The notes under the pieces are model-generated. The model saw only the letters and a program-made list of their open reading frames with translations, searched no databases and had not been told where the DNA came from. A stretch of DNA of 64,000 nucleotides from Raja brachyura (taxonomy: Eukaryota). The translations under genes and the position numbers were made by a program. Where the stretch lies: the NCBI GenBank assembly GCA_963514005.1, contig OY740814.1:11842001-11906000 (forward strand). The letters are read 5' to 3'. Of this stretch, positions 1 to 64,000 are shown piece by piece (positions within the stretch are counted from its first letter, which is position 1; the number at the start of each line of letters is the position of its first letter).

Positions 1-56
1 CTTTTCTATACTTTGGAATCACAACATTAATGGTGAACTTTCTTGTTTAATTGCAG

Positions 57-197
57 GGCGAGCTGTGATATTCACAAATGTATTGAATGTGACACAGAAA
101 TTAAAGAATTCACCAGTCACTTTGCCACTTACACCCGTTGTCCCCTTTGTCGATTCAGAAGTAGCTGCAACAAATCTTATGTAGCCCATGTGAAGAG
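57..197 (+). CDS. ZNF280D: ZNF280D-like internal exon (C2H2-type zinc-finger region)
   Basis: ttgcag acceptor and AG|gtacg donor; translates ASCDIHKCIECDTEIKEFTSHFATYTRCPLCRFRSSCNKSYVAHVK, resembling recalled human ZNF280D [42 protein letters not shown]. Confidence 0.88.
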
Positions 198-1119
198 GTA
201 CGAAATATAGGGGTTTTTCTTTAGTAAATAATTGCATCTCAAATTGGATACTTTAGACTTGAGGGATTATGAAAATTATTTTCATGAATAAGTTATCACA
301 TTTTAAAAAAATTTTACATTACAATGTGAAGTCAGGCCTAAGACTTGCATGCTCACAAACTCCAATACTCATGTGTTGCATGCTTGCTTGTTATGTATTT
401 CATATGTGATACACATGCATTTTTAGACTTTGTGTTTAGCAGGAATAAGGAATTCAATCTGTGCCTTAAGGAATTTAGCCATTTTATACAAATCTGGGTA
501 ATCTTTAAAATGTGATCTGAAATCTGCTTACTGCAGCAAATTTTAGCATTCATTCCTAGTTGAATAAGGTTCAAAGTTAAGCATTGACACAGTTATCAAA
601 TTGACAGCCCTCTGCAGACTGAAACCATCAATCAAAATTTAACTTGTGTTATGCACTGAGATACTGTTTTCTATATGCTGTGTTGTAACTGTTCTTGTGT
701 GCATAATTTACAACATTATTTGTAGTTTTTTCATAGTACCAAGTAAATAGCTAGAGCCTAATCACTAAAAGTTATTTACTAAAATTTACTATTTACTCAT
801 AGTTGTTTGCTATCACTTACCTTGAATTCCTTTAGTGTCTCTTAAGTTTTATGTTAAAAGCAAAATCAAGAGAACAGTTTGTATCATGTTTTCAAAGCCG
901 ACTAATTCTTGCCATTTCATAGGTTACTTTTATGACAAACTAATTTTCGAATACTTTACATTAATTTCTGTCAACACTGTGTATATTTGAAAACATTAGG
1001 TTATTCTTGGGTGCTATCATGTGGAAGCATATTAAGTTTTTATGATGTCAATAATGTACAATTGAGAAACATCTAAGCAATGGATTCAATGTTTTTTAAA
1101 TGTGCATTGTGTTTTGCAG

Positions 1120-1182
1120 CTTTCACAGTGTCCCAAGTAAAAAGAAATTTTGGATGTTCAAAGATTATTCAAACAAACTGAG
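1120..1182 (+). CDS. ZNF280D: ZNF280D-like internal exon
   Basis: ttttgcag acceptor, AG|gtagg donor, phase 2-2 in frame with previous exon; SFHSVPSKKKFWMFKDYSNKL resembles human SFHSNRPSKRFCIFKKHSENL. Confidence 0.85.
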
Positions 1183-1562
1183 GTAGGAAATGCATTATAA
1201 TTCTTAGTCTAAATCTATCAATGAAAAAATGTGGACTTTAAAAGAATATAATTTTGCCACTGATTAGTGAATTTTATCTTAAAATGAATGCATAAAGTGA
1301 TCTTGACTAATGAATAATGAAAATAATAATACCTCGATTAAAAAATGCATAACAGGTTAATCATCATTTCATTAAAGGAATAATTGTGCATTGATTCCTA
1401 TTTTCCTAACTAGTAACCGTAGTTAGCCTTATTGAAATTACTCATTAACGCAGTCAGTGCATCTTCCTGCTGTATCAAGCCAATCCTATTATAAGAGACC
1501 ATAGTCTCCACCTGCCATTTGTGTACAACTGATTTTGTGTACTGTATTTCATATTGTTTCAG

Positions 1563-1684
1563 CGATATAAAACTAGTATGTTCTAGTTGTCCATTTGAAG
1601 CCAGTGTTACTGATTCAGATGATATGGCAAAACATCTTTATCAAAACAAGTTCCATGTCTGTCATATTGTTTCAAAATCCAGTG
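1563..1684 (+). CDS. ZNF280D: ZNF280D-like internal exon (CxxC...H...H finger)
   Basis: tttcag acceptor, G|gtaagt donor; DIKLVCSSCPFEASVTDSDDMAKHLYQNKFHVCHIV resembles human ITLVCLNCDFLSDVSGLDNMATHLSQHKTHTCQVV. Confidence 0.87.
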
Positions 1685-2288
1685 GTAAGTGGAAAAGCTT
1701 GATATTCTTGATGTTATGTTATCTTTACTTATTAGCATCATAGGCAAAATGATATTAATAATGATTATTATTATTAACTTGTTTTAAAAATTATATTTGT
1801 GATTGTAAATCTGTAAATGTGCATGCTGTAGGTATAGTTCCTTTTATTTGAAAGATAAATATTATTCAAAATGATCCTATTACTGGAATCATAATTCTTG
1901 TTATGGGGAGTGTCTTCAATGATAGCTGTGATTCTACTATTATTTTTCACAGCTAAAGTAAATATCACAAGTATAATCTATAGACAAATAATCAATATAT
2001 CAGATTGACAGGATAAATGAACCAATTCTTTAGTATAATTTTGGTATAAGTATAGTTTTGGTTGAAGAAGAAAGCAAAATTCGACACGGTTAGATTAAAA
2101 ATGTAAATAAGAACAGGAAAGATAAGGTATACAATAAGTTACTTAAACATCCAACAAGCCTTTACTGTGAAGATAAGGGGTTACAGTGAATCACGAACAA
2201 CCTTGTTCCAGGATTGTCCTGTTTCCAAAGCCACAAAAGATGGAGAGGAGAAATCTTTTTTAAATAATTCTGGTTCTTTTTCTTTCAG

Positions 2289-2316
2289 GTTCCAGTATTA
2301 TTGACAACATATCCCA
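2289..2316 (+). CDS. ZNF280D: ZNF280D-like 28-nt micro-exon
   Basis: Long polypyrimidine tract plus tttcag, CA|gtaagt donor, phase 1 to 2 keeps frame (GSSIIDNIS). Confidence 0.7.
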
Positions 2317-3099
2317 GTAAGTATGCTTAGAATGCTTTTTTTTCAATATATTTTGGACCTTTCAAATAATTTTGAGGACATTTATTTCTGTGAAATTTTT
2401 TCTGTGTATTTTAAACAGTTGGGATATCCCCTCAGCTGGTATTTCTTTCTCCATGTAAATAATTTGTAAGCAACTTAAATATTAACGTAAATTTGGGATG
2501 GTATTTCTTCCCTTTCAATACCGATTTGGAAAACTTACTGCTTATGATTTATCGGTATATTTTTAATTTTTTAAATCGTTTCACAACCAATTATTTGGTT
2601 ATCGTAGATAAATACATTCAATTCCCTTAATTTGAACAAGAGTAACGGCTTAGAAAAGGGAGACTCGTCGTCAAGCCTCAATAGCTGGTTGCTGGGGATA
2701 TATAAAAGGTAATATGGGTGAACTCACAATATGACTTATTATTATGAGTAATTATATTATGAGTAATTATATTTTGCATCCAGCAACCACTTGCATTTGA
2801 CAATTTGTTTTGAATATTTATCTATGACAACATTCACAGAACAGAGTCATGGAATAGGTATTAAGATGCAATATTCTCAATATTTTCACACTAAACTGAA
2901 ACAATGGGGCTTTTTTTCATGTGAAAATCTTTTACAGTTGATGTAATGTCATAAAAAATGGCATTTTATATAATATATTTTGAATATTCATCGTCGATGT
3001 AACCTAATTTGATCGTCGTTTTATAAATCATGAAAAGTGTATTAGGGTGCAAGAATAACTTAAGAAACCATGTTACTACTCGTATTCCACTTATTGAAG

Positions 3100-3675
3100 T
3101 TCTACTCTCACCTTCCCCAATTCAGCAACAGGATAGAGTTCTACTTGTCGTCACCTTCCTCTTACCAGCTTTTACCACAGACCATTCTCCACAATTTCTA
3201 ACGTTCCTAATATCATGGGAACATAGACAACGTTCCCCTCCCCTCCACTCCTCTTTCAGTATTCGAAAGGGGCAGATCACCGTGAAAATTCTGGTCCACT
3301 CTTTCTGTTTCCACCAACACCCAGTTAACTTCTTAGAATACTTTCATATGCAACCACATGATATACAACATTTGCCCTATCATTCAGGGTCTCCTACCAG
3401 GTGAAGCAAGGATTTACTTGAACATCCTCCACATATTCAGTGTTTAGAAGGCGGACTGCATGGAGGAAAGTAATCATACTTTGGGTAACTGCTTTGCAGA
3501 AACTTCTGTTCAGGCCGCAAGAGTGACTTTGAGCTTGCACTCATGTCACTTTCCCACTGACTTCTCTGCAGGATAGTGACTGTGAAAATGCTGAACATGT
3601 GCTCAAGGAACAGCACCTCATCTTCCAACCAGGCATGCTATAACCTTTAAGACTCGATACTGAATTCCACATTTA
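3100..3675 (+). mobile_element. Decayed Penelope-like element (GIY-YIG end)
   Basis: caggtgaagcaaggattt...gaacagcacctcatcttc resembles the EQHLIF C-terminus seen in the copies at 52.5 kb and 63.6 kb. Confidence 0.6.
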
Positions 3676-3852
3676 ATCTTGCCTCATCTTGTATTTTCAG
3701 CATTCAGTTATTTTCTAATATGGTATTTCCAACTCATCCTCCAGATGTACCTTTTCTCAGTTGGCAACATCAGCTCTCAATTTAACAGCTGTTACTAATG
3801 GGTTCCTATGTGGTATAAAATTGAGGAGCCTAAATCGAGTAAATTATGCAGA

Positions 3853-4118
3853 CCTGGAGACGAAGGTGACAGAACACTAGAGGAATTCAGTAGGCCAAGC
3901 AGTCCTGACGTAGTACCTTTTGCCTCTGTAGATGTTGTTTGAGCCGCTGAGTTATTTCAGCGATGTGTGTTTTGAACCAAATATGGTCAGTCTGACAAAG
4001 GGCTCCGATCCAAACCTTGCCTATCCATGCACTCCAGAGATGCCACCTGACCTGCCGAGTTACTCCAGTACTTTGTGTTTTGCTCAAGATTCCAGTGTCT
4101 GCAGTTCCTTGTTTCTCC
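3853..4118. mobile_element. Decayed Penelope-terminus-derived repeat
   Basis: ctgacaaagggctccgatccaaacc...gagttactccag...ctgcagttcctt shared with other copies in the window. Confidence 0.6.
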
Positions 4119-4167
4119 AAGCTATTGAACCAGCAGTGGATGATGGGATTACGCTGGATAGTTCATT

Positions 4168-4453
4168 TTTAGTTTAGTTTAGAGCATGGAAACGGGGTCT
4201 ACCGAGTCCACGCTGACCATCGATCACCCGTTCACATCAGTTCAATGTTACCCCACTTTCTCATTCTACACAGTAGGGACAATTTAGAACAGTCAATTAA
4301 CCTACAAAATGTAAATTATGAAATCGGAGCACCCGGCGAAAAACCACACGGTCACTAGGAGAACATATAAATTCTGCACAGACAACATCGTCAGAATCGA
4401 ACCCGGGTCCCTGGCACTGTGAGGCAGCATCTTTACTATTGCACCACTGTGCC
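4168..4453 (-). mobile_element. tRNA-derived V-SINE (HE1-like)
   Basis: Reverse A/B boxes (gcaccactgtgcc, atcgaaccc), V-domain-like core, (TTTAG)n tail. Confidence 0.8.
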
Positions 4454-5479
4454 TTTTCCACCAGCATGGATACCTTTTATGTCATACATTTTCAGAACAT
4501 TTTGTGAAATAGGTTAATATTAGAAATTTGTCATTTAGCTGTAATCGATTAATAAGCGTACGGTTATAATGAACAAGTAATCCATACCTATATCATTCCT
4601 TCTTGCTTTTTAACATATTGGAAGATTATGTTCATGATTAAGTACATTTGGGGATTCTAATTCCCTGACCTGAAAATAGCTCGAGTGTGTCATTTCTTGT
4701 GTTTTGATTTTGCTTTTCCTCATTATTTTTACTTTTATTAATGATTTGTACTGCTAATTACCTGTAGGATATAATCTACCTGATAATACAGCAACAGATG
4801 TGGGTTGAGTAATTTTTAAATTTTTTATAATACAGCTTTGCATCATAAATCAAGCAATTTTAAATTAGCTAATGGGAATGGATTACCAAATTGCACCAAA
4901 AGGACTACTGTTTGCTGTAAATGAAGTGAAATCATTAATGAAAGTTAACTTTATTATTCATCCATAGAGCTGATTTACAATAAATACCAGAGGTGGGGTT
5001 AGTTTGTACTATTTTTCTTATACTAGACATCTTACTGAGAATCCTATTTATTATCAAATTAGTGATCCAGATATTATGTTTATGCATTATTCACGTTTCT
5101 TTCTATATAAAATCAATGTATCATTATTATGCTTAATGTAGCAGGTGTGGCAGAAAAGAGCTATCATTTACACATTGAGGGTCGTGAATCACGCAATAAA
5201 TGATTAATATCTAGCATTTATACTCTACTCTTCTATAGCAGATAAAAATTGAAACATTGTCAACACATTCACTTTATATTAGAATACAATTATCTTTAAA
5301 TCTGTTTGTTATATGCAACTAAGTTGTCATTTTTAAACTTAAATTCACTTAAAAGAAATGCACTGTTTCTCTTGCATTGAAAGAATGTAAGCATTAGCTA
5401 TGCCGTGCCCACAACACAGACTTACACTGAAATATTTGCCAATAGAAAAATAAATTGTGTTGGTATCCCTAAAAACATT

Positions 5480-6535
5480 TCCGAGTCATGTACCTATCTA
5501 TAGTGCCTGCCTCTTCCATCTCTACTGGCAGCTCGTTCCACAACCTTTTCCCTTCTGAGTGAAAAGGTTGCCCACTGGTTAATTTTAAATGTTGTCCCTC
5601 TCACTTTAAATCTATGTCCTCTGCTTTTGATTCCCCTTACCTGGTGCATTCACCCTATCCCCCCCTCATGATTTTACACACCTCTATACGTCAGCCTGCT
5701 GCCCAATCTTTCCTGGTAGCTCAGCCCTTCATCCAGGTCAGATCCCCATAGGTCTTCTCTACACTCTTTCCAGCCTAATGATATCCTTCCAATAATAGGG
5801 TGACCAAAACTGAACATAGTACTCCAAATGTGGACTCACCAACATCCTGCATAACTAACATCACGGCTCAACTTTTTTTTGTTGTTGTTTTGTTTAATTT
5901 ATTAGAAGTTAATACAAAGCAATACAGTGGTACCTAATTTTAGGTGCCAACTATGTCATATCGCCTCAACTTCCTAACTCAATACCTGGACTGATGAAGG
6001 CCCATGTTCATAAAGCCTTCTTTACCACCCAATCTATTTGTGATGCCACTTTCAGCAAACTATGTCACCTGTACTCGTAGATTCCAGTACTCTACAACAC
6101 TCGCCATAACCCTAACATTCACTTTGAAGGTCCTGCCCTGGTTTGACGTCCCAAAAAAGCAACACCTCGCATGTATCTGCATTAAACGTCTTTAGCCACT
6201 CCTCAGCCGACTAGTCTAGCCAATCATGAGCCTGCTGTAATTTTTGATAGATGTCTTCATGATCTGCGTTCATATTAACCACAAACAGCAATGGTCTCAG
6301 CACCATTTCTGGGACCCTGATATACCAGGATCCTGCGGCATACCATTCGCTACAAGCCTATAGTCCAAAATAGACATGTCCGCTACATCCTCACCGGAAA
6401 CCTTTGTTTTTTGATTCCCGTATCCTAGGAAAAAGACTGTATTGACCTTTTCTATTTTCTTCATGATTTTATACACCTCTGGAAGATCACCCCTTAGCCA
6501 CCTGCACTTAAGCACTAAAGTCTCAGCCCACCAAA
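5480..6535 (-). mobile_element. CR1 LINE fragments (RT C-terminus)
   Basis: Minus-strand LRGDLPEVYKIMK motif; ggtgaccaaaactgaacatagtactcc. Confidence 0.75.
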
Positions 6536-7519
6536 CCTCTCGCAATAGTTCAATTAATTCAATGATTTTTTTAATGCAGTAATGCTTACAAATTGGATTC
6601 TGTTTAATTAAAAGGTGCTTTCTTTCAGTTATTTTCCAAGCAAACGTAGAACTTATTAGAAGCAAGAATTGAAATATATCTTTACATAATTAAGAAATAG
6701 GTAAACTATAACAGAACATTAAAACAAATACGAATTCATTTTTGTGTCATCTCTACATGACAAATAAATTGCTTTGTCAACTATGCTTATGGCCAGGGAT
6801 CTCACCAATTCGATTTCTGAACTTTTTAACACTGAGGAAAATAATCTTGGAATTACGTGAATGGATTTTGTACCACTTGTTTAATTTTAAGTTTGTACTT
6901 ATTAAGATGATAGTATCTGGCCTTGTGGAATGAACAGGTTGAAAATACGTAGGAAAACTTGCCAATTTCTGAAGCCACAATTTAACAAAATGCGAATTCA
7001 ATACATGCAAGAAGGAAGCAATATTCTTTATAATTGGAATGTGTTTCATATTCATTTTCTGACAAGAATCAGTGAGAAGTTTCGTGAGACTAAATATGTT
7101 AGAGAATAGGTGGAATCAGACCAAACCATTCTGGTGTGATGACTGTAACTAGTTATTTTGTTTTCTTTCAAAGTCTTGCGTCCATTTTGATAAATTCATA
7201 CAAAATCCCGACTGACAAAATTCCCAAATCAGCTGACCTATTGTATGTAGCAAATTTAGGAATGTACTTTCTTTCCGGTGCTGCATCTCTTAATATGTAT
7301 CTTTTCAGCAGACCTGCTCACTTGGAACTCTTAGAATTTTAAAATTAACCAGATTTGTAATTCCAAGCTCACATTTTTAATGTTAAAATGAAGAGGAAAA
7401 ATAATTGGCATTTAGATTACTGCACATACTTCATAATATAACTAGTCCATTGTTTTCTTCACTTCTTCACCCATCTCCAACAGAAAAGCATTCTGCTTCA
7501 CTGAACGATATTGTCTCTC

Positions 7520-7822
7520 CGTAGAGTCATAGATCATAGAAACAGTCCCTTCAGCCCAACCTGTACATCCTGACCAAGTTTCTTAACCGTTCCAGTTGTC
7601 CAACCCTTGTGCACCTGGCCCATACCCCTCCAAACCTTTCCTATTCATGTACTTATCTAAATGTTATCTCTTAAATGCTGTAATTATTTAACCACCTCTA
7701 CCACTTCTCTGGTTGCTCATTCCATGTATGCAGACCCTCTGTGTGAATAGGTTGCCTCTCAGATCCTTTCTAAATCTTTCCCCTCCCACCTTAAACCTAT
7801 GTCCTCTACTTTTAGACACCCA
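7520..7822 (-). mobile_element. CR1 LINE 3' end
   Basis: SKSRGHRFKVGGERFRKDLRGNLFTQRV peptide plus catag-type tail. Confidence 0.8.
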
Positions 7823-7875
7823 TGCCAAAGCTTTCTCATGTCCCATTTGTGATGAACTGATTTCTTTCTTAAGTG

Positions 7876-8826
7876 AATAAGCGAGTTTGGTATTCCGAAA
7901 AACGCAAGGAATCATGGGATTTGTCAATGGTCACTTGCGATAAACACTCTCGGCAACCATGCCGCCGCATGCACACCTACCTGCGCCTCATCCGCAACCA
8001 TATCGAGCCCGGGTCTCCGGTGCCGCAAGCGCTGCCGAATCTCCACTGGACCGTCTCCGTCCCCTGCCAAGTGCCCCATCCCTGTCCCGGGGGCAGCCGG
8101 AGACGTCCGGGGCGACACCGGACCGACGAGCGGCAGATGGGAGCGGCGGCCCAAGCCCACATCCAGTGTGGATAAGAAGCGCCAACTCCGCCGGGCCAAC
8201 CGACAGCCCTGGACCGACAGTACACTGGCCTGTCTCAGCAGTGGCCCAAGCCCACAGGCAGTGTGGATAAGAAGTGCCAACTCCATTGCTCCGGACCGGT
8301 GTCCCGTCAGTCCAGGGCTGTTGGTTAACCCTGCTGGACAAGCAGAGTTGAGCTGGAGTTAGCGCTGCTCCTCCACGCCGGCTGCAAGCCTGGGCCGCCA
8401 CTGCAACGGGCTGGCGCCCCGCCAGTCCACAGCCGCCAGTCAACCCGGTGGGACAGGCAGAGCCGAGCCAGAGCCAGCGCCTCCCCTCCGTGCTGGCCAT
8501 AAGTCTGGGCCGCCACTGTAATCGGCGGGACAGGCAGAACCGAGCTGGAGCCAGCGCCCCCCTCCACGCTGACTGAAAGCCTGTGCCGCCACTCCCGTCC
8601 GACACCCGCCAGCCCAGGGCCACCCTGGACATCCCTGTCCACCCCCAGACATGGACGGGACACTCAAGAGGGGACGGGGGCAACAACTCAACACCGCCGG
8701 AGACCCAACCCTGACCACGAACGAAATGCAGGTTTGCACCCATGCAGCAGCACAGCCGCCGAGAGTGTTTATTGCGAGTGACCCATGACCTGGGCATGCG
8801 CAGTTGGAATACCGAACTCGCTTATT
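7876..8826. mobile_element. GC/CpG-rich non-autonomous DNA transposon with TIRs (ISL2EU/PIF-like)
   Basis: TIR AATAAGCGAGTTTGGTATTCC / GGAATACCGAACTCGCTTATT; subterminal inverted repeat ggtcacttgcgataaacactctcggc / gccgagagtgtttattgcgagtgacc; internal tandem repeats. Confidence 0.8.
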
Positions 8827-9254
8827 GCTATATCTCCTATACTCAAGGGATTCACGATTCAAGCTGCCTCTATCTGACATTTGCCTCCCTTTTCTTGATC
8901 AAAGCCTCAATATCTCTTGTGTCAGCCTTGCCCTTCACTATAACGGGAACATGTCAGCCTTAAACCTCGGTATTTCATGTTTTAAAGACGCACACTTACC
9001 AGGCGTCCCTGTTAACTGCAAACACAACACCCCCATTCACATTATGAAAGTTTCTGGCTGATACCATCAAAATTGGCATTAACCCCAATAAAATACTTCA
9101 ACTTTTGGACTTGTCCTGTCCTTTTTTGTATCTTACTAACACTTCAGTCAGCTGTCCAGTCTTACTTCTCAAGAGAGGCCCTTGCTGCTCTTGTTTACGA
9201 GTTCACACAGGCATTCGCAATCATGAAATAGCTGTTCACTCAAGCTCAAGCCAG

Positions 9255-9615
9255 ATGATGTTTCCTTCTTGGAATCATATGCTGATGGGACTGTTCTTGT
9301 GCTGTAATGTTCTATGCTTGTCTGTCAATTCACAGATCCCTGAACCTATTTCCCTACTTTCCCCTCTTATCAGGTTCTACCATAGGCCAGGGTTCTGACC
9401 TCTATCCTCTACCCCATTGCGGACATTGGACTTTGTCTACAGAACTATTGCAGAAATATATTCTGCACTCTGGCTATTTTCCCCTTTGCTCTACCTATTA
9501 TACTAGGTTAAATAGATTGTATTTGCGTATGGTATTATGTGATCAGATTAGATAGCATGCCAAACAAAGCTTTTCATTGTATCTCAGACCATGTGACAAT
9601 AATAAACCTAAACTC
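9255..9615 (+). mobile_element. Rex1/L2-like LINE 3' end
   Basis: 3' signature aaagcttttcattgtatctc...catgtgacaataataaacctaaac. Confidence 0.55.
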
Positions 9616-9774
9616 CAGTGAACTGTCTTGGGATCAGTGCTGTTCATGCTCTCTCATCCAAATCTCAGAATGTACATAACTTCCTTGATGTCTTTCTTTA
9701 GCACAGGTACTTACTACATCCTTTGTAACTCAAAGACCTGTTTCTGCGATCTATATTTGGCAGAAATTCCTTTT

Positions 9775-11180
9775 TAGAGTCAAAGTTACACATCACGAAA
9801 ATGGGCCTAATTGTCCCTGTTGACTAAGTTGCCTACCTGAGCTCATCTTATTTTGTCTGCATTTGGTCACATCCCTCTGAAAACATTCCTATGCATGTAC
9901 CTGTCCAAATGCCTAAATGGTCTAATACTTTTCACCTCTAACACTTCCGCAGGTAGCTCGGTCCACTTACTCACCATCCTCTGTATGGGAAAAGTTGCCG
10001 CTCAAGTGTTCTTTAAAATCTTTCATCTCTCACATTAAATCTATACCCTCTAATGTTAGACTCCCCTACTCGGAGAAAAAATACTTTCATCATTTTCATT
10101 ATTTTACAAACCTCTCGTCATCCCCTCAGCTTTCTATGCTTCAGGAGAAAAAAGCTCCAGCCTACCCACGCTTCTCCTTGTAACTCAAGCCCTCCAATCT
10201 TAATAATACCTTTGTCAAATTTTTTTCATCATTTTTATCTTAATCATATCCTTCCTACAGCTAGACAACCGGAACTACACATAGTACTCCAACTGTGGTC
10301 TCCCCAATGTTGTGTACAGTTACAGCACGGCATCCTAACTCATGTACATATTCTCATGAAGACACGCAAGTCTTTACTACCCCTGTCTACCTGTGTTGTC
10401 ACTTTCATGGAACAATGTATTTGCATCCGTAGCTGTCTCTGTTCTACAGCACGCCATAGGGCCCTGCCGTTTACTGTGCATGTCCTGGTATAACTTGTCA
10501 AAGCGCACTACTTTGGCATTTGTTCAAGTTAAATTCCATCCACTGTTTCTTGCCCCATTTTTCTCGTTGGTATAGATCTGTCGTTATCTTCGATAACTTT
10601 CTTCACTATCTACTATACCACCAACTTTTGTGTTGTCAGTAAATTTACAAACAGTGCCAAATGCATTCTCAATTAAAAAAATGTTAATATAGATGACAGA
10701 CCACAGTGGACTCCGCATCAATCCCTGCAGCACGCTGCTGCTCAAAGGCTTCCAATCTAAAAAGCAACACTCCACTACCACCCTCATACTCTTACCACCA
10801 AGACCACTGACTCACTCAATCTGAATCCCATGTGAAATAACCTTCTGGATCAGTTTACCAGGTAGGTCCTTGTCAAAGACCTTGCTATATAGCCTACATA
10901 GACGATGCCTGCAGCTCTGCCTTCATTAATCCTCTCATTCGCCTTTGGGGAAAAAAAAATCAAGTTTGTGAGACAGATTTTCAAAGAACAAAGCCAATAT
11001 TTACTCTCCCAAATCAATCCTTGTCGTTCTACATGCAGGTAAATCCTGTCTCTCAAAATCCTCTCCAGTAGCTTTCCCACCATTGTTGTTTGCTCACCAG
11101 TCTAGGTCCCCGGCTTATCCTTGCATCACTTCTTAAATGAAAGCACATCAGCCAATCTCCAGTCTTCTCGTAACTCACCT
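9775..11180 (-). mobile_element. CR1 LINE, 5'-truncated and decayed
   Basis: RT peptides VGKLLERILRDRIYLH, WKPLSSSVLQG, KFTDNTKVGGIVDSEE. Confidence 0.85.
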
Positions 11181-12156
11181 CAAAATAAATGTGATCCAAG
11201 AAATATTTGACAGTATCGTGCAGAAAAATGTGGTTCTCGATTTTTCTGAATACAAAAATTATATTAAAGATAAATCCATTGGGTTCAATTCCAAATAAAA
11301 GTGAAAAACGTACCCGTCTGTATCCTTATTAACAGATAAGTGTAATTGCCCATGTCCAATAGCATTTGAGTTGCACCAATTGGAAAAATAAGGATCACTG
11401 AATTCTTAGGTACTTAGTTCTTTTCTTCAATGGTGCTACTTAACTGTTTGACTCAAGAGTAGCAAGTGGTCTTTGTATCTGTGGTGCCAACATGTACATG
11501 CATGCAAGAAATATTTTTAAGATACTGATTTTCCTTTTAAATGGCTGAGAAAATGTTTGGACTTGGAGGGGGAGAGAGCAATTCAATCACTGTGAGCACA
11601 GCAGGGTGACAGTACTTCCACAAATTGGTGGTGTGGTACTGGAGGATTACATTGGAACCCTCAAAGCATTGATTCATTATGGAATTTGTGCTGTATACAC
11701 ACACCTGTACTTTGAAAAGGAATTTGCTCAGGTTGTGTACTGTTGTGTTGGGAACACAATTGCAACTGGAGGGCAGTCACCTAAAGTCCTGCCCTCTGCT
11801 GGGACTCCCACAGCGATTAATTGTATGATTGGCTTAGCTATGGGGAGCTGGTCTGTGGAGGCTGAAGTTGGGTAATGCAAGATAAACTGTGTGGCTACTA
11901 ACTTTTGAGGTGTGGGGCTCAGGTTACATTCTGGCTGGCATTGTGAGCTTGAGCCACTGCAGTGATATTCCATTAGCAGTTTGACATCTGGTACGCAGCT
12001 TGTGTGCCAGCATTGTACTTATGTATATTACCCAGTTCAGACACTGGCATGCTATACTTTGAGAGTTCCTGCCTGATGACCCAAATCCAGATTTATCAGT
12101 CCAAGATACAAAAGTATATGTACATGTACAGACTATGCCAGACTTTTGAAATAATT

Positions 12157-12244
12157 TGAAGGGTTTCGGCCTGAAACGTTGCCTATTTCCTTTGCTCCTT
12201 GGATGCTGCTGCACCCGCTGAGTTTCTCCAGCCTTTTGTGTACC
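12157..12244 (+). mobile_element. Short Penelope-terminus (hammerhead-derived) insertion
   Basis: 14-bp TSD CTTTTGAAATAATT (12143-12156 and 12245-12258); gaagggtttcggcctgaaacgttg is a partial ribozyme core. Confidence 0.85.
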
Positions 12245-13853
12245 CTTTTGAAATAATTAGTTATTTGAGTTGAAAATTATGTTGCAATGCAGATGTTTTT
12301 AACTGAGCTTGTAAACGTCTTGGGGATCAGCTTGTGAACCTGATCTTGTAGAGGATCTGCAGCAAAAGAGCCCTTGAAATTGGGGAGAATAAACAATTTT
12401 CAAATTGACTACAAAGAAAAGTTAATTAAAAAATCATCAACTGGACATGTTAACACTATTTCTATTGACACAAATGCTTCTAACTACAGAGTATATCCAG
12501 TATTTCTGTTTTAATTTCAGCATCTGTCGTACTTTTGTAAAGAATATCTAGTTGTACAACATTAGGACTGCATGATGAATGAAAAAGGCCTGTGGCTTTA
12601 ACATTAAGAATTTTTGGCTGACTGTAGTGATACAAAAAAAAAATCAGGCAACATTTAGTCTACATTTGTATGGTACATGTCAGATTAATTTAGAGGAAAT
12701 CTTTCTGTTGATCAGATATGAAAATAAATAGAAAACAAGTTTGCTGTGGATAATCACTGGTTGTGGTTATTGGATTTGTGATCTGAGTAATGCTATCCTT
12801 TAAGACTAGGAAGAGAACTTAGCTGATCAGCAATTTAATAGGAATGAGATCATATGTGCAAACTAGGTTTTACGGAGCTAATCTCTAAGAGCACAAGGGG
12901 GACAGAAAATAGAGAAGGACAGCGTCCAGAGTATCTGCTTATCTGTGCCTATATGACTTGTTCAAGTTTAAATCCCTTGAAAATTGAGCTGAAATGGAAT
13001 AGCTTAAATTGGGAATGGATGAAGATTTGATAAGAGGGGATGCAGTAGGAAATTAGGCTGGCAGCAAGAACAGGGGATGGGAATGGTGAAAGGTTGAAGT
13101 GGTCAGAGATAGCCACCAGGGATCAACAGCTTGGGAATAAAGAGGCCAAAAAGATGATACACTTTGGTTTGTGATCATGATAAGACTGAATTTATAACAA
13201 CATTTTAAGAATGATTGGAGAAGACAAAACAGATTTAAATCACTCAGAATAAAAAGTCATAATGTATAGATTGGAAGAAAAAAAAGGCTGATATATTGAA
13301 GAGGATCTTGAGATGCTGCCTATGCTTGTTTTGGAGTTACGAGAGGAATGGGAAGGAGCTTACAGAAGATGCCGAAGAATAGATTAAGGTGTGAGGTGGT
13401 GGACTTATAGGGGGGCAGATGATGTAAAGTTCTGCTAAGTGGAAGTCAAAAGACCAACATCTGTGTAGCAAATTGCTCTCCAAACCAGTGGCGACAACTC
13501 GAACTGCCCATGCAGCATAGGGATGTTCGGGTGAAGATGACAACTTTGCATGTCAGCATTCTGAAAGGTCTGCTTTTTCTAATTTGGGGGACAAGAAGTG
13601 AAAGGAATTGAAAGTTGGCTTATCTGAGCAACAGGAAAGAACAGAAGAGGTGTAAGTGGGCATTAATATACTTTTTGTTTAATGTAGGTTTGAAGTAATA
13701 GCCAAAATATGTAGTGATTTTTAGCCGATTAAAACTATCTTAAAAATACTCATATTGTGTTGCTTTGAAAGATGATCCATTTATTTAAGTTATCAGCTTC
13801 TTGGTTTCTAGCCACATTAAACAATTTAAGGCAAACTTTTTTTCATCTCACAG

Positions 13854-13896
13854 GAGGAGTGAGCCAATCTCAACACTTGATGAAATAAAGCCTGAG
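13854..13896 (+). CDS. ZNF280D: ZNF280D-like penultimate exon (43 nt)
   Basis: ttttttcatctcacag acceptor, GAG|gtaatt donor; open only in phase 2 to 0 (QRSEPISTLDEIKPE), matching the 2289-2316 exon. Confidence 0.65.
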
Positions 13897-14067
13897 GTAA
13901 TTTTGAATCTGTTGCTTTGTATAATAAAAACATTACTAGCTGCTAGTGAAAATTCTGTGTCTGATACATGGCAAATGGTTATACCCTTCATTTAAATGGG
14001 CTCATTAGTAATGAAAATCTAAAATGACGGTTCACTACCAGGCTAAATACCGACTTGTGGAGTATTC

Positions 14068-14188
14068 TTCTTTCGTGTGGCGTGCACAGCCTAAAGTTGT
14101 AGGACAACTTGTTCTATTTGATCTTCTGTTTGTGCACGTCAAGTTGATTGCATTAGTCGACCACGTGAAGGTTGCAATCTTTCACCCC
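14068..14188 (-). mobile_element. Short (GAA)-tailed retroelement, copy 1
   Basis: 13-bp TSD TTGTGGAGTATTC; reverse complement matches 60982-61119. Confidence 0.85.
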
Positions 14189-15064
14189 TTGTGGAGTATT
14201 CAGAAGTGGCAACAATTCAATTATTATTTTTTACTCTTTACATGCATGACTGATTTATTCTTACAGCACACTGGATGAATTAAATTATCCAGTGCTTTAA
14301 GGCATGATTTTTCATCTTAAAGGTTGACTCAGTCATGCTTGTGATTCAGCCATTGGCAATTGCACCACAGTGCATTCTATTGGCTGGAAAATGAATATTG
14401 GAGTTGACAGAAGATGACCCATTTTGGAAATGCCCCACTTCCAAAACCAATTTGAAGGGAAAATAAAAAAGTTAATGAGGTTGCATTAAACAGTGGCCAA
14501 GTGGAAAGTAAAGCTAAATCTACGTATGAGAAATGTTATGGGGTAGAGAGTGCTGAGATAAACAGAAGTTATTTTAGATATTTACTTTCCACCTAAAAGG
14601 TACTAACATTTCCAATTCTAACCCTTGAGACTATGCAGCGTTATCTCTTCAAGAGTCTAAAATTATTTAAATAAGCATTTTGTGTTCCCCCTATAACTGT
14701 ATAATTTGTTTTGTTTAATTCAAATTATTAAAATTGTTGTTCATTTGAAATTAACTGCATTTTCTCTATATCACATATTTTCAGAATTGTAAAGCAATCA
14801 TTTTTCTAATTCAATGTTCTTAAAAGTTTCAATTTTTGCTCAAACTTTCAGGCAAATCCATCTTCTGCATTACTTGCTACAGAAACTTTGGAAGTTGATT
14901 TAACTGCTGATGGGTAATTGAAATATTTTGTATAATTTGAATAGAGTAATTGGGGGTCTGTGCATGGATTATTGAAAATATTTTATATATAACTAGAAAG
15001 TAAGTCTGATTATACGTTTTAAAATAAGAAATGCCTGTTTCTTTCTCTCTGTAACAGAAACCAG

Positions 15065-15808
15065 GAGAAAACTGACCAGCCTTTAATGTACAAGGCTGAG
15101 AATCCATCTGTGGAAGCTGTGCCTTCACCCAAAGGTGACAAACTAAGTGATCAGCAAGACAAAACAAACTCCAATGACAATGTAGAAAGTAATCAAAGTG
15201 CTGAGAATACAGCAGATGGCCCGCTGTCTGAATTGTCTGAATTGACGACTGAGAAAGACTATGATGCTGGAGAGAGAGTTCAGGATAATTCCTCCGACCA
15301 AGCACTCACACCTCCAGATACTAACGAAGCACAAGATTGCAAATCAGTGGATAATGATGTAGAAATAGTTCAAGATGAGTTTGAGGGTATTGATGCTTGT
15401 GATGAACCTAAAGATTGCAAGACTCTTACGGATTTAATACTAAAATGTAAACAGACAGGGAATGAGGGAATTGATAACGAAAAATGTACTGAAGAAAAGA
15501 GCAATGATGCAAATGTGGAACAGAATAAGGATCCCAAAGAAGATGTTTGCTTTGACCAGTTTTTCAGGAGCAAAGATGAGCCAGAAGCTGTTGGTTCTGA
15601 TGTGAGTGAGCAGGGCAGCATTCAGCTGGAACCACTCACTCCTTCTGAGGTTTTAGAACATGAAGCTACTGAGATTCTGCAGAAAGGGAGTGTGGTGACG
15701 GTTACCAAGAGTAAGGGGACAGCATCGACAGAGGAAAATAATAAAGAAACTACTCCTGCTCCAACACTACAAAGCTCAGAGCATCTAGAAGAAAATGAAA
15801 AGAGCTGA
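15065..15808 (+). CDS. ZNF280D: ZNF280D-like terminal coding exon, acidic C-terminus
   Basis: Long open frame ending TGA; contains FDQFFRSKDEPEAVGSDVSEQGSIQLEPLTPSEVLEHEATEILQKG, nearly identical to the recalled human ZNF280D C-terminal motif; tandem acceptors give starts at 15058 and 15065. Confidence 0.9.
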   Translation, partial: EKTDQPLMYKAENPSVEAVPSPKGDKLSDQQDKTNSNDNVESNQSAENTADGPLSELSELTTEKDYDAGERVQDNSSDQALTPPDTNEAQDCKSVDNDVEIVQDEFEGIDACDEPKDCKTLTDLILKCKQTGNEGIDNEKCTEEKSNDANVEQNKDPKEDVCFDQFFRSKDEPEAVGSDVSEQGSIQLEPLTPSEVLEHEATEILQKGSVVTVTKSKGTASTEENNKETTPAPTLQSSEHLEENEKS

Positions 15809-18580
15809 AGTTTTGCATGGTACATTGATTATCTCACTGGACTTCATTCACAGATACACATACACCAAGCACACAAGTACTTGTACTGTTAAAGGCTTTG
15901 ATATTCTTATCCTGTTCAGACTACAATTCACATTCCTGTCTTTGAAAAATAAACAAATGGCATGTGAATAGAAAAGACTAAAATCTGTAGAATTCTGTAA
16001 TAAATTAAGCACCTTCGGGTGGGTGCAGTCTTGGCAAGCTCTCAGCTTACCTACGTAAACTTTCAGTGAAAGTGGAATCATTACAAAAAAAGCATAATTA
16101 TGTCATTGTGCAGCTGTGCAGAAAAATTGAATCAGTCATGCACAAGACGACATAATACTGCTGTTGCTGTAACCCAGTGCATATTATTAGTTTTTGCAAT
16201 AGATATAGACCGTTTAGGGTGGGTTACATGGTAAACCAAAGTGCAGTTCATCCTTTCCTTTCACTGTAGAAAATAGGATATGTTGTGTTAAGTAATGCTT
16301 TATTTGTATTGGCATGTATCTTTCATTGTTCAGCAGTTTATTCTGCTTCTGGCAGTAGACGTACAACGTAGGAACTGCAGGATATGTAAAAATGAATTGT
16401 TTTTGTTAAACTGCAGTACTTCATAGTGCCAAGCTAACTGAATATATGAGGAAGAATAAAGCTGCTTAAAATTATACTTAATATTTTTTATTACATATTT
16501 GGTAAATAGCTTCAGATACGTACTTTGCTAGTGGTTGGCAGTTGCTTGCTTTGATGTACAGTTTCTGCAGAAAACAACAAATTCCTATTCAAAACTTTAG
16601 ACTTCATTCTTTTAGATGTGGCTAATTTTACTTTGTTATAAAGGTTGTTTTATTTTATGAATACCTGATTTGGAATAGTACCCTGAAGCTGATATTTGTT
16701 CATTTCTGTTAGGAGTATTTTGCTAAAGATTAGTTAAATACAATATAAAATAGCATGCATCAAAAGTTGATAAATCTAATTTACTGATTTTAAAATAGGA
16801 TAACTACTTTTTAAATTGCTCTTCAAAATATTCTTAGTTCTTGGAAAAAAACTGAAAATATTCTTTGCCGTTTGTCAATAAAAATAATTTTTAACGTTTT
16901 AATATTGAACAACTTTTCTTAGACTCTAGATTCAAAACCACAAAACAATATATAAAACATAATACTCAATTCCTTTTGCATTGCATAAGCATAAACAGTT
17001 GCACTCTCCACTCTGTAAAATGAAAACATTTCTTATTTATGTTCTTGGATTAAATCCCCTATCATCGCTTAAGAACATACCTTTCCAAACCTTCTAAAGT
17101 GACAATTTTTTCATAGAATTCCAGAACTCCCTTGATATTAATATTAATTTTTGATTGGTTTATAGCAAAAAATATATATATACTTTTCCATTATATTTTC
17201 TGCAGGATTTCTTAACAAATACTTCCATATCATTTCCTAAACCCACACTAATACCAATCCTCTTTCCTTGGATGCTCGGGTGGGCTTGTCATTGATTGCC
17301 ATTAATGTGCTTTTGAAATTATACCTGAATATGTTCTTGCTCATGATATTAGTTGGTTGTGGCTTTTCCTTATCCTCCTCAAATATCTCAATTGCTGATA
17401 GCTCAAATATCACAGTGATTACTCTGGCGAGTTTAAATTTCAATTGGCTTTGGAATTAGTCAGCTGGATCCTTTTAACTATCAATTAAAACTAATTACCA
17501 GGAAAAAAGAAAAGAAAATGTATGACAATGTTTGACACCAATGGAATATGACAAACCCGTATGTCCAGTTCTGTTGACTTCATAGAAGTATTATAAAAAA
17601 TCTATGTTTAAAAACACAATCCTAATGCAAAATTAGAGATCAGATATTGAAGATGTAAAAGCTCCTCTAGATAATGAAATAAATTTGTTTGTCAGACTGG
17701 TAAAAGTAATTCATTGCAAAATGTCCCTTATAACTTGCTCCTTCAAAATATGTTTTATAAAACTTTTGGTTGTAACAAGAGACTGGGCTGTGTTTTTTTT
17801 CCATGTGAGGACATCACATGAGATTTGTTTAATTGTAGTTGCCCACAAAGTCTTTGTAGTTTAGCATGTGCAGTCTACTTTGTATGGGAAAGGAGAAATG
17901 AAATGCAGCTCCATCTAATATAATTTCTTTTACAGTTAATTTATAGCAGGGTTGTAAATACTTTGTGTTTTAAAAGGATTAATTTAGAAATTGTTAGTAC
18001 TTTACTTTAAGTCTAATCACCATATTTGTATGTTGGAGTTATGTTAATCTTTCATTGTCGTTATACCTCTAAATTGTATATTTTCTTGTTCCACTCCAGG
18101 AGACTCGCACTTCAGTTCATGATTTGTTCATGAATGTGGGTATAAGATGCAACTGTAAACAAAGCAATGTGCAACTGAATAAATATTATAGATGCCTATG
18201 CTTGTGCATCTTGGCAAATGGACAGATGCCAGATCTTAGGCTAATTTACATTATTGGACTAGACTCAGTTGTCAAGAATTTGGACCTCTGAAAATAATAA
18301 CATTGGTAGCACACAGTGCAAAGGCTTTTCCTTTCAGTGTGACTATATTTAACACTGGTTAACTTGGATGAGGAAATATGTTTCCATTGCTACCGTTGCT
18401 ACTTTTAGTTCTGGAATTCAATTGATTCCAATTCAGAGTTAAATTAATGTACACAGGGAGGGGTGAAAATAATGGTTTGTATACTTTTCTTCTTGTAGAA
18501 GTTAAATGTAACTTTAATGCCAGTGCCTGCAAGCTCAAATAAAAACAATGCATCTCATGACTTGTACTTCTGTTTCCGCT
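15809..18580 (+). other. Putative 3'UTR of ZNF280D-like gene with distal polyadenylation signal
   Basis: AU-rich stretch without recognisable repeats; several AATAAA; the one at 18538-18543 is followed by a GT/T-rich downstream element. Confidence 0.5.
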
Positions 18581-19196
18581 TGTCTGTGTAATCTTATATC
18601 TTCCTATGGTTTTCTCTGCTGTTGGGTCCTGTCATCCTCCCAGAGCTTCCTTCAATAACCATGTTTCACGTGACAACCTGAAATTTGGTAAGGTATTTTA
18701 TGGTGGGGTACATTTCAACTAAGTCTAATTCTGCCCAGCAGGAGATAGCAGGTGCTCGTTCTCCTCTTAACTCATTCTTCCATCGCTTCCCACAGGCCAG
18801 AAGTATCGAAGCAAATGTTAGCACAATCAAATCGGAAGAGTGAATCGTGATCATGTAGTAAACTACTAGCTAAATAGTACTTATACTCTGGGTCGGTTCC
18901 CAATTTATTGTGGCTATGGATTTCTGCATTCCTGAAGTTTCCGTGGACATCTTAAGGATGGTGTCCATGCACACCACTAAGCACCCATCAATACTAATCC
19001 CAATTACCAGCACTTGATCCAATGTTACAATGCTTTGGAACCTCATGTGCTCATTTAGCAGTTCTCAAATAGTCTGATGCTTCCACACTCTCATGCTGTG
19101 CCTTCCAGATTGCAATCATCTGTTGAGTGAAAAACATCTTACCCAGATCCCGTTTAAAGCTATTGTGCACCATTAATCAATTGTTCTCCAGTCTTA

Positions 19197-19355
19197 AGGG
19201 CCTGTCCCACTTGCCCGTCGTGACAGGCACGTGATGCGCACTTGGTGCATGATGACATAGGCAGTGACGCGCGGCGTCGCAGGATTTTGTGATGTACAAA
19301 ATCTTCGCTCACCATCTGCGTGATGCGCAAATGACAGCCAAGTGGGACGGGCCCT
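19197..19355. mobile_element. PIF/Harbinger-type MITE
   Basis: TIR AGGGCCTGTCCCACTTG / CAAGTGGGACGGGCCCT, TTA TSD on both sides, CpG-rich. Confidence 0.85.
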
Positions 19356-19880
19356 TTAGACGCCTCAGCCCTGGAGAAAAGTTTCTTAGTAGCTATATTC
19401 TCTTGGCTTCTTATATTTTAAATACCTCCATCAAGTCTCCTCAGCTCCAAGGAGAATAAGCCCAGTCTATCCGGTCATATAACTGATATATTCCATTCTA
19501 GGCAACAACCTTGTGAAAAAATGGACACGGAAAGTGCTGGAGTAACACAGTGGGTCAGGCAGCATCTCTGGTGAACATGGATAGGTCATTCAACATCCTC
19601 CATATGAATCTCCTCCATACTGCTTGTAGTTCAATCACATTATTTATAGTTGGCATCCAGAACTGAGCACAATTTTTTGGATAGGGTCTAACCATCCCTG
19701 ATCAATCCTGGCCTTTCCAAATGGAGATCAATTCCATCCCTGAATGGGTGTCAGATGTTGATTTACTTGCTAAACTAGTGTTTGTGGCAATGTTGCTAAA
19801 TCGGGGATGAATTACTTTACCATGGAACAGACCATTATAGTTCATATCTATAAATATCAAAACCACAGAGGAGAGGTATA

Positions 19881-21430
19881 GAGTGCCCTCCATAATGTTT
19901 GGGCCAAAGACCCATCATTTATTTATTTGCCTCTGTACTCCACAATTTGAGATTTGTAATAGAAAATATCACGTGGTTAAACTGCACGTTGTCAGATTTT
20001 AATAAAGGCCATTTTTATACATTTTGTTTTCACCATGTAGAAATCCCTTTGCATGCAATGTCTGCTTGAAGTCTGCGATTCATGGACATCACCAGTTGCT
20101 GGGTGTCTTCTCTGGTGATGCTCTGCCAGGCCTGTATTGCAGCCATCTTTAGCTTATGCTTGTTTCGGGGCTAGTCCCCTTTAGTTTTCTCTTCAGCATA
20201 CAAAAGGCATGCTCAATTGGGTTCAAATCGGATGATTGACTTGGCCACTAAAGTATTGACCATTCTTTAGCTTTGAAAAACTCCTTTGTTGCTTTAACAA
20301 TATGTTTGGGATCATTGTCTTGCTGTAGAATGAACTGTCGTGCCAATGAGTTTTGATGCATTCGTTTGAACTTGAGCAGATAGGATGTGTTCATACACTT
20401 AAGAATTAATTATGCTACTACATGCTATCAGCAGTTGTATCATCATTGAAGATAAGTGAGCCAGTACTTTCAGCAGCCATACATGCCCAGGCCATAACAC
20501 CCCCACCACTGTGTTTCACAGATGAGGTGGTATGCTTTGGATCTTGGGCAGTTCCTCTCCTCCTTACTTTGCTCTTGCCATCACTCTGATATAAGTTAAT
20601 CTTCTCATCTGCCCACAAGACCTTTTTCCAGAACTTTGGTTTGTATTTTAAGTACTTCTTGGCAAACTGTAACCTGGCCGTCCTATTTTTGTGGCTAACC
20701 AGTGGTTTGCATCTTGCAGCATAGCCTCTGTATTTCTGTTCATGAAGTCTTATGCGGACAGTGATCATTGACAAATCCACACCTGACTCCTGAAGAGTGT
20801 TTCTGATCTGTCGGACATGTGTTTGGGGATTTATATAGAGAGAATTCTTTATTATAGGTATCATTCTTCTGTCATCAGCTGTGGAGGTCTTCCTTGGCCT
20901 GCCTGTCCCGTTGTGATTAGTAAGCCCACCAGTGCTCTCTTTCTGCTTAGTGATGTTCCTAACAGTTGATTTTGGCAAGCCTAAGGTTTGGCTGATGTCT
21001 CTAACAGTTTTATTCTTGTTTCTCAGTCTCACAATGGCTTTGTTGACTTTCATTGGCACAGCTTTGGTCCTCATGTTGATAAACAGCAATAAAGGTTTCC
21101 AAAGGTGATGGAAAGACTAGGTGCTGAGAGCTCTTTTAGAAGACGAATGCCTTTTATTGTCATCCAAACAGCTTGGATTGAACAAAATTGCATTTTCTAT
21201 AGTCTTAACATTTACAAAAAAAAACAAGACCCACACTTAACGCAGCGTACACAAACATCCATCACAGTGAATCTCCAACACCTCCTCACTGTGATGGAAG
21301 GCAAAAGTCTTATCTCTTATGCACTTTAACCACATGTGATGTTTTTTTCTATTACAAGTTTCAAATTGTGGAGTACAGAGGCAAATAAATAAATGATGAG
21401 TCTTTGTCCCAAACATTGTGGGGGGCACTG
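19881..21430 (-). mobile_element. Tc1-family transposon with inactivated transposase
   Basis: About 105-bp TIRs ((C/G)AGTGCCCTCCATAATGTTTGGG.../...CCCAAACATTGTGGGGGGCACTG), TA TSDs, transposase on minus strand. Confidence 0.95.
20045..21089 (-). pseudogene. Tc1 DD34E transposase pseudogene
   Basis: HTH plus GRPRKT, VLWADE, VKHSGGGVMAWAC, stop at 20418, then QQDNDPKH and WPSQSSDLNPIEH further downstream. Confidence 0.92.
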
Positions 21431-24332
21431 TATGTATATACTTTATATGTGTTATCATATGTTGTTTTTTATTTTTACAGTCGTACTTTACTATTTAATA
21501 GGAATTCCATGGCAGAAATTCCCAACTATTTAATCCGTAGATGTGCACTGTGAAAGGATGCAATTGGAGTATCACCTTTTAATGCAAATATTTTGTTTAC
21601 TGGTTATAATCAGGCAGACAGAACAACTGTAAAGGGAAGTCCAGTGCTTCAAATTAAATTGCACCCCACAGGGTAATATTTTGCCGTAAATTGCTACTGC
21701 TGAATTATACAATCATATATTTTAGCCAACAGAGGAGGGAGAGTTACCATCAGTGACTGCAATATTTGACTGCATAACTCCAAGAAAGCACAAAGCATAT
21801 ATGTCAGCACATAATATTAGATAATGTAGGTGTCCTTTGGAACATAATTGCTTCCAGTCAAATGTTACCTGTTGTGCTCAGTGATTTGACACATGGATGC
21901 AGATTTATATGTGGAGGAATCTGTCTAGGGACACATTTATCAGCACCAGGCATTCATGCAACCTGCAGCTTATGGAAACTCATTAAGTGACTGAAGCTGT
22001 AAGTCTGCTGTTCAAAACAACCAAAGTCACAAAGGGAATACTGAAAATAGCTGACATAAGATGGGCTAAACATATTTTTAAGGGTAATGCATTCTGCTGC
22101 TCTGTAATCAGAGATTTGGGTTTTCAAACATGATGCTCAAGTATTTGGCATATTAATAACCAGTAAATGTGATTTATAATGATAATAAACCTCTTGATAA
22201 TTCTGCTTCAGAGAGACCATTATGTGTTTGCAGTTGCAGGTAACTTAAGACAAAATACAAAATGAAGATATTACTTGCTGACAATGCCACCGGCCCCTGC
22301 AGTCTTTGCTAAATGTACAATCTCTTCATTCCTAGAGATGCTGGAATTTACTTTAGGTGAATAAATGGTAGTTAGTTTAATTGCTCCTTGATAGATGTTT
22401 TCCGTGCTATTGATGATGATCTACAGTGCCCTCCAAGTGGCAGTATTTCATTGAAATAATATAAGTGAAATACCATCAAAGAGACAAGGCACTGGATTAA
22501 ACTGCTAATATCATTTCACATTTTACAATCAGATGCCCTTGGAATGCCAACTGTCACTTGTTTAGCCCATCAGGTTTTATATGGCCTGGATGCTTTAATG
22601 ATTTGTTAATAACTACATTCTGCATATGACTTTTAAAAATTCTTATTCTGCTGCAGATTATATTGCATTTATTGCATATTGCATTGAAATGTATAATACT
22701 TTGGCCAATTTATACAGATGCCTCGAATGTCTACTTTTTTCACATGGAGGTACTCAAAAGGTCAGGATTCTTATTACTGCTATGTGGAAGAATGTCAGTT
22801 AAAATAGATCGGTGCATTTAGAATACAGAGAAAAGGACGCTTGCCTAAGATAAGCCGATACATTACACGCTACTCATTGTAACTTGTTTCACATTTTTCT
22901 CCTTCAAATAGTGTTGTGGACATTCGATGTAAGTCTCAATCAGCAGAACACTTGAGGTTGTGAGATAATCTTATCAACAGCAATGCACAGAACCAATCTT
23001 AGGCATGCAGGAGCAGTTAGAAGGGAAAGCTCTAATTGTGTCCAAATGTTATTTGACAGCTCCCATTGTTGACAAAATCAATAGATTCTACTATGAAAAA
23101 TTACACGAATTTCTCTCATCACTAATTGCTGGCACGTGATTGGAGTATACAAATAGATTTATGTGTAAAATGCTGCATACATTTAATAAGAGACATTTCG
23201 GATGTGAAATTATGGATCCTCCCATAGAGTATATTTACCTTAATCAGATAATGTTAAGAAAGAAAAGTCACATTTACACGTATCAACCTTAAGCTAAAAT
23301 TAGTGATTGGATCAACATAGGCTTTGTTTCTCCATCAATAGCGCAAATATCAACCTTCAACATCTGCAGCAGTTAACATTTATGTGCTTTTTCAGATTCA
23401 ACCAATAATCAGATGGTAATATATTGCACATATCTGTAGCTCCACCTCTGTTCATGAGCCAGTTATAAATCCAAACCTGTCCAAGATAGAGAGGTTCATT
23501 CCCAATTCTGTCACACACTGTCACGTGCACACACTACATTTTATCATCAGTTTGTTTTCCATTGAGCTGGGTTACTATGCAAGGGAACAGGCAGGATGAG
23601 AAAACAAATGACCACGTTTGCAAGATATAAGAAATATTCTAGTAAGAAACGTAGAGAATAGCAGCCATTTTGACAAACGTGACAGATTTTGATGTTAATT
23701 ATGTGCTTTATTTACTACAATTCATTCCAGAGGCAGGGATTTGCCACGCACACGACTAGCTGAGATTTTGGCAGTTTCTATGCACAACAGATGTTAATTG
23801 GTGAGAATTCACGTAAATCTGAACTTGTTTTGCATAATAAATAAAGCTATAGACTAAACTGTACACCTCAGGTCTCAATAATAATACATTGTCTAACTGC
23901 ACTTCCAGCAATGTCTCAATATTAATCTGCAGATCACCCTCTGAGTTTGCAGCTTCTGGACTAGTTTTGAGCACTCTCTCTTTCTCTAGTGTTGGCACTG
24001 TTAACCCTTTCACTAAACCAAGTCACCTCCTTTAGTGCAAAAATTGCATCTCTTGTATTTGGAAGGCAATAATCCACTGAAGATATGCCCAAATCAAACT
24101 AGCTAAAGTTGGTTTTCCTCATTTCATAATTGAATTAGATCAATCCCAGATCTGAAAAACCATCCCAGTTAAAAATGTTGTAAATATGTGGTGGCATGCC
24201 ATTTTAAAATTACTTGTGTAATTATGTCAGTGATAATCCATTGATCAGATTAATTAAAACAACCTTAAGGACAAGATTGAAAACTTATTAGGTTCCAGTT
24301 CAAGTGTCAGAGTTGGTATCTATCCTGGGATG

Positions 24333-24452
24333 TAGAAATGAGGAACTGCAGATGCTGGTTTACCAAAAAAGTGCTGAAGAAATTCAGCGGGTCAGGCAAC
24401 ATCCCCGGATCTCCAGAGATGCTGCCTGACCCACTGAGTTTACTCTAACACT
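24333..24452. mobile_element. Fold-back Penelope-terminus repeat (internally deleted)
   Basis: cagcgggtcaggcaacatc vs gatgctgcctgacccactgag in inverted orientation; tctatcc on both flanks. Confidence 0.7.
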
Positions 24453-25034
24453 TCTATCCAATGATCTCAGGACTAGGAATTGATAATTTAGTGACAATCA
24501 GTTGTGCACTTCTTTAAAATGTATATTTATTTTGTTCCATATGGTTGCAGAGAGAAAATATGTTCAGACACCATTTCTTGTTCCAAACTGCTTTTCCAGT
24601 ATCTATGGATACAAATGATAGCAAATATATTTGGTCCTGAAGTAAATTATAGGCATTTGCTTTCCAAGAGATTTCTGTATATTTCATTACAGCCCAGTGG
24701 CATTCCTCATTTCCTTGTGCAAATGAGAGTCTGTTCATAGCTAAACGATTCCAGAAGAAAATGTGCAACCTGTTTGGCAGCTACCTTTGATCTTGATTAT
24801 TAATATATTGTTTTGCCAGCTCTCTGTTATATTTGCTGAAGGCTGACAATGGGTTTCAGATATCTACTTTCAGGGATTTGTTTTTGAATCGTACAATGGT
24901 AATATGTGGAGGCCATTCAACACCTGGCTCTCTACAAGTTCCTTTGCCTGGTCCTGTTCCTGCACCCCACAATCTATTTTTTTCATTCAAGCATTTTTAA
25001 ATTCCTGGTGGTTGTGGAGGTTTGTTTTTCAGAT

Positions 25035-25340
25035 TATAGCTCTGTAGGACATCGGTGAGGCCACAGCTGGTATATTGTGTGAAGTCCTGGTTGCCGCACT
25101 ATAGGAAGGATGTGATTAAGCTGGAGATGGAGCAGAAAAGATTCACAAGGATGTTGCCGAGACTGGAGGGCTTGAGTTACAAAGAAAGACTGGATAAACT
25201 GGGATTGTTTTCCTTGGAGCGACAGAGGCTGAGGGGTGACCTTATAGAGGTTTATAAAATTATGAAGGGCATAGACAAGGTGATGGTCACAGTCCACCCT
25301 CTCAGGACAGGTGTATAAAATTAGCATAGGTTTAAGATGA
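25035..25340 (+). mobile_element. CR1 LINE RT C-terminal fragment
   Basis: RPQLVYCVKSWLPHYRKDVIKLE...LRGDLIEVYKIMKG. Confidence 0.9.
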
Positions 25341-25529
25341 GAAACCTCATTACCATATCTGCAGCAAGCTCTCCAACCTGGATTTGATGAACTGCAAAGC
25401 CTGTGGTTTGGGCAGAGGCGAACCTTGGGACAGGTTTGAAGCTGCCAATTCCATCAAATTATAAGATGATCTTAATTTGATGTAATATTTCCTGAGATGT
25501 GCACAATATTCCGATAACCTCACAGGCTT

Positions 25530-26415
25530 AGAGCTGTACGTCACAGAAACAGGCACTTCAGTCCAATTTGTCCATGCCATCCAAATTTCCAAACCGAGCT
25601 ATTCCTATTTACATGTGCCTGACTTATACCCCTCCAAATCTTTCCTAGTCTTCCTTCAAGCCAATGTTGTGTCCAATTAGCTAGATTGCCCTGGATCCCA
25701 TGATCTAAGCTTCTAAATCAGCTTATCATGCAGTGCCTTGTCAAAGGCCTTGCTAAAATCCATGCAAACAATGTCTAATGCACTCATCAATCTTCTTGGT
25801 TGCCTCTTCAAAAAATTCCACACACAAAGCCATGTTGTACTCAGTACTTGCTTTTCCTCTCAGCACATCATCAATAACGTACCAGCACTGCTGTTAGACT
25901 CACCAGTCTTTAGGTCCTAGAATTTTTCCTTGAGATCTTTCTTAAATGGAGGCACAGCTTAAGCCACCATCTGGACATATTATCTGTAGTTATCACTGAT
26001 ACAAATATCTCTGCGGGGGCTCCCGCAATTTCGTCTCTAACTGGTCCTGGGGATTTGTCTATCTTTATGCATTTTAACATCCAGCACCTCTGCCTCTGTA
26101 ATCTGGCACCCTTCAAGGCATTCACTATTTAAATTATTTTATATCATAACTTCCCCAAGTTCCCTAGCTGTCTTTCTCCACAGTAAGATATCCATTTAAC
26201 ACCTCACCCATCTCTTGTGCTTCCACATGTACTGTAGATGACTTTTAAGGAGATGTTTTCTCTCCCTAGTTACTCTATTGCCCTGAATAGTAGAATTCCT
26301 TTGGATTCTCCTTTATCTTATCTGACAAAACTATCTCATGTCCCCTTTTGCCCTCCTGATTTCCCTCAGATTCACTTGGTATCAGCTGCCTATACCCGAC
26401 ATATACCTTCTTTCT
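25530..26415 (-). mobile_element. Decayed CR1 LINE
   Basis: IKIDKSPGP and KIKENPKEFY peptides plus CR1-type 3' end. Confidence 0.75.
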
Positions 26416-27854
26416 CAGTTGCACTGTAGATTGCTCAGGAGTTCTGCCAGTGTGGCATGTGTGTGCACTGATGTCAGGCATGGTGTGCCTGTGAAATTTG
26501 CAGTTTCTATCTTTTCATCGCTACTTCTCATTATAATTTCTTTTATCTTTCCATTGATGTTTCTCGCACCTTAAATGTTACTTGAGTTTTGAAAATCCTT
26601 CTTGCTCCATATTTTTCAGGCTTTGAACCAAAAATGCTCATGTTTCTTATTTCAATATTTCTGAAATATTGTTGTTCTTGTTTTTTTCTTACTGCCAACT
26701 TGTGAGCACTACATTTGAAACAAAGTTTTACAAAGACAAACTCAATGAGCGGAGTCAGGGATATTTTGAGACATTCTAAAAATGTGTTTACTTATGCATT
26801 TTATATCCAAAGCAAAGTCATAATAGAAACATTCCTATTCCTCAGTATTAATCTGACATAAACAGTTAAAATCACACCTGCTTTAGGATCTAGTGTGGAT
26901 TTGCTCTCATCACCGTTCAACATCACAGGGAGCCTCAAGGATGTCAACATTCTTGGTTGAAACCAGTGGCCCTGTTTACAGGGACTGTGAAGGTAAGTCA
27001 CTCCTGCCTCCAAAACATGTTGTCAGATTAATACACTTTCTCTTTCTCAAACAGGAAGACCAGTGTTCCCTCTCTTGGCTACTGCAACTCTGGTATTAAT
27101 TATATGACATAGTGCTCTCATCCCCGCATCTTTTTTCCTGCCAGTAGTTGGAAACGTGGAGCATATCTATTCATTTCTATTCATGTATTAAACCCTACTG
27201 TATGATTGCTTCCTTCTCTTCTGTTTTCTTCTTTCTTTCACGTGTTATAAAGAATGCTATTTTTAGGCAGTTTAGTATCTCTAGGAATGCTCCAGCATTT
27301 AGCAATTTTAATGAAGTCTATGATTTGCCTGTTGAAACTCCAATATAATTGCTTGCTCCAAACTTCCAGGTGCTGCAAGCAGCTGCTGAGGTCAACTCTT
27401 AAGTCCTTGTTGCAGCTGCTTCCAGCTGCATTTATTGTGCCACCAAATTGATTTAAAAACAAACCTATTCCTCAGCAGGTGGCCCAGAGCTTCTTGACAC
27501 CTGAAATCATAGACCCCACCTCTATATTATCCATAGGTTTGAGCCATACAAAACAGAAACACAGGAACATGTGCAGATGATACAAGCGGTGATCGTTTTG
27601 AATTTACAATCTGCAGCTGTGCAAGCAAAGGTCATTCTCTGCTAACACAGACCATTTGCAAACTTAGTAAACTTATAGCGGCCTCGGTTGAAGACAAACC
27701 TCACAACTAAACGTATACCTGTGCCAATTGGGCTGTAGTGAGCAGCAACATCAGTGAACCACTTCTGACGGTACCCAAGATTTTTGTTGTATGTGGGAAG
27801 TCCATACCCCAATTCTTCATGAATAATAAAAACTTGGTATCCTTATTTGGTAGT

Positions 27855-28440
27855 CCTGACGGCATTTGACAAAGTGCAGCATTGAAAGTTATTGCATAAA
27901 ATAATATCTCACGACGTAGGAGAGGAACGGGAACGGAGAATTGGCATAACTTTTTGTTTTGAGTATATAAATGACTTGAATGAAAGTACTAAAGATGTAG
28001 TTACTACATTTGCTGATGACAGAAAGAGAGCGAGTGAAATGCAAATAAGGTGGCAACAAGATCAATTGATGAAAGGTTACAAAGCTCTGAAGTGAGATCT
28101 ATGTATCCCAGTGCATGATTCACAAAAGGCTAGCATGTAGTTGTAGCAAACAATTAGGAAATGTATATCATGTTACCATTTATTATGAGAAGTAGGCTTT
28201 GTTTTAAAAATACACAAAATGCTGGAGTAATTCAGCGAGTCAGGCAGCATCTCTGGAGAACATGGATATCCAACATTTTGGGCCGAGATGTTTTAGTATT
28301 GCAAGGCACTCGTAAAACCATGTCCGGAGCACTGTACATATAACTGATCTCCTTGTTAAAGGAAAGGTGGAAATGCACTGGAAGTATTTCAGGTAAGGTT
28401 TAGTGCCTGCCTTGTGAGAATGGGTGGATAGCCTAGCCTT
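27855..28440 (+). mobile_element. Decayed CR1 LINE with nested Penelope-terminus repeat
   Basis: AFDKV and YINDL...FADD motifs; insert at about 28210-28290 (gctggagtaattcagcgagtcaggcagcatctctggag). Confidence 0.7.
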
Positions 28441-29263
28441 GTACTGAGGGCAAGGAGGAACTGAGAGAAGGAAAGGTTTTTTTCTGAGATAAGGATAGGC
28501 TCAGAAATAAAATAACTTTGTAATGTTTAAATGAAGAGTGTTTTATATGAATTAGATAATCACAACCATTGGTCCCCAATAGTAAACAGAATGCAAACCC
28601 AATGATGGAAATGAGAAGCTGTGGGTTCCCGCAAACATCAAACAGAGACCACAGGAGGCAGTGCTACCGGATAAAGTCTAAAGTGAACAAAGACAATTTC
28701 CAGCTTGATCTACAAGAGGCTGTGAACCAACCCTTGGATTTATGAACTCACAACATTGGGACAATCCAAAACTCTTTTTGCAGCCAATAAAGTGTTTCAG
28801 AAAGTAGATCTCACAAACAGAATTGTGGTACAGGGTGGGAGATAAAATTATTCGTGAATACTCAGAAGGTACCTCCCTGACACTAAATCTTGTGCAAACA
28901 TGTGGGGTGGGTGGGGGGAGGTAATGGTACAGAAGCCGCTCAGATTTAATAGAACAACATTAAGCTCTAGATCGTGATCAGGGCCTGCATGACAAAAATG
29001 CACCCTGCTCATGGTTTATCCCAACATACTGTCTATCTCCTGGATATTTTGATTCCCCATTATTTGTGTGTAAGTGGTTGGATTAGGATAAACCTTTCTT
29101 ATCTAATATCAAAGGAAGTACTTTTTTTAAAATGGCACTCTTGTATATTGACAACAGTTTCCATCTCCAATGCAACATAGATCCCGAAGTCCTAAAAATA
29201 ACTTAATTAAAATGAAACCAGCTTGCTCTCCAAATTTGCCTGGTTGTAATGCTGAAGGTTCTT

Positions 29264-29279
29264 CCGCCACCTTGTGGTC
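29264..29279 (-). promoter_or_regulatory. Candidate CTCF site
   Basis: Reverse complement GACCACAAGGTGGCGG fits the CTCF core consensus. Confidence 0.45.
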
Positions 29280-30077
29280 AACATGTTGTATGAAACCTTG
29301 CGAGATCATTTGAATAATCACCATTCAATCTAATATTTTCTAACTCTAGATTATAATTATGCAATTGGGAAATGTTCAATGAAATTAGTTATCACTTGAA
29401 GGTAAACAATATACTTTTTGCAAATTCTTCCATATTCACATTCTAAGCCATAAAAGTACCCAACCATTGAAATGAATATGTATTTAAGTTATCAATAATA
29501 CAAAGATGAACATATGTCCTATTGGCAACTCATATTAAGATTTCTTTCAGGGTTTTCATGTTTCTATAAAGTAACCAAAAAGCAGTGAACGCAAAGTACT
29601 GCGAAAAGTGAATAATTTATTGAAACAAAACTAGTTTCACATAATGCGCCAGTCACAGTTGTAATGCTCAATGGATTTAGAATACGCAGAAATTGTAGAC
29701 AAGGAATCCCAGTTCAAACATAAAGTAACATCCTTTTAGTTGGTAAATATGCTTACACATATATTTCTCACATTTGGGAGAAATGGGTCTTAAGATCCAG
29801 CAGTGAGGAGCATGGTAATAAATCATTTGTGACAAGGATAGGTAATTTTGCATAATATTGACTGCAGAATTCAAAGCACCTCTCTATTCATGGAAAACAA
29901 GTGAGACTATTCAAACAATGATATTGAACCAAGTCTAAACTTAAAGGCATTTGATTGAGAAGCAGCATGCTACCACTGGAGCTATTTTTTGGACAGGTTT
30001 AAATATAGTATTTGGTCCACTATTTAAATCACTCACTTTTATTTGGGAGAATGCCTTTTCAAAATACTCGATCTCCT

Positions 30078-30143
30078 GCCGTTTGCAGACTCCTTTGTAA
30101 GTTTCAGTTTAGCCGTTTGCAGACTCCTTTGTAAGTTTCAGTT
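30078..30143. repeat. Perfect 32-bp direct tandem duplication with a ta spacer
   Basis: gccgtttgcagactcctttgtaagtttcagtt occurs twice. Confidence 0.95.
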
Positions 30144-30245
30144 GTTCACCAGACTGAACAAGAGAAGCAGCTGAAATAAATAGTGGAAAGAAGATACATG
30201 ATGGTTTTCTCACCTAGCCATTTGTGACCAACTCTAGAGAGAGAC

Positions 30246-30351
30246 GACTCTCAGTCTGAAGAAGGGTATCGACCCAAAATGGTGCCCAGTCTTTCTCTCC
30301 AGAGATGCTGCCTGTCCCACTGAGTTATCCAGCATCTTGTGTCTATCTTCA
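30246..30351 (+). mobile_element. Short hammerhead-derived insertion
   Basis: 10-bp TSD AGAGAGAGAC; CTGAAGAagggtatcgaccc with mutated GAAA. Confidence 0.85.
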
Positions 30352-30544
30352 AGAGAGAGACTGGTCAACATCAAAGAGTGGTGGCCTTGTTTATCCTATT
30401 AGCTGAAGAATTATATTAATTAAATTTGAAAAAATAGATGATTATTGACCAGCAGGCTTAGACCTCACATATATTTGCTGGTTTAATTTCCTATGATTTT
30501 TCCTGTACTATGTTACTCTCTCATCCACAAACTCCCTAGTTGGT

Positions 30545-31353
30545 ATTAGTTTATTATTCATGTCTACCAAAATACAGTAGGAAACATTTGTGTGCTTCCT
30601 AAGGAATTATATTATACATGATGAGTACAATCAAGCCGTACACAAGTACACCAGATAGTGCAAACAAATAAAAAACACTAGACTGTGGAATGTATTGTTA
30701 CAGTGTTAGGCTGTAACAATTACAGAGCAAGTGCAGATTTGAAAAGTGCAAGGTCCACAATGAATTAAATTGGCAGATCAGGATTGGACCCTAATTTGTG
30801 TGAGGACCATTCAATGGTCTGATAATAGCAGGGAATAAACTAATCCTGAGTCTGGTGGTATGTACTTTCAAGCTTTTGCATCAGCTGCCTAAAGGAAGAG
30901 GGGAGAAGAGGGAATGACCACAATTAAAATGGTCATTGGTTATGTTGATTACTTTCCCTAGCCAGCACAAGGTATCGATGGAGACAAAAGGCATTGGCAG
31001 GTTTGTGAAATGGTTTGGGTTTCATCCACAACTCTTGGTAATTTATTTGGTCTTGGGTAGAACTGTTGCTAAACCATGCGGTGATGCATGATGCTTTCAA
31101 CAGTGCACCTGTAAACATTGGAACGTGTCATTGAAGACATGCCAAACTTTCTTTGGCTTCTTAGGAAGTAGAGATGTTGCTTTCTTGGCCATAACTTCAA
31201 TGTAGTTGTCCAGGACAAATTGTTGGTGATATTTGCATCTAGAAACTCGAAGCGATCGATCATCTCCATTTTAGCACCATTGATGTTGGTTGGGGCATTT
31301 GCACCACCTCGTTTCCTGAAGTCTTCTTTGTCTTGCTGACATTGACGGGGAGG
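30545..31353 (-). mobile_element. Rex1/Babar-like LINE fragment
   Basis: FEFLDANITNNLSW, HLYFLRSQRKFGMS, YRCTVESI and CITAWFSN peptides. Confidence 0.85.
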
Positions 31354-32649
31354 TATGGCACCTCCCCGTCATACTGAGTTGGATGATCAGCCATGATCAC
31401 ATTGAATGGCGGTGCAGGCTCGAAGGGCCGAATGGCCTACTCCTGCACCTATTTTCTATGTTTCTATGTTCTACCATGTTACTAAATTCTTCAGAAACAA
31501 AACTAAAAGGTTTGTTGCAAAAAGTGACCGAGGATAAAAGCAAGGTGCAAATCATAACACATGCATGAGTAGCAAATGGGGAAGATTGGGGAATCAACAT
31601 CCCCACTTGCATGATTCTTTCCTCTGATGTTATGGCATCTAAACTATAATCGGGCTTAGCTTAAAAGATACCTGAAAGAAACGCCACCAACATGCATTAA
31701 AAGTGCCTGCAATGTAATACTATTAAGTGCCTGCAAGGAAATGTCCACTGAAGGAAACCTGCATAAATAGCTTTTACATTTAGTCCAAACCCTTATGTTC
31801 ATATAAGCTTTAAATTATTTGATGGGGTTCAGAAACTCCCAGTGTGTTATTAGCAGTGCATTGACTTTTGGAAATCATGCTGGGAAAGCTGTTCTGCTCT
31901 GTCACTCTGTTAGAGGAAGCGATGAAATTATTTGCCCTGGTGAACAATTCATCAGTCAACTGCTTGATTCACTGGTGAAGTACAGATTGACTGATATTAC
32001 TGATACTCCCTATGACAGTTAGCAATGAGCCAGGCAAGGAAAGGTTCAGAGATATAGTGACCTTGGCACTGATTGGCGACACTGATTCTGCAGTGGACAT
32101 TTGCTGAAGGCTACAATGTTGGAAATAATGCAATTTCTTCCTACATGAAGTAGAATCTGCAAACATTGTTCATTTCTGGTGTTTCAAAGCTGATGCGCCT
32201 CTTGTAAACATGGCATTATAGGTACAAGCAGAATGTTATTGAAGCAGCACAGCGGGGTTTTTCCTCCCACACAAAGAACACTAAAAATGGGGAATCTACA
32301 TTGTTGAACCAATTTTCAAAATACTAAATTAAACAACTTTGCATTTGGTTAAAACTATTAATCACATAAAATAGGGTATGCCTAAAAAATATGGCAAATC
32401 ATGTAAAGTACATTAACATTCAACAGTAAACACGAGGAGTTTTCAATGGACAACCTTTCAATATTGCCCTCCCTGTAACCACAAATTGCACTAATATCTG
32501 TCACGCAAAAAAATAGCGTAAAGGATAGTTTACCATAAATATAGTTTTCAAATTAAGATAAACAAAATTAATAACATTTAGGTATGTACCATCTAAAATT
32601 AGCTTTGTTCCATAAAACTACTTACTTTTGCAATTGATATCAGCCACTC

Positions 32650-34075
32650 GCCATTCATAAACCTTTCCCCTGAAATCCCCTTTAAAACCTCTTAATATCG
32701 CCCTCCATTTTTGAATAATGTGCCATAGGAAATAAGTGCACCATGCCTCTTATAATTTTATATGCCTCCAACAGGTCTCAGCCTCATTCACTCCAGGGAA
32801 AATAAACTAGCCTATCCCATCTCTCCCCACAACTGTCCTCCAATCCAGGCAACGCCCTGGTGAATCTGTACAGGAAAGAACTGCAGAAGCTGGTTTAAAT
32901 CGAAGGTAGACACAAAATGCTGGAGTAATTCAGCGGGTCAGGCAGCATCTCTGGAGAGAATGAATGTGACATTTCGGGTCGAGATCTACTGACTCGTCGA
33001 AGGGTCTTGACCCGATTGTCACCCATTCCTTCTCTCCAGAGATGTTGCCTGACCTGCTGAGTTACTGCAGCATTTTGTGTCTACCCTGGTGAATCTTCTC
33101 TGCACCCTCACGAGTGACATCATTTTCTGCCAATAGTGTGGAGACCAGAACTGTGCACAATCACGAACATTCCTGAATATCTTATATTAGCTATAAATGT
33201 TCTATCCCTATTTGACTTCTCAAAATACTTCACTTTGCAATTGTCAGGATTAAGTTTCATCTGTCAGCACTGTAGCCTTAGACAACCTTCCTCAGCATGC
33301 ACAACATCACTAACTTTCATGTCATCTGCAAACTCACTATTCTCCTACATTCATTTCTAAGTTGTTAATATGCATCACAAACAACAATGGCACCAGCACA
33401 TATCTCTGCAGTACACCACTGGTCACAGACATGCAATCAGAAAAGCAACCCTCCACCACTACCCTTGGCCTATTTTTGATCCAATTCTCCTACTTCAAGA
33501 ACTTAACCTGAGGAACAACCTCATCCCTTTTTATAACAACATTGAAATCCCCCCTCCCATCATTGACCTTCCATCTATTGCCCAGTTTCATTTCTTAGGT
33601 AGAGGTTCAATACTGTCCCATCTTGAGTAATACTCTCTACGTATTGTGTCAAATAAATTCCTTGCATGCACTTAACAAATTCCATCCAAGCTAAGGCAAT
33701 CCCAGTCAATACTGGAAATTTAAAATTCCCCATTACCATACCCCTATCATTCTTATATCTTTGCATGATTTGTTTACATACCACCTGTTCTTCTCATTCC
33801 CACTGTGACTAGAGTATAATCCAGCAAAGTGATTGCCCTTCACTTTTTCCCAAGTTCCACTCCTACAGCCTTGTTGGATACTCCCTCCAGGATATCCTCT
33901 AGCTTCCTCTGGTACCGCCATTATGTTCTCCCTATAATAGTGCGAATCACTCTCTTTCCCATCTCTCTCTTTCACACCTGAAATTTCTATTTCTATAAGC
34001 TGGAACATGAAGCTGCCAGTCCTGTCCTTCCTGACTATAGTTGTGATAACATCATAATTCCAATACTGATCCACA
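32650..34075 (-). mobile_element. Decayed CR1 LINE pieces (endonuclease and RT)
   Basis: VMGNFKFP...LTQYVESITQDGTVLNL endonuclease motif; RT remnants. Confidence 0.75.
32868..33083. mobile_element. Fold-back (palindromic) dimer of the Penelope/hammerhead terminus
   Basis: 13-bp TSD CCCTGGTGAATCT; about 85-bp inverted arms ggtagacacaaaatgctggag... / ...cagcattttgtgtctacc. Confidence 0.88.
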
Positions 34076-37000
34076 TCAGATCAATTTTGAAAGTTGGAGT
34101 ACAGGAAAAAAATTAAGTTTGGAGGCTCATGCTAATGGATGCACTTTAACTATTATTGAATAAAAATCACATCTCTACCAATTTGGAAGAACTGGTGTCT
34201 ATGTAAAGTGGTGCCTGAAAAGCCAACAAGGAGAATGATTGACAAATTAAATCTACAAGTCACAAAAGTATGACTTGAATATCGGGATAGGAGTAGTTCT
34301 AACTATTCCTAACGTGAATGGAATAGTTTGAAATTTAACTAGTTCAAAAACAACATATGTGCATCACCGAATTCAGGTTGAATTAAAGAGCTGCCGATGC
34401 TTGTAATGATATTGAACTTTTGGCAAGCAAGGTAGCTTTGATCGTCCAAATGTGTAACTGAAGGAAAGCTGGCAAAGATTATCATGAATTACCAGTGAGA
34501 ATTATAGGAAATGACATGTTCAACAAAACATGCAATGACTAAAATACTATTTTTTTGGTTACTGGCCAAAGAATCAGCAAGATCTCTCTCGTAACGTGTC
34601 TGATTTTTCTACTTTTCAGCAACCAATGCAAATCCTTGCTCGGTGATGGTGATTTAAAAAAAAACTATTGAGGGCTATGGATAGATTTTAAGAGGAAAAC
34701 AATAGTTTCTCACTAATGCTTAGTATTTTTAATCTACTTACAATATTTTATAATGATATTTCAAAAATGTGAATATAAAATTCAAAATTTAAACATTTTA
34801 CCCTTAGTTGTAATATTAATAAACAAACAAGAATGTATTTCAAATTCCAGTTTTTAGTTGGGATATCTGCAAGGTATAAATATTACTGTCTACAATGCAC
34901 TGCTTTACTCTGTGCTCAGTTCAACTAAGACCATCATCATTAATCACATATGGCAGTTTCTCTTCCAAAGATTACAATATGTTGTAATGTCATTCTAGAC
35001 CCGTGGTGTTAGAAATATATTCCGCTAATTGTTGTTGTTTATTTTTGTCACACAGGGTTCTGAAAGTGACCGGCAAAAGTGTATATATTTATTTTCATCT
35101 TGTGCTGTGTACACACGATGTCAATAGAATTGCCAATTTGTGAGTAGAGCAATACTGGAAAATAATTTAACCCATGACACTGAGTATGTGACCTGCTCAT
35201 CCCTCAGACTTAATTGGATCTTTCTGACATTGCACAGTGATTTATTTCCTGTGTCCCACAGTTCAGCAACTGCAACTGTGATCTTTGTATTGTTACAGTG
35301 CCTGAGCTACGCTGCTTTGACAGAGTTCACACAAGTCTTTAGGCATGAAAAAAATGTACCAGTAATGTTGTCCTTCATCATTGACATGGCTGGGAACTGT
35401 CCATCTGTTCTGCTGTTGGTGTGAAAGTTTCCAAATCTGTGTCTTGATTTTAAGCACATTTTGAAGCACATTTGGAAATATGAATGATTATAGTTGAAAC
35501 TCTGTGATTTTGTAAGTGCATCTTGCTTTAAATTCCAGCATATAATTGTTATAGAATCCTTAAGAAATGAAAGGGACCATTGAAAAGAATAATTCCTGGC
35601 ACAGCTCTCAATGCTGTGGTAAAATGGCTTCCCCTTTACCCAAAGCTCACAAACATTCTGTAACAGCATGCTATAATATTTCTCAGTTCTACACAGTTAA
35701 TAAAAACATTCCTATTAATGTTTGTGTGTTAAACAAATATATTGTATGCTATGTTAACAAAATAAATCTAAAAATGTTCCTACATGTTCCTCTATTCTAA
35801 ATTAACTTTAATCATCTCATTTAATATCAATTTTTATTTTCTCCCACTGTGATCTAGATCCTCTCAATTTTTCACCTACAACTCATCCAAAATGTTGTGG
35901 TTATGTTCCTGACCCTCACCAAATCTTTTTGATCTATTAATTCCACGTGTTCTAGTCCATTTGTTGGTCGATCATTGCTTTGATTTTTAAATTCTCAACA
36001 ATGTTTTCAAATCTGTGTTCCTCTCTTGTTATCTCCTCCTATTCCCTGTATTATGCCTGTATTCCAGTTCTATCTTCTAGCACTCCTCTTTTGCACACTG
36101 CAGCCTAGCTCTGGCCTTCCACAGAAGCACTGCTCCTTTAGGATTCTAATTAAAATCTATCTTTTTGATCAAGCTATCTATTTATGTAGCTAGGAGTCAC
36201 ATTTTGTTAGATGTCAGGTGAACTGTTATGTTTATTTTACTATGTCAAAGGATACATAAAAATGCGAGTATTTACAATTGAAGTGAAGTGTTCGATTTTG
36301 CATATGAGCTTTACATTTTGAATTATCTGGTATCTGGAAATTAGTGAGTATACTGAGTTGTTGAGACAAAGACACTATAGTATCTTTGGTTGAGACAAAA
36401 CCAATGACATGATTAAGAGAAAGTTAAGATTGTGAGTGATATGTGCAAAGAATTGATAGCTAATTCTCAATTATCATATGGGGTTCAGTGAAATATACTG
36501 CCTATTAATATTTGGGAATTAACTTTAAACTTAATGAAAAGAGAGAATGCTGGAAATTTTCAGCAGGTCAGGCCACATTTGTGGGAAGAAAAATGGAGCT
36601 TACACTTCAGGTTGAAGAATAGTACAGAGTATTTCCAACATCTTTTTTAATTTCAAATTTCCAACATCTGCAGCTTATTTTGATTTTCTACTTTAATTCT
36701 ACTTTAATTATATGTTTTCCAATTGTGCCCATTCAGCCTGAAAGCCAGTTTATCAAATATAAATAAAGGCGTGTGTTCATAAAAGAGTCCAACTATTTAA
36801 TCTCAACTTTCTTGTTACAATAACAAATTATGTCATACTGTTCATTTTTGTACTATCTGTGGAATTATATATATTTTAAATATTGACATTGTTTGGATAG
36901 CACTGATTTTTGAGGGAAAGTCAACCTTGAAATTGCCTAAGCTGACATGCTAAAGCTTAATTTGACTATGAGATTTTGCAGCAAAATTAATTTCTCCTGA

Positions 37001-38298
37001 TGTTCAAAGCATTGGCTGGGCACCACTCTTTCCTGCATGCAGTCTCTGAATGGAAATAAAATTATGGGTGAATCCAGGGTCAGTTCAGGAGAGTTTAGGA
37101 GCGAAAGAGAGGGCCACATTTGGGAGCCCAGATAGGTCCTTAAGGGTGGTGGTGGGGGCATGGGAGAGGCTGTACTGTGACGTATACCTCTGGAAGAAAC
37201 GGTTGATATGCACAGAGATCAAATCGTGCCAAGAATGTACCTGGAGATTCGGGTACAGAAGTCCAAATGGAGAAGTTGCTGAGTAACAGGGTGTTTGGTC
37301 ATGAGATTGGGGATAGGGCAGTGGGTTGCTGAGGTCGGTGGCGCATTCAACTGGGTTCCCAGTATTGAAGTAAAATCAGTCCAAGGAGCAACTGCTGCAG
37401 CAGAGGGACAATTTTACAGTAACATGATTGATCTGGGAGTGCCCAATAATAGGTGCTCCTTAAAACAATAAACCCTAATTCCTGATCACAAGACAGCATT
37501 GGAAATCACTTTGTCTTGTGGGTGATTCATCAGAAATGAAGTGCTCTTTTGAATTCATTTTGATCCATTCTAGAATTGGTGGAATTCAGAAATATTGAAC
37601 CAATGAAGAATAGTTCACACATTTTAATTCTGTCATGATTTATTTCCCTTTCTTATTATAAAGATTACAACATATGAATTTATATTGCTATACTTTTGAT
37701 TCTAATTAAGCAAATATGTAATTAAAATCAATTTGTGACATGTCTACTACTTCAAAATTAGAGTAACACAACATTTGATATATATGTAAATTGTCTGGAC
37801 TTTGAGATGTTGACAACTCTATTAATTATGTCACAGTAAAATTTCATTAGCACAATGATTTTTTTGGTGTTTATTTTTTAAGTCATATTTTATTTGATTG
37901 CAAAAGCATTAAACAGATGGATAAAAGTTGTTGTTACCAATGCAATTTTGAAAATAGATCTTGATTCAAAGTTTAAATAACCAAGTGGATTAGAATAATG
38001 AGTGGTACTCTATTTATATTGCACTTGGAATTTATGCAGGGTTCATAGAGTCATTCAAGTGCTTCACCAATTTCTCTTCAAAACTATCTTTAATGCTCGG
38101 AGCAATTCAAAGCGAACAACTTCAATTTGTTTAAATTCTGAACATGCACCTCAGAACATCCTATGCCCATTGTACATGAAACATAAACTGTTGGTGCCTT
38201 TCGTGATAACTTGGGATACATTTTAGAACAAGATTGAAACAAAATCTTCTGAACTATCCTCTTTTTGATTCAAAAACATAAATACAAATAAAGTAACT

Positions 38299-39967
38299 GG
38301 TCCATTCTTTGGAAAGTGAACCAAATTTGAAAAAAATGAAGTTTTTATTTAAATGTTTTCGTTGTATATTCATAAAGAGCATTGTCCAAAGTGAATAACA
38401 TTTTTTTGAATTAAGACCCCATTTATGCTCATTTGCATAAATTTACATATTACAATGAAAATAACATGTATTGTCCCGCTTTATTAGACAACTGTAAAAT
38501 TGTATCTAACATCTTCCTTTCTGTATTTTAATGTCATGATATGCTTGTCCATGTCCATTTTTAAATATTTAACTTAAAAATAATGGCTTTCATTCAATTA
38601 TAATGAAATAATTAACAAAGTTTAATTGACTTTAAATGTCACACACGTGACCGAAAAACTGCCATCTGAAAACCACAGCTTTGATATTCATTTTTCATGT
38701 CAAAAGCTAGCTTTATTGTGCCTTGCTTTTCACCGAATATGAATTCAATAAACTGTCAATTTTTAATTAATAAATAACTAATTAATTGGGCACACATGTG
38801 ATTGTGATTTCTGTACAGAGCACAATGCAGGACTGATGCAGTTGCTGATCAAACGAGTTTTGTGTTTCACCAAGAAAGTGGTTTGAGAAATAATGTTTTG
38901 CAGAAGTTGAATGCATGTGCTTGCATTTATGTTATAGTTCATCTCATACAATATGTATACACTGGATTGGGAGACATTATTAATGATTATTATATCAGTT
39001 AAACTGCTTCATTTTACCTGTATTGGGTATACATGTATTTCACAAATGCATCATTTAAATTACCTTCCATGAAATTGTAATCACTTCCAATCAGTATGTA
39101 TGTAACTGCACTTCTTCAATGTTTGTTTAAAAATACATGTGTTTGCATATAAGACCAGCAACAATATACTTTTTGTATGCTGAGGTACTTATAAGAGAAA
39201 ACGGTGAATGTATAAAGGCAGCATGGGAACTAAAACTTGTTAAATATATTTTCATGAACTCAAGGCTGAGTGTTTTAAGCAGAATATCCAAAGCAAACGT
39301 TGTAAACTTCATGTCAAACTCAGTATGAAGGTCATACATTTTCTTTCTTGGTATGAATAAACTTTGAAATAATAACACCTTTCTTCTTTTGTCTTTATTT
39401 CCAGGTTCAGAGACTCGCCCTTTACAATATCAGTAAAAATCATGAACAGCAATAACCAAATATAGTTATGTCTTGTTTAGTACCTGGTATCCACTACCCA
39501 CATGCTGCTGTATCTGTACATATCCCCTCCATACATGTCATGTCACACACGTGACCACCCCAGAAAAAAGGGCGTCAAACACGTGACCAGATGCCATCAC
39601 ATGCAGTAATATTTTTAAAAATTGTAAGAGATTAATCTTACTCATTGCTATTTTGCTACCTACAGAACGATAATGCATGTCTATCAAGATATGAACATTC
39701 TAGCTTTTTAAAATCAATCTGTAGAATAAAACTGAGTCATGAAAAAATTGCTTTGTGTGAGGTCACACATGACCAGTCGTATTTGACCTCTGACCCTCAA
39801 CAAACATTGTCAGCATAACATATAGAAAATTCACTTGATAAATTTTGAAAAAAATATGAATCATAAATACAATGCAAAACAATATACCTGTAACGCTTTC
39901 AGAATTCGAAGAGACGTATCCCACAATTTTGCATATGTTTGGTCACACATGTGACTAAGAATGGCCC
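38299..39967. mobile_element. Sola2-like DNA transposon derivative
   Basis: Termini GGTCCATTCTT / AAGAATGGCCC, 4-bp flanks AACT and AAAT, repeated internal GTCACACAYGTGACC motif. Confidence 0.6.
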
Positions 39968-40639
39968 AAATGGGTGTTAGTTTCTTGAGTCAGTTATCAT
40001 TGTTAGCTTGCAGAATATTTCCAGCATTTTTAGTTTTTATTTCAGATCTCTGGCAACTATAGTTTTCAATTTTCATCAATCATCTATCCTCTTTCTTATG
40101 GTATCATATTATATCTCATATAATTCTTCGTCTGAGGAAAATAACAAGGAAGCATAAATAATACTCAACTTTTTTAGAATTTGGGGCTGATTCTAGATTC
40201 TTATGACAGAGATATGCAACATTTTGAATTGAAGTCATTAATATCTCAGCTTCAGTGTGCACCTCCGCTACATACAATAGAGCTTAGTAATGATTACAAT
40301 TTCTTCACAATGTCTTTGATTTACCAATATACACAATTCACTAGTGGAATTCCTCCAAAGAATTGCATCTGCTTCTAAGTCACTCCCGAGAAACCTCTTT
40401 CTTTAAAGCTTTTAGTCAGATATTGCAAAATCTCCTTATGTAGCCTGGCTTTAAGTGTCCCGTGAAGTGTCTTGGAGTATTATACTGTGGTGAAACTCTA
40501 CTGCTGCCATTGTACTGATGCATGTTTCTGGCCAGCAGATTGTCTGTCTTTGATCATTAATAGTTTCACACATAGGAATCTAGATAGCTCTTGATCTTTC
40601 CCATCTCCAGGTGATCTTGGCTCAATAGTTATTTGAATC

Positions 40640-40945
40640 AAAAGGTTCATCATGGAATGCCAAATGAAAGAAAATCCTAAGGCTTTTTGTACGTATATTA
40701 AAAGCATCAGTAGCTATAGAGAAGGGAAGGACTACTCAAGGATAAAGGAGAGAATTTATGTCTAGAATCAGAAGATGTAGGAGAGGTGCTAAGCGAGTAC
40801 TTTGCATCTGTATTCACCAAGGAGAAGAACATGGAGGATAGTGAGATCAGTGTGGTGTATACCAATATGCTAGGGCAGTTCATGAGTGTGGAGGTGTTGG
40901 GTCTCTCAAAGTGTAAAGGTGGATAAATCCCCCGGACCTGGTTCC
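40640..40945 (+). mobile_element. CR1 LINE fragment
   Basis: KENPKAF, YFASVFTKE and VDKSPGP motifs. Confidence 0.8.
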
Positions 40946-42823
40946 CAGTGAAGTTATTGTGGGATATGATTTAATATAGTTTACTTATATTTACATGAAC
41001 TGTTTGGTGAATACTGATAACAGCAGGAATGTGGTGCTCAAGAAAATTGGATACAATGTATTCATAGTTAAGAATATAATTACTATATTTTGCCACAAAT
41101 GTTGCAGATTGTGAGAACAAATGTGAATAAAACGTAACGGTAGAAGTGAATCACAAGATTTTCAGTGCCTGGAGTGGATAGATTGTGATTCGTGGTGAAG
41201 ACTTAAGTAAACACAGCGATCATCAACTTTGTAGTTGGCTGAATTTACAATTGTATATTAATCTGAAGAGTTAACATCATGTGCTTTTCTGTACTTTCAA
41301 TGGGGTTTAACTACATTTTAAAGAGGGAACAATGTGGTGTATTTATGTATAAATAAACCTTTTTGAACTTACTATATTATGTGTGATGACTTAATACATT
41401 GTTGTACCAGACACTGCTATTAATTGAGAGTTTCGATTCCATCACTAAAATATATTCTGTTAATAGTTCTGCCCCTTGTATTTGATTTAGAGAGTGCGGT
41501 ATTAATGGCGCAATTCAGGTTTTTTCTAAACCAGCAGGGCATGGTCTCCATATTTTGTAAATAAATGATTATTTACACATGGAAGACAGTCATAAATCAA
41601 ATAAACCTGGAATAAAGTCAAATATGTGATCACATTTTATGCAACATGTATAGTTATGTATTTCTATTGCAAAATAATAAACATTTTATCACTATGAGAC
41701 CCTCTTGAGGTTTCTAAGGTTTATGCACTTGGACAACATATTCTATTTGCAATTTGTTCCATGTAATGCAAGACTGTTGGCAGTTTCTTTTTTAATATGC
41801 ACTACATATGTGTTTGCAGGTTGCCGACAGCTGGGCACTGCATTTTTCTGCTCTGCACCTGCATGTATAAGTACATACATAAACAAAAATAAATTAAATC
41901 TTATGCAGAGCAGTAAAAAATCCAACCAGCCATGAACCACAGGGGAACATGATGACAAGTGTTTAGCTGTAAACAAGCTTTAAAGGGATTTAATCCTTTT
42001 GACAAGTGCCCGTGATGGCATCTCATGCAGAGTCGGCATAAGCAGGAATTTGAGAACAAGCATCATTGAGGAATTTATTTTCAAACCAAAAACACAAACT
42101 TTTTTCCCTAAAAAGGAATAAAACAAATGGTTTCTTTGTTTAATTATAAATATTGGGGCATTCACATATGGCATGATCTTAAATATTTTTACCATCAAAT
42201 ATCAAACGAGTTCATCTTAATTAATCTAAACATTAAAGCAGTAGCAAGCAGAAATAAATTGATGGGTCTCTTCCCCTATCCCCTTGATGAAGAGATTTGC
42301 CTTTGTTTTTATGAGAACTGAAAGGAAGCAGATACAAATCAAATTGGACACATAATCATCAGAAGAAAAATCCATAAGTTTGAAATAATATTAGAGAAAT
42401 GTAAACCCCCTTTCATTAATGTCAATGCTATGTGGACCATTTATCTTTTCTGTGTCTTGTAGATTTAACCTGTGAAATTCGTCATTTTCCTTCACTCTTT
42501 CCCAAATGAACATTTAATGTTAACAGCTGGTGAAATTCATAAAGTGTAGTTGCACATCTAACGGGACTTCATTGCTCAGATACCTGTGATGTATTTCTTC
42601 ATCTATTACCTATGGTTCCCAGAGCTTGTTTCAAAATAATTTGCATGTCAGTCCATAAAATAAACTACCTAGTGATCACCACTGCATCCTCACTCCATTG
42701 CGGCTGTTATCTATTTCCATCTTTGCACATCCTTTATAAAATAAAGGAAATGCCCTGCTTTTTGGAATTTAAAACTTGATCAGAAATGGGAGCTATAACT
42801 AAAACTAACTGCTTCAAAACTAA

Positions 42824-42911
42824 GAAAGGTTTTGGCCCGAAACGTTGCCTATCTCCTTCGCTCCATAGATGCTGCTGCACCCGCTGAGTTTCTCCAGCAT
42901 TTTGCGTACCC
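42824..42911 (+). mobile_element. Short hammerhead-derived insertion
   Basis: Imperfect 15-bp TSD ctgcttcaaaactaa / ctgctcgaaaactaa; gaaaggttttggcccgaaacgttg. Confidence 0.8.
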
Positions 42912-44478
42912 CTGCTCGAAAACTAAATCTGGAAAGAGGATTTCTCAAAGTCCTGTATTGTTTAAATTATATATTAGAAACTAAATTCAAAACACTTGAA
43001 AATTATTAAAGGCAGAGCAAAAATTTGAAGCAAAGACAGAGACTGCTCTCCATTCACCCTGCCGACAATTGTCTGCAGTTGTCTGGATTCTACATAAAAT
43101 CATGGTATCTGAAGTCAGAGACTCAAGGAACTCAAATGCTGGTTTCAGGTCAAGAAATACCGAAGTTCTAGAACCAATCAGTCTAAGTCTTCAACTACTA
43201 ACTAATGGAAAGCCCATATAAGGAAACATAAAACGTTAAAAAATAAATTAGATTTAGTGAACCACAGAAAGTGAACATGTGAAGTAAATCAGAAAAGTAA
43301 AGGAAATATTTTTTTCCTCCATTATTGGGTGCATGGATGTTGTAAATTCCAGTTGTTCTCCTGGAGGCAAATATGTAATCATGAGTGAACTCTAGATCAT
43401 CACAAAGAATTTTGGTATCAATTTTATTTTGTTGTACATATACCCATGTTCCTTTGTTGCTACTTAAAGATTTTTTTTACATTTTCAATCGAAATGAAGG
43501 CATTGACATATACCACAATAAACCTCATGGGTGCTAGTAACCCTCCAGTTCATGTCAAGACTGGTGAGTCTTGCGTCTGTAACAATATTCATTTGCAGGA
43601 TCATCACACTCAAGCTTTATCGTGTCAAAATACATTTAGAAAGCACATAGTAATTATATCGATCATCTTCCTGTTCCTAACATACACACTGTGGACGATT
43701 CAGAAATTCAACATGCAATCTGTACACAAATAAAGCTAGCATTTGGATTAGAGACATCTTTGGCTCAGCGACAATCAGGTTACTCACCTGTTCAATTAAT
43801 GCACTGCACTTTTTAAACATTGAGCTAATGTTTGGCATGTAGATTTGAATGTAACTTGAATACAACACTGTTCCAGCTCGGTCAACAATCGCCTCCTCTG
43901 CTTTTTGAAATGCATTGATAGGGAAGGAACCATTTTTCACCACAGGTGTGATGGCTATGCTGGTTCAGGTTCTCTGACACTTACTCAACTATCGTGGCAG
44001 ATCATGACTTGGTGACACAGTGAATGTTAATACTACTTTTCTGTAAGTATCAGAACCGTCAAAGGCTTCTGCCAAATGACTCTTATTGTGTCAGATGTTT
44101 GATACATTAAAAATGTCAAATGACCATTAATTCTACAGCATATAAATGTATCTCTGCTTCCTTGCAAAGAAGGGAATAGCAATTCATATGACAACGGTTT
44201 TTCCCAAACATATTTGGGGGTACTCACCAGGATCCCTCAGGATGCCTGTGCTTTTTATTTGAGAATCCAACGTATTTAACAAGGTTTAATGCATAACATC
44301 ATCATTTTATTTTCTGGCTCCTATTCCCCATGATGTGCAAAGATTTTAATATATTTTTGAAATCATATTTTCATCATTGAATTAGGTATTTTATTTATTG
44401 AAAAAAAAGTTCATGGAAGAACAGTGGATGACCTACTCAGGTGATTGAATAGACTTTTTTCTTAATGCAGTGAAGTTC

Positions 44479-44993
44479 AGAAACATAAAAAATAGGTGCA
44501 GGAGTAGGCCATTCGGCCCTTTGAGCCTGCACCGCCATTCAATATGATCATGGCTGATCATCCAACTCAGTATCCCGTACCTGCCTTCTCTCCATACCCC
44601 CTGATCCCCTTAGCCACATCTAACTCCCTCTTAAATATAGCCAATGAACTGGCCTCAACTACCTTCAGTGGCAGAGAATTCCAGAGATTCACCACTCTCT
44701 GTGTGAAAAATGTTTTTCTCATCTCGGTCCTATAAGACTTCCCCCTTATCCTTAAACTGTGACCCCTTGTTCTGGACTTCCCCAACATTGGGAATAATCT
44801 TCCTGCATCTAGCCTGTCCAACCCTTTAAGAATTTTGTACGTTTCTATAAGATCCCCCCTCAATCTTCTAAATTCTAGCGAGTACAAGCTGAGTCTATGC
44901 AGTCTTTCTTCATATGAAAGTCCAGACATCCCAGGAATCAGTCTAGTGAACCTTCTCTGTACTTCCTCCACGGCAAGAATGTCTTTCCTCAGG
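44479..44993 (-). mobile_element. Young CR1 (HER1-like) LINE 3' end
   Basis: Intact ORF2 C-terminus LRGDLIETYKILKGLDRLDAGRLFP...FFTQRVVNLWNSLP and 3' stem-loop/tail. Confidence 0.93.
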
Positions 44994-45144
44994 AGTACAT
45001 TGTACATTCACAAGATTCAGTATTAACAGTGAATGGTGATGCACACAAGTTAAAGTAACATTTGCGCTTCCTCCTTCCCCAAATAGGTTTGGCTTCTGCA
45101 TCATTTCTTGAGGTTACAACGCTGACTTGTCAACCAGCACTTAT

Positions 45145-45172
45145 GCGCCACCTAGTGGGCAAATTACTGCAG
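45145..45172 (-). promoter_or_regulatory. Strong CTCF site with upstream module
   Basis: Reverse complement TGCAGTaatttgcCCACTAGGTGGCGC is the core consensus plus upstream TGCAGT module. Confidence 0.65.
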
Positions 45173-48100
45173 CTGCTGGAAACTACTCTGGTATACAAAT
45201 TGCTGGAGTAATTCAGCTCGTCAGGCAACATCTCCAGAGGACAGGGATAGGCGACTTTTCAGATCAGGACCATTCATTTGAAATTATTTTGTGATTAGTC
45301 TTTTGCTCAGTGCAGGGAAGAAAAGATCCAAAAAGAAGTTGGTGACAAAACAGGGTAGAAGCAGCCAATTATAATTATTTACATCCACCCCCCATCTCCC
45401 CAAAAAGGATCCTGCTCAGGAACCATATTCCTTAATGACAGTTGGAGATAATATTTTTTTTATCTGCAAGAGTTTTGTTTCCTAACAGTGCAAAAAATGG
45501 AAATGAAGTTAATTTGCACTTGCTGAAAAATGAATTATGCAATCTAGTATAATTAATCTGGTTATAGAAAGAATTTTATTATAAAGAAGTACATAAATCA
45601 GAGGAGCAGCAGGTTTAATTATTTTCCCCCAAGGACTGTGCTGAAATGTAGCCAATCACTGAGAAGCAATAGCTAAATACATTCATAAAGCAAAGACAGG
45701 CATCAGCTGCACAGTCTGGCTCCAATTTTCTAGTGGAAGGTGAAGTAAAAACTTGTCAGCCCACTATGCAACCTCTTAATCTCACTGTTTATTCCGGGCT
45801 TCATTAAAATCAATCTCCACTGTTTGGGCTGTCACTCAGGCCGAGCTCAGTGTCCTGCTGTCCACCTTCCCCTGAGAACATCCTTCATTCTGATAAATGG
45901 TCTGTTACTTGTACTGAGGCCGAGAGGAGAATGGTCTTGCAATTGAAGAGATGGAAGGGGACAGCTTCCCTCAAAAGTCCCTGAGTGGAATATGATAACA
46001 GTTTGTGGAGAAAGACCTGTCAGGCAGAAATAAGTTTGGTAACAACACGAAAATCAAATAATTGAGTCCTTCACTGCTGTAATAATGACACAGTGAAGCA
46101 GAACAAGAAGCACAGATGGCAAGTTCACTCCCAAGTTTGGTCTTGGGAGCACAGCACAGAGGTGAGATATCATGCATGAGATATATTAATAGAAAAACAA
46201 ACTAACAAAAACTGAAAACTGAAAGATTCCCTCTTGAGAAAATACAAACTAAAATTTAAAAAGTACGGTTCTCAGATATGAAATCAATATTATTTTTGCA
46301 AACAGAAGTCAATGGTTTCTTGCTTTAATGGATTTTGTGCACAAAGTCAGCCAGAATAGTTAAATAAAAAACAGAAGGTGCTAGAAATACTCAGTGGTCA
46401 GGCATTAACTATGTAGTTAATTAACTATGTAGTCAGAACCAGAATTAATTACTCTTTGGTAGTATTGGAAAGTTACAATCATTCAAATGTTAAGTAAGCG
46501 TAGACAGGGAAAATAAAGAAGAAAGATTAAAAAGATAGGGTGGAAGATAGAATGTTCAATTACTACAGGATAATAATGCAGGGTGCCACCTCTGAGTTCA
46601 ATTGAACTGGAGTCTGGATGGCATTGCTGTTTGATTTTTCACGGAACATATGCTCTGGTACTTTTTTAATACAATGTGTGTGCAATAGCAGTGATTTTTT
46701 GCCTCATCAAATGTGTTGTTTGCCTTTGAGACCATCAATGATCCTATTAAATATTTTATTATCAGATTAACAATAAAATTGAAAACCTGAAATAAAGATA
46801 GGAGCTGTTGTTAAACAGCACCTGTAAAGAGAAGATGATAGCTGGTAATCTCATGTTCACCTTACAGATCAGGCGAAGAAAGATGACATTACAAGAAGTA
46901 AGCAGTCAGGTACTGGAATCATATTTACTTCAGGAATGCTGAATGACGTTTATCATAATAGCAGATTCATTTGATAGCACCAACAATTGTTTAATTCCTG
47001 GGGTTGCTACAGCACCTGCCTCATCCTGAGTTTCCACACCCTTGGAAGCAAAACCTCTCTACTACAGCTTATGTTACGTTCTCTTTCCTCTTTCTCATTT
47101 ATTAATACATTCCTAATTCTTTTGAATGTTCTAAATAATTTCAAATATGGCATGTACTGTCCCTATCCTTGCACCCTCTCTGTATAGAAATCAACACTTG
47201 TTTCGCTGTGATTCAGCTTTCCTTAGCTTTGCGATGCTAAACTCATTTTCTTCAATCTTTTACATCTCCCATATGTCTGTTTAGTATCATTAAATCATAT
47301 TTACTCACTTTTACCTAATTTACCGTCCTATGAATAATTCTGATGCTTCAACTCTGATTCATAACAACTTTCTGCAGAACAGAGTATTGTTATGTCAAAG
47401 TTCTGGTCATTGTATTAAATAAGCCTTTGACTCTCTTCAGAAGAGAAGCAATTTTGCCATCAATTGTTCTGAATAGTCTAATAAAACCTTAGACCTTTAG
47501 AAGACACGGAAGAGGTAACATGAGTAATCTAGATAGACATTGTTCGGGTAGCTTATAAATGTCAGGCTGTGTCCTTTGCCCCCATTCTCCAAAACTGTTC
47601 GCCACAACTTGTTCTTTGGTTGAAAGTATCTGTTACGTCACAAACAATTTTGTTTCCAACAAGACTATTGATGAAATGCTCCAAATCAGGAAGAACATTA
47701 CAAATTGATTAATATTACTGCATCATCCAGAAGAAAAAGCAAAAGACAATAACAGCATTTCCCAGGAATAAAACCAGGACTGAGGAAGAAGTTTCACCAT
47801 TATCTACTTTATCGGATTACCATTCATATTTTGCTCCAGAGTGAATCGTTTAGTGGGTTATGATTTCTCCTAGACTGGGACAAGCCATAAGGACTACAAA
47901 CTTTATGTCAATCGGAATATAATTGTTTGACTTTATTTATTTTCTTCTTTTTGCCAGCTCTTCTGACAAACAAAAGATAAAGATGCAAAGTGATTTTCTT
48001 GTGCTATCACCAGTAACCAACTCCTTTCTGGTAGTTGGGTCAACATTTACTTTTCCAAATATACCTGGAATTATTTTTACATTAATTATAAAGCAATTAA

Positions 48101-48446
48101 ATAATTTTCATGTAAAAACACACACACACACACAAATACCATTGATCTCACATCCTAATTCCTGCCCTGCACAATAGATACAGATTCCAACTGTTGTCTT
48201 GTATATCTCAAACACATTTGCCTCTATTAATTAATACAAAGTATTTTAAGTTTTCTTTACTTCAATATACAAAACCCAGAGCATGGTTTAGCAAATTTGT
48301 AGCTGCAATCCACTTAGTCAACTTGAAATCAAACTTATACTTATTATTTTGGAATCTCTGGACAAAAAAAACTGCACCAAGACACTCGCAGTCTGCTATT
48401 TTTTTTTTGATTTTCTCCCAAGGCAGTCATCATGTACAAAAGCTTG

Positions 48447-48544
48447 GGGGTTACACAAAAAGCTGGAGAAACTCAGCGGGTGCAGCAGCATCTAAGGAGT
48501 GAAGGAGATAGGCGACGTTTCGGGTCGAGACCCTTCTTCAGACC
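48447..48544 (-). mobile_element. 98-bp insertion carrying an intact minimal hammerhead ribozyme
   Basis: 11-bp TSD ACAAAAGCTTG (48436-48446 and 48545-48555). Confidence 0.88.
48511..48544 (-). ncRNA. Minimal type I hammerhead ribozyme motif
   Basis: Minus strand GGU-CUGAAGA-A-GGGUC-UC-GACCC-GAAA-C-GUC-GCC: CUGANGA and GAAA core, stem II, palindromic ACGU stem III, GUC triplet, 3-bp stem I. Confidence 0.75.
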
Positions 48545-49649
48545 ACAAAAGCTTGATCATTCATCTTCCAGGTCTTCATGTCCCTCTCCAGCCATAATCG
48601 TGAGACTGGCCCTAGCTTTGGTAAAAATGTTGAATTATACAAGTAATTGCATTTGAATGCAGCCTGACCACAAATCCATATTCCTTGGCCATTTTACTTT
48701 GTCTAGCAGCAATCGCAGATGTTAAATGGGGGCTCTATTTTCACTCCTAGAGTTCTTTATAACCTCTCCCCAAACTCAAAAGTACTCATTAATTAAGGAT
48801 CTTGGCGATTTATTTATTCCATTGTATACAATGCTGAACTTGTGTGCATAGGTCTATATACTAGATTTGTCTGGAATTTTGTGTAATTCTTCATGTACCT
48901 TTTATTCTTCTTAAGTATTATTTCATCTCTTTATTTCACTATCAATTTCAATACAGGCAGTGCATTTCTGTCACCTGACCAAAACATTCAAAAGGTCCTT
49001 GTTTCAATCTATAGGCACTCAACTTGGTATATCACTACACTCCCTAATTAGTTCTATCAGATTGCTTTTGACCTATCAGATGTTTTTTTAAATTTAATTC
49101 ACTTCCACAATGTCATGGAGTTTTTAAAGCTTAATTTGGATATTACGTCCTCAGAAAGGTCAAGGAGATTGGTGAGACAAGTTCTATTTGTCTGTCACTT
49201 ACTAAATTTGTTACACAAAGATACTCCTTATCCTTGTTCCAAATGAAATCTATTTTTACAGTTCCTAATCTAAAATTGTTTAGTATATGATCTTTCCAGA
49301 AATTGAATTTGTTTCAAACCAGTAAAGTTGTGTGTTCTTTGACTGTCTCAAGGTGATTTTCCTTTAGTGAATGTCGAGTACTAATCAGATTCAGAACTTT
49401 GCGTGTTAAGGCAGGAATAGGATTTTGGGAATGCTAATGTTGATTTAATTGTGGAAAATTTAGAGAAAGAGTTTTGGTTTTGGTGAGCTTAAATTAAACC
49501 TTTCTAATTCAAATTCTGTGGACACTAAGAGTATTTCTTTTCAGCTGCTCCTACTTATGGTATCTTCCTGAATATTGTACATCTTTGTTAGAACAGCACA
49601 ACATTCCATTATAGCATAAAAGCACATAACCAGTGCAAATTTAATAATG

Positions 49650-50489
49650 TAGGTATGTTACAAAACTTACCTTTAGCGGCGCTGCAGTTCTGCCGCTGGC
49701 CATGTGCGCGCCTTTGGGGGGGGGGGGGGGGGGGCAGGGTTAAAATGCGGTTTTCCCCTTGCCATCCGAAATTATATTTTCTCGGAGTGCGAGCTTTTTC
49801 TGGAGATTCGTTCCGACTGCCGGTAAGTTAAATTTTTTTTTAAATCGCCTGACTAAGCGCTGCAGTAAAATAAAAATTAGCTCCTAATGCCGTGAACGCC
49901 GACAACGGGGACGGATTTTACGTAGCAAGCGATGGCCATTAATTTACGGGCATTAAACACTAAATTCCTTCAATTTGGCCTATAAATTAATGACAATTAG
50001 ATTTAAAAATCATGTTATATTGTGGATTCTTGTGTGAATGTTATTTGGACACTTAGGCTTTAAAAAAAAAGTTCATATTTTCTTAAGAAATGGATAGATG
50101 TTTAGATCTAGTAATTGAATTTTGTAATTTGCTACAATTGGGTAACTAACTAATTATATGCTTTAATTTCAGGTCATCCAAGTAAGATTGTTTCATATTT
50201 GTTTCAGAATGCTTCAATCTATAATAACTGAAAATGTCTTTCAGTTCTCTTAATTTTTAAGAAGGTTATGGGCTTTTGACTGTCCTCGATCACAACTTTT
50301 GTGTTAAGTCAATGGAAAAGCAATAGGGAACAAAATGCTAATTTCCGAGTATGGAAATGGCCATAACTTTTTTAATACTGAAGATATGAAAGTGAATTAG
50401 GTGTCAAATTAAACTTCTTTTTATGCTTTATCTGATGGGATAAATTACAGACTTGATTTTTAAAATCTCAAAATTTTGTAACATTGCTA
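49650..50489. mobile_element. Academ-like non-autonomous DNA transposon
   Basis: TIR TAGGTATGTTACAAAA / TTTTGTAACATTGCTA (TAG...CTA ends); flanks aatg and aata; CpG-rich left half. Confidence 0.65.
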
Positions 50490-51571
50490 AATAATTGTCT
50501 CTATTGCATTGAATAAAATACTGGAGTATTGAATGTTTTTTGTTACTATTTGAAATTGCTTGTTTTCCCTAATAGTACAGTGTCCAAATATTACCTCTTT
50601 CTTTTGTTTCTGCTTTGATATAAATAATTAAAACCAACTTCCTGCAACAACAGGTTATATTCCTGTTATGGAATGCTCAAAGGCACAATTACTCTTCCAT
50701 TTTCAATATGACTGATTACAGTTATTCAAACAACCTTATTAATTTAATCAAAGCATAGTATATACTGCATAAAGTTAAGGGACATGTTCTGCTTATGACA
50801 AATGTTTTACTTCCCACAGATTTAGATGTTACACCTTATTTTGACCTATTTGAACTTTGCAAACGAGAAAGGCGTTTTCAAGGCATCTATCCCAATTACA
50901 CACAATTGGATTAAAAATGACAAATTTTCTTAGTTTCTTTCAATAACCTTACGTCTTCTGTCATGATGTCGAACGAGCAAGGAAGTAAATAAAATAGATG
51001 GTGTAAGCAGAAGCTTAAAATCAGAAGAAGCTGAAAATATTTTGATCCATGCATAGGCATCTATATACAGAGAAACATAGTTTGAGAGTGATAACTTTTC
51101 TTCAGATCAAATTTACTTGAGCATGTATTGGAAAGAGTTACAAAGCAATATTATCCAAAATACAACAAACGGGAGAAATACAATGGAACACACAGAAGGA
51201 ATCCCTTCTACATCATTCATTTTGTCATTTACTCTCTCCTAGCATTCACCTAACACCAACATTTGCTTTTGTTTTATTCTTTATTTTGTCTATGTTTGCA
51301 GCCACTTGCTCAAAATTATTCAATTTACCAGTTCTGATTAAAAATTATAGACTAAAAATATTAAGTTTGATTCTCTTTCCATAGTGTCTGACCTATCGAA
51401 TAGGTTCAGCATTTTTTCATTTTATTACAGGTATAGGCTTTTCTTTGCGCAAACCTTTCCATTTAATGTACAAAATATTTTGAATGAAAGCTAAGATTCA
51501 GAACGAAACTCACTGCTTTTGCGGTGGATACAAATTATAAAAGATCGATAAATGTAGTTGCTGGATCATAT

Positions 51572-51845
51572 TTTAGTTTAGTTTAGTTTTAGTTTAGAGA
51601 TACAGCATGGAAACAGGCCCTTCGGCCCACCGAGTCCGCACCGACCGGCGATCACCCTGTACACTAACACTATCCTACACACTAGGGCCAATTTACCATT
51701 CTTACCGAAGCCAAGTAGCCTACAAACCTGTACACCTTTGGAGTGTGAAAGGAAACCAGAGCACCCAGAGAAGATCCACTTGGTCTTGGGGAAAACGTAC
51801 AAACTCCATACACACAGCTCCCGTAGTCAAGATCGAACCCAGGCT
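51572..51845 (-). mobile_element. V-SINE (HE1-like)
   Basis: (TTTAG)n tail, CR1-like 3' end, reverse B box gatcgaaccc. Confidence 0.85.
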
Positions 51846-52221
51846 TTGGTTGCTATAACGTAACGCAAAGTAGATATCCTGGAAAACATTTCTTTCTCTG
51901 ATATTCTGCAATAATAACAAGGAAACTGTCAATGGTCATTATTATTATGGAGAAATTGGCCTGCAAGATCTAACATTTGAATGTAAACTATAAAATAAGA
52001 AGCAGGAGTCCAGAATTGAAGTTCAATTTACCTTGTTCCTCAGTAAGCTTTGTTTCATCAATACTTTGCTGGTAAACTTGGTTTTGTAGTACATTTTTAA
52101 CAATTTATTCATTCTTAGTTAGTATCATGTATGGAAGGTTTAGGCCCTGGATATTAGTCCAGTGACCTAACTACCAGTTGACCCACCAAACGCAGCAGAG
52201 AAGTTAAAAATATCCATCCAA

Positions 52222-53850
52222 TTGGAAGTAACTCAGCTGGACGTGCAGCATCTCTGGAGAGAAGCAATGCGTGACATTTCGGGTTGAGACCCTTCTTCAG
52301 AATAGTCAGGAGAAAGGGAACTGAGCGATGCAGACAGTGTTGTAGAGAGATATAGAAGAAATGAATGAAAGATATGCAAAAAAGTAACGATGATAAAGGA
52401 CACAGGCCATTGTTAGCTGTTTGCTGGGTGAGAACAAGAACCTGGTGCAACTTGGGTGGGGGTGGGATGGATAGAGTGGGAATGTAGGGGTTACTTGAAG
52501 TTAGAAAAATCAATATTCTTATCACTGGGTTGTAGGCTACCCAAGTAAAATATGAGATGCTGTTCCTCCAATTTGCATTTAGCCTCACTCTAACAATGGA
52601 GGAGGCTTAGACAATAGACAATAGACAATAGACAATAGGTGCATGATTAGGCCATTTGGCCCTTCAAGCCAGCACTGCCATTCAATGTGATCATGGCTGA
52701 TCATCCCCAATCAGTACCCCATTCCTGCCTTCTCCCCATATCCATTGACTCCGCTATTTTTAAGAGCACTATCTAGCTCTCTCTTGAAAGCATCTAGAGA
52801 ACCTGCCTCCACCGCCCTCTGAGGCAGAGAATTCCACAGGCTCACCACTCTCTGTGAGAAAAAGTGTTTCCTCTTCTCCGTTCTAAATGGCTTACTCCTT
52901 ATTCTTAAACTGTGGCCCCTGGTTCTGGACTCCCCCAACATTGGGAACATGTTTCCTACCTCTAGTGTGTCCAAGGCCTTAACAATCTTGGGTGGGAAGG
53001 GATGAGTTAACCAGGGAGTTGCGGAAGGAACGGTCTCTACGTAAGGCAGAAACGGGTGGAGATGGGAAGATGTGACTCATGGTGGGATCCATTGGAGGTG
53101 GCAAAAATGTCGGAGGATTATGTGTTTTATGCGACGGCTGATGGGGTGAAGGGTAAGGACTAGGGGACTGTTCCTGTAGCGACTATGGGGAGTGGAGCAA
53201 GGGCGGAGCTGCAGGGTACCGAGGAAACACATGTGAGGGCCTCATCTATGATGGAATAGGGGAACCCCCTTTCCCTAAAGAATGAGGACATCTCGGATGT
53301 CCTGGTATAGAACACCACATCTTGGGCACAGATGCAGGAAAAACGGTGGGAAGAAGTGTAGTTGAGATAGTTGTGGGAGCCAGTTGGTTTGTAGTAGATG
53401 TCAGTTGATAGTCTATCTCCTGTGATGGAGACCAAGATCAAGAAAGGGGAGGGAGGTGTCGAAGATGGTCCAAGTGCATTTGAGTGCAGGATGGAAATTG
53501 GTGTTGAAGTTAATAAAGTCCATGAGTTCTGCATGCGTGCAGGAGGTAGCACCGATGCAGTGGTCAATGTAATGGAGATGGAATTTGGGGATAGGACCAG
53601 TGTATGCCTGGAGCAGGGATTGTTCAACCTACCCTACAAAGAGGCAGCCATAGCTCGGCCCCGTGCGAGTGCCCATAGCTACGCCTTTGATTTGGAGGAA
53701 GTGGGAGGAGTAGAAGGATAAGTTGTTAAGAGTGAGGATCAACTCTGCTAGGCAGAGGAGAGTTGAGGGAGATTGGCTGCTTCTGCGGTCGAGTAAGAAA
53801 CAGAGGGCTTTAAGGCCTTCCTGATGGGGGGTGGAAGTGTAAGTGGGCAT
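52222..53850 (-). mobile_element. Penelope-like element (RT and GIY-YIG remnants), interrupted by CR1
   Basis: QIKGVAMGTRTGPSYGCLFVG, TDIYYKPTGSHNYLNYTSSH, KLEEQHLIF; terminal ribozyme-like motif at about 52271-52300. Confidence 0.9.
52610..52988 (-). mobile_element. Young CR1 LINE 3' end nested in Penelope
   Basis: (ACAATAG)n tail; MFPMLGESRTRGHSLRI...FFSQRVVSLWNSLP. Confidence 0.92.
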
Positions 53851-54753
53851 GGGAAATCTTAACATTCCCTCTGAAAAATTAATCCTCAAAAATGTGTAAT
53901 CTTAATCTAGGTTTTTTTTAAAGATGAGCTTTAAAAAGTTCTGTCTCTTTTACTACTGCCTCTCTATTCTGTTATTCTTCTTTTATTACATTTTTTCCCA
54001 TTGTTGCATAATGAATTAAATATTCAAAAATACATTTCTCGCTTTAAGTTATGTTTGACTCAGTAAGGATTTGTGTATTTTACTGGTTGAAGAGTCAAGG
54101 TAAGCTTTTCCTAATCACAAGTCCTAGATCTCCTGTTAAACTCATCAACAGCGTTATTGTCCAAAACCACAAAAGTTCTGCAGCTAGCCATAAGCATAAT
54201 AAACAGCCCCATCATTTGTTCACTTTTGAATACCAGATACAGGGCTTTGCTTTTTTATGCCTCCACACTCCCACTCCCTACAAAGTGATGTAATTGCATA
54301 GTTACATCACATTACCCAACAATGTAAGTGTTGGGGGGGAATTGAGTGTTTAACCTGTACCCTGAATTTGGCTTTCACATGGGGCCCCAGTCGCCTTCTT
54401 AATTATACCTCATATCGGGCACTTACAAAGAGCATCTGGTAGAGCAGCGGTAAGTTTCTTAAACATGTTGGTTTATTCTAGGCCTTATCAGTATGTCCAG
54501 GGAAACACTGAGAGAACCCAAGGTGTTTCATAGATTCCCAGTACCCATGGCCTCTTATATTCTGTGCTTCAGTGGTGACATGCAGATGTTACATTTTGGA
54601 AATAATTCAGTAGTCATCAATGCTTCTATGTAATAATTCATCCTTGGTTTATCTCTCTTAGAGTAGCCTTCAACTTTGTTTCCTCTTAATTAATTAACAA
54701 AATAACATCCTCCTATTAATTTGACAAAAGGCGTGTAATAAACCCTTCTAATC

Positions 54754-54830
54754 CGCTAACCTACTGAATTACTCCAGCATTTTGTGGCTGCCTTCGATTT
54801 AAACCAGCATCTGCAGTTTTTTCCGACACA
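54754..54830 (+). mobile_element. Short Penelope-terminus insertion lacking the ribozyme core
   Basis: 9-bp TSD CTTCTAATC; ttactccagcattttgtg...aaaccagcatctgcagtt. Confidence 0.75.
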
Positions 54831-55096
54831 CTTCTAATCTCATGATTAGTTTTATTGCCCTTAGCCTTGTTAACATCATTCTGTGTTTATCTTTACCCTA
54901 TCTAGGCTTTGTAGTCTAAATACATCCTAAATCTATCTATTGCTTTTCCTAATATGATTTATCTTCATACCTTCATTTATCTTCACTCTGTTGGCCCATT
55001 TTCCCTTCATACTTCCCAATGTATACTCTTGGGTTATACATATTACAAATCGACAATTTTCTTATAATTTCCAACATTTACTATATCAAATCATAA

Positions 55097-55407
55097 GGGT
55101 GGCATGGTGGCGCAGTGGTAGAGTTGCTGATTTACAGCACTTGCAGTGCCGGAGAACCGTGTTTGATCCCGACTACGGGGGCTGTCTGCACAGAGTTTGT
55201 ACGTTGTCCCCGTGACCGTGGGCTTTCTTCGGTTTAATCCCACACTCCAAAGACGTACAGGTTTGTAGATTAATTGGCTTGGTATATGTGTAAATTGTCC
55301 CTAATGTGTGTAGGATAGTGTTAATATGCGGGGATCGCTGGTCGGCGCGGACCTGGTAGGCCGTAGGGCCTGTTTCTGCGCTGTATCCCTAAAACTGAAA
55401 CGAAAAA
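55097..55407 (+). mobile_element. V-SINE (HE1-like), full length
   Basis: A box TGGCGCAGTGG, B-box-like gtttgatccc, cccacactccaaagacgtacaggtt core, CR1-like tail. Confidence 0.9.
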
Positions 55408-56035
55408 CCTCGCTTATGGCTCTTGGCCATGCCCAAGTAAGTCATATTAAATAACACCATCTAACACACCTTCTGGAAGTAATTATTGGCTGTTTATCTC
55501 TCTTCCTACCTGCTTTACTAACATCAGAGTCTAACATATTACATTGCTTTATAAAATAACAAATTTACTAAAATAAAAAAAATAAAACATTTACAATCGA
55601 CAGCTGTGCAAATACCAACACATGTGATATAATCCTAATCCCTCGTTCCAGACTCTTTCCCACCAAATCCATTTTTTCAAAGTTTCCTCTGAAAAGCATT
55701 CTGCCATGCTTCAGAATAGTCTTTGAACTCTCAGATCATTCATGAATGGCCATCTCACCTTCCTTCATCAGTGCCTGCCAATCAGCATTGAGGTGTGGTA
55801 TTGATCAAAGTTTGATTACAATAAATCTCATCTGAGTCATTTTGTAGGATAACAAAGTTTACTGTTATCATATCGTTGTCTCTGATAGTGATCTGTTTTG
55901 AGAGACCCTGGAATATAACATCGTGACCAGGTTGAGTATACTTCCTGCCACTCTCTGACCATTCTCATTCTATTTATTGTCCCCTCATAGCTTGAGTATT
56001 TGAACAATCTTTTAAAATACTTGCACTATAAAATA

Positions 56036-56367
56036 CTTTCATTTTTGCAAAATGTTAAATGGTCAGCTAGACATAGATCACAAGACCTACACCAACCCCA
56101 AACCAATTAGGAGCAGACGAGGGCATTCGGTCCGATTTGTGGTCCCAGCCTCAAAGACAGATGTGTACAGCAATTTGTTCTTTCCACGCACTATTAAAGC
56201 ATGGAATAATCTCCACCAAGCCACGGTTGCCCAGCCAGATGCAACTAAATTTAAAGTGGCACTTTCTTCCCAATAACCCTCTCTGGCTAAACCTCTCCCT
56301 TCACCACCTCCAGTTTAAATTCCAGTTGGAATATTTTGGAGGACCAAGTAACCAAGAACCAAGAACC
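56036..56367 (+). mobile_element. LINE 3' end of a distinct CR1/L2-group family
   Basis: RRGHSVRF...YSNLFFPRTIKAWNNL then stop, short UTR and (ACCAAGA)n tail. Confidence 0.8.
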
Positions 56368-57052
56368 ACTACTTCTTCCTCTGCCTTGCTGTGTTTTGGC
56401 ACCTTTAAATCACATTGCTGCACTCTCTGTATCTTCTCAACTGCTCTAATTGTTCACTAAGTCCCGCTATCAAATTAACTGTGGTTATCTCTGCTGCAGA
56501 TCCTGCTCCCAATATCTCTTCTTGTCCTCTTCGAGTTATATGTGTTTTATCCATTTTCCCAATAACTGCTGCCTTATCAGATATTGGAATAATTCCTTCG
56601 AAGTTAGGGAGCACTATTCTGGAATGCCCAACCCCATGAGTCATAGTCATAGAGTGACACAGCGTGGAAACAAGCCCTTCGGCCCAACTCACCGGCCAAC
56701 ATATCCCAGCTACACTAGTACCACCTGCCTGCGTTTGGTCCATATCCCGTCCAAACCTGTCCTATCCATGTACCTGAGTTAAGCATCACTTGAATATGAT
56801 GGTAATGAGGAACAAAGGTTACATTTTCTTCCTTCAGGGTCATCATTAACCCATGACCATCCACCATCTTCATATCCTAATCACAGAGTGTCTGACTCTT
56901 GGTAGTGGTGGTCAAGAATCTGTATGGTGGACATCAATTTAACCAAACCATATATGGCGATCTCCACATATTACTGAATCTGAATTAGAAAATTGTTATT
57001 TTTAAATGTTACAATGTTTTTAATCTTGGTGTTTTATGCAATAAAAAAAATA

Positions 57053-57559
57053 CTAGACCATATGCAGACCTGTTGGGCCCCGTTCCCCAACGCATTATTC
57101 CACCACTCACCTATAGCCCCCAACTGCGCATGCATGGCTCATTTTTTTTGTAAATGTAACCACCCCCCAAGAATTTAATTAAAACGGATTTTTAAAGAAT
57201 CTCACTCTCTGCCTACCCTCCTTCAGATGGAAGCTGCTGATCCCATTGTGATGTCCTTGTGAGCTGGAACACTGCACACGGGCAGGTTATGTAAATGAGA
57301 TCCCATTGTGATGTCATAGCTGTAACTGCCACTGCTGATTCTTTCTCAAACTGGATTTTGTAAAGTTAAAAATGTGAATAACATTAAACTTGATAAAATA
57401 TAACATCAATCTGAACGAAACTTGATAAAAACACACCACAAGACAAGAGTGAGTATGGTGGTGCAAAAATATAGTGCTATCATGTACCTTTTTGGTGTAA
57501 TTTCAGGATCACACACACACATGGAAACAAACAAGATGAGAGTTTTAGTAATATATAGA
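57053..57559 (-). mobile_element. Non-autonomous Helitron-like element
   Basis: Minus strand starts TCTATATATTACTAAAACTCTC and ends with a GC hairpin (gggcccaacaggtc) then ...CTAG|T; no TIR or TSD. Confidence 0.7.
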
Positions 57560-58408
57560 AAGATGTTAAAAATAAGCCAGTTTTCCTCATGTTACAATTC
57601 AGCATTGTGGTCATAAACCAATAAGATTAATTGACTTTACTTTAATTTGTTGAGTATTAGTTTGTGATAATAATGCTCCTTTAAGCATCAATTAGTTTAA
57701 ATCTAGAGAATTATGTTGTGTGATCATTTATTTGCTCAAAACATTACAATAACCATGCCCCATGGGGTTAGATGTAGCATGTGAAACGTTACCATTATTA
57801 ATGTTAAAAAAAGCAAAGTTTATTGTAATAATTCAGCCTATTCTCCAATCTTCATTATTTTTTTAGACTGTAAAATGAATTAATGTACAATATGTGACTA
57901 TAATTGTTTTGAGAGTTTTATCTATGTTCCACATTGCATACTGATATTTAAACATTAGAGAAAGGAACTATCCACCACCATTATCACGACTGTATACTGT
58001 ATATTTAAACAAATATGTTACTAAGATACCCTTAGAGACTCAAAACAATTCACCCTCAAATTATAACATAATTCATCAAGTCATCACTTCATGAGCAAAT
58101 TTTTGCAGATCCCTAGTGATACAAGAGCAGAAAACATTAAGTAAATAACATTAATAGACTATTAGCTGTTAACCAAATATTAACAGTAATTTAATACCAG
58201 TATCCCCTGAACATCAATTACAAATGAAAACAAATCTCGACTGTTTTCTGGCAAAAATCTATTATTTCTGCTTTCGATTAATTTTGGCTCCTTAGTTCAA
58301 TATGTATTCTGTCTGAAGAAATAAGCACTCATAAGGCTGCCAAGCCTTCAAAACACCGCACTCTGACACTTTTGGAAACTGGACTAGAGGTAATCTATCT
58401 ATTTACTA

Positions 58409-58586
58409 TCTAGACATAACTAAAACTCTGAGCTTGTGGTTTGCGTGGTTTTTCTATTGGCGCAAATAGGGTACACGATGGTGCTATGATTTTTCGCCAC
58501 CTTACTCACCATTTAACTGTGCTGCAGTGCAACAAGTTTTGTTCCAATCGGTAGCATATCGTAAAAGTTACCGAGATTTAAAAATC
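58409..58586 (+). mobile_element. 5' fragment of related Helitron-like element
   Basis: TCTA...actaaaactct and ggtacacgat...ccaccttactcac similar to the reverse complement of 57445-57559. Confidence 0.55.
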
Positions 58587-58730
58587 CTTCCTGTAACAGG
58601 GTGACCAGAAACATACAAAATCACGACTCAGTTTTCCCCTCCAAACCTCATTATGGTCTTTATGCTTACTGGAATAATTCTTGATCTTGGAGGCCATGTG
58701 TTTGAGAGGTGCTGTTGGGGAAACCAACTT

Positions 58731-58990
58731 GGTGGCGCAGGTTCGATCCCAACTATGGGTGCTATCTGTACGGAGCTTGTACATTCGCCTTGTAACTGCA
58801 CGGGTTTTCTCCAAGATCTTCGGTTTCCTCCCACACTCCAACAACAAACAGGTTTGTAGGTTAATTGGCTTGGTATAAGTATAACTTGTCCCAAGTGTGT
58901 GTAGGACGGTGTTAATGTATGGGTATCGCTGGTCAGTGCGGACTTAGTTGGCCGAAGAGCTCTGTATCTCTGAACTAAAATAAACTAAAT
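58731..58990 (+). mobile_element. V-SINE (HE1-like), deleted between A and B box
   Basis: ggtggcgcag directly joined to gttcgatccc, V core, (CTAAA)n tail. Confidence 0.85.
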
Positions 58991-59004
58991 TGAAGTATAT
59001 TGTT

Positions 59005-59450
59005 TAGGTGGTACACAATGTAGCCATGGTGTGTTGGGTGTTTAGGGTGGTTGACAAGATGTTATTCAAGACTGCTGCACCCCATATTCTGTCAAGCAAC
59101 TCAACAGTCATTAGAATTATACTCATCCAGGCAGGTAAGAATATTCCATCAGACTGTAGAAAATAGAAAGGCTTTGGTGTATGTGAAGGCGAGTCACTTT
59201 CCACAAAATACCTAGCCTCTTATCTACTCTCATAACCATAGCATTTAAATGGCTGGACCATTTAGTAAGCTGGTCAATTGTGGCCCTCAGGGTAAAAAAC
59301 TCTGCCATTGTGTGATGTGGATGGTGAGGGTATATCTTGTTGTAGATGATCATTGCCTGGAACATTTGTGCACAAATGTTACTTGTCACATATCAATCCA
59401 TATCTGAATACTATATCAGTCTGTTTCTGCAATTGCCACCTTTGAAGCCT
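59005..59450 (-). mobile_element. Old LINE RT C-terminal remnant
   Basis: MEYS...AWMS...LDRIWGAA-type peptides. Confidence 0.55.
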
Positions 59451-60254
59451 GATAGAATGATGGATGTAGATCACTGTAATGTTGAATAGGGCAACATGGC
59501 TTAGAAGCAGAAGAGAATCTTGATCAAGCCCCAAAACCTAATACCCACATACAATCAAGGAATTTATAATACACTTGTATCACATTTTGTACACTTGTCT
59601 ATGGCAGTGCCATGTCCTCTAACACAGTAGGTCATGGATTCAATCACTACCCACTTAAATATTCAAGTACTTCTGAAGCCTCCTTGTAAATTAAACTAAT
59701 GCTTATTTTCCACCCATTACATTAATTTTACACTGAGATTTCAGAACGGTTCAAGTTCTGGAGTGGATATTGAATTCATGATCTACTTGTTTAAAGGACA
59801 GCGTAATGTCAAATTAGACAAGGAAAACCCCCCCGACTTTTTGCACTGTTCATGGGATTTAAGTTCTAGAGCTTTAATGATACAGCATTAGTGCAGTACC
59901 TTATCATTTTTACTATATTTTGGGGACAGTTAAATTGGGGTCCTGAACACCTAATCAAATAGATCTAAAAAGGCAATTTCGCAAAATGTTCACATTTTTC
60001 ATCTTTGTCACTCATTCAATCCCTAAACAAGTGAATGACCAGTCATGCACCTGTTGTTGACCTTGTTGTTTCTAAATTGATAACAACTGAAGTGACCAAA
60101 AACATTGACAAACTTTCAGAATAGAGCAGAATTCATAAATCAAGAGAATACAGATGCCGTAATCTGGAGGAACTCAGCAAGTTAGTCAGCACCTGTGGAT
60201 GTAAAGGGATGGTTGTCTTTTTTGGGTTGCAACCCTGCATCAGGGCTCAGTGAT

Positions 60255-60432
60255 AGAGAGACACAAAATGTTGGAGTAACTCAGCGGGACAGGCAGCATC
60301 TCTGGAAAGAAGGAATGGGTGACGTTTCAGGTCAAGACCTTTCTTCAGACTGAGAGTCTGGGGAGAGGGAGTCTAGGGATATGGAAGGGTAAGGTGTGAA
60401 AATGACATATCAAAGTAGCCAGTGATCAAGGA
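60255..60432 (-). mobile_element. Penelope terminal repeat fragment with ribozyme-like motif
   Basis: gtgacgtttcaggtcaagacctttcttcagact. Confidence 0.8.
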
Positions 60433-60560
60433 AATTTTACTTTGAAGAAGGTGTACAAAGTTCTTTAAATTACAGAGGAGTCGGTCTTGCAGTTAATACG
60501 TGTTTAAATGTATGTAAAACTGTTTTGTTTTATGACTTTGGGGACTTTAACCAGAGCTTC

Positions 60561-60841
60561 ATGGCGGCGCAGTGGTAGAGTTGCTGCTTTACAGTGCTAG
60601 AGACCCAGGTTCTATCCTGAGATGGACTTTGTACATTCTCCCGTGGTTTTCCCCCTGAGTACTCTGGTTTCTTCCCACACTTCAAGATGTACAGGTTTTT
60701 AGGTTACTTGGCTTGGTATCATTGTAAATTATCCCTGGTGTGTGTAGGATAGTGCTTGTATGCGGGGATAGCAGGTGGGTGCGGACTTGGTGGACTGAAG
60801 AGCCTGTTATCGCGCCGTATCTCTAAATTAAACTAAACTAG
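60561..60841 (+). mobile_element. V-SINE (HE1-like)
   Basis: ggcgcagtggtagagttgctgc head, ggttctatcc B box, (CTAAA)n tail. Confidence 0.85.
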
Positions 60842-60849
60842 CACTCAAG

Positions 60850-61170
60850 ATGGACACAAAATGCTGGAGTAACTCAGCGGGACAGGCATCTCTGGAGAGA
60901 AGGAATGGGTGGCGTTTCGGGTTGAGACCTTTCTTCTTGATCCGAAACGTCACCTATTCCTGCTCTCTCTCGAGATGCTGCGGGGTGGAAGATTGCAACC
61001 TTCACGTGGTCCGCCCTGTTTCGACTAATGCAATCAACTCGACGTGCACAAACGGAAGATCAATTAGAGCAAGTTGTCCAACAACTTTAGGCTGTGCACG
61101 CCACACGAAAGAAGAAGAAGAGATGCTGCCTGTCCCGCTGAGTTATTCCCGTTTTTTTGTGTCTATCTTC
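60850..61170. mobile_element. Fold-back Penelope-terminus dimer interrupted by a short retroelement
   Basis: gacacaaaatgctggagtaactcagcgggacaggca and tgcctgtcccgctgagtta...ttgtgtc form inverted arms. Confidence 0.8.
60982..61119 (+). mobile_element. Short (GAA)-tailed retroelement, copy 2
   Basis: 10-bp TSD GAGATGCTGC; GGGGTG start; (GAA)n tail; matches 14068-14188. Confidence 0.88.
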
Positions 61171-61171
61171 G

Positions 61172-61378
61172 GTTTCTTTAGTCAGAGGGTGGTGAATCTG
61201 TGGGAATTCTTTGGCCAAGGCAATGGATATATTTAAGGCAGAGATAGATAGATTCTTGGTTGTGGGGAGAAGGCAGGAGAATGGGGTTAGGAGGTAGAGT
61301 TGGATCAGCCACGATTGAATGGCGGAGTAGACTTGATGGGCCGAATGGCCTAATTGTGCTCCTATCACTTATGATCAT
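61172..61378 (+). mobile_element. CR1 LINE 3' end
   Basis: FFSQRVVNLW peptide and gatgggccgaatggcct terminus. Confidence 0.85.
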
Positions 61379-61404
61379 AAACCAGCATCTGCAGTTCGTT
61401 CATT

Positions 61405-61626
61405 GGGACTCACCGCCGCTCGGCGCCTTCTGTTGAGTCTCGTTGCCGAGCACCAACGGAATCCGCCTTCAAAATGTCGCCCGCAGCCAATCACGGCCAC
61501 TGTTACTGGGCGGTGAAACAGGGCACCGGGTGTTTCCAGGGTAACCGCCGCTGCTCTGGAATTGTCTCGGCATCGCCGTCGAAGTTAGTGATCGGTAAAA
61601 CATTGCCCACAGCATCACTGTCCAAG
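61405..61626 (+). promoter_or_regulatory. CpG-rich promoter and 5'UTR with RFX X-boxes and CCAAT box
   Basis: GTTTCCAGGGTAAC (61532-61545), GTTGCCGAGCACCAAC (61442-61457), AGCCAATCA (61485-61493), GGGCGG, non-repeat CpG-dense DNA. Confidence 0.7.
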
Positions 61627-61629
61627 ATG
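61627..61629 (+). CDS. MNS1: ATG-only first coding exon of downstream gene, probably MNS1
   Basis: Good Kozak context ccAagATG directly followed by a perfect donor gtaagt, downstream of an X-box promoter; MNS1 follows ZNF280D on the same strand in human (identity rests on synteny only). Confidence 0.5.
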
Positions 61630-61819
61630 GTAAGTGAGGCCCGGCACAGTTGGCAGCTCTGCCTCCTGGGAATAACCGGGACACTTGCTGGATCTTGTTC
61701 ATTCTTTGAGGGGGACGGCGGAAGAGTTCCGATGGTTGCCTTGTGCACGGGTCACAAACCCGATGGAGAAAATGCCCACCAGTGCCACACACCCATTGAC
61801 CCGGACTCCTGGTGGAAGA

Positions 61820-62056
61820 TGTGTAGGGATGAACTGCGGGTGCTGGTTTAAACCGAAGACTGTCAGACAGACACAAAAGGCGGGAATAATTCAACGGGGG
61901 GGGGGGGGGGGGGGGTCAGGCACCATCTCTGGTGAAAATGAATAGAGAAAAGGAATAAAAAGACTGGAGTCTGAAGAAGGGCCGAAACGCCACCTATTTC
62001 TTTTCTCCAGAGGTGCTGCCTGACCCGCTGAGTTACTCCAGTATTTTTGCGTCTAG
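61820..62056. mobile_element. Fold-back Penelope-terminus repeat with poly-G tract
   Basis: gaactgcgggtgctggtttaaacc...ggtcaggcaccatctctgg / CTGAAGAagggccGAAACgcc...ccagaggtgctgcctgacccgctgagttactcc. Confidence 0.75.
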
Positions 62057-63151
62057 TTCCTCATGCAAGAACCGTGAGGGCCGATGGCTGGACGTGGGGC
62101 GTGAATAGCGACAGAATTATCTCACCTTTAAACTCCCATCACCTGCAGAAGAGTCCCACCCGACACCTCGCCTATCCAAACTCTCCACAAATGCTGAGCT
62201 CCGCGGAATCCGCGGAGTTTTTCCTACACTTTGTTTTCTTACTCGAGATTCCAGTATCTGCAGTCTCTGGTGTCGGCAGGAAAGGGGACGTGGGCCAAGT
62301 TCTGAACCAACACATACACCTTCCTCAACATCTGCCGTTTGGTTTTTCAGAAACAGCAACCCTGAGACCAAAGCTGAAGTGGGAATGGGACCAAAGGATT
62401 GATAAATAGAGGAGATCGGTCATTTCAATTGTCTTAGAGTTCTAGGTTTTGGTATTGTACAAATTTGGTATTGTACAAAACAATGCTATCATGCAGCAGG
62501 AAAAAAAGAAGGCTGACTGAGCTTACTTCTAGGATGTGAATTTTGAGGATGGGAGTGAGATTGGTGCATTTGGAATAGAATTTAGGATATATGGGGTCGA
62601 CGTGCCAAAATACTTTGCTATCAAAGGTAGGGTGAAAGACGAAATAGATGCTGCACAAAATGTCAAAATTTAGAATACATTTTGAATATACAAGGGTTAA
62701 AGAGATGGTGGAGCTTGAGAAGAGGGAAGGTTGAATGATGGAGAGATTGAAACTAGAGGTCTGCTTGACCAATTGGCCTGTCGGATTGTGAGATCTTGGA
62801 TAAATTTGGTTGAAAGTTAGAAGCCTTTTTAAGTTAAATTAAACATATTGTACTAGCAGCATGTGACTTCAGTACTGTATCCCCAAGACAACACAGTCCT
62901 GGAGTCTTGCAGCAGCAACCAAGATGGTTTTGGAATCATCAGATTGAGCTAACTCACAAAGTTATACAGCACTGAAACAGGCCTTTTGGCCTAACTCATC
63001 TCTGCCAACAGTGCGTCTACTCATTTGCTTTAATTTGGCCCATAGTTCTCTAAAGCTTTCTAAACTGAACGATTGGCTGCTGATTTATTAATATCACATC
63101 ATATTGGGTTACGTAAATTTTTTGTGACAAGATCAGTGATAACAGATAACA

Positions 63152-64000
63152 TGTTGTAAAGAAGGAACTGCAGATGCTGGAGAATCGAGGGTTACACAAA
63201 AAGCTGGAGAAACTCAGCGGGTGCAGCAGCATCTAAGGAGCGAAGAAGATAGGCAACGTTTCGGGTCGAGACCCTTCTTCAGACTGGTCAGGGATCAGGG
63301 AAACAAGTGATATAGACGGTGATGTGGAGAGATAAAGAACAATGAATGAAAGATATGCAAAAAAGTATCGATGATAAAGGGAACAGGCCATTGTAAGCTG
63401 TTTGTAGTGTGAAAATGAGAAGCTAGTGCGACTTGGGTGGGGGAGAGATAGAGAGAGAAGGAATGCCAGGGCCCGAGGGCTGAGGGAGAGGGGAAGGGGA
63501 GGAGGCAGCCTGGGTTAACAGAATTGAGAAAATTCAATGTTTAAGTCCAGAGGATGTAGACTCCCCAAGCGGAAATATGAGGTGCTGTTCCTCCAACTTG
63601 CGGTGTTGCTCACTCTGGCCGTAGAGGAGGCCCAGGACTGAGAGGTCGGATACGGAATGGGAGGGGGAGTTGAAGTGCTGAGCCACCGGGAGGTCGGGTT
63701 GGTTATTGCGGACCGAGCGGAGGTGTTCGGCGAAACGATCGCCCAGCCTCCGCTTGCTCTCACCGATGTAGATCAGCTGGCATCTGGAGCAACGGATGCA
63801 GTAGATGAGGTTGGAGGAGGTGCAGGTGAACCTCTGTCGGACTTGGAAGGATTGCTTGGGTCCCTGAAAGGAGTGGATGGGGGAGGTGAAGGGACAAGTG
63901 TAGCATCTCTTGCGGTTGCAAGGGAAAGTGCCCGGGGAAGGGGTGGAGCGGGAGGGAAGGGATGAATTGACAAGGGAGTTGCGGAGGGAGCGGTTTTTGC
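63152..64000 (-). mobile_element. Young Penelope-like element 3' part (GIY-YIG endonuclease and terminal ribozyme), runs off window
   Basis: Minus strand YIGESKRRLGDRFAEH and HRKLEEQHLIF motifs; hammerhead core at about 63252-63285 on the same strand. Confidence 0.92.

Follow-up and report, generated by a model that had tools for sequence, protein, structure and literature searches.

The 98-base insertion at positions 48447-48544 of the window, by which we mean the whole 64,000-nucleotide stretch of Raja brachyura contig OY740814.1 analysed here, is an end fragment clipped from a very common jumping gene and no stand-alone mobile ribozyme, as judged from its sequence and those of its relatives. 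Taken alone, the insertion is ordinary; single minimal hammerheads from truncated Penelope-like elements (PLEs), tails and inversions have already been described. At the family level, a small share of the sister copies start exactly at the predicted cut site of the ribozyme, and these starts are likely a fossil sign of ribozyme cutting in living cells.

Element positions are counted from +1, the A of CCAG upstream of the parent hammerhead, two bases before the U preceding the CUGA core. In this numbering the core begins at +4, cleavage is predicted between +31 and +32, and 48545 minus the element position gives the window position; the features are listed in Table 1. The preliminary description had reported a 98-bp insertion with a perfect 11-bp TSD, whose minus strand reads GGU-CUGAAGA-A-GGGUCUCGACCC-GAAA-CGUC-GCC plus 64 nt, and both readings are exact, ACAAAAGCTTG standing on either side. 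The sequence likewise bears out a type I minimal hammerhead whose helix III is palindromic and which has a bulged A. A Penelope origin and mobilisation, also proposed there, gain support from a protein-coding Penelope-like parent that matches the insertion at 96/96 bases. Templated bases make up 96 of the 98; the opening G and the closing C are extras at the junctions. The pLTR of a second locus, L183, differs from the templated part at one position (+45).

Table 1. Features of the insertion and of a long relative in the window. Strand refers to the element.
Feature	Position	Strand	Detail
Whole insertion, stub of a Penelope-like element	48447..48544	-	98 bp
TSD, left copy, 11 bp	48436..48446	+	exact 11-mer repeat ACAAAAGCTTG
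TSD, right copy, 11 bp	48545..48555	+	exact 11-mer repeat ACAAAAGCTTG
Templated part, parent +2..+97	48448..48543	-	96/96 identical to the L184 pLTR
Junction G, absent from the parent (A there)	48544	-	third helix I pair in the window copy only
3' end, +97 plus one extra C	48447..48448	-	inner of two family-wide 3' ends (+97, +132)
Inner 3' end +97 of the insertion	48447..48448	-	putative RT start; compare PMC11167929 (accessible part)
Predicted stem-loop immediately 5' of the inner RT start	48452..48484	-	fold
Minimal type I hammerhead	48511..48544	-	sequence against the descriptor of PMC4209133 (accessible part)
Hammerhead core CUGAAGA	48541-48535	-	bulged A 48534
Hammerhead helix II; GAAA; palindromic ACGU	48533-48522; 48521-48518; 48518-48515	-	
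Predicted cut site after GUC (+31/+32)	48513..48514	-	exact start of sister copies elsewhere
Long 5'-extended copy with tail, element -728..+129, broken off by the window end	63157..64000	-	

Assembled contigs of several sequencing runs were compared around the site, and none of those listed contains a joint that skips the insertion. In run X19, whose flanks differ by about 3%, the left-flank contig stops at the TSD with three further unplaced letters, which fits an empty allele. In run X20, possibly the assembly's own source, the contig over 48545-48860 shows no differences and starts exactly at the right TSD. This is as expected if filled and empty alleles coexist, and is a hint at most.

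By its motifs, the parent is an endonuclease-bearing PLE with a Neptune-type linker. It is about 4 kb long, contains RT and GIY-YIG, and the insertion is its ribozyme end. Following the sequence past the tail led to tandem units of 3,930-4,043 bp (L181-L185); the stretch after the tail has 577 exact matches genome-wide. The RT motif YLRYIDD, a DKG motif, a CX4CX2C linker and, at the C terminus, a GIY-YIG are found directly upstream of the same 97 bases. The locus L184 has a single open frame of 1,204 codons (L184:2353-5964) with RT and C-terminal GIY-YIG, as in EN+ PLEs; its first ATG lies at +167, a long Pro/His/Thr-rich stretch precedes the RT, and this copy carries no upstream ribozyme. The Pfam matches on the parent, RVT_1 (E 2.5e-4) and GIY-YIG (E 1.7e-3), are both below the curated cut-offs, with the motifs visible in the translation. 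A CX2-5CxxC linker between RT and EN is given as a Neptune clade feature in the accessible text of PMC8557442, and the translations contain it as C-X4-C-X2-C. The pLTRs from partial tandems, the adjacent inverted copies and the optional 30-40-bp tail of EN+ PLEs are also present, and the TSDs agree, with 11 bp at the insertion and 8-17 bp in short copies, although a strict exact search finds them in only 16/36 of these. A splice donor considered at +165 was rejected, as the sequence there is start codon context.

The family is very large. In the 2.7-Gb genome a pattern count finds 26,561 exact copies of the 36-base core, and the 3' anchor (a 35-mer) has 37,886 exact matches; the reversed controls give 0 in both cases. 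A BLAST search of the window with the 98-mer returned 24 hits, of which about 14 are near full length, with identities from 97% to 72%. Older head-to-head stubs of related subfamilies lie at window positions 32874-33080 and 60854-60981, the latter apparently interrupted by another inserted repeat. A long copy from a related PLE subfamily, older and decayed, with about 73-78% identity, is seen at 52227-53845, and LINE-like RT fragments are near it.

The preliminary description expected non-random ends at the ribozyme boundary and named random ends as the opposite outcome; the family clearly follows the former. The 5' ends were examined in 89 arms, i.e., exact 3'-anchor matches with enough flank in L031-L100, which belong to the first 100 matches listed on contig C1. 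Among these arms, 52 end at -8..+8, 26 further upstream and 11 inside (+9..+61), so that, base for base, ends are 31 times as frequent at the edge as in the next 242 nt and 17 times as frequent as in the inner 53 nt. With only the non-inverted arms the counts are 29 vs 4, with p ~1e-12 even without three doubtful arms of L070. These three edge arms are local duplicates, perhaps with another upstream sequence, and dropping them leaves the result unchanged, while the four edge arms of L082 represent two duplicated insertions. Inverted arms make up 32/89, and 23/52 of the edge arms are head-to-head. Genome-wide, only 8,840/26,561 cores (33%) continue exactly to -7; about two thirds are without upstream sequence. 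Head-to-head pairs, inversions and partial tandems all switch at this same front edge of the ribozyme. On the other side, copies end at about +97 or about +132, the 35-nt extension, known in PLEs as the 'tail', being present in 34/89 arms. The family is also present in four runs examined out of 24 listed, a set of assembled contigs mostly guessed to be RNA, and in these four joints recur at +1/+2; starts, strand and expression are not resolvable in such contigs. Among the 30 copies continuing past the tail in L121-L150, 24 break off at +185..+290, and the break-offs mostly rejoin the element's 3' part or the ribozyme edge. These breaks may mark a short RNA, or else the stretch of RNA that the protein shields.

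Position +1 holds an A in 20,104 of the 26,561 copies, a G in 3,731, a T in 1,709 and a C in 1,017. Thirty loci of the G class include nine inversions and three loci with a lone extra G like the window copy; others have GG, slippage or TSD microhomology. The G excess at the junction is therefore real but has several causes. A cap-derived G, considered as proof of the start site, is weakened by the many G's that reflect microhomology with the helix II palindrome or slippage, and by extra purines that also occur at +32, where no cap is possible. Splicing was also considered as the cause of the edge, given a pyrimidine tract and CAG. It was rejected, as templated bases upstream of the AG are retained in restarts and the 30 G-class copies have no upstream exon in common.

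We consider it probable that the insertion is a one-step stub, in which the RT started at +97, ran off at the 5' end of the RNA and the product was joined into a staggered cut. The RNA would begin at about +1, just in front of the hammerhead, and an RNP would nick the target with an 11-base stagger. The element's own RT would then start at the inner site, reach the RNA end (+1/+2) after 96 nt and add a base before the product is joined to the second nick. Priming of both strands would give head-to-head pairs and a jump of the RT from the RNA end would give partial tandems. The accessible text of PMC11167929 describes internal RT initiation at two sites with both strands primed, and that of PMC2377424 an internal promoter in the pLTR. 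The same RNA would offer a start site near each end, such that 5'-proximal starts yield stubs, while 3'-proximal starts at the downstream copy of the site, or jumps, yield long copies. The stub itself would be a dead end because the sequence beyond +97 is missing. In about 0.4-1% of events the apparent template would be the 3' cleavage product of the ribozyme.

If +1 were not an RNA end, the stubs could have arisen by ordinary 5' truncation, with the RT stalling at a structure or at a protein-bound edge. The ends are indeed spread over about 16 nt, often with TSD microhomology, and a hairpin is predicted in the parent at about -36..-1. However, the RT passes the whole hammerhead before stopping, and non-templated extras and repeated restarts cluster at the edge, together with head-to-head joins and jumps to the ends of other RNAs, as they would at a physical end, so we regard stalling as quite improbable. 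A solo pLTR could also result from recombination between two short direct repeats of a full-length element; a full-length insertion from +1 to +97 would collapse to exactly the same structure with one TSD. We give this origin very little credence. Elements with an upstream repeat are rare (577 exact past-tail matches, and 4/30 of those sampled run beyond 1.4 kb), whereas stubs with a divergence of about 1% number in the tens of thousands, and recombination cannot make the head-to-head pairs at the same edge (23/52 edge arms).

The preliminary description had taken the insertion for a separate non-autonomous retrozyme-like micro-element, and this part of it we do not retain. Such a retrozyme- or SINE-like family would have short masters whose transcripts the PLE protein copies in trans. 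It would account for the two thirds of cores without upstream sequence and for the sharp ends, the breaks of 24/30 past-tail copies at +185..+290, many restarting at the ribozyme, could reflect a short RNA species, and retrozymes have been reported as pLTR-derived (bioRxiv 10.64898/2026.07.22.740005, accessible part). The copies themselves speak another language. In 97 copies from L001-L100 (36 short, 25 inverted, 36 long), the mismatches to the reference in 92 nt are 1.2, 1.2 and 0.9 for the short, inverted and long classes, respectively; the classes are equally young and share variants. No private variants were found in 34 short copies of this sample, and the junction extras differ from copy to copy. 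The variant +45A is present in 7/34 short and 2/33 long copies (p = 0.15); its being commoner in short copies leaves some room for short masters. On their 3' side, the 36 short copies cross-match only in the local duplication L070 and in the pair L053/L079, which lies in similar flanks. A tail is present in 8/36 short copies, and a stub ending at +97 cannot template this tail to +132. The tandem arrangement of animal non-LTR retrozymes is absent, a single unit lying between the TSD copies, and instead of an independent non-coding lineage we find the end of a coding parent (96/96 identical). The bulged A is standard in PLE minimal hammerheads, according to the accessible text of PMC4209133, and counts against the separate micro-element as well. 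A separate retrozyme lineage is not seen, nothing in these sequences appears to set the short copies apart as a family that has a master of its own, and we judge such a lineage unlikely.

Returning to the one-step stub, the RNA end at which the RT would run off appears in a few copies to have been not at +1 but at the cut site. None of the 89 unbiased arms starts at +30..+34, so cut RNA is not the usual template. The minor class was searched with 35-letter patterns in which the first letter deviates from the parental one, which gave 275, 182, 375 and 230 matches genome-wide for starts at +30, +31, +32 and +34, respectively. The first 50, 50, 74 and 50 of these in chromosome order were classed, in which point mutants or small deletions account for 40, 40, 22 and 30, and inversions joining elsewhere for 8, 3, 12 and 14. 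Insertion events, counted by hand, are 2 in 485 Mb, 6 in 695 Mb, 28 in 470 Mb and 6 in 630 Mb, i.e., 0.41, 0.86, 5.96 and 0.95 per 100 Mb. The excess at +32, for hand-curated events and with +30, +31 and +34 as the only controls, has p 1.5e-10, or 1.4e-7 without arrays and head-to-head pairs and 6e-5 with TSD-bearing copies only. The +30 control has a pyrimidine instead of a purine as lead base, both it and the +31 control depend on a CpG being intact, and p is 8.7e-9 in the comparison with the two purine-matched controls. Among the 28 events are ten whose TSD is clear, three head-to-head pairs joined at +32 and three arrays. Scaled up, they correspond to about 160 events or 0.4% of the family, perhaps 1% with uncounted pyrimidine-led cases. 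A weak predicted 4-bp stem ends at +32, and a pause of the RT there is conceivable.

The arrays L205-L209 (G000:C1 ~74.835 Mb), L212-L215 (C1 ~117.725 Mb) and L329 (C2 ~55.272 Mb) consist of 61-63-bp units, each spanning +32 to a point shortly ahead of the inner RT start; L329 differs in its most 5' unit, which starts at the front edge of the hammerhead instead of +32. Together with L353, which has shorter repeats from the cut site, these loci contain 3-5 tandem units in TSD-flanked or inverted insertions. The arrays look as if a telomerase-related RT had copied one short template over and over. In four loci (L344, L350, L348 and L326) the copy starting at the cut site is preceded by an A-run. 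The piece upstream of the A-run is the element's own ORF in L344 and L350, and AATAAA is found 16 nt before the A-run in L348, which suggests jumps or ligation to A-tailed RNA ends.

Insertions start at the predicted scissile bond 6 to 15 times as often as at the control positions, in part as reiterated arrays, which points to cleavage that is real but rare. Nearly all copies were made with the hammerhead uncut, and it probably cuts in vivo rarely or late. We lean towards a broader reading, in which the genome would be a base-precise fossil record of PLE RNA ends, the main 5' end, with strong-stop-like copies that form the bulk of the family, lying before the hammerhead and a minor one at the cut. 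On reaching either end, the RT would add bases, restart at its inner site and so write tandem repeats, or jump to the 3' ends of other RNAs. If this holds, the record is in vivo evidence of cleavage by a minimal hammerhead with a 2-bp helix I, and the PLE replication cycle can be read from genome sequence alone.

The ribozyme itself has the conserved core, the bulge at 9/10.1, G10.1-C11.1 and the palindromic 15.2-16.2 of PLE minimal hammerheads, but helix I falls short of the typical 4-5 bp. It has two pairs in the parent, followed by an A-C mismatch; the third position is A/C in 148/226 motifs and G/C in 51/226. In these 226 motifs, a sample enriched for the subfamily of the window copy, pairs 1 and 2 are kept in 91% and 89% and pair 3 in 23%, the same helix II is common to 169/226, and GAAACGTC is found in 185/226. 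An Rfam scan of the insertion gave no hammerhead model at E<=5. The first 36 nt alone are predicted to fold into helices I and II. In the fold of the 98-nt RNA, the core pairs instead with +33..+47, at -21.6 vs -7.7 kcal/mol for the hammerhead helices alone. The whole-RNA fold has z = -0.49, and the stem-loop near the RT start is unremarkable per se. The hammerhead dimer of the 98-mer is about 18 kcal/mol above the best co-fold, in a model that scores junctions poorly. PLE minimal hammerheads are described as slow, dimer-requiring or protein-requiring (PMC4209133 and PMC11167929, accessible parts). Given this behaviour and the folding away from the hammerhead, a lone stub is unlikely to cut by itself. 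Thus, the cleavage after GUC envisaged in the preliminary description has indirect support at the family level from the genomic +32 signal, while self-cleavage of the window copy as naked 98-nt RNA, without protein help, is unlikely according to the folding model.

The family statistics bear on how PLEs copy at all, given an RT start near the 5' end of the RNA, and on whether the feeble minimal hammerheads of PLEs cut in cells. No published report of an excess of cut-site starts was found in the mostly open-access literature searched. The end statistics are a modest, testable addition and give exact ends to test.

The hammerheads that metazoan PLE pLTRs carry (Cervera and de la Pena 2014, PMC4209133) have the same core, a bulged base between 9 and 10.1, G10.1-C11.1 and palindromic 15.2-16.2. 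In the accessible text, most motifs occur singly and are 'probably related to truncated PLEs', with pairs on opposite strands, and helix I is typically 4-5 bp, with 2 bp in D. virilis as in the skate parent. That text states no in vivo evidence, whereas here sister copies begin at the cut site. In the Poseidon PAc element of Anolis carolinensis (Frangieh et al. 2024, PMC11167929), as probably here, two internal RT starts 30-40 nt apart result in an optional tail. Its accessible text further reports that both DNA strands are extended, uncut RNA is the main template, the ribozyme needs protein and no RNA-seq reads end at the cut site. An accumulation of 5' ends at the ribozyme edge, present here, is not described in that portion. 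Unlike in Poseidon PAc, the ORF here starts at +167, downstream of both RT start sites, and has a Neptune-type cysteine linker.

In Neptune-clade EN+ PLEs, the accessible parts of Craig et al. 2021 (PMC8557442) and Arkhipova et al. 2013 (PMC3846280) describe 5' truncation, partial tandems and an adjacent inverted copy, along with a one-sided tail, TSDs of about 8-17 bp and solo pLTRs, as here. However, 5' truncation here has a strongly bimodal pattern, in which one edge accounts for the majority of copies. Animal non-LTR retrozymes (PMC7229834; bioRxiv 10.64898/2026.07.22.740005; accessible parts) are likewise short, non-coding, related to pLTRs and equipped with a type I hammerhead, and like the insertion would depend on PLE proteins. 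They are tandem, with a mostly canonical ribozyme in each unit of about 170-400 bp, and form circular RNA. The insertion, in contrast, has one unit, a minimal motif and no lineage of its own. The minus-strand strong-stop DNA of LTR elements is a short cDNA that extends from an internal priming site to the 5' end of the RNA. The stub would resemble it in this respect, but differ in that the cDNA is primed on the chromosome and ends as an insertion, with no tRNA primer or integrase.
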